Below are positions 1 to 51,803 of a stretch of 51,803 nt of DNA, piece after piece; position 1 is the first letter of the stretch; every line of letters starts with the position of its first letter. The position numbers and the translations under genes were made by a program. Source of the stretch: a virus; IMG/VR virus record IMGVR_UViG_3300023097_000005, positions 1 through 51,803 of that record; one strand, 5' to 3'. The notes beneath the pieces were generated by a model that was not told the DNA's origin, did no database searches, and worked only from the letters and a program-made list of their open reading frames with translations.

Positions 1-127
1 TTGGAATAGATGGTGATGAACGACCCGGCGTTGGTCTGGTTGATGACCGTGCCGAAGACCCACGCTCCCACCTGCGGATTGATTGGCGCACCCGTGTTGC
101 GGAAGGAGTCCCCTCGAATAACGCATG
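1..127. repeat. Terminal direct overlap identical to 51677..51803 (circular-assembly signature)
   Basis: The first 127 nt (ttggaatagatggtgatgaacg...cgaataacgcatg) recur base-for-base as the last 127 nt. The repeat lies inside an open reading frame. Confidence 0.95.
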
Positions 128-581
128 TAACCGCACCGTTGGTTCCGTTCGGGCCATCGTCGAAAATTGCGGTGTCCGAGGTTCCAGTAAAGTTCACCTT
201 GGCTCCAGGAGCGAAATCCCAGTTGACTCCGTTCTTGAGTAGGTTGTTCGTGTCATACGTTCCCGGCCCGACAAAGATCGTGTCTCCGCTAGCCGCCGCC
301 GTCTTGGCCGCTTGCAGGGCTGTTCCGCGCGCCGCGTTGGTATCTGCCGCTGGAGGAAAGACTGTTTGTGAACCGTCATCTCCAAGGAGCGTCACTTGGC
401 TTAGTGCGCCAAGGTTCTTCCGCGCGATAAGCTGCTCCGCCGCCGTTTTGGTTTGCGCAGTGTAGAGGACGGCATCGCCTGCGCCACCGCTCGCAACAGC
501 TTGCAATGCGGTTGCCGCCTTTAGCAGAAGGGTATTATCCGTGTCCCCAAACTTTGCTTCTTGATCCTGTAATTCAGCCAT
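1..581 (-). CDS. Tailspike / right-handed beta-helix (pectate-lyase-like depolymerase) protein, N-terminal part; the gene wraps the contig junction
   Basis: Minus-strand ATG at 581 with the frame open to nt 1. Through the 127-nt overlap it is in frame with 50752..51803 (my count 1506 nt, 501 aa). Translation MAELQDQEAKFGDTDNTLLL...AAKTAAASGDTIFVGPGTYDTNN carries the classic beta-helix entry motif. Confidence 0.8.
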   Translation of the reverse strand, partial: MAELQDQEAKFGDTDNTLLLKAATALQAVASGGAGDAVLYTAQTKTAAEQLIARKNLGALSQVTLLGDDGSQTVFPPAADTNAARGTALQAAKTAAASGDTIFVGPGTYDTNNLLKNGVNWDFAPGAKVNFTGTSDTAIFDDGPNGTNGAVTCVIRGDSFRNTGAPINPQVGAWVFGTVINQTNAGSFITIYS

Positions 582-584
582 TTT

Positions 585-773
585 TTAGAGTTGTTGGACT
601 GCGTAAGCGAAACGCAACAGATTGGAGTTGGTTTGGCCGAGTTGCGGAGTCTGTCGCTCGATATTCGCAGAGTTCACCACCCCGGCATAGGTCTGCGCCG
701 CCCTGGCGAGCTTCGCAATAAGCGTGTCGTCAGTGTCCCCGAACTTGGCTGCCTGTGTTAGTGTATCGGCCAT
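585..773 (-). CDS. Small virion-associated protein sharing its N-terminal motif with the tailspike
   Basis: 62-aa ORF between the capsid gene and the tailspike. MADTLTQAAKFGDTDDTLIAKLA resembles tailspike MAELQDQEAKFGDTDNTLLLKAA. Confidence 0.6.
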   Translation of the reverse strand: MADTLTQAAKFGDTDDTLIAKLARAAQTYAGVVNSANIERQTPQLGQTNSNLLRFAYAVQQL

Positions 774-831
774 ATTGAAATCTCAATGGCGCAGCGGAGA
801 TTTCGCCCCGCTGCGCTGTTTGAGGTTTCTT

Positions 832-2055
832 TTACAAGCCGCTGGTGCAGACCGTCACGGCCTGATCGTTCTGGCAACGCTTGAAGAACAATACCCAGCC
901 GAACTGCGTGTGGATCGGCTCAGGGGCGTAGACGTATTCTGCGAAGTGCGCGCCCCACTTGTGGAGAGGGTCGAAGCAGGCGGCACCACCGTTGAGCACC
1001 ATGTTGTTCGCGCCAGTGATGAAGTTCCAGTCGCCATTCCACGAGGTGACATCGAAATCGAGCCCGGCGTTGTCGGGAGTCACGATGTCCGCCTTCCACT
1101 GCATGGTGTGCGGGATGATGGCTGCCTCGTACTCGGCATTGATGTAGGCGCTGGTTTCGGCAGAGCCGGTGCCGTAGGTGACATCACCGTTGTTGTCGAA
1201 GGCTTCGACTTCCACGAGGATGCTGTTGTTCCATGAGAAGCGCGGCGGATGCGTAACGGGCGCAAAGCGGAAGTTCTTGATCTGGCGACTCGCCCCAATT
1301 GCTCGCAGCGTTTCAGCCATCGCTCCCTTGCCCTCAAAGGCGTATTGGAAATCGCCCCGAATGGCAGGCATGTTGGTCGCGAGACGGTTGAGCATCTCCA
1401 GACCGATGAAGATAGGGAAAACCGGGCCGTCAGGGCCGTACTCGATGACCTGTTCGTCGCCGTTGGTCGCACCCGAACTGATGAGGCGAGCCGCCACGCC
1501 ATCCAGCCAATCCCAATTCAATTGGGAGGTGGGCTTGATCGTCGGATTGGTCGTGCCGGTGAAGACATTGCTGAAGGCCCCGCTGGCAATCGACATCTTG
1601 TTGCTGAACTTGATGGTCTGATCGCGGAACTCCAAGTCGATCTTACGCTTCACGTAATTTGAGAGTGACGGCACATAATGGCCCTGAATGAAAGCCATGG
1701 GATTGTGCGAGTAGGTCAGGGTATCTTTACAAATGGACGGCCCCTTGAGCGAGAGTTTGCGTGGGGCAAAGTTCTTCTCCTTGAAACCCACCGGAACATC
1801 CGTGTAGGTGTCGGCGCACGCGCCGCCCGTGATGATATTGTTCGCCAGCGTCACATCGGACCAACCGGCGCTCTTGCTGGTCGGCTCAACGCGACCCGCG
1901 ATGAAGGTCGTCATATTGACGCCGCTGTTCTTGGGGAACACGCCGCGCTGGACGAAGTTGTAGTAAGGAGTGGCGGGCGACGGGATCATGTGAATCTCGT
2001 TGCCAAGGTGTTCGGTGTTGATCCGAAGGCCAGTGAAGTAGTCAGGACATGCCAT
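832..2055 (-). CDS. Putative major capsid protein
   Basis: 407-aa ORF in the late operon downstream of portal and scaffold. It is preceded by the only sizeable intergenic gap of the operon (187 bp). Size fits an HK97-fold MCP. No motif-level proof. Confidence 0.6.
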   Translation of the reverse strand: MACPDYFTGLRINTEHLGNEIHMIPSPATPYYNFVQRGVFPKNSGVNMTTFIAGRVEPTSKSAGWSDVTLANNIITGGACADTYTDVPVGFKEKNFAPRKLSLKGPSICKDTLTYSHNPMAFIQGHYVPSLSNYVKRKIDLEFRDQTIKFSNKMSIASGAFSNVFTGTTNPTIKPTSQLNWDWLDGVAARLISSGATNGDEQVIEYGPDGPVFPIFIGLEMLNRLATNMPAIRGDFQYAFEGKGAMAETLRAIGASRQIKNFRFAPVTHPPRFSWNNSILVEVEAFDNNGDVTYGTGSAETSAYINAEYEAAIIPHTMQWKADIVTPDNAGLDFDVTSWNGDWNFITGANNMVLNGGAACFDPLHKWGAHFAEYVYAPEPIHTQFGWVLFFKRCQNDQAVTVCTSGL

Positions 2056-2206
2056 ATGAGTAGGATTTGAAAAAAGCAGGGTGTTGAAACCACGCGAAAT
2101 CCCCGTCGATAACGGGCGCGTGTTTGGTTTCAGGTTGGGCCGGTTCCTGTATTTTCAGCCCAAAGTTGGCGGGAGGAGCACCGCTGAATCGAACCTCTGG
2201 ATTCGC

Positions 2207-2234
2207 TTTTTACGTTTTAAGCGTAAAAGGTCAA
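2207..2234 (-). promoter_or_regulatory. Candidate sigma70-like promoter upstream of the capsid gene
   Basis: The minus strand reads TTGACC-N16-TAAAAA inside the 2056..2242 gap. A 7-bp AT-rich inverted repeat (TTTTACG/CGTAAAA) overlaps it. Confidence 0.2.
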
Positions 2235-2242
2235 CAACTATT

Positions 2243-3403
2243 TTACCGAACCTCGATAAACACATCCTCCCCATGACTCCGCAGTGCCTCTACGTTTCTC
2301 CTGATCTCAACTGACAGGTTCCAGGCCAGAACCACGAACAGAATCTTCCGAGCCTGCATTGTGCCAATCTCTGTGAATGGCACAATGCGCATGCCGCTCG
2401 TGCGCTTGTTCCACTTGGTCGGCGTGGTATCGGCCAGCACATCCAACTTCACGCCAGCCATATTCAGGATGGAAATACCCTTGGCTGCCGCTCCGCATCC
2501 AACAGTGTAAAATCCATCATCCTGATAGGTTTTGATGCGTTCCTTAATACGCGCGATTTTCTCAGCTACATGCGCTTTCCACCAGCGATAAATAGGACCG
2601 CGATGCAGTCCAACAGCGCGCTCCCATTGCATCCGGTTCTTCACACGAACAGATGACTCGCCCGCCAGTCCAAGCACGAAAACGTAGCTGGTTCCATGGA
2701 TGTCGTGCATGACAATATCCAACACTTTTAGACCGGATCGCTGCGCCAAATTCGCCATGGAGACGGAGTTGAAATACGAGATGTGCTCGTGATAAATCGT
2801 GTCGCACTCGCCATTCACGACGATGTTCGCCTGGGAGGTGGCGACAAACAACCGAGACCCGCTATGCATTATTTTTACGCATTTTCGTAAAAACTCCATC
2901 GGGCGGTGCGTGTGGGCGACAACATTCTGCGCGGTAATGATGTCGAAGGTGTGCCCCTCGGGGAATGTTGCATCCTCAAATAGCGAGATAATAACTCCGT
3001 GCCCTTTGGTAGCCGCGATAACCGCCAAGTTCACAGCTGGATCAACGCCGGTTGTCTTCAGGCCCAGCGCCTTAAAGGCGTCCAGTTGCGAGCCATCATT
3101 GCTAGCGATGTCTAAAATGGATGAGGCTGACGGCACGTAGCTCAACGCCGTGCGCGCAAAGGAGGCGAAGAAATCCGCCGCCGTTCGGCCTGTTCCGGAA
3201 CAGTAAGCGTAATCACTGTAAAGAACCAGCGGATCGACGGCCCCACTTAATTGCAGATGGCAGCAAGCCGCGCAGCGATTGACCCGCATCGGCACCAATT
3301 CATCCACTCCGTAGGTGTTGACTAAAGGCATCCCTCCAAAGTCAATGAGCGGAACCAGCACCCCCTCGCAGCACAGACATCTAGGAAGCGGGATGATGTT
3401 CAT
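2243..3403 (-). CDS. NDP-sugar C-methyltransferase-like SAM-dependent methyltransferase
   Basis: N-terminal CxxC...CxxC zinc ribbon (CLCCEG...CAACCH), SAM motif I ILDIASNDG, and a C-terminal C-methyltransferase-type domain. Start refined to Met at 3403 (MNIIPLPRC); the longer ORF N-terminus looks out of frame. Confidence 0.7.
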   Translation of the reverse strand: MNIIPLPRCLCCEGVLVPLIDFGGMPLVNTYGVDELVPMRVNRCAACCHLQLSGAVDPLVLYSDYAYCSGTGRTAADFFASFARTALSYVPSASSILDIASNDGSQLDAFKALGLKTTGVDPAVNLAVIAATKGHGVIISLFEDATFPEGHTFDIITAQNVVAHTHRPMEFLRKCVKIMHSGSRLFVATSQANIVVNGECDTIYHEHISYFNSVSMANLAQRSGLKVLDIVMHDIHGTSYVFVLGLAGESSVRVKNRMQWERAVGLHRGPIYRWWKAHVAEKIARIKERIKTYQDDGFYTVGCGAAAKGISILNMAGVKLDVLADTTPTKWNKRTSGMRIVPFTEIGTMQARKILFVVLAWNLSVEIRRNVEALRSHGEDVFIEVR

Positions 3404-4076
3404 GGACGAGACTGATCTTGGATGGGTTGCCGCTGAAAACCTTAGGCTCGTACCACGGGATGGGATAGCCCGGTTCGATGCGAATGGGGTGATCGCCCAC
3501 AAACTGACGGCAGAACTCAGCCACCGGCACAGCATTACCAGTGCAGCAATCCATGATGCCATTAACCTCCGTTTGAAGCGCCACATCCACCAAACGTGCG
3601 GCCACTTCGCGAACATCCATAAAGTCTCGGGAGCCGTCGATAACCTTAAACACCTCGTCACCGCGATTCATGGCCTCGGCCAAACTCGGCACGAGACATT
3701 CCCTGCGCTGACCTGGGCCATGAAGATACCATAGCCTGACCCATTTGGCGCGGGGCAACTTGCTCATCAGAAATTCGCGCACGAAAGTCTTGGCCATTCC
3801 GTAGGCTGGTGGAATCGCCACCGTCTCAAGGCATGTTCCGGCCACGGTGATGTTCTTGATTTCATCAGCCAGCATGGCGTCCAGTAAATCGCACTGCCAT
3901 TGGGCATGTTCCAGATGGGAGGCGTTTTCGTAGTTGGGCAATCCACCCCACGCCAAATGGATGACGGCAGCCGGTCGATCTGTAAAATCATTGGAGAGTT
4001 CGATTCCTCGATCCAACAGGCACTTCACGACATGCTTGCCCACAAAACCTGACTTTCCTGTGACCAATACCTTCAT
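3381..4076 (-). CDS. NAD-dependent sugar epimerase/reductase (extended SDR family)
   Basis: MKVLVTGKSGFVGKHV Rossmann GxxGxxG motif and a YGMAK (YxxxK) catalytic motif. Confidence 0.75.
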   Translation of the reverse strand: MKVLVTGKSGFVGKHVVKCLLDRGIELSNDFTDRPAAVIHLAWGGLPNYENASHLEHAQWQCDLLDAMLADEIKNITVAGTCLETVAIPPAYGMAKTFVREFLMSKLPRAKWVRLWYLHGPGQRRECLVPSLAEAMNRGDEVFKVIDGSRDFMDVREVAARLVDVALQTEVNGIMDCCTGNAVPVAEFCRQFVGDHPIRIEPGYPIPWYEPKVFSGNPSKISLVHEHHPAS

Positions 4077-4768
4077 CCGTTGGCGAGTTTCTCCAGATAG
4101 GCCCGACCAGCCGAATCAGAGGTGGCGTAAAGTTCGGCATGTTTGTCATGAACGATCAAATCGCTCTGGTCGCCGTCTCGAAACACATTCGGAGGTTTTC
4201 GGCAGTCCAGCAAATCGTATACGCCGCTCCACGTTACCATCTTGACTGGAAATCCCTGCGCCTTGGCCCACAGGCTGAAGTTCGGAACGCCTGGAAATCC
4301 CATCGACTCGAATTGATACGTGGCCTCCCGGCTATCGACGGTCGCCGGATAGCCGTTGATGACAGATGGACTGAACGCCATGCAGGGCGTGCGGATATGC
4401 GGAGCGACCTCTAGCGAAGCCATCGGCCCGTAGAGCCCCTCACCGTGCTTCTCGAAGGCGCTGACAAATTGCTCCAGCCATCCATTACCCATGATCTGAG
4501 TCGTGGAATTAAAGCAGACCAACAGATCGGATTCGATATTGCGCCCAGCGAACTGCCATGAGCCACAGTCCCATCCGCCACCATCGTAGCGCAGGATGTC
4601 CGTGGCTACATCGTCAAAAGACGAGTCGCCATCGGCATAGCGGTTAATGATGACTAAATCATGCGGAATCTCGGGTTTGTGGCGACGATAGGCAGAGAGC
4701 CAGCGTTGTGCGCCCGGCTCGTATTCTGGTTTTCCGACGACGCGGACGAAAACAATGGCGGGCTTCAT
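4073..4768 (-). CDS. Hypothetical protein, possibly a GT-A/GT2-like glycosyltransferase
   Basis: Start MKPAIVFV is ATGA-coupled to the upstream stop. The segment YDGGGWDCGSWQFAGRNIESDLLVCFNSTTQIMGNGWLEQF resembles the GT2 core pattern. Confidence 0.35.
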   Translation of the reverse strand: MKPAIVFVRVVGKPEYEPGAQRWLSAYRRHKPEIPHDLVIINRYADGDSSFDDVATDILRYDGGGWDCGSWQFAGRNIESDLLVCFNSTTQIMGNGWLEQFVSAFEKHGEGLYGPMASLEVAPHIRTPCMAFSPSVINGYPATVDSREATYQFESMGFPGVPNFSLWAKAQGFPVKMVTWSGVYDLLDCRKPPNVFRDGDQSDLIVHDKHAELYATSDSAGRAYLEKLANG

Positions 4769-5235
4769 GGTAGGTGTGCCCAAGTTCTACGAGAGCGTAT
4801 ACTTGTGACATTGGTCTCACTAGTGCCGAATCTTTTGGCGATGCTTCTTGTTGTTCCATGAGCATCTCTGATCTGAATAACTTGCAATGACGTAAGTTTT
4901 GCTCTCGGGCTGTATTCACCACATTTACTGACGTGTCTTCCTCGCTCTACGCAGTCTCCAACATTTTGCGCCTGTGTTCCGCTAATAATGTGGTCTGGCC
5001 GAATACACCATTTGTTATCGCAAGAGTGACGCGATACAACCGTAGGAGGAATATCCCCAAACCGTCGAATTAACAATAGTCGGGAGATTCTTATGGCCTT
5101 TTTGTATCCTCCGCGTCGCATTCTAGGGTATCCTTGGTTATCAAGAGCATGACTTGTGCATCTTATGCATTCGCCTTCTCTTATCCAAGACATCTCCTTT
5201 CGTGTTCTATCGCCAACTAGCTTTCGTTTATTCAT
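4765..5235 (-). mobile_element. HNH (HNH_3-type) homing endonuclease with C-terminal HTH
   Basis: Motifs CIRCTSHALDNQGYPR...SRHSCDNKWCIRPDHIISGTQAQNVGD...LTSLQVIQIR...IAKRFGTSETNVTSIRSRRTW. The gene is visibly more AT-rich than its flanks. Confidence 0.85.
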
Positions 5236-5239
5236 GTTA

Positions 5240-5842
5240 TCAGTATGGCAGAACGCGCCGAAAAAGCATCATTCCCATGAGTCCACTATCTGATTCGAGT
5301 TCTCGGACAAACTCAAAGTCGGATCGACGACCATCAAGCAGACCCAGTTTCTTAAGTGCCTCTCGCACACCTAAAGTAGAATCTTTCTTTCCTGCATATC
5401 CGTGATACTGCGGCCAATCGCCTTGTTCTTTTTTCCCGGTGGGAAGGGCGGTGTCGTGCAGGAGAATATAGCCCCCGACCTCGACAAACGGGGAGTAGTT
5501 CAGGAAGTCTTGAGAACTGTGATTAACACAATGGCATGCATCAATGAATAAAAAGTTAAACGAGCCGTGAATGTTCCTCCACATATCCATGCTGTCTCCC
5601 GCATGAAACTCGTAGTCCGGCGTCGGGATTGGCGCAGGTTTCTGCTCAGGGAAATCCACACCAGCAGCGTAAATAGGCACTCCAATCTCACGGCATTTCT
5701 TGACGACACCCCTTGTTGAGTTTCCGCCAAACACCCCTATCTCCAAGAACCGGACTTCGCCAAAATCCCTCTTGAGGGTTTCGATCAGGTCATCAATCAG
5801 TGCGGCTTCTACGGGTCGCAGGAATACGTAGGTTTCGTTCAT
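5240..5842 (-). CDS. Class I SAM-dependent methyltransferase (O-methyltransferase/CmcI-like)
   Basis: FLEIGVFGGNST motif I and LFIDACHCVNHSSQDF...GGYILLHD. Confidence 0.6.
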   Translation of the reverse strand: MNETYVFLRPVEAALIDDLIETLKRDFGEVRFLEIGVFGGNSTRGVVKKCREIGVPIYAAGVDFPEQKPAPIPTPDYEFHAGDSMDMWRNIHGSFNFLFIDACHCVNHSSQDFLNYSPFVEVGGYILLHDTALPTGKKEQGDWPQYHGYAGKKDSTLGVREALKKLGLLDGRRSDFEFVRELESDSGLMGMMLFRRVLPY

Positions 5843-5845
5843 AAA

Positions 5846-6634
5846 TCAGTTGTCCCAAGTCAGCCCGTAGGCGGCAATATCTTTCGGATGAACTTCTGTG
5901 TGTGGATCGCGGAACATATCCTCGCCAGCCGCTTGCTGCCAGAAATCGTTGTCCAGCGGAAGATTGAGAAACTTCTCGTTCATCTGTCGGAAAAGATAGA
6001 GCGTGAACTCCGCTGACGTGTGGTTGGGCGTCCAGAAGAAGCGTTTCTTCGTCCAATGCTCCATGAAATACGGGCCGAACTCAGGGAAACTTGTCAGCCA
6101 GCAGAGATTGCAAAACTTTGCCACCGCCTGTTGCCCAAGTTCAATCCAGTTGGACGGCACATCCCCAAACGAGGCGAAGTCATTCCACAAGATGAAAAGG
6201 TCGTGAAAATTCGGGATGCTGATGTCCAGACGTGGATTCATACCGAACTGATAAATGTTCTTCGGGGATTCCGTGGAGGTGTTGAACATACCGTAATTCC
6301 CAAAATGCTCATGGATGAAGATCGTTGTCTCACTCAGGACTTGCAGGATGCGTGGATCGGTTTCCAGCGCGTCAATCACAGCCTCCAGATTGACCTCTTC
6401 CTCGCGTGCATTCCAATTCCAGTCGAATGGATTTATGTAGGTGATGGTCAGGCCGCCAAGAAGAGCATTTGCCCGCTCCAGATAGTTCAGGAAGGCCATT
6501 GTCCGACACGAACCAAGAACGAGCACTTTTTCGGGTCCATCTCCCACTCGAAAGTACCCGTTTTTCAACTGCTCTCGCTTGGTATCAAACGTGTAAATCA
6601 TGGAAGGAAAGACATCGTTCCGCACTCGGTCCAT
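5846..6634 (-). CDS. Polysaccharide-modifying enzyme-like protein (WcbI-like?)
   Basis: VLVLGSCRTMAFLNYLE and FWTPNHTSAEFTLYLFRQM resemble WcbI-type capsule enzymes. Recognition is weak. Confidence 0.3.
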   Translation of the reverse strand: MDRVRNDVFPSMIYTFDTKREQLKNGYFRVGDGPEKVLVLGSCRTMAFLNYLERANALLGGLTITYINPFDWNWNAREEEVNLEAVIDALETDPRILQVLSETTIFIHEHFGNYGMFNTSTESPKNIYQFGMNPRLDISIPNFHDLFILWNDFASFGDVPSNWIELGQQAVAKFCNLCWLTSFPEFGPYFMEHWTKKRFFWTPNHTSAEFTLYLFRQMNEKFLNLPLDNDFWQQAAGEDMFRDPHTEVHPKDIAAYGLTWDN

Positions 6635-6825
6635 AGGACGCTAAATTCATCAAAATACTCACAGTTTGGTTTGTTTTCGATTCCCTTATAGTTTCCATAT
6701 ACCACGCTAATCCACATCCTTCCGTAGATAAGGATTTGAAAACCATCTCGTTTTTTGTATTCGCGAATAAAGACACGTCCAGCCCTGCGCTTGCGAATAT
6801 TCAGCCATGTTTCGGTGATCTTCAT
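6598..6825 (-). CDS. Hypothetical small protein
   Basis: 75-aa ORF, ATGA-coupled to the upstream gene, in an AT-rich segment. Confidence 0.4.
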   Translation of the reverse strand: MKITETWLNIRKRRAGRVFIREYKKRDGFQILIYGRMWISVVYGNYKGIENKPNCEYFDEFSVLWTECGTMSFLP

Positions 6826-7535
6826 GGCAGATGCGCCTTTAATTCCCGCATGAGTTTCACATCCAATTCACGGCTGTGATCCTGCTTCACCCGAAAAAAG
6901 AAGTGCCCATCGGCCTTGTGCAGATCGGAAAAGTCTGTGAACTCGAATGGCTCGCCGCCTCCGTACGTCATACAGGCCCATTTTCCGTCGAATTGATCGT
7001 CAATCGTGCAGAACATCGCCCCCTGCTTCATATCGATTCCGATGCCCTGCGCGCAGCGAGTGATCGCCTCGTCGTCCATGAGTTTGTTCTTCCATCCACC
7101 CCCCGCTGCCACCATGCGCTCCACAACGTCACGCGAGATGATGTATTGCCCGCCCCCCCAGAGAAAGCCTTGCTCATCCGCGCCTCCTGTCCACGCCCCC
7201 CTTAGAACGCCAGTTCGAGGCAGACTCTCACAGTGCTTCGCTAAATTTCCCTTGTGGACATAGCAACTGGAGTTTGGTCGGGCCAAAAAATCCCATTCTT
7301 TCTCCAAGGCCCAACCGAACGCCTCCAGCGTTCTAGGGCTGATATTTTCCAGCGAATCCTCCATTGCCGAGTATCGGATATTCTCGCGCCTCAACTCGTT
7401 GCCGTTGTGCTGGGCGCAGTAATAAAGCGTTTCCACGTCAGGATGATCGACCGCATCCCACGTCAGAAGCGATGTGTCCATGAGTCTGTCCCATGGGTCG
7501 CGGCGTGAACTCAGGACGAGAATCAGGACTTTCAT
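6822..7535 (-). CDS. Fringe/GT31-like glycosyltransferase
   Basis: FLWGGGQYIISRDVVERMV...LMDDEAITRCAQGIGI matches the GGaG..lSr...DD..lG.C pattern of Fringe-like GT-A enzymes. Confidence 0.5.
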   Translation of the reverse strand: MKVLILVLSSRRDPWDRLMDTSLLTWDAVDHPDVETLYYCAQHNGNELRRENIRYSAMEDSLENISPRTLEAFGWALEKEWDFLARPNSSCYVHKGNLAKHCESLPRTGVLRGAWTGGADEQGFLWGGGQYIISRDVVERMVAAGGGWKNKLMDDEAITRCAQGIGIDMKQGAMFCTIDDQFDGKWACMTYGGGEPFEFTDFSDLHKADGHFFFRVKQDHSRELDVKLMRELKAHLP

Positions 7536-8218
7536 GCCAGCGCCCTTTTTTTAGCGGGCCGGAACGAACCTTCAGCCATTCTGGACAAGACGCGCTCTTT
7601 CCCATGCGTCCGGTACGCCTGTTTTACGGCTGAGTAACTGACCCCATTAATCTCAGCCAATTCTGATAAGCATACACTAGTGCCATTCCATTCGACCCTG
7701 ACGTTGATATTGGAGTTTCTGCCTTGTTCTAGTGGAGTCGCCCAGCGGCAGTTTCCGGGTTCATAATTTCCGTTGTGGTTGGGAAATCTGTCCAGTGTCG
7801 TTCCATTGGGTCGTTCACCCATGTCTCGCAAAAAGTTCTTAAACTCACTCCATTCATCACAAACCCTAACGCCCCGACCACCGTAGGTTTTCCAGAACGG
7901 ATCATTGGGATTTGAGCACCGATTTTTCATTGAATACCAAGAGGTATAAGTTCTGGTGCATTTACCATTCTCGCGCCTTGTGTGCCTGTGAAATATACAC
8001 CCGCAGCTTATGGTTTTCCCGTTGGCTATATGCACACCACGAACCGCCTTGTATTTACCGCAATCGCATTTGCACATCCACAATCGAATAGATGCTCCAT
8101 TCGGACTTCGGAGCGATGGAATCTCGTATTGAACAACGAGATTCCCTGATCGATGACCCGTTAAATCTTTTGCTTTTGGCATACACCAAATACCACAGTA
8201 TTGAAGCCTATTACGCAA
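7532..8218 (-). mobile_element. Phage Zn-ribbon / YGGRG-NCRW DNA-binding protein (homing-endonuclease-associated family)
   Basis: Motifs CKCDCGKYK...SCGC...YTSWYSMKNRCSNPNDPFWKTYGGRGVRVCDEWSEFKNFLRDMGERPNGTTLDRFPNHNGNYEPGNCRWATPLEQGRN. AT-rich relative to its neighbours. Start could be Met at 8182. Confidence 0.55.
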
Positions 8219-8912
8219 GTGCTAATTCAAGATTTTTTTGAATCTCATCCGAGAAACCGCCGTGCGACCAGTGCTGATGTACAAAAGGCACGCCTAATTC
8301 AACATCCGTGTTCGTCCAATTGATGCGCTCGCGATGATGATTCCAGAGCCATGCCCCCATGATGTTCCACTCGCTGAAATCCTTGGAGGGCTGTGCGGCA
8401 ATGTAATTTTCCAAGCTCATTCCGTGGACCCTCCAGAACCATTGGCGTAGACCTTCTAGCGCCCAGCGTGGAACGCAGAAGGGATGGCGGCGCATGAACT
8501 CAAACTCCACCGGTCGTTTCATCGCCTTTTCGGTCACCGCGCGCCAGAATTGAGCGTTATCGCCCGTCAGGCTGCTATATGGGGTATAGAGCCAATTCGC
8601 CCTGTTTCCATCCACACAGTCGGATGGTGTAATTTCACGGGTAAAGATCGTATCGCTGTCGGTGTAGAGGATGTAATCGGCGTCCGTAAAGGAGTCAGCG
8701 TGGAGTTTGCAACTCTGCTGATCCAAATAGCCGTCCATTTTCTCATGGATGAAGAAGACGGTTTCTGCGGTGCCGGTCGGCGGATGCTGTCCATGCGGAA
8801 CAACCACAATCGTCTTTCGGAATCCCTTGGCGAATCGCTGGATAGAGCGAAGACAGTAGGTGAGCCACTCAAAATCCCCTGCATACGACCGAACGAAAAT
8901 GTCACAGGTCAC
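8211..8912 (-). CDS. GT-A fold glycosyltransferase-like protein (DxD motif)
   Basis: CDIFVRSYAGDFEWLTYCLRSIQRF...ILYTDSDTIF (DSD). Confidence 0.45.
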   Translation of the reverse strand: MTCDIFVRSYAGDFEWLTYCLRSIQRFAKGFRKTIVVVPHGQHPPTGTAETVFFIHEKMDGYLDQQSCKLHADSFTDADYILYTDSDTIFTREITPSDCVDGNRANWLYTPYSSLTGDNAQFWRAVTEKAMKRPVEFEFMRRHPFCVPRWALEGLRQWFWRVHGMSLENYIAAQPSKDFSEWNIMGAWLWNHHRERINWTNTDVELGVPFVHQHWSHGGFSDEIQKNLELALA

Positions 8913-19100: not shown

Positions 19101-20840
19101 GTCGAATATTTCCTTGCCGAACTTCGGACGACCAGCAATCTCACCCTGCAAATCGCGAATCGTCGCCTCGTAAGTCTGCGCGACCTTTTGGAGTTCCAGC
19201 GCCTCAGTCTCGGCATGCTGCCCGCGCTCCACTTGTGTCTGGAGTTCCTGAATCTTGGCCGCCTGCTCCTTGATCTTTCCACGCTCCGCCTCGGTCAGTG
19301 GTCGCTCGACTTTGGCACGAAGTTTACGCTCCATGGCTTCCAGCGTGAAATCCTCGCGGATCATGCGCTGATACAAGTGTCCGACACGTCCCCATGTGGA
19401 ACCGGCAGCGCGCTGGGCCTGATCGAGTCGATTAAGGTTCTCCTCGGCCTGCTGGATGCGCTCACGGGCAATCTCCACGTCTTCACCGCGTCCAAGGCGC
19501 TCCTCCCACTGGCTGCGCTCATTCATCACCCGTTGACGCTCGACCAGCAGGGTGGCGGCATCCTGTTCGGTGATGGCCCGCTCTCCCTTGTCCACAATAC
19601 GCGCGACCAGAGTTGGAGCCACCGCAGGATCGGCATCAATGCGATCCTCGGCAGACCGAACGAGTGTTTCTTCGCGCTGCCGTTCGACGGTTGGAATGGA
19701 TTCCTCTCCGCGTGTCAGGCGATCTATATCCACCGTGGCTCGTTTCAGACCCGTGGTTGCGCCTTGTGCCTGCATCTCCGAAGCCTCAACAGGCCCCATG
19801 GCACCTGGTCCGCCAGTATAATCCGGTGGAGTTTCAGGAGTCACCGCCGCCCGCGTAGGCTCTGTGGTGACTGGCGCGGGTAGCGGCTCCTGACTCTGGG
19901 GTTTTTCCACAGAAGGAGGTTCAGTTTTGGGAATGGATTCCTGAAGGATTTCCGGCGCGGTGCGGATAGCCTCGGCGGTGAGCGGAGCATCCGCTTGAAG
20001 CGCCTGATTGACAATAACATCCATGGAGCGAGGGATGGTGTTCCCCTGCGCGTCCATCGGCAGGCTGGGTGGACGCGTGCCTCCACCTGCACTGGGCCGA
20101 CTCGCTGCATGTTGACCGGCGAGCACGGCCATGCCGGTGTTTTCGATCAATCCAGTGATGGCCTGATCGCGTTCCTCGGGCGTGGCGGCATTCGCCACAT
20201 TGGAAATGGCTTCCGGAGTGTTCTTGATCGCCTGACCAGCGAAGATAGCCGCGACCAGTTTTTGAAGTCCCTTCGGCGCAGCACCAAGGCCCATTGTGGC
20301 GATGCCAAGTGGAGAAGTCAGTGAATTAACTGTATCGGCCACCACATTCTGACTAATGGCACCTACACGCTCGGTAATTGTCGGTTTACGGAAGGGTGAC
20401 ACCCCACGCTGCAAGGCTTCTTCATCCGACATGATGCGTTCAGGGGCCAACGGAGCGGCGTTGGGAATCACCTTAACGAGCGGCGTCATGGCGGCCTCCA
20501 TCTTGGTGATTGGAGTTTTCATCACCTGCTCGGCTTGCGCCGAATCGTACGCCGCTTTGGTGTCGTATGTCTGAGGACGTTGCGGAACTTCGCCAGTAAC
20601 GCCGATGGGCTGCGCCTTTTGGAGAAATGAACTTAGGTTTCCAAGGTCTTCAGGAACATCAGCAGCAATCGACCGATCACCGACCGATAATGGTTCCTGA
20701 ACGCCCATGCGGGCTGTTTCTTCCACGGAAACACCGCCCACTGGGGTTTCCACTGCTTCCGGTGGAGTCCACGAATTAGCCTCTGGCGGAGTCCATCCGC
20801 TGGTTGCCGTAGATGCTTCCGGTGGTGCCCATGCGGCCAT
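16152..20840 (-). CDS. Giant (1562 aa) coiled-coil virion/ejection-type protein
   Basis: Start refined to MAAWAPPEA (TAATG overlap with the upstream stop). Features: triple W[AT]PPEA repeat, ~900 aa of E/K/R/A coiled coil, and a conserved-looking C-terminal domain (HSQRAYTTFLNRLRADSF) with hydrophobic segments. Confidence 0.6.
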   Translation of the reverse strand: MAAWAPPEASTATSGWTPPEANSWTPPEAVETPVGGVSVEETARMGVQEPLSVGDRSIAADVPEDLGNLSSFLQKAQPIGVTGEVPQRPQTYDTKAAYDSAQAEQVMKTPITKMEAAMTPLVKVIPNAAPLAPERIMSDEEALQRGVSPFRKPTITERVGAISQNVVADTVNSLTSPLGIATMGLGAAPKGLQKLVAAIFAGQAIKNTPEAISNVANAATPEERDQAITGLIENTGMAVLAGQHAASRPSAGGGTRPPSLPMDAQGNTIPRSMDVIVNQALQADAPLTAEAIRTAPEILQESIPKTEPPSVEKPQSQEPLPAPVTTEPTRAAVTPETPPDYTGGPGAMGPVEASEMQAQGATTGLKRATVDIDRLTRGEESIPTVERQREETLVRSAEDRIDADPAVAPTLVARIVDKGERAITEQDAATLLVERQRVMNERSQWEERLGRGEDVEIARERIQQAEENLNRLDQAQRAAGSTWGRVGHLYQRMIREDFTLEAMERKLRAKVERPLTEAERGKIKEQAAKIQELQTQVERGQHAETEALELQKVAQTYEATIRDLQGEIAGRPKFGKEIFDIARGIVNRWKSEADAVDVNIRDFLGSETGAAGDVRPGGRKMGEAPTPKSEFIRNVALKMRAQIGEKGLNFAEASAEMIAAFGEKIKPYLQPAWEQAQALIGKEKTDLEVKKAIRKGAVKTNPAEAKPADVLARAATEAAEKKPISHQTVYDLARAHINAGIHGENAVMKAVHADLVKLYPELTERQVRQAFSQYGEVKFPSKEADKVELRELRTLVRLQESIDRETAGLEALKSGPQRDKATQAIREKQRQLNDLLKRRERPATPEQLATRDEARKTALRNQIEDLDKQLRTGEKPPAGTKPMDSVAIEQLKAERDAMRSKLREIEESEKVRPSPEQQRESVQIKSAEKSIAELDRRLREGELEAKAKPSPEVSARVQQLRSERDAMREQLRAMQDEAKTRLSPEDKQVADLAKIRDRLNETLSGAREQTKAKDFNPLSRAAADLKAEILAMQELAAQVRRDAKPPVDRIGRETAAKVKALEAAIAEYDRKISSKDFASASKGEKGESAVVKVLRDVRDARRKMYEAAKKADKPVRSAEEIYNDRRLKDVKRQMEAVQKRIAAGDYTRPEKPAPIPKTKEVKEAEFQLAQEKKKFNEGLFKADLEKRSAGRKAFDTTREVFNTARAIQTSADLSAVLRQGGFIAIGHPLRAAKAIPSMLKSFLSERGEHAVNSEILARPNAPKYAESKLYLHDPNDLRLSKMEEAYMSRWANKIPGVSHSQRAYTTFLNRLRADSFDAMTEAMGREPLPAEAQAIANFINVATGRGTLAQAGAAAVNLNTFLFSPRYLSSRFELLAGQPFYKGTAATRVAIAKEYARTLGGLAVIYTLGKLAGATIESDPKDSDFGKLKFGNTRVDLMMGLAQVTTFEARLGSVLSKFAKGEKIKPGEGDFLARFIRSKLAPVPASVIDAATGKDIVGQPVTRTSAATRLVKPLVIDDIVKTMEEQGIERGTAISLLIILGMSSQTYQRKGERPALIEPDEP

Positions 20841-21661
20841 TACTGTTTCGTCAGTTGCTGACCCTTCCACCAGAACTTTTCGCCCGGTTTCAAGGTGGCG
20901 TGAATCTCTGGCGTAATATCGGGCTGATTGGCGGCGGCATCACGTCCAGCCACAATGCCCGTCGCCGCACCGGCAACAGTAGTTGGGATGGCTGCTACGG
21001 GTTCAGGCTGAATGGGTTTGGTGGTCGTTTTGGTCGTGCCATCATCATACTTCACCGTGGTGCGCTCGGTGCCGAAATCGACAGGCTTTGCAGGCTCTGG
21101 TGCAGCCATGGTCACACCATCGACCACAACTTGCTTGGGTCGCATTCCTCCAGCGGCCTGAAGCGCACGCTGGCGGGCCGCCTCTTCCTCGGCCTGCTTG
21201 GCCGTGCGCTCAATCACCTTCTGGCGCAGTGGAAGATTATATCCCATCCACTCCTTGACGCCGGGATGTTCGGCGGCGTCTGGGTAGCCCGCGAGCATAT
21301 CCTGAAGTTGAGTATCGAACTCTGCGGCGGAAGGGTTCATGCCGCGCGCATCTTTCAGGAACCCCACGCCCTGCTTTGTCACCTCCAAGGTGCGATCCAA
21401 CTTGCGTTGCTCGGACAACATTTGCAGTTCGCGCTGTTGCTGCTCGATTTCGGCTTTCTGTTTTTGCAGAGCTAGGCTTTCCTGCGAAATAGCCAGCCGA
21501 CCCTCGGCATTGACCGCGCGTTGGGAGGCGGCCTCCGCACGACGCTGTGCTTCCGCTTCACGAAAGGCATCGCGTCCAGCCATCAGTTCATCGCGCTCCA
21601 CATTCTCTAGTCGGAGTCGATTTTCCTTTGCTCTATCTGGAAATTGAGTGCGTTCAGCCAT
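20840..21661 (-). CDS. Coiled-coil hypothetical protein (virion/ejection module)
   Basis: 273-aa ORF with a charged coiled-coil N-terminal half. Confidence 0.5.
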   Translation of the reverse strand: MAERTQFPDRAKENRLRLENVERDELMAGRDAFREAEAQRRAEAASQRAVNAEGRLAISQESLALQKQKAEIEQQQRELQMLSEQRKLDRTLEVTKQGVGFLKDARGMNPSAAEFDTQLQDMLAGYPDAAEHPGVKEWMGYNLPLRQKVIERTAKQAEEEAARQRALQAAGGMRPKQVVVDGVTMAAPEPAKPVDFGTERTTVKYDDGTTKTTTKPIQPEPVAAIPTTVAGAATGIVAGRDAAANQPDITPEIHATLKPGEKFWWKGQQLTKQ

Positions 21662-21664
21662 AGG

Positions 21665-22300
21665 TCAATATGCCGACCATCCAGAAGGCGAATTGTTGAA
21701 TTGAACAGGCGCAGGGCGGGAGGCATCCGGCGCGGAAGAGGCGTCGATACGGCCTGTTCTCCAAAACGACCGTCTCTGCTGGCTGATTACGGGAGCGGAA
21801 GAACTTCCTTCGCTCCAGCGTTGCTGGGCATTACCCGTTGGACGCTGCGTGATGCTGCGCTCACTCGCATCGGCCAACGCACTCTGAAACCATGCCGGAG
21901 TCGATGGGGTCGCGGTAGGTGCGGGCGGCCCTTGCCTGGGAGGCGGAGCATTGTTGAGCACCGGTTGCCAACGATTTGAGCCCAGAATGTTCATCGACGT
22001 ATCCGCCATGGCCTCATCACCGCCGTAGCGACCGGCGATGGACAGCGCATCCACGGCTGAAGGCGATTGCCAGCCACGCGGCACGGCTGGAGCAACGGGT
22101 GGAATATCCACCAGATTATACATCGCCCGATTGTTCGCCTGATACTGCTGTTCGCTGGCAGTCGGTGTCCCCCAGCGATTATGCTGGGCGGCATCGAAGT
22201 TGTTCGGCAGTTCAGGACGAACCAAGCGGGTTCCGGCATCGGTGGAGAACCTTGGTTGCCAGCGGCGCATATCGGATTTGTAGCGATCAGCGGCGGTCAT
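21665..22300 (-). CDS. Low-complexity Pro/Gln/Ser-rich hypothetical protein
   Basis: 211-aa ORF, ATGA-coupled to the upstream gene. Confidence 0.5.
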   Translation of the reverse strand: MTAADRYKSDMRRWQPRFSTDAGTRLVRPELPNNFDAAQHNRWGTPTASEQQYQANNRAMYNLVDIPPVAPAVPRGWQSPSAVDALSIAGRYGGDEAMADTSMNILGSNRWQPVLNNAPPPRQGPPAPTATPSTPAWFQSALADASERSITQRPTGNAQQRWSEGSSSAPVISQQRRSFWRTGRIDASSAPDASRPAPVQFNNSPSGWSAY

Positions 22301-23052
22301 ACGATATTGGTGATTCCAAGGGCGCAGGATGGATCGAGTTGGAGCACACCATTCTCATCGCCCATTTGATACTGTCCAAGGTCCGAATCCAGACGGGCGA
22401 AGGCTTGGCCCCATAGTTCCTGAGCGAGTCCCGTAGCGTTCGTGTCCATCGCTCGCATGGCGCGGGCTGAGATTTCCAAGGCCGTGTAACAATCGGGAAT
22501 GATTGGGGTTGAGGTATCGGTGGTGAAATTGTAGCGCAGACGCGCCAGACCAGTATAGGTGCGAGAATCGACGGTATCGGTATCTCCTGTCAGTTGATAT
22601 TGGCGTTGCCCGCTGCTGTTGTCCCCCAGATCAATGGCCGCACCGATGCAGCAGCGTTCCGGGTCAAACCAACCGGGGCCGCCCGTCTGGAACTGCCATT
22701 CCATCGGTTTGATGTCGTAAAACCATCCGCAACAACCGGGCGAAGTGATGGCAATGCGCTTTTCCACGCGCAGATAGGTTGCCGGAAGAGTAATAATCCC
22801 TAAAACGCTGGTCAGATCGACCGTTTTTCGGACTCCACGCCAAGAATCGGAGGTGTACCAAGTGTCCAGAATCTCGTTGATGCGCTGAACCTGCTGGGGG
22901 CTACTCATGGTGCCGTATTTGGTCAAGAACGGGTTCTGCTGGGAAGCAGTCAGACGCGTGATGGCTTGGGCGATAGTCAGCGGCACGCTGCGTTTATCCT
23001 TTTCTTTTTCACGAAACTCAAGTAAAAAAGCAAAATGCCACAAGAAGAGCAT
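22297..23052 (-). CDS. Hypothetical virion protein (first gene of the late leftward operon; start uncertain)
   Basis: ORF of 251 aa. Plausible starts are GTG 22986 or ATG 22908, because the 5-prime end overlaps the divergent plus-strand ORF and an AT-rich promoter-like tract. Confidence 0.5.
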   Translation of the reverse strand: MLFLWHFAFLLEFREKEKDKRSVPLTIAQAITRLTASQQNPFLTKYGTMSSPQQVQRINEILDTWYTSDSWRGVRKTVDLTSVLGIITLPATYLRVEKRIAITSPGCCGWFYDIKPMEWQFQTGGPGWFDPERCCIGAAIDLGDNSSGQRQYQLTGDTDTVDSRTYTGLARLRYNFTTDTSTPIIPDCYTALEISARAMRAMDTNATGLAQELWGQAFARLDSDLGQYQMGDENGVLQLDPSCALGITNIV

Positions 23053-25095
23053 CCGCCGCTGGGAGAAGCCTATGTGCTGGGCTTTGACATGAGCGACCGG
23101 AATTATCCGATCATCGCCCGCTCGGTTGATCCGAATGAAGATGGCTATGCGTTGCCCGCGCTCTTCGATGCCTGTCCGGAGCCTTGGTGTGCCTCCAATT
23201 TGTTCGTGGAAGTGCGTCCGACCAATTCAGACCAGCGGGTCTTGTGGATTTATCGCATCCTGCCCGGTCCCATCATTCAGTCCAGCGCGTGGGATCAGGA
23301 AAACCGGGTGCTGGTCTATTCCTTCTGGCGTTCCGCCCGCTACGACGCCACTCCACCCGCTGTGGCTTCAACCTACTCGACCGGCACGGTCATGCGGCAC
23401 AATTCCATCTCGTCGCTATCGGTCACTGATCCGGGCAACAACTACATTTCCATCCCGACCATCGCCATTGAGGTGAGTGAAGGCGGGGGAACCAATGCCA
23501 CCGCCACCGTGACGAGCCTGCAACTGGTCGAGGTTGTGATTTCCGTTCCGGGCAGTGGGTATGTGCAGGGCAACACGCTGACCGTTCCAGGTGGCACTTT
23601 CAGCGTGGCCGCAACTCTCACAGTTTCGCTCGTCGGCATCTCCACGCTGGCGGTCGATACGGCGGGCATTGATTACCTAACGAACGATTTCATCACTTTG
23701 GGCGGTGGCGTCTATTCGGGGCCGGCAACCGTGAGGGTGTCCTCGACGATACTAAGCATCATCACCGTCAACGCGGCGGGCACGGGGCAGGTTCCGGGGG
23801 CTACGCTGACGCTGGTCAATGGCTCCGCCACATGGACCGGAGCCAACACCGCGACCGTCACGTCAACCAAGGTCGTTAGCGCGACGGTGGCTACGCCGGG
23901 AAGCGGCGGCACCAACGGGGTGCAGACCGTTACTGGGACGACTGGCACCGGCACCAAGTTTACCGCGAGCGTAAATGTTGTGGGCGGAGCCATCGACTCG
24001 GTGATTTCCATTTTGACGGGCGGAATTTACACCGTGAATCCCGCCAGCCTCACGAATGCGCCAGTTTCTGGTCCCGGACCTCTTACGGGAGCCGAACTGA
24101 ATATTGTCATGGGGGCGAATGTTGTCACTCCAGACGGTATTGCGTCCTTTACGGTGGAGAAAGAGACCTTCACCAGCACAGGCGGCGGCAATGATGTGAC
24201 ACTGAACGGGGCGCGCTACGAGATTGCCACAGTGGAGGTGATTGGAGCCGGAAGCTATTCTACGGCAGCCGCCAATTACACGCAGGTTTCCACAACGGGC
24301 AGCGGCCTCGGGGCTGTTTTCAACGGTGCGACCTACATCATTACCGGCCTGACCGTGGCGAATCCGGGCGTCTATACGGTCATCCCGACTGGCTCCGTGA
24401 GCGTGACGGGAGGCAGCGGGACCGGCATGCAGGTTCTGCTTAATTTCGGCATCGGGGTGGTGGCGCTGACCAACGGCGGCACCGGCTATTACTCGGATTT
24501 CCCGACCATCACCCTGAGTTATGGGAACGGACAGATCACGGCGATCATGGATGCGCTCGCGCCGGTTACCGGGTTGACCGGATATGTGCGCTCGAACGCC
24601 ATGCAGGATACGGAGAATGAGTTCATCAAGCGCATGGCCTGGGAGATGAGTGCCATTCCTCCATTCCGCAAGAGCCAACCCTATTTCCCTTACGAATTTC
24701 CGGCCCTCTTCGTGGCCCTGACCAACGAGGCAGAAAGCGTGCCGAGCCCCGGCTATGACTACAACCTAACACCCCATCGTCGAGCGGTCTATCCGGGCCG
24801 GGAGACGATCAACTTCAGCATCGTCCAGCGAACCAATCTTCCGCGCGTCTTCCAGATGATTAGCCCGGCTGCGGCCAGTCGATTGTTCCCCATCCCGGCC
24901 AACACGGCCCATGGCACGTTCATCTGGGCACGAGTGGATGCCGATGGGGCGATTCGTTATCGAGAACGTTTTCAGGCCAGCACCCGCTACCAGCCCGGAG
25001 ACATCATCGTGGTTTTGGTGGAACAAAAACAGGTCTTTGGCTGTTTCTGGATGCAGCGAGTCATTTTCCTATCTGAATTGAGTCCGTTGTATTGA
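23035..25095 (+). CDS. Structural repeat protein (tail/adhesin-like) with iterated GxGY modules
   Basis: 686-aa ORF (alternative start ATG 23089). The central ~400 aa contain repeated units such as PGSGYVQGNTLTVPGG, AGIDYLTNDFITLGGG, GAGSYSTAAANY, NPGVYTVIPTGSVSVTGGSGTG and NGGTGYYSDFPTITL. Confidence 0.55.
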   Translation: MPQEEHPPLGEAYVLGFDMSDRNYPIIARSVDPNEDGYALPALFDACPEPWCASNLFVEVRPTNSDQRVLWIYRILPGPIIQSSAWDQENRVLVYSFWRSARYDATPPAVASTYSTGTVMRHNSISSLSVTDPGNNYISIPTIAIEVSEGGGTNATATVTSLQLVEVVISVPGSGYVQGNTLTVPGGTFSVAATLTVSLVGISTLAVDTAGIDYLTNDFITLGGGVYSGPATVRVSSTILSIITVNAAGTGQVPGATLTLVNGSATWTGANTATVTSTKVVSATVATPGSGGTNGVQTVTGTTGTGTKFTASVNVVGGAIDSVISILTGGIYTVNPASLTNAPVSGPGPLTGAELNIVMGANVVTPDGIASFTVEKETFTSTGGGNDVTLNGARYEIATVEVIGAGSYSTAAANYTQVSTTGSGLGAVFNGATYIITGLTVANPGVYTVIPTGSVSVTGGSGTGMQVLLNFGIGVVALTNGGTGYYSDFPTITLSYGNGQITAIMDALAPVTGLTGYVRSNAMQDTENEFIKRMAWEMSAIPPFRKSQPYFPYEFPALFVALTNEAESVPSPGYDYNLTPHRRAVYPGRETINFSIVQRTNLPRVFQMISPAAASRLFPIPANTAHGTFIWARVDADGAIRYRERFQASTRYQPGDIIVVLVEQKQVFGCFWMQRVIFLSELSPLY

Positions 25096-25099
25096 ATTT

Positions 25100-25360
25100 A
25101 TGGAAACGCTCGACGATCCCAATGATCAGCCAAACGACCGAATTGCCAAGTTGGAGCAAGAGGTTCGAGAATTGCAGAACCGTTTGGCTCGCATTGAGCA
25201 AGGCCAGCACCTGCAAGCTGGCAACGGCATCGTCATCAACGGTACCATGATTGCGCTCGCCACTCCGCAGCAGAATTGGCCGCTGCCCACGGGTCTGAAT
25301 CAAGTGTTGATGAGTCCCGATGGGTTCCCAACATGGGTTGATACCACGGAGTGCGGATGA
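25100..25360 (+). CDS. Small coiled-coil fibre-like protein
   Basis: 86 aa: RIAKLEQEVRELQNRLARIE followed by LQAGNGIVINGTMIAL. Confidence 0.5.
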   Translation: METLDDPNDQPNDRIAKLEQEVRELQNRLARIEQGQHLQAGNGIVINGTMIALATPQQNWPLPTGLNQVLMSPDGFPTWVDTTECG

Positions 25361-25827
25361 ACCTTTGGACACTCGATGGAAAACTGGTGGTGGATTCGGA
25401 CGGAAATCCACAACTTTGTTCCGTTTGCCCGTGCCAGGGTGATTGCTCGGAAAGCGCCAGTCTGGACCTTATTTTTAGCGGGGTGACGACCCTCGATAGC
25501 GGCTGCCAATTCAGTAACTTGAAGTTCACCAGTTGGGATTTGACGATGGTGACCGTCACCGGGACTTCACCCAATTGGTCAGCCTCAAATGTCGGTTCGT
25601 GGGCTGCGGATGTCTATAATAACGGCTGCGATCAGCCCAGCACGGGCACAGCCAGCGGCACCTTTGATGTGCTGGTTTCGTGCGAAACAGGGGTGTATTC
25701 GGTGCTGGTCACGATTGCCGGACGGCCCATCGAGTTCTTCAATGGTGCAGGCGTTTCGCCTATCGAAAACCAATCGGGTCAGGGCTATTTCGAGAACGGC
25801 CAAGTGACAATTGATGACACGCCGTGA
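25357..25827 (+). CDS. Hypothetical Cys-containing protein (putative distal tail component)
   Basis: ATGA-coupled start at 25357, 156 aa. Confidence 0.45.
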   Translation: MNLWTLDGKLVVDSDGNPQLCSVCPCQGDCSESASLDLIFSGVTTLDSGCQFSNLKFTSWDLTMVTVTGTSPNWSASNVGSWAADVYNNGCDQPSTGTASGTFDVLVSCETGVYSVLVTIAGRPIEFFNGAGVSPIENQSGQGYFENGQVTIDDTP

Positions 25828-25935
25828 GATTCGAGGATAGTCACCACTGCAAAAGTCGGCGGCACTGCCAAAGCTGCCGGTTGTTCCCCGCGTGGCGCGC
25901 GTCAGTTGGTGCGCCGGAGGACTGCCAGTGGGGTA

Positions 25936-26160
25936 TTACACTGGCGAATCTACCGCTGCCAACGGCTCGGGTAGTCGTGCGGAAGAAGGGCTGCCGAACG
26001 TGCGCCCCGCGTCTGGTCTGACTTGGCCCCGCAGGACGTTGAGCGCGTCTTCGTGGTCACGGATTTCCTGCTCGATTCGAGCCGTCTCCTGCTCGTCGCT
26101 TTGGCCGCATTTGCGCAGGGAGGACAGGGCTGCTTCGAGGGTGGTGATGGCGGTGTTCAT
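25936..26160 (-). CDS. Hypothetical protein
   Basis: 74-aa ORF, ATGA-coupled to 26157..26435. The C-terminal third may be run-on sequence. Confidence 0.4.
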   Translation of the reverse strand: MNTAITTLEAALSSLRKCGQSDEQETARIEQEIRDHEDALNVLRGQVRPDAGRTFGSPSSARLPEPLAAVDSPV

Positions 26161-26435
26161 AGAGTTGGTACTTTCCAGTCATCGCCCTCATCCTGCGGCG
26201 GTTGCTGGGTCTTGGAAATCTCGTTCGCAATCTCCTGCGCCTGATCGCGCCCAAGGAACTCGCGGGCCATGCCGGTACGCGCATACCAGTTGCCTGCGCC
26301 ACGATTCGCACACTTGGTCAGGCTGTCCTCATTCCACGAGACCATGATCTGCACAGCGTCGAACTGCTCGCCCAGTTGGGCGGCGTAGAGTTCGAGGAGT
26401 TTGTGCGCGTCTTCGCCGGTCATGCCGATTTCCAT
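26157..26435 (-). CDS. Hypothetical protein
   Basis: 92-aa ORF with an acidic C-terminus. Confidence 0.5.
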   Translation of the reverse strand: MEIGMTGEDAHKLLELYAAQLGEQFDAVQIMVSWNEDSLTKCANRGAGNWYARTGMAREFLGRDQAQEIANEISKTQQPPQDEGDDWKVPTL

Positions 26436-26719
26436 TCTTCACCCTGAGCAGAATCGACTTCTTCACACAGTCGATTAAAACAATCGCAGCACACTGGGTC
26501 TTTGAGTTGACCGTCCAGAGTGACGGAAATATATTCGTCGCCATTTCCGATTCCATCAGGAGGCAAGCCGAGGCTAGTGCATCTCCAGCAAGTCAGTGGG
26601 GCTGAATCGTTCAGGGCAGGCACGAATTCCAATTGCATAGCTGGTTCGTAGCGGGTTTTGGGTTGACGGTCAAGAAAAGGATTTGACATCCGGCAGCACT
26701 TCGTAAATACATCCAGCAT
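26420..26719 (-). CDS. Cys-rich hypothetical protein
   Basis: 99-aa ORF with CWRC...CCDC motifs. Confidence 0.5.
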   Translation of the reverse strand: MLDVFTKCCRMSNPFLDRQPKTRYEPAMQLEFVPALNDSAPLTCWRCTSLGLPPDGIGNGDEYISVTLDGQLKDPVCCDCFNRLCEEVDSAQGEEWKSA

Positions 26720-27525
26720 CTTACTTGGGGGCTAACGCTTCAGCCCCGCTGGGCCTTAAAACTCAGCGGGGCAAAAAGTAGGATAAACAGCAACCGCGCC
26801 CACAAGTAAGATTGAGAGCACAAGCGGGAGCCCGGCCCACCCGATGGTATCTAAGCGAGCAGCGAGCGCCTGACAGAGTGGGGAAGATGGGACAAGGCAG
26901 GGGGATGAACGATCCTGCCCTACACGCATTCCACAGCAGCCTCGGTCATCGGCTGCCGCTCAGGCCAGTCAAGCGCGCCACGAGCCGACACGACGCAATC
27001 AGGATCAGGCCCCTGCGTTCACGTCACAGACGACAACTCCGAACAGCCGGAGTATTCGACGACTATCACTTCAATAGTCGTCTGGTGGGTGCCGCGAGGT
27101 CTGGGTATGAACGAAATCATCTACGAAACACCCGACGAATACAGCGAAGAACCCGCCCTCGACATGCTGCTGGACCGCATGGAGCAACAGGAAGGCCCCG
27201 AGGACGAACCCGACCGGCGCGGATCAGGAACGGGACTGGGTTATAGCTGCCATAACTTGGATTTTCGTTGCGCTAGGGAAGGCTGCTATACGTATTCACG
27301 TTCCCGCGCAGCCTCCTCCCCACCCAGCTACGCCGTCACCCTCACGAAAAAGAATGCTTATGCCCGGCCTTGGCGCAGAAATGGCCCTAGGACTGCGTTT
27401 GATGGGCTGGCAATAGTAGGACAGCGATCACCTGTGTGGAATGCCATGCTTGTCCCATTTTGCATGACGTTGATTGTGTACTGTTACCACCGCACTTGTA
27501 CCAGCCTTGGTTCCACGCCTGCCCT

Positions 27526-27539
27526 GTACAGTACTGTAC
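27526..27539. promoter_or_regulatory. Perfect 14-bp palindrome GTACAGTACTGTAC (candidate protein-binding site)
   Basis: Read directly. It is flanked by TTCCAC (27511) and GTGGAA (27549) inverted arms. Confidence 0.3.
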
Positions 27540-27562
27540 GTGGATTGGTGGAACACCTGTGT

Positions 27563-28135
27563 TTATGCCTGTTCCACATCGATCACTTTCTGTTCCACAA
27601 CCGAGAAATCCCGGTCCCGAAGCACGTTGATCTGCACGTTTGTCGTGCCCTGAGCAGCCCAGCCCCCGGCCAGCGCCGCCACTTTCGTCACGCTAGACAC
27701 GTCAGATGCTATCATAAGCCCCTCTTGCGCATCCATTTCCGCTGCGTATTCAAGCGTCTTGGCCGAGTACTTCAGGGCGGCTGTCCGGGAGCGTTTACTC
27801 AGGTCGGCGTCTGTATTTGCGGCTATTTCAGCCCCATTGCGGACATTTGCGGACAGCGGCTTCTGGAGATGTGTGGACAGCTCTGGACGTTGCGGACAAA
27901 CTGCGGACACGCCTGCTCCGGTCAGAATAGCGACTCGCTGATCTTCCCAACCCTCGCGCTGCGCCCGTTTCATGACTCGTTCAACAAAGCGGTTCAGTTC
28001 ATCTGGTGGCAGATCGGCAGCGGCTGCTCGTGCTGCGCCGCGAATACCCAAGGTGACAGCTGCGGTGCGGATGCCTGGCCAGTCGATGGGCTGCGGTTGG
28101 TTGGTCATGTGGTGGGGCTGGAATAGGGTAAGCAT
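27563..28135 (-). CDS. Hypothetical protein (possible HTH/small-terminase-like; speculative)
   Basis: 190-aa ORF (alternative start Met 28108) with good coding character. It ends VVEQKVIDVEQA, which places two TGTTCCACA 9-mers at its 3-prime end. Confidence 0.55.
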   Translation of the reverse strand: MLTLFQPHHMTNQPQPIDWPGIRTAAVTLGIRGAARAAAADLPPDELNRFVERVMKRAQREGWEDQRVAILTGAGVSAVCPQRPELSTHLQKPLSANVRNGAEIAANTDADLSKRSRTAALKYSAKTLEYAAEMDAQEGLMIASDVSSVTKVAALAGGWAAQGTTNVQINVLRDRDFSVVEQKVIDVEQA

Positions 28136-28203
28136 GAGCGGGCTGGGCTTGGCAAGCTCTTTTGTGGTTGCGCCTGTTGGGTTGTGCGATTAGGTTTGTG
28201 CGA

Positions 28204-28380
28204 ATGACGACCGAGCCAGCACCCAAGATGACGAGAGCGGAGATTGCGCGTGCGGGTGGCTCGTCAACGTCACGAAAGAAGGCGATTGCGGCGCGTGAGA
28301 ATGGCAAAAAGGGTGGGCGTCCAAAGAAAGTCGATACGATTCTTTCTTGTACTGTACTTGATTCGCAGTCGATTGCATAA
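28204..28380 (+). CDS. Small basic protein (KGGRPKK motif)
   Basis: MTTEPAPKMTRAEIARAGG...AARENGKKGGRPKK. First gene of the rightward early block. Confidence 0.5.
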   Translation: MTTEPAPKMTRAEIARAGGSSTSRKKAIAARENGKKGGRPKKVDTILSCTVLDSQSIA

Positions 28381-28433
28381 ATAGTTGGGTTTTCTTGTTG
28401 ACGGTCGGTTGGGTTTCGCGTTTAGTGCTTCCC

Positions 28434-28640
28434 ATGAAAGCCAGCCGATACACCACCCGCCTGATCGCCTTTCGTAACACGCATCGCTTGGCGCTTCGCC
28501 AGATGGAATGTGTGCGCGACCTGATCCTGATGGATTCTGCACGATTCTCCGAGCTGCCCGCACTGGAAAAATCCATTGCTGAGCGCGCGGCTTACATTCA
28601 GCAAATTGAAGCGCAGATTGCGACCGCCAAGGCTGCCTAA
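28434..28640 (+). CDS. Hypothetical protein
   Basis: Start MKASRYTT. The ORF in the track begins at an upstream TTG. Confidence 0.45.
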   Translation: MKASRYTTRLIAFRNTHRLALRQMECVRDLILMDSARFSELPALEKSIAERAAYIQQIEAQIATAKAA

Positions 28641-28717
28641 CCCCACTCACCCGCCGAAGCAATCCCGCCGAGGCGAAAACCGGGGGTGCCACCCGACCAA
28701 AACGGCGCGTAAACAAA

Positions 28718-29119
28718 ATGAAAACAGCAACTCAACTCAAACTGACCGGAGCCACCAGCCGCCTTGAACGCAATGTGCAGCGGTGGGCCAATGAACGCGG
28801 TGAGGACTACGACAACGGCGCGGAAGGCGTGCTCAAAGACCTGATGTATGGCGGCTGCGCCTCTGGCATGGTCGGACGCCTGATCCACACCGCTGACTGT
28901 GTGCGGTTCTTCGCCACCCATCGCCGCGATATTAGCGACCTACTGGCCGAATACATCGACCAATGCGGAATCGGAGGGGGTGTTTCCGACATTTTCGGCG
29001 ACAAATGGGACAACACCGACCCGCTGGCGCAAGAGGACGAGAACCGCAATCTGCTGGCATGGTTCGGCTTCGAGGAAGCGGCCCGGCAATTAGCTCAGCG
29101 TAACGGCATTGAACTCTAA
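28718..29119 (+). CDS. Conserved phage/plasmid hypothetical protein (YGGC.SGMV ... LAWFGFEE motif family)
   Basis: 133 aa with motifs LMYGGCASGMVGRLIHTADCVRFF and NLLAWFGFEEAARQL. Confidence 0.55.
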   Translation: MKTATQLKLTGATSRLERNVQRWANERGEDYDNGAEGVLKDLMYGGCASGMVGRLIHTADCVRFFATHRRDISDLLAEYIDQCGIGGGVSDIFGDKWDNTDPLAQEDENRNLLAWFGFEEAARQLAQRNGIEL

Positions 29120-29123
29120 TCCC

Positions 29124-29315
29124 ATGAACACCGCCCCGCATATGACGGAAACTCTGGCCCGTTCTGCCGCCACCGACAAAGCCAATCGGCGCATGCGAAA
29201 GGCGGGTCGCACGGCTTGGGATGAATCGGACTATCGCTGCGCCGTGGCAGAATACTACCGGATCATGCCTGAGGAATGCGCCATGCCCCACTGTGTGAAC
29301 TCTCAACTCGTATGA
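29124..29315 (+). CDS. Hypothetical protein
   Basis: ORF with the start refined to ATG 29124, after the upstream stop. Confidence 0.4.
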   Translation: MNTAPHMTETLARSAATDKANRRMRKAGRTAWDESDYRCAVAEYYRIMPEECAMPHCVNSQLV

Positions 29316-29494
29316 TCGCCTCAGACGACCTCGACCTAACCGCCGCCGACGCGCGGGAATGCCGCCTTAATGCGCTGAGGATGGCGCAGGACGGGTTTGT
29401 GCGGCGCTGGGGTGCCCGTGGGCAGGCGATGTTCGCGGAGGTGTGTCCCAGCCTCGCCAACGAATTGCAGCAACTTGAAACTGCGGAGCTATAA
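29312..29494 (+). CDS. Hypothetical protein
   Basis: ATGA-coupled start (MIASDDLDL). Confidence 0.45.
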   Translation: MIASDDLDLTAADARECRLNALRMAQDGFVRRWGARGQAMFAEVCPSLANELQQLETAEL

Positions 29495-29502
29495 AAATTC
29501 AT

Positions 29503-29709
29503 ATGAACCTTATTCAACTTCAATTTCGCCGCGATTTCAAAAAGCTCTGCATGGAGCGTGCGCTGGAGCGCTGCGATTACGACAGGGCCAATATTTACAG
29601 CGCCCAGCTTGATTGGTTCGACCGCCAAATTGACAGTGCCCAGCTCCATCCCCTTTCCCCGGCAGAACCGGGCGGTGACCGCCACGTCACGCGGGGAATA
29701 AGCTTATGA
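29503..29709 (+). CDS. Hypothetical protein
   Basis: 68-aa ORF. Confidence 0.45.
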   Translation: MNLIQLQFRRDFKKLCMERALERCDYDRANIYSAQLDWFDRQIDSAQLHPLSPAEPGGDRHVTRGISL

Positions 29710-29930
29710 AGACTGCCAAAACCGTAACGCTTCCCGTCTGGAAACTTCGCCAGACCATCTACGGATTCAACATCTACCGGAACGGGCGCAAGATGGAGGG
29801 GCCGATTGAGGAGGAGTGGATCAAAGCGGGTAAGCCGATGGCCCCAGACACTAAATTCAGGGAATGGAAGCGAGGGTTTTGGGCGGGGAGAATGCAGAAG
29901 CGGTTTGCAGAAGCGAAAGGAGAAGCATGA
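29706..29930 (+). CDS. Hypothetical protein
   Basis: 74-aa ORF, ATGA-coupled. Confidence 0.5.
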   Translation: MKTAKTVTLPVWKLRQTIYGFNIYRNGRKMEGPIEEEWIKAGKPMAPDTKFREWKRGFWAGRMQKRFAEAKGEA

Positions 29931-30262
29931 CCCCCGCCGAAAAACAAGCCATCCGCGCACGGTTGGAGGCTAGACTTATCCATGATTGGGATGGTCCCTC
30001 AAGAAAAGACTTCATCGCCCACGCCCCGCAGGACATCGCGGCGCTGCTGGCCGAGGTGGAGCGGCTAGATAAGGAGCTTGGTTACGCGATCCGCTACGGC
30101 AAAGAGACAAAGTCCGACCGCGACACCCTGAAGACCGCGTTGCGGGAGTTGGTGGAGGCAATCCAGAAGCCATACGACCCTACCGACTATGAAGAAACGC
30201 AAGTCTACAAATGGGAACTTCAGACCGCCACCGAAACCGCCGCAAAGCTGACTGAAAGCTGA
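29927..30262 (+). CDS. Ead/Ea22-like coiled-coil protein
   Basis: MTPAEKQAIRARLEA...APQDIAALLAEVERLDKEL. Confidence 0.5.
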   Translation: MTPAEKQAIRARLEARLIHDWDGPSRKDFIAHAPQDIAALLAEVERLDKELGYAIRYGKETKSDRDTLKTALRELVEAIQKPYDPTDYEETQVYKWELQTATETAAKLTES

Positions 30263-30269
30263 GAGAATT

Positions 30270-30476
30270 ATGAAACATATGAACTTCAAAAGTCGCCTTC
30301 CTGCCGGGCGTTGGAAATGGCGGTTTGCTATCGAATGGAAATACCAAGACCTCTGGATTGGTGCATTCTGGAAGACTGACAAACTCGGCGGATTCGACTT
30401 ATGGATTTGTCTCATTCCGTGCGTCCCCCTCCATTGGTGGACGTATTGGTCGATAGATTTGGAGGAACAATTATGA
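30270..30476 (+). CDS. Hypothetical Trp-rich small protein
   Basis: 68-aa ORF. Confidence 0.4.
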   Translation: MKHMNFKSRLPAGRWKWRFAIEWKYQDLWIGAFWKTDKLGGFDLWICLIPCVPLHWWTYWSIDLEEQL

Positions 30477-30880
30477 CTCCCTCCGACCTCGACAAACTCA
30501 CTGACGACGAAAAGCGCGTGAAGATCGCCATTCTCTGCAGCTGGAAATGGGTTGAGAATCCAGTCAATAAAATCGGCGGTTACTGGGAGCGCGGAACCCT
30601 TGGTGTGGATGGTTACGAACGAGGCGACTGGGGAAGTCGAGAGCTTGGCGTCGGACTACCCGACTACCTCTCCGACCTCAACGCCATGAACCTTGCCGAG
30701 CATACGCTGGATTGCTCTCAGCGTGAAAAATACGCGGAAACATTATACCGATTCATTCCTGCGGGGGAATGTACCATCTCGGCGAGTTATGAAGGGGTGT
30801 ATGATTTTGAGGGATATTTCGGACTCCTTCACGCCACCGCCGCCCAACGCGCCGAGGCATTTTTGAGGGCTGTTTTATGA
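30473..30880 (+). CDS. Phage ABA-sandwich/DUF2591-like protein
   Basis: ATGA-coupled start. Motif LPDYLSDLNAMNLAEHTL. Confidence 0.5.
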   Translation: MTPSDLDKLTDDEKRVKIAILCSWKWVENPVNKIGGYWERGTLGVDGYERGDWGSRELGVGLPDYLSDLNAMNLAEHTLDCSQREKYAETLYRFIPAGECTISASYEGVYDFEGYFGLLHATAAQRAEAFLRAVL

Positions 30881-31536
30881 AACACAACGATGTCTGCCCG
30901 ATTTGCGGAACCTACTCGCTATTTAACCGCATCTGCCAAACTCACTCTGAGTTCAACATTACCCCACAATCCCCAACCCCCACACCACCCGAGCCGTTCG
31001 ACATGGAGCAGTTTCTGGACAGCCCCACATGCCAGCGGTGCCATTGCACTATCGGCCTGAATGATGGATGCGAATGGCCCGACGACCATCGGTTGCTTCT
31101 CTGCGGTTCGTGCGTCTATAAATTCGCGGAGGAGTTACTGCCGCGCTCTGCACCCGAGCCGGTCTGCGAGGCGGCGAGGAAAGCCCGTGTTCGCTTACAG
31201 CTCCGTGCAACAGCTATCACCGCCGCCACAGCAGCCAAGGACGCGGAGATTGCGGAGCTTAAACGCCGACTCAACGAGGCTAATGCGCAGATGCGCGACT
31301 TTGACCGACTGAAGGCCAGCCTTATTAACCGAGACGCCAAACTCGCCACGCTCGAAGCCGAGACGGCGCGGTTGCGGGAGCGCGACTTGGAAATGACCGC
31401 CATGCTCGCAAAGATCAAACGAGATTACAGCCACGCTTGGCCGGGCGAAGACAAGGTTACGCGCGAGTATCGAATCGGAACAGCCAATGATATTGCTGCG
31501 CTACTTGATCCAGCAACCGGAGGGAATGCGGAATGA
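30877..31536 (+). CDS. Zn-ribbon plus coiled-coil protein
   Basis: CPICG...CQRCHC...CGSC followed by a long coiled coil. Confidence 0.55.
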   Translation: MKHNDVCPICGTYSLFNRICQTHSEFNITPQSPTPTPPEPFDMEQFLDSPTCQRCHCTIGLNDGCEWPDDHRLLLCGSCVYKFAEELLPRSAPEPVCEAARKARVRLQLRATAITAATAAKDAEIAELKRRLNEANAQMRDFDRLKASLINRDAKLATLEAETARLRERDLEMTAMLAKIKRDYSHAWPGEDKVTREYRIGTANDIAALLDPATGGNAE

Positions 31537-31791
31537 GCACTAGCATCACCTTTTACAAACCGAAGCGCAGATGCCATTCAGGATGCCACAATGGTAAATC
31601 CAAAGATAAGCGCGGCGGCGGCTTCGGACACCATCAATCATCGCGTAGAAAAAGCCGAAGGTTTGTCGGTCGCATCCTTCGCCAGTGTTCCCCTATCGAC
31701 AAAGACATGCCACTTTCGAGCGAGTGGCTGGATTGATATTTATAACCCCATCAATCACCGAACTGGAAGCAATACTGAGGGCGAATGAATT

Positions 31792-32037
31792 ATGAAACGA
31801 GTGCCTTCCCAAAAGCCGAACACCATATTGTTTGTGCGAGCACGCAGCGCCAGAGAGCCGAATCCTGACTGGTGGGTTTCATGGGGAGACGGAACGTATA
31901 ATTGTGACGCCAATCTTGTCCTCAGTGAACTAAGGAAACTTTCAGATGAACTTGTCAGGCGCGAATATGATCCGGAGTCCATTCGCTTCACAGCAAAGAA
32001 AGACCTCGGCGCGAAGCTGCGAAAGGAGCTTTTATGA
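31792..32037 (+). CDS. Hypothetical protein
   Basis: 81-aa ORF. Confidence 0.5.
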   Translation: MKRVPSQKPNTILFVRARSAREPNPDWWVSWGDGTYNCDANLVLSELRKLSDELVRREYDPESIRFTAKKDLGAKLRKELL

Positions 32038-32240
32038 CCGAGAACCAAGCACCTCTGCCAGCGCCAGATCAACGCGGCTGGTGGTGGTATCGTCAAGAGA
32101 ATGGAGACAACTGGTCTCCGGTATGGGTGGGGGCTGGGATCAATGGATTGTTCTGCAACCAAACTTTGATGAATTGCTACCAGGGCTCGCATAGTTTCAG
32201 CGGCCAATGGATCGGCCCCATCACCCCTCCAACCCCATGA
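32034..32240 (+). CDS. Hypothetical Trp-rich protein
   Basis: 68-aa ORF, ATGA-coupled. Confidence 0.5.
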   Translation: MTENQAPLPAPDQRGWWWYRQENGDNWSPVWVGAGINGLFCNQTLMNCYQGSHSFSGQWIGPITPPTP

Positions 32241-32383
32241 CATCCGCCGCCCTGCTCGCCCACGCCAACTGGCTGCATCTGGCCCAACTGCTCGCCACGC
32301 GTGGGCAAGGCTCCGCCCGGCAGTTTGACGCGCAGGGCCGGATTCTCGTCGCGCTGGCCTATCCGCTGTCGTGCGGTGGGTAG
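32237..32383 (+). CDS. Small hypothetical protein (48 aa, below the ORF-track cutoff)
   Basis: ATGA-coupled start, GC3-rich codons, MTSAALLAHANWLHLAQLL. Confidence 0.35.
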   Translation: MTSAALLAHANWLHLAQLLATRGQGSARQFDAQGRILVALAYPLSCGG

Positions 32384-32453
32384 GGGATCAAAACGCGCTA
32401 CAGGGCGGTTTCTGGCGAATTGCGGCTATCCCTGGAGCCACGCCAGCAGCCGC

Positions 32454-32666
32454 TCATTCGGGGGCTGTATCGAAATAAATGCTCTCCGCTCGATTGGCGG
32501 CGCGTCCAATCGCGATGCGTTCGCCTTTGGTTAGGCTATCTGGTTTGAACATTCCGCGTGATGGCCCTTTGGTTCCTCCGTACCATTTTCTGCGCCACCA
32601 TTTTCCGTTAATAGTGCCCTCGGAAGTAACAGGATCACACTTCTCTACGATCACATCATATTTCAC
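32454..32666 (-). CDS. Small hypothetical protein (GTG start)
   Basis: AAGGGGG lies 5 nt upstream of the GTG. VKYDVIVEKCDPVTSEGTINGKWW... The longer track ORF N-terminus looks non-coding. Confidence 0.35.
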   Translation of the reverse strand: MKYDVIVEKCDPVTSEGTINGKWWRRKWYGGTKGPSRGMFKPDSLTKGERIAIGRAANRAESIYFDTAPE

Positions 32667-32706
32667 TTCGCCCCCTTTCGTTTCTGCTTCTGGCCGTGGG
32701 TGGTTT

Positions 32707-32949
32707 TCATATGGTCTTGGTAAAGTTGCGCGCCAGTCCGTGGATGAACTGCTCAGTGCATTCGGCTTGCGGGACGTAGCCGAGTTGCTTGCCCTCGCGC
32801 AACAGTGTGGCGCAGCGCACGACCTGCACGCAGGGTTCGATCTTAAGCAGGCCCAGTTCGCGGGCATCGTCAATCGCCAAACAAATCTCGGCCAGGTTCA
32901 CTGCTCGCCGCCATTCGCTCGGGGTCTTGGGTTGTTTTGAGTTTTTCAT
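32707..32949 (-). CDS. Hypothetical protein
   Basis: Start MKNSKQPKTPSEW. It overlaps the 3-prime end of 32870..33220 by 80 nt in another frame. Confidence 0.45.
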   Translation of the reverse strand: MKNSKQPKTPSEWRRAVNLAEICLAIDDARELGLLKIEPCVQVVRCATLLREGKQLGYVPQAECTEQFIHGLARNFTKTI

Positions 32950-33220
32950 AAAGTTCGTTGATGCGGTCGATGTTGAGTTTCCTCCGCTCATCCTCATGCT
33001 CATTCAGCGGTCCTGTGAGCCGGTGGTGCTCCCACCAAGCCCGAGCAGCCTCCTCGCTCTCAAACGCATCGCTAGAGCCTCCTGCGAGCAAAGAACAGCG
33101 GCTGCCGATGACCCTAAAGCGCAACCCTCTGCGCCCCTGCGACACGCTTGGGCTACGCAGGATCGGACCGTCTTCGTGCAGGGGATGTGAGCATAAAGGA
33201 CAGGCAGAGAGCGCGGTCAT
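32870..33220 (-). CDS. Zn-ribbon hypothetical protein
   Basis: Start MTALSACPLCSHPLHEDG, ATGA-coupled. Confidence 0.45.
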   Translation of the reverse strand: MTALSACPLCSHPLHEDGPILRSPSVSQGRRGLRFRVIGSRCSLLAGGSSDAFESEEAARAWWEHHRLTGPLNEHEDERRKLNIDRINELYEKLKTTQDPERMAASSEPGRDLFGD

Positions 33221-33369
33221 GCAGGCTTCACTTCTTCTAGGCACACGGTGTGGACATCGCCATAGTCCTCATCATCAATCCATGCAGATGGTGCGTCGGG
33301 GCCGTAGAGCGGCTTTCCGCAAAGACAGCATGTAGGTTTTTCGGGATTGTCGGTTGGTTCGTAGTTCAT
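33217..33369 (-). CDS. Small Cys protein (50 aa)
   Basis: MNYEPTDNPEKPTCCLCGKPLYG..., ATGA-coupled at both ends. Confidence 0.4.
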   Translation of the reverse strand: MNYEPTDNPEKPTCCLCGKPLYGPDAPSAWIDDEDYGDVHTVCLEEVKPA

Positions 33370-33485
33370 TGTTGGTTTTGCTTTCTAAATTCAGCGGCTT
33401 GCTCCAGCGCCTTCTGCCGGATGCGCTCCGCTTCCGCCTCATCCACGACCGGCAGCTTGACCACGTTCTGCGGCCATTCGGTCAT
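33366..33485 (-). CDS. Small hypothetical protein (39 aa)
   Basis: MTEWPQNVVKLPVVDEAEAERIRQKALEQ, ATGA-coupled at both ends. Confidence 0.35.
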   Translation of the reverse strand: MTEWPQNVVKLPVVDEAEAERIRQKALEQAAEFRKQNQQ

Positions 33486-34147
33486 AGGTTGAAGTCTGGT
33501 GCATCCACATCCACGACAACTGAGTCGTTGCGGAGAAGTCTGGAGGCGATGCGCACATCCATTGATTTTCCTACCTCCTCCAGCGTCAGATTGGCGGTGA
33601 TAACGGTAAAGCGGTTCTGGCGGGCGCTCAGGATGTCATAGAGCTTGGACGAGGAAAGCTCGCGGTTGCGCCCATAATCGGCCCCAATGTCATCGAGGCA
33701 CAGAAACCAGTCCTCTTTCATGTCGCGAATGCCTGAATAATCGCCGTCCAAGCAATCCTGCATTACGCCAGACCACGCCTTAAATCCACCCCTGCGGATG
33801 CGGCGAACCTTGTTCGGAACGCTAAGGTTCTCGTCCTCCAGGCCGTCCAGATGGCGCGAAAAGAACCGGCTGACGATCCGGGCCAGCATCGTTTTCCCAA
33901 CGCCCGATTTACCGAGCAAGGTCAGCCACCGCGCCGGAGTGTGAGGGCTGGCCATCGCTACGCAAATCCGCGCAGCCTCCTCACGTGCTTGCAGGAGGGC
34001 CGGATTCTCCCGCGTCTGGAAGGGTTGAAAATATGCTGCTATCTCCGCTACCGTTACTCGGGAGGCTTTTCGGAGTGCGTTTTGAGTAGTCGGCGTTTGC
34101 GTTATGCCCGACATTGCGTGGATTACTTGGCTGCTGATGGTGTCCAT
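33482..34147 (-). CDS. DnaC/IstB-like AAA+ helicase loader
   Basis: Walker A GKSGVGKT, Walker B WFLCLDDIG, sensor VITANL. Start uncertain: the ORF is open to 34327 and overlaps the upstream gene out of frame. Confidence 0.8.
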   Translation of the reverse strand: MDTISSQVIHAMSGITQTPTTQNALRKASRVTVAEIAAYFQPFQTRENPALLQAREEAARICVAMASPHTPARWLTLLGKSGVGKTMLARIVSRFFSRHLDGLEDENLSVPNKVRRIRRGGFKAWSGVMQDCLDGDYSGIRDMKEDWFLCLDDIGADYGRNRELSSSKLYDILSARQNRFTVITANLTLEEVGKSMDVRIASRLLRNDSVVVDVDAPDFNL

Positions 34148-34772
34148 TGGTCGATATGGTTCGGTTGGTGTCGAGGGCTCGAATGAGCCAGTTGGTGAAA
34201 AACTTACGGGTGCATTGGCGGCGATTGGTTCCGCACCATGCCTGCGCCTTGCCAAGTTCGGTTTTGATGTTGAGTCCTTTGTAGCAGTCCATTTTCTCGA
34301 CTCCCTCAATCCACACATCATCAGCAATTATCCTCCCTCCCTCTGCACTCCCTCCCTCCCTCACCTTTACCTGTCCTTTACCTATGGGGCTTAGAAGCCC
34401 CTTGAATGGGGCTACGAAAAGAAGGAAATCGTCATTTTCCTTAAACCTTTCTTCCTGTTCTGAGATTAAGGCAATGATCTGCTTATGGGCAGGATTCTCC
34501 GGATTCAGGTTTTCGTTCTTTTGATGGCGCAGGAAGCGCCGAACCCAAACCCAACCAGAAGCCGCAATCAAGCCCCTTTCAAGCCCCTTCCATGCCCCTT
34601 GGACAAGTTCAATTTTCAGCTTTGTTTGATAGCTCATCATGTCCTCGTCAATCTCCCAAAAACCGGCATTATTGCATCGGTCGATGACGTACAGGAAAAC
34701 TAGTTTTTGAACTCCGGTCAGCCCGCGAAACCACGGATCATCCCACTTCCCCGTTTCGGTAAAACGCTTCAT
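33981..34772 (-). CDS. Replisome-organiser / replication-initiator-like protein
   Basis: N-terminus KWDDPWFRGLTGVQKLVFLYVIDRCNNAGFWEI. The FFTNWLIRA motif sits near its likely true C-terminus, and the last ~60 aa look like run-on sequence. Confidence 0.5.
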   Translation of the reverse strand: MKRFTETGKWDDPWFRGLTGVQKLVFLYVIDRCNNAGFWEIDEDMMSYQTKLKIELVQGAWKGLERGLIAASGWVWVRRFLRHQKNENLNPENPAHKQIIALISEQEERFKENDDFLLFVAPFKGLLSPIGKGQVKVREGGSAEGGRIIADDVWIEGVEKMDCYKGLNIKTELGKAQAWCGTNRRQCTRKFFTNWLIRALDTNRTISTNGHHQQPSNPRNVGHNANADYSKRTPKSLPSNGSGDSSIFSTLPDAGESGPPAST

Positions 34773-34934
34773 TCACCAAAACAACTCAGTCCAGCCCCCG
34801 CGAGAAAGGTGAAGCACGCCAAGCATGAGGCGGTACGCAGGGACTGGACTGAATGGATTTGATGATACATGCTTATTTCCGGCTTCACTCGGAACGGTTC
34901 ACGTTGGAATAGGAGCAGCCACAGGTCAACGGAA

Positions 34935-35411
34935 TTATTTGGGAATTTTAAAGAAGGTCACCCAGTGGGTTTTGGACTGCCGTCCCGTCACATGACCAAA
35001 TAGGGGCTTGTCGGGAGCCAATTCCAGCACCGTCGCCAGAGGCACATCGGTCTCATTCCACTTGAAAATCAGCGTTCCATTGGGCTTCAGGACTCGCCAG
35101 CACTCAGAGAATCCCTCGCGAATCTCATCCTGCCATTCCCCAAGTAGGCGACCGTATTTCTTCGCCAGCCAACTATTTTCGCCAAGCGATGTCATGTGCG
35201 GAGGGTCAAAAACAATCAGGTGAAAGGATTCGTCCGAAAATGGAAGCTGGGTAAAATCAGCAATCACATCGGGCGAAACCTCCAGAACTCGGCCGTCGCA
35301 CAAATTCTCTTTCACTTCTCGTTTATCCGAAAAGACGACAAGTGGGTTTTTACGATCAAACCAGAACATACGACTTCCGCAGCAGGGATCGAGAATGGGT
35401 TTATCGCTCAC
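34935..35411 (-). CDS. DNA methyltransferase (N6-adenine or N4-cytosine type)
   Basis: Motif I LDPCCGS, motif IV FDPPH, 158 aa, GTG start coupled (GTGA) to the upstream stop. Confidence 0.6.
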   Translation of the reverse strand: MSDKPILDPCCGSRMFWFDRKNPLVVFSDKREVKENLCDGRVLEVSPDVIADFTQLPFSDESFHLIVFDPPHMTSLGENSWLAKKYGRLLGEWQDEIREGFSECWRVLKPNGTLIFKWNETDVPLATVLELAPDKPLFGHVTGRQSKTHWVTFFKIPK

Positions 35412-35584
35412 CTCGCCTCCCTCCGCACCTGCTCGCGCAGCAGCCGATCCTTCTCGTCCTGAATGCGGTCGCGGGCGTATTGCTCGATTTGCTGCGCAGC
35501 GATGCGTCGCCAGCTCTTCCCTAGAGCTATCTCAATGTTGTCCAGCAGCCGCTCCATGACCCGTTCGTGTTCGCGGAAGCTCAT
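35408..35584 (-). CDS. Small helical protein (58 aa)
   Basis: MSFREHERVMERLLDNIEIALGKSWRR..., ATGA/GTGA-coupled. Confidence 0.4.
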   Translation of the reverse strand: MSFREHERVMERLLDNIEIALGKSWRRIAAQQIEQYARDRIQDEKDRLLREQVRREAR

Positions 35585-35805
35585 AGGGGTTTGGCTTTCT
35601 TGTTCCTCTGCCTGCGATGGTAAGCCGCGTCAAAGACCTGCTCCCTGCGAATCCCTGTCCGGTGGCAATGATGGCAGTCCAAGACGACCATGCGAACACC
35701 TTCCTTGAAGTTCATGTCAGCAATGGGGATGCGACGCACGCCAAGGCCATTGCAGGCTCCGCAAGTGGCTATAGCGTGGCGCGTGTTGGCGAGGGTGATG
35801 GTCAT
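35581..35805 (-). CDS. Small Zn-binding protein
   Basis: CGACNGLG...CHHCHRTG. Confidence 0.5.
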   Translation of the reverse strand: MTITLANTRHAIATCGACNGLGVRRIPIADMNFKEGVRMVVLDCHHCHRTGIRREQVFDAAYHRRQRNKKAKPL

Positions 35806-36269
35806 GGCTTGAACCGATTTCGGATATGCTCCACCAAATGCGCCACGGGAGCGCAGTCATTCGCCATCACATGCGGCAGCGCCAGTTCGCTTTTCTCCAC
35901 GTCTTGCGGATCAACGCCCGGTCCGCTCATTGTAGCCGTGGACGGTTTCTCGCCTTCGTCGGTGAACTCGAACTGCCCGTGATCGAACTGCGCAACCACC
36001 ACGCGGATATTAGAGGAGCGGATGTGGCATCCAACCATGACCCGCGCCCAGATGGGTTTGAAGGTCAGTAGGGTTTCGCCGTTTTCCACGTCGCGGAACT
36101 CCTTGGGAAAGACCGCCGTGATGCGGCGACCATCGACGATCTGCGGCTTGCTCAGGAACAGCGGGATGCGCTTGGCGATTTCCTCGCGCAACTTCGACTT
36201 CTGTTTCTCGCCATGCCTGCGCTGGCGGAATCCCTGAGTGATTTCGTCGTGAGAGAAGCTGATTTTCAT
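35802..36269 (-). CDS. Hypothetical protein
   Basis: 155-aa ORF, ATGA-coupled. Confidence 0.5.
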   Translation of the reverse strand: MKISFSHDEITQGFRQRRHGEKQKSKLREEIAKRIPLFLSKPQIVDGRRITAVFPKEFRDVENGETLLTFKPIWARVMVGCHIRSSNIRVVVAQFDHGQFEFTDEGEKPSTATMSGPGVDPQDVEKSELALPHVMANDCAPVAHLVEHIRNRFKP

Positions 36270-36287
36270 GGGGTTTGGTTGGTTTAG

Positions 36288-36509
36288 TTACGGAAGTTGG
36301 TTTTGATGAACGGCCTCACTCAGCGCATCCTCAGCCTCGTCATACTCCGCGTCGCTCAGGTCAATCTCGCGCCCGTTCAGCGTCGCGCGGATGTCCTCGA
36401 ATCCGCCTGACTCGTCGGGGCATGGGCCGGTCGAGGCGTGGTAGGTCGCGCTGAGGTTGACCGTGATGGCGGAGTCGCGGTCGAGAAGGAGGGTGGTGTG
36501 GGTTTTCAT
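36288..36509 (-). CDS. Hypothetical acidic protein
   Basis: Start MKTHTTLLLDRD, ATGA-coupled. Confidence 0.45.
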   Translation of the reverse strand: MKTHTTLLLDRDSAITVNLSATYHASTGPCPDESGGFEDIRATLNGREIDLSDAEYDEAEDALSEAVHQNQLP

Positions 36510-36745
36510 GAGATGGACATGATGCACCAGCCTTCAGCGAGTCCGAACGCTAGACCGTTCAAGATGTAATCAACGATACGATCACAAACGCGCCCGGTGA
36601 ATTCCTTGGTTTTTGGATTCCACTCAGCAAGGACAAGAATATCTCCGGTTTTGTAATCACGGTCATTTAGTCGCAATTCAAACCGCTTGTCCTCTCGACG
36701 GATGGGCTCGAAATACTCAGGCCAAGTTTTAAGTTCGTGGGTCAT
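36506..36745 (-). CDS. ASCH/DUF3850-like (PUA-fold) protein
   Basis: MTHELKTWPEYFEPIRREDKRFELRLNDRDYKTGDILVL. Confidence 0.7.
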   Translation of the reverse strand: MTHELKTWPEYFEPIRREDKRFELRLNDRDYKTGDILVLAEWNPKTKEFTGRVCDRIVDYILNGLAFGLAEGWCIMSIS

Positions 36746-37049
36746 GGGAATATTAGGGTTATTTGGACGTGCTCTTCTTCGCCTTTACGCACTTTCCTTT
36801 GGGCTGTTTCGATCTTGCAGACACCCGGCGAGTCTTCTGGGATGAGCTTGGCGTAGCGAAGAAGGTCGGTGTGAAATTTGGACACGAGGTTATCTTCATC
36901 ACAGAGTCGTTTCCTGACTGAAACGTACCGCAGGAGAATGCGCGGCGAATCTCCTTCTTGAGCTTGGTCAGCTTCCAGTGGTTCATTCCCAGCAGGACGT
37001 TTAGGCTGGGCAACCGGCCTGGGATGATTAGCGTGATGGTTGTTGGCAT
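36742..37049 (-). pseudogene. RusA-like Holliday-junction resolvase, apparently frameshifted
   Basis: The N-terminal motif ITLIIPGRLPSLN...HWKLTKLKKEI lies in one frame (ORF 36759..37049). The catalytic-type RKRLCDEDNLVSKFHTDLL...IPEDSP lies in another (ORF 36742..37125). Confidence 0.45.
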
Positions 37050-37127
37050 GAGCAGGTCTAAGCGCGGGCGCGCGGTGCATGGCGAGTCGCAAGCGGTCCG
37101 GTAGTGATGACGCGTCGAGGCCCATGG

Positions 37128-37913
37128 TTAGAGTTCGTCCTTGAGTTTTTGGAATGCGTCCCGCGCCTCACCAAAACCACAGGTGCAGAGCGCAGGGTTT
37201 GGATATTTGAGCATGTATTCACACCAAGTTTTGTGGTGTCCGTCTTTGCTAAAGACATCTGCAATCCGCAAAAGCTCTGCGATGCGCGCATCTGCCGCAT
37301 CTGCGCGACCTAGAGCGGCGGAGAGTTGGCGCTCTAGGTCGCGAAACTGCTCTCGCTCTTGCATCAAATGACCGCGCACATCCTCGGCATAGATTGCCCC
37401 TTTCGCGAAGGCCGCAATGGTTTCGAGCAGCATCTGAAATCTAGCATCAGTCCTCGGCGTATCGCTCGCCTGCGCCTTCTCTTCCGGTTGACCTGCATTG
37501 CACTTCCATGGGCCGTCCTCGATCAGCTTGTTCGATACGGCAATGTTGGGATAGATGGTTGCGCCCAGACCCTTGATGGGGTGCGAATGAAAGGCGTCGG
37601 AGCAGTTCGACAAGTCGCCCGTGAAGTTGCGCACGTCACGCTGCGTGCTAGAGCATGTCGGGCACTTCTCTGGTTGCGAATCTTCAGGCGGCAGACCGCG
37701 TGCTTGGCGCAGTGCGGCGCGGGATAGGCGCGTGCGGTAGAAAACTGTTGGGTTGGCACCGCTGCAATATGGGAGCCATCTTGAATCCGATTCATCCCAA
37801 CCTTCGATAAGGTTTTGACCTTGGGGGATCGTCATGAACTGACTGCCTTTCTCGTCCAAATCCAGCAACCGATAGCCCTCGCCCGGTTCGACATTATCAG
37901 GGTTGTGTTTCAT
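37128..37913 (-). CDS. Hypothetical protein
   Basis: Start MKHNPDNV, ATGA-coupled, 261 aa. Confidence 0.5.
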   Translation of the reverse strand: MKHNPDNVEPGEGYRLLDLDEKGSQFMTIPQGQNLIEGWDESDSRWLPYCSGANPTVFYRTRLSRAALRQARGLPPEDSQPEKCPTCSSTQRDVRNFTGDLSNCSDAFHSHPIKGLGATIYPNIAVSNKLIEDGPWKCNAGQPEEKAQASDTPRTDARFQMLLETIAAFAKGAIYAEDVRGHLMQEREQFRDLERQLSAALGRADAADARIAELLRIADVFSKDGHHKTWCEYMLKYPNPALCTCGFGEARDAFQKLKDEL

Positions 37914-38137
37914 ACTGGTTTCCAGTGGGTCGGTTCCCATAAATCTACGTTTTCAACTCGTCCATGGCACCAGCCATAGAGCGGGACATGCGAGGCTTTT
38001 CCATGCCAAGTTTTTCGGCTGAGAAAACGATATACAGGTCTGTATTTTCCCCAGTGGTGAATGTATTCCGCTCCGCCAATGAACTTGGTTCCATCCTTCG
38101 GCGCGGTCGCGATTGGCTGCCAGTCGGTCGCGCTCAT
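37910..38137 (-). CDS. DUF551-like protein
   Basis: WQPIATAPKDGT...PTHWKPV. Confidence 0.5.
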   Translation of the reverse strand: MSATDWQPIATAPKDGTKFIGGAEYIHHWGKYRPVYRFLSRKTWHGKASHVPLYGWCHGRVENVDLWEPTHWKPV

Positions 38138-38277
38138 TTCGTCTCCTCCGGCTTAGGCGCTGGGACTTTACAGATTTTGCAGATGCCTTGGATGTTCCAA
38201 GAATGATGCTGATACAGCACATTGCCTTTGCGGCAGGCTGGCAGTTCGGGAATAGGCTTGTTCGGGATGGCGCTCAT
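38134..38277 (-). CDS. Small hypothetical protein (47 aa)
   Basis: Internal Met MSAIPNKPIPELPAC, coupled to the upstream stop. Confidence 0.35.
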   Translation of the reverse strand: MSAIPNKPIPELPACRKGNVLYQHHSWNIQGICKICKVPAPKPEETK

Positions 38278-38519
38278 AGGGTTATTTCGTCGGATGGTTG
38301 TCGCTTCCACTTGGCGGCCCACTCGGCCCTCGCCTGTTTCAATGCCTGCTCCTCGCATTTAACCCGGTCGAGCAGTTCGGGTTTGGACTTCACCCATTCG
38401 TCTATAATTCCCTCTAGCACAGCCTCTGCCGCACCTGCTCCGCCTCCTCCATTGATGTATGCCCAAGCGTGCAAGAGCTTTAGGCGGTCGTAGCTGACTA
38501 GAATTGTGGCATTTCTCAT
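38274..38519 (-). CDS. Hypothetical protein
   Basis: 81-aa ORF. Confidence 0.5.
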   Translation of the reverse strand: MRNATILVSYDRLKLLHAWAYINGGGGAGAAEAVLEGIIDEWVKSKPELLDRVKCEEQALKQARAEWAAKWKRQPSDEITL

Positions 38520-38568
38520 AAAGTAGTGCTGGGATTCTAGCGCCCAGCGTCGCTGTCGGTTGTTGGGA

Positions 38569-38916
38569 CTAATCGTGCAACTGCGCCTTCACCGCTTCAA
38601 TCTGCTTTTCCATGATGTCGGCGTAGAAGGCGTCGAAAGAGTCCTTCTGGCCTTGCTGTTTCCAGAGCACGAACAGGCATGCACGGAGCCTTGTAGAGTG
38701 GCTTTTCACAGCCCGCTCTGTGTCCACCCGAATCAGTTCATCGGGCGGCGCATCTTCCGGCACGATTGAGATAGTCACGTTCTTTCCGTGCAGGCCAATG
38801 CAAGCGCCTGCTTCGGATGGCCGCAACTCCGGCGTCACGAAGGACAGCTTCACGCTGCCGTCGCTTCGGCTGGTCACGCTGCCCGCTTGGCAGTGTTTAA
38901 TCTCAATCGCCTTCAT
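38569..38916 (-). CDS. Hypothetical protein
   Basis: Start MKAIEIKHCQAG, ATGA-coupled to the HNH stop. Confidence 0.5.
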   Translation of the reverse strand: MKAIEIKHCQAGSVTSRSDGSVKLSFVTPELRPSEAGACIGLHGKNVTISIVPEDAPPDELIRVDTERAVKSHSTRLRACLFVLWKQQGQKDSFDAFYADIMEKQIEAVKAQLHD

Positions 38917-39407
38917 TTGGATTGGAATTGCTGCACGGTCCTTTTCTTGCGTTCGTTTCGGTGATGTTCCGCGTGATGTGCAGGGCACAACCAGCGCACC
39001 TCTAGGGGTTTGGTGTAGTCGTCGTGGTGCTTATGCGCAACAGCCCCACAAATTTCGCATCCTTGGCGCAGGAGTTTTCCAGACCGGATCGCATTATTTG
39101 CAATGCAATGAGCAGCCCACTTTATGGGATTTTTCATTCTCCACCTATGCTTTATAACCCTGTTACCCTCTCCTGCTACCCTTGGTTGAACGCCGCTATT
39201 TCTGCGCCGTCTCTCGGCCTTAAGGCGATGGCGCTCCCGCTCATCCAAAACCCACTGCAAATCTGTCACGGACTTTTTGGCGACACGATCAGCAACATCT
39301 TTTTTGGTGCATGTTTTGCACTTTCCAAGATGCCCATCTCCCATTTTTGGGTGTCGGTAGAATTCGGTGAGCGGGAGCGTCATTTTACATTTGAAACAAG
39401 TCTTCAT
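38913..39407 (-). mobile_element. HNH endonuclease
   Basis: CFKCKMTLPLTEF...CKTC and CEICGAVAHKHHDDYTKPLEVRWLCPAHHAEHH. Confidence 0.8.
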
Positions 39408-39450
39408 TCATCCACTAGAACAGGATTTACGCGGGTGTCAAAAGGTTACT

Positions 39451-39852
39451 TCAAAAAGGAATTTCATCAATATCCTCGTCCTGTGGCAACTCAGCCACAG
39501 GCGGCTTTGACGGCGCAGGTGCGGTGCGATTCTTGGGAGCGCGCACACGAATGCCGCCCACGAGTTTTCCGCCGTAGCTGATGCTCGGGTCATCGAAAGC
39601 CACGATCTTGTGGCCGTCCCAGTTGTCGCTGTTCCGCTCGCCGGTAATCATGGCGATCAGCTCCGAATTTGTACGATTCAGCACCATGGGTTTGTCCTCC
39701 TCGGCAAATTCCAGACACCATTTCATTTCGGCGGGTTCGTTGGCTTTCGCCACGTTCATTTGTTTGCACGCTTGGATCGTGTAGAGCTTCCCTGCGCCTA
39801 CGTCTGCGCGCTTGAGAAACTTCGATTCGGTCATTTGGCTGATGTCAGGCAT
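39451..39852 (-). CDS. ssDNA-binding-protein-like factor with canonical SSB acidic tip
   Basis: C-terminus ...LPQDEDIDEIPF (compare bacterial SSB DDDIPF). The N-terminal 110 aa are not a textbook OB SSB sequence. Confidence 0.5.
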   Translation of the reverse strand: MPDISQMTESKFLKRADVGAGKLYTIQACKQMNVAKANEPAEMKWCLEFAEEDKPMVLNRTNSELIAMITGERNSDNWDGHKIVAFDDPSISYGGKLVGGIRVRAPKNRTAPAPSKPPVAELPQDEDIDEIPF

Positions 39853-40042
39853 GGTCTTGTTTTGTTTGTGGCTGTAGCGGTGTAGGTTGAGCTTGAGCCG
39901 GGTTTGTTGTTGGTGCTGGTTCTGCCAGCGGAAAATCGTCCATGAGCGGCAGCGGCCAAACCATCGCCTGCGCCAGCCGCACGAGCAGCACGCGGTCTGT
40001 GCTCGGGTTGCGCTGGACTGGCTCTGTGGATGGCTCGGTCAT
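39845..40042 (-). CDS. Hypothetical Pro-rich small protein
   Basis: 65-aa ORF. Confidence 0.4.
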   Translation of the reverse strand: MTEPSTEPVQRNPSTDRVLLVRLAQAMVWPLPLMDDFPLAEPAPTTNPAQAQPTPLQPQTKQDHA

Positions 40043-40191
40043 TTGCGCTTACCCTTTCGTGCGTAATCTTGCCATGTAGGTAGCCCGCGCCTGAGCAGCG
40101 CTACGTCACAGGCTGCGCTAATCTCGCGGAAGTAAGTGTGCTCACGCTTGGTGCGGTGGCCGGATTTGCTGCGTTTATCGTGCGAGGTCAT
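40039..40191 (-). CDS. Small basic protein (50 aa)
   Basis: MTSHDKRSKSGHRTKREHTYF..., ATGA-coupled at both ends. Confidence 0.35.
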   Translation of the reverse strand: MTSHDKRSKSGHRTKREHTYFREISAACDVALLRRGLPTWQDYARKGKRK

Positions 40192-40565
40192 TTGAGTTTG
40201 CAATGGTCGGCATGGTCATCCAGCGCATGGAAATGGCGCTTGGGGTGGTCGTCGCACTCAAAAACCAGCAGGCAGTAATTCGCTATATCCACAAGGTATT
40301 CGGTATTCCCTGTTGCTTCGTAGAGCTTGATCTTGGTCTTTACCGAACCAACCAAATCCCATTTTCCGCGCTGTACCTTTTTCACCGCCAGAGTGGAGTA
40401 GCGCAGCGCACCCATAATCATTCGATTGCGCATTAGCCGCTCGAACTCAGGAGACCATTCGGAGTCCGATAGCTTAGCAAAATCAGCAGAGCTAAAGCGC
40501 GGGGTGCCGTTTAGGAGTCCGGCCTGAGCGAGCAAGCGGGACCGAAGTATGGCATGAACACTCAT
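40188..40565 (-). CDS. Hypothetical protein
   Basis: 125-aa ORF. Confidence 0.5.
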   Translation of the reverse strand: MSVHAILRSRLLAQAGLLNGTPRFSSADFAKLSDSEWSPEFERLMRNRMIMGALRYSTLAVKKVQRGKWDLVGSVKTKIKLYEATGNTEYLVDIANYCLLVFECDDHPKRHFHALDDHADHCKLK

Positions 40566-40570
40566 AAAAT

Positions 40571-40933
40571 CTATTGCGAATCAACCAGCGCCTCGTGCTC
40601 GGCGCGAAGCTTGTCGTAATCGGACGATAGTTTGTTCCGCTCTCTCATAAGCCGATCCTTCCATTTATTTGCCTCCCCAAGCTCCGAAATCGTCTTGGCG
40701 TGGCTTTGCTGCGATTCGGCTAGTTTGTCTTGGAGGGCATCGCGCTCAACGGTCAAGTTATGACAGGTATCGTGACAGATTCCGCAGCACATATCCGGAT
40801 GCCCATCGCGATTGCCCTGAGCGCACCGCAGCTCGACTTCGAGTGACTCAATCTCCGCGCGCTGCGCCTTGCTCTGCTCCGTCAGGCGCAGCACGTCCGC
40901 GAGCAGGTCTTGCATGGTTTGGGTTTGGATCAT
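40571..40933 (-). CDS. Coiled-coil protein
   Basis: 120-aa ORF. Confidence 0.5.
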   Translation of the reverse strand: MIQTQTMQDLLADVLRLTEQSKAQRAEIESLEVELRCAQGNRDGHPDMCCGICHDTCHNLTVERDALQDKLAESQQSHAKTISELGEANKWKDRLMRERNKLSSDYDKLRAEHEALVDSQ

Positions 40934-41211
40934 GGCTGTTTCTCTCCGCGTTGGATGATTCCGCCATTGGGCGAAACGAGGTATTGAATGCCGGTCTTGT
41001 AATCCGTGTGAACCTCAAGACCGCTGCGCGTCCATCCGTCTTTATCGCTGTCGTCCAGCCCCCAATTGAATTGGCGGCGACACAAGTTGAAAATGAACAG
41101 AAGGACAATGAACCATAGGGCGCATCGGCACAGGTAGTTCATCGCGCCTTTGGCGAAGTCGAACCCGAATTGTTCTGAGGTAGTTGTTTCCACGGTGAGG
41201 TTTTTGCTCAT
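40930..41211 (-). CDS. Membrane protein (DUF6440-like C-terminus)
   Basis: Start MSKNLTVETT, TM segment LCRCALWFIVLLFIFNL, then HTDYKTGIQYLVSPNGGII. Confidence 0.45.
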   Translation of the reverse strand: MSKNLTVETTTSEQFGFDFAKGAMNYLCRCALWFIVLLFIFNLCRRQFNWGLDDSDKDGWTRSGLEVHTDYKTGIQYLVSPNGGIIQRGEKQP

Positions 41212-41221
41212 AAATTCAGTT

Positions 41222-41407
41222 TCAGCGATTCCACTCCCAGACCGCCCACACGACCCACGCGATTGCACCGAGGATGCCCAGCAGTCCCAGAACGGTGCCG
41301 AGCGCATAGGCCAGCTTGTTCAGGAACTGCTCACGCTGCCGCTCGCGCTGGGCGTGGGTCTGGGCGGCTCGGTGCATGGCGTAAAGGGGGAGGAACTTAA
41401 TGCTCAT
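41222..41407 (-). CDS. Small membrane protein
   Basis: C-terminal TM segment LGTVLGLLGILGAIAWVVWAVW. Confidence 0.5.
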   Translation of the reverse strand: MSIKFLPLYAMHRAAQTHAQRERQREQFLNKLAYALGTVLGLLGILGAIAWVVWAVWEWNR

Positions 41408-41413
41408 GGCTAA

Positions 41414-41698
41414 TTATTGGCGGGTAAATACAACACGCTTTCCGACTACAGATTTTCCGTAGAACGGCCCTTTGCTTCCAAGCATCTTTTTGTAATGCAA
41501 TTCGTCTGTCCCACAAATTCCGTGGTTAAACCACACACCATTGATCACAACTTCATCAATAAGTTCAGTAACGATTCCATACCCTCTCCGGCGCAGCGCA
41601 GTAGCGATCAGGCATTTTGTGCAGTTTTCAAAGCGATCAGCATTCAATCGATCATTTTCCGTTATCGTAATGCTGAATTTGTCAGGTGGCGTTTTCAT
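41414..41698 (-). CDS. Hypothetical protein
   Basis: Start MKTPPDKFSITIT. The upstream part of the track ORF looks non-coding. Confidence 0.45.
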   Translation of the reverse strand: MKTPPDKFSITITENDRLNADRFENCTKCLIATALRRRGYGIVTELIDEVVINGVWFNHGICGTDELHYKKMLGSKGPFYGKSVVGKRVVFTRQ

Positions 41699-41795
41699 AA
41701 AGTTCAGTTCCGGTTTAAACGTGGACCCCGCCGCAGCGCCAGCCGCAGGCCCGCGAGGATCGTGGCGATTCGGGCGGTGGTGGTTGGGGAGGGTT

Positions 41796-41963
41796 TCATT
41801 GCATTGGGTTCGTTCCGTCAGTCCATCCCTTGACCCATTCGATTCCGGCTTTAATGCCGTCTTCGTAAGACATTCCGGGAAACTTTGAAGTCCCATCGTT
41901 TATATGCTCATCGCATTCGTTAAGAACTTCGTTGATTTCGTCATCAGTAGGCGGAATAGTCAT
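41796..41963 (-). CDS. Small acidic protein (55 aa)
   Basis: MTIPPTDDEINEVLNECDEHINDGT..., below the ORF-track cutoff. Confidence 0.35.
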   Translation of the reverse strand: MTIPPTDDEINEVLNECDEHINDGTSKFPGMSYEDGIKAGIEWVKGWTDGTNPMQ

Positions 41964-41967
41964 ACAC

Positions 41968-42213
41968 TTAGGAGGCTTTCTTTTTGGTCTTGGGTTTGGT
42001 GGGCTTTGGCTCAGTGCCCGGTTCGTAAAATCCGCATTTGTTGAGCGTCTTCCAAATCGACCGCTCTAAAGAAATCATCTCGTAGTTCTCGGCCTCCTCA
42101 GAAATCAGCATGATGGGCTTGGATTTGATTGATCCGCTGCGCAGGCCGGAAATGATCGAGGTCAGTTCATTGGCGAGAATGACGCGCGCCTGTTCGGGTG
42201 GAAGTAGTTTCAT
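41968..42213 (-). CDS. Hypothetical protein
   Basis: 81-aa ORF with a Lys-rich tail. Confidence 0.5.
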   Translation of the reverse strand: MKLLPPEQARVILANELTSIISGLRSGSIKSKPIMLISEEAENYEMISLERSIWKTLNKCGFYEPGTEPKPTKPKTKKKAS

Positions 42214-42446
42214 AAAGGGAAGTATTTCCAGAACTTTCCTGTCTTTTCACGGCGCAGGAAATTAAGCTGGTGGAGTTGATCGAGCCGGTTGCACTGCGCG
42301 GTTTCGGTCACACCCGGCATGCGCACCCGCAAATCGGCAGTTGTCGCACCGCGCTTAGGGATTCGGGAGAGTGTTTCCGCAAGGTGTTCCGGCAATGGCG
42401 CTCGGCCCGTTCCGTGGCACCGCTCGCATGTGATTTCACGTTTCAT
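42210..42446 (-). CDS. Putative DNA-binding regulator (CxxCxGxG Zn knuckle plus winged-helix-like)
   Basis: CERCHGTG...LSRIPKRGATTADL...RLDQLHQLNFLRREKTGKFW. First gene of the leftward block. Confidence 0.45.
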   Translation of the reverse strand: MKREITCERCHGTGRAPLPEHLAETLSRIPKRGATTADLRVRMPGVTETAQCNRLDQLHQLNFLRREKTGKFWKYFPL

Positions 42447-42456
42447 TGATGCGAAG

Positions 42457-42482
42457 TTGCCTCATTCATTCATTTGAGGCAA
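42457..42482. promoter_or_regulatory. Perfect 8-bp inverted repeat TTGCCTCA-N10-TGAGGCAA in the divergent AT-rich control region
   Basis: Read directly. It lies 11-36 nt upstream of the ATG at 42446. Confidence 0.3.
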
Positions 42483-42582
42483 GAATTATTTGGAACTAAA
42501 ATACGAAAGTTTCTAAATCCTCATTGGTAAATGAAAGGAATTGTTCGTGACATTGACTATCAATGAGCTTATCCGGTGCTTT

Positions 42583-42786
42583 ATGTTTCCAATCGACCGC
42601 AGCGTGCCGCTTCAGCACCAGACGCATCAACGCGTTCTGGAGCAGCTTTACGCCCGGATGCAGCAAGAGCAGCGCAACCGCGTGCGCCGCATCGACAAGG
42701 CTCGTCTCGCGCAGGCCCTCGATGCCAGCGCGCCGCTGCCTGGGCTGGGCGAAAAGGTTTGCGTGGTTGCCGCTCCTGTGAGATAG
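42583..42786 (+). CDS. Small hypothetical protein (uncertain; competes with antisense ORF 42496..42843)
   Basis: MFPIDRSVPLQHQTHQRVLEQLYARMQQEQRNRVRRIDKARLAQ, with GC3-rich codons. Confidence 0.3.
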   Translation: MFPIDRSVPLQHQTHQRVLEQLYARMQQEQRNRVRRIDKARLAQALDASAPLPGLGEKVCVVAAPVR

Positions 42787-42879
42787 TTCCTCTGTCCTGA
42801 CAATCTCGTGGACAACCGATTCATCCCGGTTCAGAAAACTCACAAGCCTCTCTCGTGCCGCTGACTTTCGTTTGCGGGG

Positions 42880-43515
42880 ATGACACGGGAGAGGCGCTTT
42901 GTTTTGATGGCATACACCAAAGAATACCTTGAATATCTAGAATCAACCCACTGGCACAATCTCCGCGAGATGGCCTTCAATCGCGTGAACAGGAAGTGCG
43001 AAGTCTGTTCGCTGCCCAAGAAACTACAGGGCCACCACCTGATCTATCGGTCGCGTCTGGAAGACGGAATTGTTGATGACATCATGTGCCTCTGTGGAAA
43101 ATGCCACGATCTGTGGCACGAATGGCTTCGCGCGACGGGACGTAAATTGCATGAGTTCTGCCGTCAATCCACGCGAGGCGCGTTGCTGGTTTTGGGGGAT
43201 GTAAAATGGCGCAAGAAGGAGATTGAAAAGCCCGAACCGAGACCCGTCTATATCCCACTCAATCCACCGAAATTAGAGCCGAAACAGAAGATGTCCAAAA
43301 AGGACAAGCGAACACTCTTCGTCCCAGATGCCAGAAACGCGACTCAAAAGAAGATGATGGAAGACCCTGTTTTCGTTCAGCATCTCACAATGAAGCGACG
43401 TGATTTCCTACACTGGAGGAGCGAGTATTTCAAAGGCTGCCCAAAATACGTTTCGCTTCAGGCTAATTCATCGGTGATTTATGACCGAATGGCACGACGA
43501 AGAAAATCCCTATGA
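42880..43515 (+). CDS. HNH-motif protein
   Basis: STHWHNLREMAFNRVNRKCEVCS...GHHLIY...LCGKCHDLWH. Alternative start Met 42907. Confidence 0.6.
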   Translation: MTRERRFVLMAYTKEYLEYLESTHWHNLREMAFNRVNRKCEVCSLPKKLQGHHLIYRSRLEDGIVDDIMCLCGKCHDLWHEWLRATGRKLHEFCRQSTRGALLVLGDVKWRKKEIEKPEPRPVYIPLNPPKLEPKQKMSKKDKRTLFVPDARNATQKKMMEDPVFVQHLTMKRRDFLHWRSEYFKGCPKYVSLQANSSVIYDRMARRRKSL

Positions 43516-43537
43516 CCCCACAACCTGACCCCAGCGT

Positions 43538-43966
43538 ATGAGAACGCGCGGCTGGCCTGATGGCGACAATCAGTACAAGGACATTCCAGTGGAGACAACA
43601 CGCCAATACCTTGACCGAATAGAACCGCTGATTGCGAAGGCCATCGGTGTTCGCGCGGTCGTAAAGCCACCTTCTTTATTCGTGAAACGCAAAGGCAGAT
43701 GGAAGGTCAACGCGTGCGTGATCTGTGGCGCTATCGGCAAATGGAACGTGGTGAATCGCCATCATCCGCTGCCCCGTCAGGTGCAGCCTAAGCGAAACGA
43801 CTTTACCGTCTGGCTCTGCACGGCCCAATGCCACAGGATCATCCACACGCTATCCAATTGGACATTGGCCGGGATGCCGTGGTCCGAACAGGAGCGATTT
43901 ATCCTTGAGCACATCCCGATGACGGAAAGCTGGCCGGAACATCCGCTGGAACGGCTGACGTTTTAA
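43538..43966 (+). CDS. HNH-motif protein
   Basis: CVICGAIGKWNVVNRHHPLP...WLCTAQCHRIIH. Confidence 0.55.
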   Translation: MRTRGWPDGDNQYKDIPVETTRQYLDRIEPLIAKAIGVRAVVKPPSLFVKRKGRWKVNACVICGAIGKWNVVNRHHPLPRQVQPKRNDFTVWLCTAQCHRIIHTLSNWTLAGMPWSEQERFILEHIPMTESWPEHPLERLTF

Positions 43967-44124
43967 CCCTTGCAGCCGGGCGGCTTCGCGCGCATGGTGT
44001 GGGTGCTTGGGCGGCCCGTCTTCAAGCGACGGTCAACCGGTCTTGCTTGAGTGTTCGGTTTAACTGCGGTTCAGCCGCTGGCGGTGAAAGCCCGACCCAT
44101 AGCTGACGAACACTCATCACTTTC

Positions 44125-44198
44125 GCGGTAGTAGCTTAGTGGGAAAGCCGCTGTTTTCCAAACAGCATAAGCGAGTTCGATTCTCGACTACCGCTCCA
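44125..44198 (+). tRNA. tRNA-Gly (anticodon UCC), CCA encoded
   Basis: GCGGTAG TA GCTT AGTGGGA AAGC C GCTGT TTTCCAA ACAGC ATAA GCGAG TTCGATT CTCGA CTACCGC T CCA. Canonical U8, A14, GG, A21 and T-loop, with one G-A mismatch at the top of the T stem. Confidence 0.85.
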
Positions 44199-44576
44199 TT
44201 TGTTCTTTGTGAGTTGAGTAGTGCGGCACGACTGAAGCCGCCGATAGCCCTTCGTTTTGGAGGGTATATCGGATGCCATTCGCATGATGTGCGGTTGGAG
44301 AAGTCGGAAAAAGAAGACGTTAAACCCGGTGCAACTGGAACGGGCGGCAGAAATGCCGATGCAGCAGAAAGCGTTATGTCTCTGCCAACGCTGATAATCA
44401 GGGCAGCGCCTGATCCGCACTACTCAGCCCATAAAAGACCAGCGCAGGCTTGCGCCCGCCGCGACGGCTCACAACCGCCAAGTTGGATCGTCGGGTGCCC
44501 GGAATGGACGCGCTGTGAAGAGGCAACAGGACCGGCGCATGGTTCGGCGTAGGTTCTCCATTGTGACTCTGTAAAT

Positions 44577-44737
44577 TTACCGGCGTGACAACGGCAATTC
44601 GCAAAGCCATTCGTAGACCTCGCGCAGCAACAGGTAGTAGACGCAGGCGGCAGCAATCACGACTTCAACCCCCAGTAGGCGCTCGCGCAGAGCAGCAGGC
44701 CAAGGGCGCACCAGACGATGAGAGGGCCGTAGGTCAT
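44577..44737 (-). CDS. Two tiny hydrophobic ORFs (26 and 27 aa) coupled downstream of the endolysin
   Basis: MTYGPLIVWCALGLLLCASAYWGLKS (44657..44737, ATGA with the endolysin stop) and V/MIAAACVYYLLLREVYEWLCELPLSRR (44577..44660, GTGA overlap). Confidence 0.25.
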
Positions 44738-45204
44738 AGCCGAGCGAACTGAAAGTGCATCCAGTCGTAATTCCGTGCCCTGCCGAGGCTCAGTGCCCCT
44801 TCTCCCTCGACAATCCTCCAAAATGGCTCATAGGCAGGCTTTGCCAGTTCCGCGCGATCCTTGCCCCATTTAAGCTGATTGCGCTCATCGTCAATATCGA
44901 CCGCCGCCCCCCATGAGTGAATCGACCAGGATGAACCGCCCCGCATCTTGCGCACGTTCAGGCACCCAGAGAACCGGTCGAGTCCCAGCGCCTGAATACG
45001 GTCAATGCCGTAGCTCTCCAGAGTCTTTGTGAAAATTCGCGTGAGCGGCTCGGCGATCTTTTCGTGGCAGGTGATGCGACTGAGCTTGGTGGATGGCTCC
45101 CAAGTGAGCTTCATCTGGTAGGGCAGCATGATCCGTGTCTGATTCTCGCCGACCGACCCAAAGAACTTGTTCATGCTGGCCGCATCCTGCTTAGGCCAAT
45201 TCAT
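44734..45204 (-). CDS. Endolysin, peptidase M15 (VanY / L-Ala-D-Glu peptidase-like)
   Basis: SWSIHSWGAAVDID (H-x6-D zinc ligands) and DWMHFQ. Confidence 0.85.
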   Translation of the reverse strand: MNWPKQDAASMNKFFGSVGENQTRIMLPYQMKLTWEPSTKLSRITCHEKIAEPLTRIFTKTLESYGIDRIQALGLDRFSGCLNVRKMRGGSSWSIHSWGAAVDIDDERNQLKWGKDRAELAKPAYEPFWRIVEGEGALSLGRARNYDWMHFQFARL

Positions 45205-45647
45205 CGCGTTTCCTCCAGATCGGGGATGGTGTTGAGCGGGCGATAGCTCTCGTCATCCCTATAGCGTTCGGACATATCACGAACAATCTGCTCATTCACA
45301 ACATGCTCTGTGCGATTCTCGTTGATTCTCTCGCTCAAATGCTGCGCCGTCTCCACGACCGTTGAGGCCGTCTGATTCTTCCACTCGTAGACCAATCGGC
45401 CTGTGACCATGAAAACCACGATGGCCCCGATGACGTAAAAGGCGTTGTTCGTAAAGCTCGTAAAGCTCGTCATCGAATGCTCTGGCAAGGAGTACAAATG
45501 CCAAACCGCCCAACGCCACATCAGCAGCACGATGGTGATTCCAAGACACGAAAGAGCCATGCGCTGCCACGGCAGACGTTCCTTCCCGCGCTGGCGAACG
45601 ACTTGCTTTGGAGCATCTGGGGACTCGACTGAAATCTCGGTCTTCAT
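45201..45647 (-). CDS. Holin candidate (two-TM membrane protein)
   Basis: TM segments LSCLGITIVLLMWRWAVW and AFYVIGAIVVFMVTGRLV. ATGA-coupled directly upstream of the endolysin. Confidence 0.5.
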   Translation of the reverse strand: MKTEISVESPDAPKQVVRQRGKERLPWQRMALSCLGITIVLLMWRWAVWHLYSLPEHSMTSFTSFTNNAFYVIGAIVVFMVTGRLVYEWKNQTASTVVETAQHLSERINENRTEHVVNEQIVRDMSERYRDDESYRPLNTIPDLEETR

Positions 45648-45823
45648 TGCTTGCTCAGACTATTTTCCCGAATGAGTTCTTGGCAACGCTCGCGAATCTC
45701 GTCCAGATCAGAAATCGTCCGATGACTTTCAAGGTCAAGGACTTCGTTGAAACTGTATCCGAAAAGCACAAGGATGCGCTCTACCGCTTCGTGGATTGTT
45801 TCAGAATCGCCGTTGTCTCTCAT
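45644..45823 (-). CDS. Small hypothetical protein
   Basis: Start MRDNGDSETIHEAV. Its stop is coupled to the holin start. Confidence 0.4.
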   Translation of the reverse strand: MRDNGDSETIHEAVERILVLFGYSFNEVLDLESHRTISDLDEIRERCQELIRENSLSKQ

Positions 45824-45851
45824 TTGTGGATGCCTTTGGAGGTTTCGTCGC

Positions 45852-46079
45852 TCATGCGGGTTGAGATTTAACCTTCGGAACAGGAGCGGCATCAGCACAT
45901 TCTTTGCAAAAGTGGAGCGGCCCTTTCATGTATCGTTCACGCTTCATCCCGCCTGTCTTCTTTAGATGACTGTCAAAGCTCCGGCGGGAAGATTCCACCT
46001 CCGATGGCCTTGGTTCGGCTCTGGCCAATTCCTTTTCACACCCATCGCATATCCAGAGCATTGTCGTTTTAAGGCTCAT
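45852..46079 (-). CDS. Zn-ribbon protein
   Basis: CDGCEKE...CKEC. Confidence 0.5.
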   Translation of the reverse strand: MSLKTTMLWICDGCEKELARAEPRPSEVESSRRSFDSHLKKTGGMKRERYMKGPLHFCKECADAAPVPKVKSQPA

Positions 46080-46083
46080 AAAT

Positions 46084-46170
46084 TCAATCCCCTCTCGGCC
46101 TCAGCCCAGCGATCCAGACGCATGCGCCGAGAAGGCAGAGGATGGCGGCGAGGGTGTTGAGGAGGGTCAT
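46084..46170 (-). CDS. Tiny hydrophobic ORF (28 aa)
   Basis: MTLLNTLAAILCLLGACVWIAGLRPRGD, ATGA-coupled. Confidence 0.25.
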   Translation of the reverse strand: MTLLNTLAAILCLLGACVWIAGLRPRGD

Positions 46171-46406
46171 TGGTCTGCGCGAATATACCCAGTTCCACTG
46201 GAGTCAACTTTGAAGGATGGTCCGACCTTGGTGACACATTCAAATGCCGCCTCTTCGTAGCCATCATCGCCGGGGTGGAGTTCTTTAAATATCCTTTCCT
46301 CTGAAGGCGGCATCTCGCAAATGGCGAACCATAGTCCTTCAATCCACCAGCGAAAACGAGTCCTGAATGGAACGGGTACAGAGACGGTTTTGTATCGAGT
46401 GTTCAT
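46167..46406 (-). CDS. Hypothetical protein
   Basis: Start MNTRYKTVSVPV, ATGA-coupled to the spanin-like stop. Confidence 0.45.
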   Translation of the reverse strand: MNTRYKTVSVPVPFRTRFRWWIEGLWFAICEMPPSEERIFKELHPGDDGYEEAAFECVTKVGPSFKVDSSGTGYIRADQ

Positions 46407-47050
46407 GGTTTGAAAAGGAGGTAAGCCATGATCGCGCATCCCAACGTAGCACCGCTCCCCCACAGCACCAGCCAGCCCAGTTTCTTCTCAGCTTTCATTC
46501 GCCCCTCGCGCTCCTTGTCGGCCAGATCAGCGTTGGCGTTCGTCGCTTGGGTCTTGGCTTCATCCTGATCCTTCAGACTTTGCAGCAGCCCCGTAAGCTC
46601 GTCCTGCCGTGCGCCAGCGGTGGCCGCATCGGCCTTGGCCCCCTGCACGCCCGCATTCGTCTCCTCGCCCGCCTTCTCCGCATCAGCCAGCGCAGGTACC
46701 GTCTCCGTTTCGTGCAGTTCTTTCAACGCGCCGATCTGCACTTGTAGCTTCTCCACTTCCGGTCGCATATCAGGCGCAGCCGCCTTGAACAGCACCGCCG
46801 CTTGTTCGCTCAGGGCCACGAGCGATTTGCTCTCGTAGTTAGCCGATAGCCGCGCACGCCCGACTGAACCGCGCTGGCGATTGTTCGCTTCCTCAATGGC
46901 CTTGACGCGCTTGACCACGCTAGCCACCGCGACCCTAGCAGCTTCGTGCGTCTTCTCCGCTGGCGAGAAGTCGGCGCGCTCAACCCGAATCGGCTTGTTC
47001 GATTGGCACCCCGCGAGAGCTAGGCAGAGCAGGAGAGCGGCGGGGCGCAT
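46403..47050 (-). CDS. Unimolecular spanin (u-spanin)-like protein: lipoprotein signal plus C-terminal TM
   Basis: MRPAALLLCLALAGCQSN (lipobox LAGC), a helical/coiled middle, and a C-terminal TM segment LGWLVLWGSGATLGCAIMAYLLF. Confidence 0.55.
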   Translation of the reverse strand: MRPAALLLCLALAGCQSNKPIRVERADFSPAEKTHEAARVAVASVVKRVKAIEEANNRQRGSVGRARLSANYESKSLVALSEQAAVLFKAAAPDMRPEVEKLQVQIGALKELHETETVPALADAEKAGEETNAGVQGAKADAATAGARQDELTGLLQSLKDQDEAKTQATNANADLADKEREGRMKAEKKLGWLVLWGSGATLGCAIMAYLLFKP

Positions 47051-47259
47051 TACCGTATTTCCATGCAGCACTCGATTGGAATTTCAACGCAGAGATCAAC
47101 GGTTGCGAACCCATGCTTTCCGTCGCTCCACAGGGAATGAATAGTTTGCTCCGTTCCTACAAGCCGAGTGGTTCGGTCGATTGCCGTCTTCTCGAAACCC
47201 AAAGCCTCCAAATGATTGCGAAGACTTGGCAGGATTTTCACCCTTGAACCTACATTCAT
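47050..47259 (-). CDS. Hypothetical protein
   Basis: 69-aa ORF with a TAATG overlap to the next gene. Confidence 0.45.
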   Translation of the reverse strand: MNVGSRVKILPSLRNHLEALGFEKTAIDRTTRLVGTEQTIHSLWSDGKHGFATVDLCVEIPIECCMEIR

Positions 47260-47296
47260 GCCCGCATCATGCCGAACTCCAAGCGGTTGGCAAGCC

Positions 47297-47428
47297 TTAT
47301 CGCGGCACCATCAGCGCGATACAAAGCAGCAGCACCGCTATCCAGAGTGGAATTTTCCCCGTGATCCCGCTGATGAGCGTGAGGACAAAAGCGATGAGAA
47401 CGAGCGAGAGAGTGATAGTCATGGTCAT
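47297..47428 (-). CDS. Small double-TM peptide (43 aa), possible holin/antiholin-type
   Basis: MTMTITLSLVLIAFVLTLISGITGKIPLWIAVLLLCIALMVPR, below the ORF-track cutoff. Confidence 0.35.
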   Translation of the reverse strand: MTMTITLSLVLIAFVLTLISGITGKIPLWIAVLLLCIALMVPR

Positions 47429-47446
47429 ACGGTGGAATCGCGCCTC

Positions 47447-47830
47447 CTACTGCTGCCGGTTGCGCCAGTAGGCTCTTTCGACTGGGCCGAATCGCCCCTC
47501 GATCTGCGTCAGGTAAGCCGTATTGGAGTCCAGTTGGAACTTTGCATCCCATTTCCAGTCTTCCAATCGGGAAATCCGCGTGTCGAGACGATCCGCCTTA
47601 TTGCCCTGATCGCCATGCACGCGCCGAACTTCTTCCTGAAGCTGGCTGATCGTGGCCTCGTAGGAGGAGAACTTGGCCGATAGCCACCATACGCCGCCGA
47701 TGATGCTGCCTGCGCCGACAAATGCACCAATGAGGAACGCCCAGAAAAGACGGCCCACGACCTGATTGGCAATGGCGGTCGCGCGGGATTTCACAATGGA
47801 TTCGATGTGTTCTTCTTCGTTTTCGCTCAT
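47447..47830 (-). CDS. Membrane-anchored coiled-coil protein
   Basis: TM segment LFWAFLIGAFVGAGSIIGGVWWL followed by a coiled coil. Confidence 0.5.
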   Translation of the reverse strand: MSENEEEHIESIVKSRATAIANQVVGRLFWAFLIGAFVGAGSIIGGVWWLSAKFSSYEATISQLQEEVRRVHGDQGNKADRLDTRISRLEDWKWDAKFQLDSNTAYLTQIEGRFGPVERAYWRNRQQ

Positions 47831-47835
47831 AGTGG

Positions 47836-48231
47836 TTATTTGTTGAGGGCTTCGGATTCTCCTCCTTTATACCGCAGGCTCACGCTGGCGAGCAAAATAC
47901 CCGCCGCGTTTTTCATGTCCTTCGCTGAAGTCGGGTCATTCAGGATGTCCTCCAGCATGGAGTAGAGCTTATTGACTTCGTGCCACGCGAGGTTCTCGGC
48001 CTCGTATTTCTCCAGCAGATCATCCAGTTCAGGGGTGTGGGGTGAATGAAGTACGCGCACGGCTTTCTTGCCCATAGTCTGGAACGAATCCCGAATCCAG
48101 CCGATGTCCGTCTCGATCTTGGTCAGGCGATCCCCATGGGAAAAGGATTTGCTGAGGAGAAAGGCTATCGTGGGGGCGACGATAAAGGTCAGGAAAAGAC
48201 CTATTCCCCACATGACAACGACCTTATCCAT
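47836..48231 (-). CDS. N-terminally anchored membrane protein
   Basis: TM segment VVMWGIGLFLTFIVAPTIAFLL. Confidence 0.5.
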   Translation of the reverse strand: MDKVVVMWGIGLFLTFIVAPTIAFLLSKSFSHGDRLTKIETDIGWIRDSFQTMGKKAVRVLHSPHTPELDDLLEKYEAENLAWHEVNKLYSMLEDILNDPTSAKDMKNAAGILLASVSLRYKGGESEALNK

Positions 48232-48637
48232 GCGGTTCCTTGGGAATGATGACCGCCATGACCTTCAGCCCTTTTGGAGTCATGCGGGGCTCCAGGACAA
48301 TCCGCACGGGGATTTCCTTGCCGCTCTTGTGCTTGGCCTTCAGTTCCATCTCCTCGCCCATCGGACGGGAGCGGGGCTTGTCGGCAAAGCCGTTGCGATG
48401 TTTGACATGCGTCTCCTTGGAAACATCTGGCACCAGAATCTCGATCATTTGCCCGACCAGTTCGGAGCGATGATAACCGAACAGAAACTCGGCGGCGATG
48501 TTGGCCAGTTCAATGGAGAAATCCTGTGAGACCACAATCGTGGCAACTGGTGAATGTTCCACCATCCACGTCAGGCTGGCGGGGTCAATCAGTTGGCGCT
48601 TGGCCGTATCGACAATGGCCTGATCTTCAGGGTTCAT
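48224..48637 (-). CDS. Stand-alone PAS-domain protein
   Basis: SPVATIVVSQDFSIELANIAAEFLFGYHRSELVGQMIEILVP...HVKHRNGF...RPMGEEMELKAKHKSGKEIPVRIVLEP matches the PAS S-box pattern (N.AA..lFGY...EL.G; R.mG....l.a.rKdG.e.PV.i.l.P). Confidence 0.75.
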   Translation of the reverse strand: MNPEDQAIVDTAKRQLIDPASLTWMVEHSPVATIVVSQDFSIELANIAAEFLFGYHRSELVGQMIEILVPDVSKETHVKHRNGFADKPRSRPMGEEMELKAKHKSGKEIPVRIVLEPRMTPKGLKVMAVIIPKEPHG

Positions 48638-48804
48638 GGGGCTTCTCTTGGTGTTGGACGATCATTAATTTCATCTGCCGCATCTCTAGCGCCATCCAGA
48701 GTTGGACGACCAGCAGAACGACGAAGGCCAAAAGCAGCAGGGTCTTTAGACATTGGCGTTTCCTCTCACGCTCAGGCCGGTTCGTGGGTGAAGAGTGGAA
48801 CACA

Positions 48805-49755
48805 TCACAGGGTCGTTTCTTCTGCGGTGATAAGGGCGAAAACGGGTGTGCCAAGCGCATTGACCGACCGTAGGCGCGCGTAATATCCAGCGGGCACGAA
48901 GGCGCTGATCTGAGCCACGACTGTATCGGTGTTGGAAAAGGCGATAGCCAGACCGACAAGTTGCGAGTTCGCCACTCGACCCGCTTCCTTCCAGTCGGAG
49001 GCGGTGACAGAATTAGTGGCTGCCACTTCCAGAACCACGTAACCAGAGACGGATGTAACGACTCCAATCTGCACGGTACAAGCCACGCTGACCGAATAGC
49101 GAACGACAGAATTAAGGGTGGCGCTGACTTGCCAGCCGTTGGCCGCTGCTGCGACCGTGACGATGGAGCGCGCAGCGGTTCGGTTGATCGTCCATGCAAT
49201 CCCTGCTGTTACGCGGCCCTTGGTATCGACCGTTACCGTCGAGTACGTTCCTGCGCTGACTCCGGTCAAGGTGAGCGTGGGATTCGGGTAGGTTCCAGTC
49301 AGGTCGCCTCCCGCGCTTCCTGATGGCGCAAGGGAGGTTGGCAGTGTAGCGAGCGCTCCATCCCCGCGAACATATTGCAGAGTCGTTCCAACAGGAGTGG
49401 CGAACTTCGCATCCAGAGCGGTCTGTAATCCCGTGACGGTCGAGATGGACTGAACACCCGTATGATTCGCACGCTGAATGGCATACGCCTGTGCTGCGTT
49501 GGCCTTGGTAGTGGCATCTGTTGCTGCTGCGCTCGTGGCTGCTGATTGAGCGGCGTTTGCTTTGCTAGTCGCGTCACTGGAGGCCGTGGAGATTGCGGCG
49601 GACTGAGCCGCGCTGCTCTTGCTGGTGGCGTCTGTAGCGGCACTGGCCAGCGTCGAGGCATCCCCTGAGATGCGTGCGGATGTCTCCGAATCCAGTGCGG
49701 TGGTGCGCGAGAGCGTGTCAGGAAAGTTGCTGCCCGGTACTTGAAAGTCGCTCAT
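48805..49755 (-). CDS. Tail fibre protein
   Basis: Start [12 protein letters not shown]-coupled. Ala/Ser/Thr 19-aa repeats, [23 protein letters not shown], and [12 protein letters not shown]...[21 protein letters not shown] are classic tail-fibre motifs. Confidence 0.85.
49465..49635 (-). repeat. Three imperfect 57-bp (19-aa) tandem repeats inside the tail fibre gene
   Basis: [19 protein letters not shown] / [19 protein letters not shown] / [19 protein letters not shown]. Confidence 0.7.
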
Positions 49756-50213
49756 GCATTCCAATGGGGTAAGGACAACATCTGCGCTTTCAATGCCGCC
49801 AATTCCGTGTCTCCTGCAACGTCGATATCCGATATGAACTGCTTTAGCCTGGAGCGCATTATTCCGCAATCCGGTCCATAGGATTTGAAAAACGTGGTGG
49901 CTGCTGAGAATTGCGACATCACCCGCGCGAACTTCGCATCAGAAGTGATCTTTTCGACCAGGAAGATGAGCGCCTTTTGGAGTGTATCGGCATACGTCGC
50001 GCATTCGTCCAGCGCTCCAAGGCGGAACCATGTTGGCCCAGCACTGGCATCAAAGAACTTGTCTTTCGCCAGCGGATTTGGGCCAAGTGTGAACAACTGC
50101 GCATACTGCGGGTCGGTCAGCGTCGTGATCGTCTGACCATCGACCGCTGAGCGGTTGTCTGTGAACGGACCTATGAATCGTCCGCTAGAGTATAGGAGAA
50201 TTTTCTGGCTCAT
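49752..50213 (-). CDS. Hypothetical tail-module protein
   Basis: 153-aa ORF between the tailspike-associated gene and the tail fibre, ATGA-coupled. Confidence 0.5.
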
Positions 50214-50755
50214 GGCGTGATGTCGAGCAGGGTGATGTAGGACGTGCCCAGGAAGGTGGTGCCGCTTGGGGAAGAGGAATCCTGGGCTACGCCGAGATAT
50301 ATTGAACCTGAGGCGGAGCAGACGAAGGTGCTTTCCATCAAGATGGTTCCCACACTTGCGCTTCCTCCGTCAGGAGCCACCTGAGTTTCAAAGAATCCAC
50401 CAGTGATATTCGTGAACTCTTTTACCGTAATTGTGCTTATATCAATTTGCGTAACTGAGGCGTCCCACTTGGAGGCGGAGGCGATACCATCGCTGAAAAA
50501 CTGCACGCTGATTCCATTGTCAGTGACGTATCGCAGAGCAACGTCAAGTTGGTATTGTCGCCCCGCAGTGACGGGGAAACTGATGAACGAATGATCAGCG
50601 GGAGATGTGCTGCTGACGATGGGCAGGTCTGCTGCCGGTCGGAAGTAACGCACGGCGCTAGAAATGTCTCCAAGATTTTTGGTGGTGATGAAAACTGCGT
50701 CATTGACCGATGGATAGGTAGCGTCACCTCCCGTCCAGTAAATATGGGTGCTCAT
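50210..50755 (-). CDS. Hypothetical beta-rich tail-module protein
   Basis: 181-aa ORF, ATGA-coupled to the tailspike stop. Confidence 0.5.
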   Translation of the reverse strand: MSTHIYWTGGDATYPSVNDAVFITTKNLGDISSAVRYFRPAADLPIVSSTSPADHSFISFPVTAGRQYQLDVALRYVTDNGISVQFFSDGIASASKWDASVTQIDISTITVKEFTNITGGFFETQVAPDGGSASVGTILMESTFVCSASGSIYLGVAQDSSSPSGTTFLGTSYITLLDITP

Positions 50756-51803
50756 ATCACGTTTGTGTCCACGGTGAATGGTCCGACCAATACAGTGACA
50801 TTGGCATTAGCAGCCCGATTGGAATAAGCGCTGTAGGAGACGATATTTTGCGCCGTCCCCGCAGCAATGGAATCCGCACCGACGTTGGCGACCAGTGTTG
50901 TTCCCGCCCCCAGCACGCAAGTACCGCCCGACTTTGTGATCGGGCTGGTTGTAGCCACTGCCGCCGTGTTGATGGTCGGTGCATTGAGTCGCAGGGTGCA
51001 GCCTGTTCCGACCGAAAACCCCTTGCTGGTCGCGGCTGTCCATTGACCGCCATTGATAACGCACAGGGAGGTGTCGGAATCGTTCGTGAGTTTCACCATC
51101 TCGGCGGTATTCCCAACGTCATCAAGGAACTCCTGCGAGGTGTATTCCAGCGAGCCGCCAGAAATGGCGATGTTGCAACTGGCGTTCTTCTGGCAGGTGA
51201 TCCAAACCAAGCCGGTGTCGATTTGAATGCGGCCATCGGTAGGAGAGACCCCGCCAAGCACGCCGAACTTGTTGGCGGTAAGATAGACCTTCCCGCCGGA
51301 GCCAAGGAACAACGAATTACCTCCGCGAAACTCAAAAGCCTCAATCCACATTTGCGCAGTCGGTTGCGTAGAGGCAATCCACTGGATCAGCAATCCATTG
51401 GCAGGGGCAAGCAAGCTGTTCGCCCGAATCCACAGCGCCCCGTTAATTGCATCCGCATTAGCGTCCACGTTGCCCACAACGGCCTGCCCAACTGCATTGC
51501 TAATCGCTTCAATCGTGAAGGCATAAATATCGCACCGCCCGCGCTCCCAATAAACAGGCGAGCCGTTGGTCGAAAGAATGCGGTTGCTGTGAACCTCCAT
51601 GCGCCCCTTGCCAGCCCAAATGGCTACAGGATATTCATTTGAAGGTGTGATGACCGTTGTTTCATCCGAGAGGAGGTTGGAATAGATGGTGATGAACGAC
51701 CCGGCGTTGGTCTGGTTGATGACCGTGCCGAAGACCCACGCTCCCACCTGCGGATTGATTGGCGCACCCGTGTTGCGGAAGGAGTCCCCTCGAATAACGC
51801 ATG
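50752..51803 (-). CDS. Tailspike / beta-helix protein, C-terminal part (continuation of 1..581)
   Basis: The ORF is open to the window edge. The track ORF 50752..51747 starts at an internal Met (MGAWVFGTVINQ...), and that peptide also appears in the minus translation of 1..127. The sequence is Gly/Asn/Ala-rich with repetitive beta-strand character. Confidence 0.8.
   Translation of the reverse strand, partial: CVIRGDSFRNTGAPINPQVGAWVFGTVINQTNAGSFITIYSNLLSDETTVITPSNEYPVAIWAGKGRMEVHSNRILSTNGSPVYWERGRCDIYAFTIEAISNAVGQAVVGNVDANADAINGALWIRANSLLAPANGLLIQWIASTQPTAQMWIEAFEFRGGNSLFLGSGGKVYLTANKFGVLGGVSPTDGRIQIDTGLVWITCQKNASCNIAISGGSLEYTSQEFLDDVGNTAEMVKLTNDSDTSLCVINGGQWTAATSKGFSVGTGCTLRLNAPTINTAAVATTSPITKSGGTCVLGAGTTLVANVGADSIAAGTAQNIVSYSAYSNRAANANVTVLVGPFTVDTNVI
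51677..51803. repeat. Second copy of the 127-nt terminal overlap
   Basis: Identical to 1..127 by direct comparison. Confidence 0.95.

Follow-up and report, generated by a model that had tools for sequence, protein, structure and literature searches.

The window considered here (51,803 nucleotides, positions 1 to 51,803 of the IMG/VR virus record IMGVR_UViG_3300023097_000005) encodes a stand-alone PAS protein of 137 residues, together with a small membrane protein, referred to below as the partner, whose gene directly follows that of the PAS protein and overlaps it. These two genes represent a conserved and widespread phage module, maintained strictly as a pair and showing obligate pairing, in which the PAS domain has ligand positions of the heme type; the PAS protein of the window is itself a rare soluble variant within a large family.

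Genomic setting of the PAS gene

The window is a complete, circular phage genome with a terminal overlap of 127 bp. It encodes a distant terminase large subunit (14317-16155), and HNH endonucleases and a DnaC-like loader are also present. The PAS open reading frame begins with ATG and lies at 48224..48637 on the minus strand, which is exactly where the original prediction had placed it, and the two peptides that were then quoted as matching the S-box pattern occupy residues 44-70 and 91-117 of its product. The gene had also been described as lying between a tail fibre gene and a block of membrane-protein and lysis genes, and this agrees with what is found on closer inspection of the surrounding ORFs, all of those listed here being on the minus strand. 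Upstream is a tail-fibre-like protein of 354 residues (48805..49869), which matches phrog_31472 (E = 1.4e-23) and phrog_28908 (E = 3e-16), both of them families of unknown function; that it is a tail fibre we infer from its repeat composition.

Downstream, beyond the partner, there is a single-pass membrane protein of 127 residues with a coiled-coil tail (47447..47830; transmembrane residues 29-47 by hydropathy), for which no family in Pfam or PHROGs scored above threshold, and then a protein with a lipoprotein signal (46403..47071), in which the sequence and hydropathy reveal an LALAGC lipobox and a C-terminal transmembrane segment, an architecture like that of a u-spanin; this protein also gives a weak match to the MltD lipid-attachment motif. 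These are followed by a holin candidate of 148 residues (45201..45647), proposed on the basis of hydropathy and position, which has two transmembrane segments, overlaps the start of the endolysin gene and has no match to a holin family in Pfam, PHROGs or NCBIfam, and finally by the endolysin (44734..45204), an M15 L-Ala-D-Glu peptidase (phrog_17001, E = 6.6e-76). A 43-residue ORF, hydrophobic as judged by hydropathy, also lies downstream of the PAS gene on the same strand. The endolysin is 61% identical to that of Paracoccus phage vB_PmaS-R3, and its relatives, which belong to alphaproteobacterial phages and cyanophages, hint at Gram-negative hosts, this being the sole clue to the host.

Identity and fold of the PAS protein

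The original assignment of the ORF to the PAS S-box family is borne out by four profile models, each scoring above its cut-off, namely Pfam PF00989 (E = 6.2e-10, 39.5 bits against a gathering cut-off of 22.6), PAS_9 (31.4 bits, cut-off 27), PAS_4 (26.9 bits, cut-off 23.1) and the NCBIfam model TIGR00229, "PAS domain S-box" (E = 4.3e-15, 55.9 bits, cut-off 22.9). No domain besides PAS was found within the 137 residues using Pfam and NCBIfam. In particular, fused output domains (HisKA/HATPase, GGDEF/EAL or HTH) were looked for in the ORF and were absent, PAS models alone giving matches, so that the protein does indeed lack an output domain, as had been supposed, and cannot be classed as a histidine kinase, as a c-di-GMP enzyme or as a one-component regulator. 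Searches with the window PAS against PHROGs, GenBank phages (tblastn) and IMG/VR gave no match.

An AF2 model built from a shallow alignment has the topology of a PAS domain (pLDDT 73.6), with strands at residues 32-36, 41-45, 99-102, 108-120 and 123-132 and helices that include F-alpha at 71-86; it is weakest at F-alpha and the FG loop, where pLDDT is 53-63. Structure prediction had been put forward originally as a check on the assignment, and the predicted fold is that of a PAS domain, Foldseek comparison with PAS structures giving a probability of 1.0 and TM-scores of 0.6-0.76.

The translation contains no cysteine at all. This excludes a LOV adduct, a PYP chromophore, a c-type heme (CXXCH) and an NreB-type Fe-S centre, and PAS sensors of the LOV, PYP, NreB and c-type-heme kinds could be ruled out as candidates, since each requires one or more cysteines that the 137-residue sequence does not have. 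Heme and flavin had both been named in the original prediction as cofactors for which the pocket might hold ligands; there is no cysteine with which a flavin adduct could form, while alignment points to residues of the heme type, H77 and M93.

Relationship to heme-binding PAS domains

When the PDB was searched with the sequence of the window PAS, solely heme-binding PAS domains were returned. The closest solved relative is the heme-PAS domain of FG214 (PDB 10jx, E = 1.4e-18), with which there is an ungapped alignment of 106 residues, and the next matches are to DosP (EcDOS; E of approximately 2e-7) and FixL (7e-7); the top three structures in the Foldseek comparison were these same proteins in the same order, while the only named NCBIfam equivalogs touched by the window PAS are those for DosP and FixL, the match falling each time on the heme-PAS segment. 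Xing et al. (2023) placed FixL and DosP in one PAS cluster, with a His on helix F-alpha at the proximal ligand position as the criterion for membership of the FixL/DosP heme-PAS group (PMC10468136). By sequence criteria, the window PAS belongs to the heme-PAS clade of FixL, DosP and FG214.

The predicted proximal heme ligand is His77 (codon at 48407..48409, minus strand), which aligns with His77 of EcDOS and His156 of FG214 and lies within the model helix 71-86, while the predicted distal or alternative axial ligand is Met93 (codon at 48359..48361, minus strand; His+16), which occupies the same position as Met172 of FG214 and is offset by 2 residues from Met95 of EcDOS. In FG214, heme is ligated on the proximal side by His156, mutation of which to Ile (H156I) leaves hardly any heme binding, and His159 belongs to the pocket; on the distal side, His175 serves as the ligand when the iron is ferric, and Met172 ligates Fe in the dithionite-reduced crystal (bioRxiv 10.64898/2026.03.15.711900). 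In the ungapped alignment, His156, His159, His175 and Met172 become, respectively, H77, H80, E96 and M93 in the window. Bis-His coordination of the FG214 type is not indicated, given that the position of His175 is occupied by Glu96 in the window and by residues other than His in the other short forms of the phage protein; in the long forms it falls in a 3-residue deletion.

Conservation of these positions can be assessed using 124 representatives of the phage family, in which H77, M93 and R91 are each present in every case (124/124) and H80, corresponding to FG214 His159, is present in 100. Among 900 PAS domains drawn from the 150 cellular proteins at the top of the ranking, 90% have the His and 34% the Met, so that the phage proteins can be assigned to the His/Met subtype. 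Judging by these ligand positions, it is probable that the window PAS binds b-type heme and that the ligation is His/Met.

It could instead be that the PAS senses some other small molecule, or has no cofactor, while still acting through the partner. PAS pockets are versatile, the prediction of heme binding is made from sequence, the model is of low confidence around the pocket, and in the FixL/DosP cluster approximately 40% of the members, being without the His, may differ in what they recognise (PMC10468136); nonetheless, both His and Met are retained in all 124 phage representatives, and the closest characterised relatives all bind heme, which together lead us to regard such a reading as rather unlikely.

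The partner protein and the gene overlap

The partner gene (47836..48231, minus strand) encodes 131 residues, in which hydropathy and an AF2 model indicate an N-terminal transmembrane segment (residues 4-22) and a helical domain of approximately 100 residues. The model is a helical bundle (pLDDT 69) for which Foldseek found no fold match (best E = 0.79); nor was there any sequence match in the PDB, or any family in Pfam, PHROG, PADLOC or NCBIfam. For 97% of 119 members of the partner family, the positive-inside rule predicts a cytoplasmic C-terminal domain. The partner was also considered as a holin, antiholin or spanin, and no lysis-family match was found in PHROG, Pfam or NCBIfam; identification as an i-spanin or an RI-type antiholin was rejected, as the diagnostic feature of these is a periplasmic domain and the C-terminal domain of the partner is predicted to be cytoplasmic.

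The stop codon of the PAS gene and the start codon of the partner gene share an 8-nt overlap, ATGGATAA (48224..48231, minus strand), which can be read directly from the sequence and which recurs identically in two other loci, L001 and L003. This is consistent with translational coupling of the two genes. The partner is the probable output of the window PAS, and we infer that a physical interaction between the two proteins is very likely.

Distribution and conservation of the two-gene module

The extent of the family was revealed by a partner profile and a mixed PAS alignment. Using the profile, the partner family was found to comprise at least 213 proteins (clusters at 90% identity), having lengths of 118-156 residues (mostly 120-140) and in many cases residing on contigs of 55-81 kb, while the PAS family comprises at least 168 clusters (90% identity) at E <= 1e-10. 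An IMG/VR scan led by a typical member of the partner family gave 7 loci, and a metagenome scan added 2 further new ones. Neither the PAS gene nor the partner gene was found in 50,697 GenBank phage records at the tblastn thresholds used, and the combination of this absence with such large numbers of PAS and partner clusters marks out a sizeable group of uncultured phages.

The linkage between the two genes is very tight: in 19 of 19 distinct partner loci, the PAS gene is directly upstream of the partner gene and the ORFs overlap or abut. Among the close relatives of the window PAS, P0002, P0003 and P0005 have the PAS gene followed by a homologous partner gene, as in the window; the exception is P0004 (locus L005), where the PAS is without the partner and a different small protein, anchored at its C-terminus, follows instead. 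The PAS and partner genes are, moreover, the only genes that the window has in common with the relative loci, including L001 (BLASTP thresholds, flanks of ±5-10 kb). Both genes are under strong purifying selection, with dN/dS of 0.02-0.07 for the PAS and 0.02-0.22 for the partner.

As to the form of the PAS protein, an N-terminal transmembrane helix is present in 120 of the 124 family representatives, and the positive-inside rule places the PAS domain in the cytoplasm in 100% of 120 members. All 120 of the family members listed are 164-202 residues long and contain PAS Pfam domains alone. Given the prevalence of the anchor, the soluble 137-residue form seen in the window, in which hydropathy finds no hydrophobic 19-mer, is a rare variant; the short soluble form is found in the window, L001, L003 and L028. 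The short PAS co-occurs with a subtype of the partner characterised by the motif HSPHTPELD, and the transmembrane PAS with a subtype characterised by TNPTSERL.

A hydrophobic stretch does occur in the frame upstream of the start of the window PAS, and was considered as a possible mark of a frameshifted transmembrane PAS; no such upstream hydrophobic frame was seen in the other short-form loci. The original prediction had overlooked the rarity of the soluble form, along with the overlapping membrane partner and the relationship to the heme-PAS clade.

Among cellular proteins, the window PAS is nearest (40-44% identity) to repeats of the PAS domain within ORFs of kinase size from diverse soil MAG phyla. 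One of the two functions suggested originally was interference with host PAS-containing kinases by heterodimerisation, and one might envisage more generally that the phage PAS acts as a decoy, pairing with multi-PAS proteins of the host, whether histidine kinases or c-di-GMP enzymes, and thereby rewiring its signalling during infection. PAS domains commonly dimerise, which would fit such an arrangement, as would the kinase-sized setting of the nearest relatives and the very large size of the subfamily within multi-PAS sensors: an exhaustive PAS profile search returned 132,061 proteins, in a ranking that was dominated by the summed scores of multi-PAS proteins and was therefore re-ranked per domain, with per-domain scores of approximately 85 bits. 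However, a decoy needs neither an obligate membrane partner (19/19 loci) nor invariant heme-ligand positions (124/124), and it leaves the membrane anchor of most copies of the PAS equally without explanation. The phage PAS is highly conserved between phages that are otherwise unrelated in gene content and does not follow particular host kinases, and no close cellular donor was found, a scan of genome contigs with a single peptide pattern having yielded only distant kinase PAS domains (at most 44% identity) and no prophage copy. Heterodimerisation with host kinases thus gained no specific support and fits poorly with both the obligate partner and the anchor, and we consider it quite improbable.

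Position of the pair and proximity to lysis genes

In the larger group of loci, the pair comes after tail genes (Phage-tail_3, Laminin_G_3, Big_7) and small membrane proteins and ends a block of genes on the same strand, before a divergent early region. Lysis-type genes are found near the pair in five independent contexts. In the window itself, the holin candidate, the u-spanin-like protein and the endolysin all lie downstream; in L001, a holin-like gene with four transmembrane segments is directly downstream (phrog_198, E = 4e-4, a weak match); in L026, there is a holin-like gene nearby (phrog_1299, E = 1e-3, also weak); in L039, XhlA is directly downstream; and in L040, a hydrolase-like gene (PG_binding_1) is located 1.7 kb upstream, the pair lying between this gene and the terminase. 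It must be remembered that the end of the late operon is the usual place for lysis genes in any case, and this, together with the weakness of the individual matches, means that the proximity can be taken only as suggestive. The other function suggested originally, signal-dependent modulation of lysis timing, is made plausible by the recurrence of lysis-type genes in these five contexts, but this falls short of a demonstration.

The end of the late region is equally a common site for morons, and the pair might accordingly be regarded as a moron cassette, in which a sensor and a small membrane effector serve in superinfection exclusion or defence, shielding the infected cell or a lysogen against other phages, or in conditional abortive infection. 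This would sit well with the occurrence of the same two-gene cassette in otherwise unrelated phage genomes, and with the membrane association of both proteins in most members. What makes it distinctly unlikely in our view is, firstly, that neither the PAS nor the partner, nor any of their neighbours, matched a model in PADLOC-DB (E <= 0.01) and that no integrase was found among the window ORFs scanned; secondly, that the pair shares the strand of its late-gene neighbours and overlaps them, a scan for promoters and terminators around it having given counts at the level of chance, with none above chance on either flank; and thirdly, that such strong conservation, over more than 120 clusters, resembles that of a core accessory function and not that of a fast-evolving defence gene.

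The tail genes, too, deserve some consideration, since they lie just upstream of the pair in many loci (Phage-tail_3, Laminin_G_3, Big_7) and, in L001 and L003, a large tail-fibre-like gene precedes the PAS gene, the two overlapping at the end of the former. Taken on their own, these arrangements would favour a non-sensory role, with the PAS fold acting as a factor or chaperone in the assembly of the tail fibre or virion, or possibly in heme storage or scavenging. This seems very improbable, given that in L026-type phages four small genes intervene between the pair and the tail genes, while in L040 the pair is not adjacent to tail genes but has a PG-binding enzyme beside it and the terminase downstream; in addition, an N-terminal anchor with a cytoplasmic PAS, as found in 120 of 124 representatives, would suit a fibre chaperone poorly, and the ligand positions that are conserved are those of a sensor.

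Proposed mechanism and its significance

The explanation we prefer is that the PAS protein is the sensor half of a two-gene phage module. It would bind b-type heme with His77 as the proximal ligand and Met93 as a distal ligand capable of being displaced, and such a heme, resembling those of ferrous DosP and FG214, would report O2, CO, NO or redox state. The PAS would then signal by direct contact with the partner, a single-pass protein of the inner membrane whose helical domain would face the cytoplasm. In most of the phages a membrane anchor would hold the PAS itself, its domain lying on the cytoplasmic side, whereas in the window a soluble PAS would be recruited by the partner. In this way the respiratory or redox state of the host would be coupled through the pair to an envelope event at the end of infection, most probably to when holin-mediated lysis takes place; late co-transcription of the pair is assumed here from the strand and the overlap of the ORFs, and lysis timing is taken as the most likely effect in view of the neighbourhood of the pair, which shares the late-gene strand with small membrane proteins and lysis genes.

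The components of this scheme differ in how far they can be relied upon. The identity of the PAS and its clade, the conservation of the ligand positions, the obligate pairing and the purifying selection are shown, heme binding is probable, and contact with the partner is very likely. Taken as a whole, that is to say a heme sensor signalling through the partner to a late envelope event, most probably lysis timing, it should be viewed as a tentative explanation that may be correct, while the specific proposal that lysis timing is the target of the pair is possible but somewhat doubtful. A still more speculative extension would be that a widespread group of uncultured tailed phages possesses a heme gas or redox sensor, consisting of a tethered PAS and a membrane partner of novel fold, that reads the respiratory state of the host late in infection and gates lysis or another envelope event accordingly.

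Where it is known, lysis timing in phages depends on the accumulation of holin and, in a few instances, on superinfection or quorum signals. The present findings suggest sensing of oxygen or redox state by many uncultured phages during the late part of infection. With a heme sensor of their own, phages would be able to follow oxygen, NO/CO or redox state directly, all of these being proxies of the energy status of the host, and such an ability would be of consequence for the ecology of phages where oxic and anoxic zones meet in soil and sediment. Should the extended scheme be true, it would constitute the first gas sensor encoded by a phage, and the pair would represent a new two-protein sensor-effector architecture having no kinase, cyclase or DNA-binding output; it would be a minimal form of PAS signalling, reduced to a sensor domain and a separate membrane effector with no enzymatic output.

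Comparison with known systems

The original prediction knew of no described phage function of this kind. That stands as far as the literature is concerned, our searches having turned up no account of either a phage heme-PAS or the PAS-partner gene pair, and the PAS census paper makes no mention of viruses (PMC10468136). It needs some qualification as regards databases, in that BFVD contains ORFs of uncultured Caudovirales that have been auto-annotated as "PAS domain" (some of them of 169-205 residues), as well as PAS histidine kinases of giant viruses. These viral PAS proteins are only 14-21% identical to the window PAS in structural alignments and are uncharacterised; PAS-only ORFs borne by phages are thus not unheard of in databases, merely uncharacterised.

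Of the characterised proteins, FG214, a one-component HTH regulator from Fimbriimonas ginsengisoli, has in common with the phage PAS the motif H-x2-H-R ... R-x-M-G. It is, however, a cytosolic transcription factor with a fused HTH, whereas the phage PAS lacks a DNA-binding domain and has a membrane protein for a partner, and it uses the distal His175, at which position the window has Glu96 and the long forms a deletion. DosP of E. coli (EcDOS) and rhizobial FixL fall in the same cluster as the phage PAS, with the F-alpha His aligned (His77 of EcDOS corresponding to H77), and, going by residue positions, the logic of His/Met hexacoordination in ferrous EcDOS would appear to be retained in the phage PAS, albeit with the Met shifted two positions relative to Met95; FixL, by comparison, is pentacoordinate and has Ile in place of Met. 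Both DosP and FixL carry outputs, either EAL/GGDEF or histidine kinase, that the phage PAS does not have.

Among phage proteins, one parallel is VqmA-Phage of vibriophage VP882, a PAS-HTH quorum-sensing receptor that triggers lysis (PMC8284805). Both it and the window PAS are phage-encoded PAS sensors, and VqmA-Phage ties an environmental signal to a life-cycle decision, but it does so as a DPO-binding HTH transcription factor controlling the switch from lysogeny to lysis, whereas the window PAS has no HTH, has ligand positions of the heme type, and is encoded in the late region with a membrane partner. No sequence relationship between the two was detected (there being no GenBank phage tblastn match). 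RI, the antiholin of T4, and RIII offer an analogy of function only, without homology (PMC11413866; PMC6832632), in that they are small accessory proteins, one membrane-anchored and the other cytoplasmic, that tune the triggering of the holin in response to a signal. The sensing domain of RI is periplasmic, whereas the domains of the PAS and its partner are predicted to be cytoplasmic, and the signal for lysis inhibition in T4 is superinfection and not a heme ligand. Set beside all of these systems, what is new here is the occurrence of a known sensor domain in a new architecture, having a separate membrane partner and no enzymatic output, and in a new biological setting.

Gene neighbourhood of the PAS–partner pair

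The start of the PAS gene (window 48224..48637, minus strand; the stand-alone short form, 137 aa) is separated from the tail-fibre-like ORF upstream of it (48805..49869, minus strand) by 167 nt, within which lie two candidate small ORFs, both also on the minus strand. The first (48627-48803), in a frame other than that of PAS and with only GTG or TTG as possible starts, runs 11 nt into the start of the PAS gene before its stop, and would encode a hydrophobic stretch followed by a basic tail (ending in LLLLAFVVLLVVQLWMALEMRQMKLMIVQHQEKPHEP and then the stop). In appearance this product resembles the TM anchor found in the long forms of PAS; the ORF could be the leftover of a lost anchor, or could have arisen by chance. 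The second (48634-48753), of 39 aa, has an ATG start, and its TGA overlaps the PAS ATG.

In the main phage group, two further conserved genes (clusters 3 and 4) lie just downstream of PAS and its partner, the single-pass membrane protein (L026:8630-9550 and L004:1530-2480, with equivalents in L027-L041). One product has roughly 146-171 aa with several cysteines, the other roughly 140-180 aa with TM and coiled-coil segments; both genes are absent from the window-type loci. These two genes may belong with the pair in an extended module.

The sole PAS relative found without the partner family is P0004 (136 aa), which at its locus (L005:267-1206) has downstream of it first a 73-aa protein, coiled-coil with a TM segment at the C-terminus, and next a 103-aa membrane protein, a gene order which suggests that PAS can combine with small membrane proteins other than the partner.

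Genome ends and other genes of the window

The 127 bases at either end of the window (1-127 and 51677-51803) are identical, implying that it represents a complete genome of about 51.7 kb, either circular or terminally redundant; the late genes on the minus strand run on across these ends. Within a block of minus-strand genes (2243-4076, minus strand), a C-methyltransferase (Methyltransf_14/_23/_13 plus a zinc-binding domain) adjoins a nucleotide-sugar epimerase-like protein (phrog_540), and the two may form a sugar-modification module for virion or DNA. There are two HNH endonuclease genes (7532-8218, minus strand; 42880-43515, plus strand), one of which, matching phrog_374 (E = 2e-53) and having homologues in L027, is inserted between minus-strand genes.

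Relationship to isolated phages

In its virion module the window differs strongly from isolated phages: the large presumed structural ORFs of 382, 795 and 1572 aa (9856-13666 and 16152-20870, minus strand) gave no match in PHROG or Pfam, nor did the 795-aa protein in a tblastn search of GenBank phages. The window also carries phage-borne genes for tRNA-Met (CAT; 9102-9174, minus strand) and tRNA-Gly (TCC; 44125-44198, plus strand), the latter sharing approximately 80-86% identity with the tRNA-Gly genes that Streptomyces phages carry.
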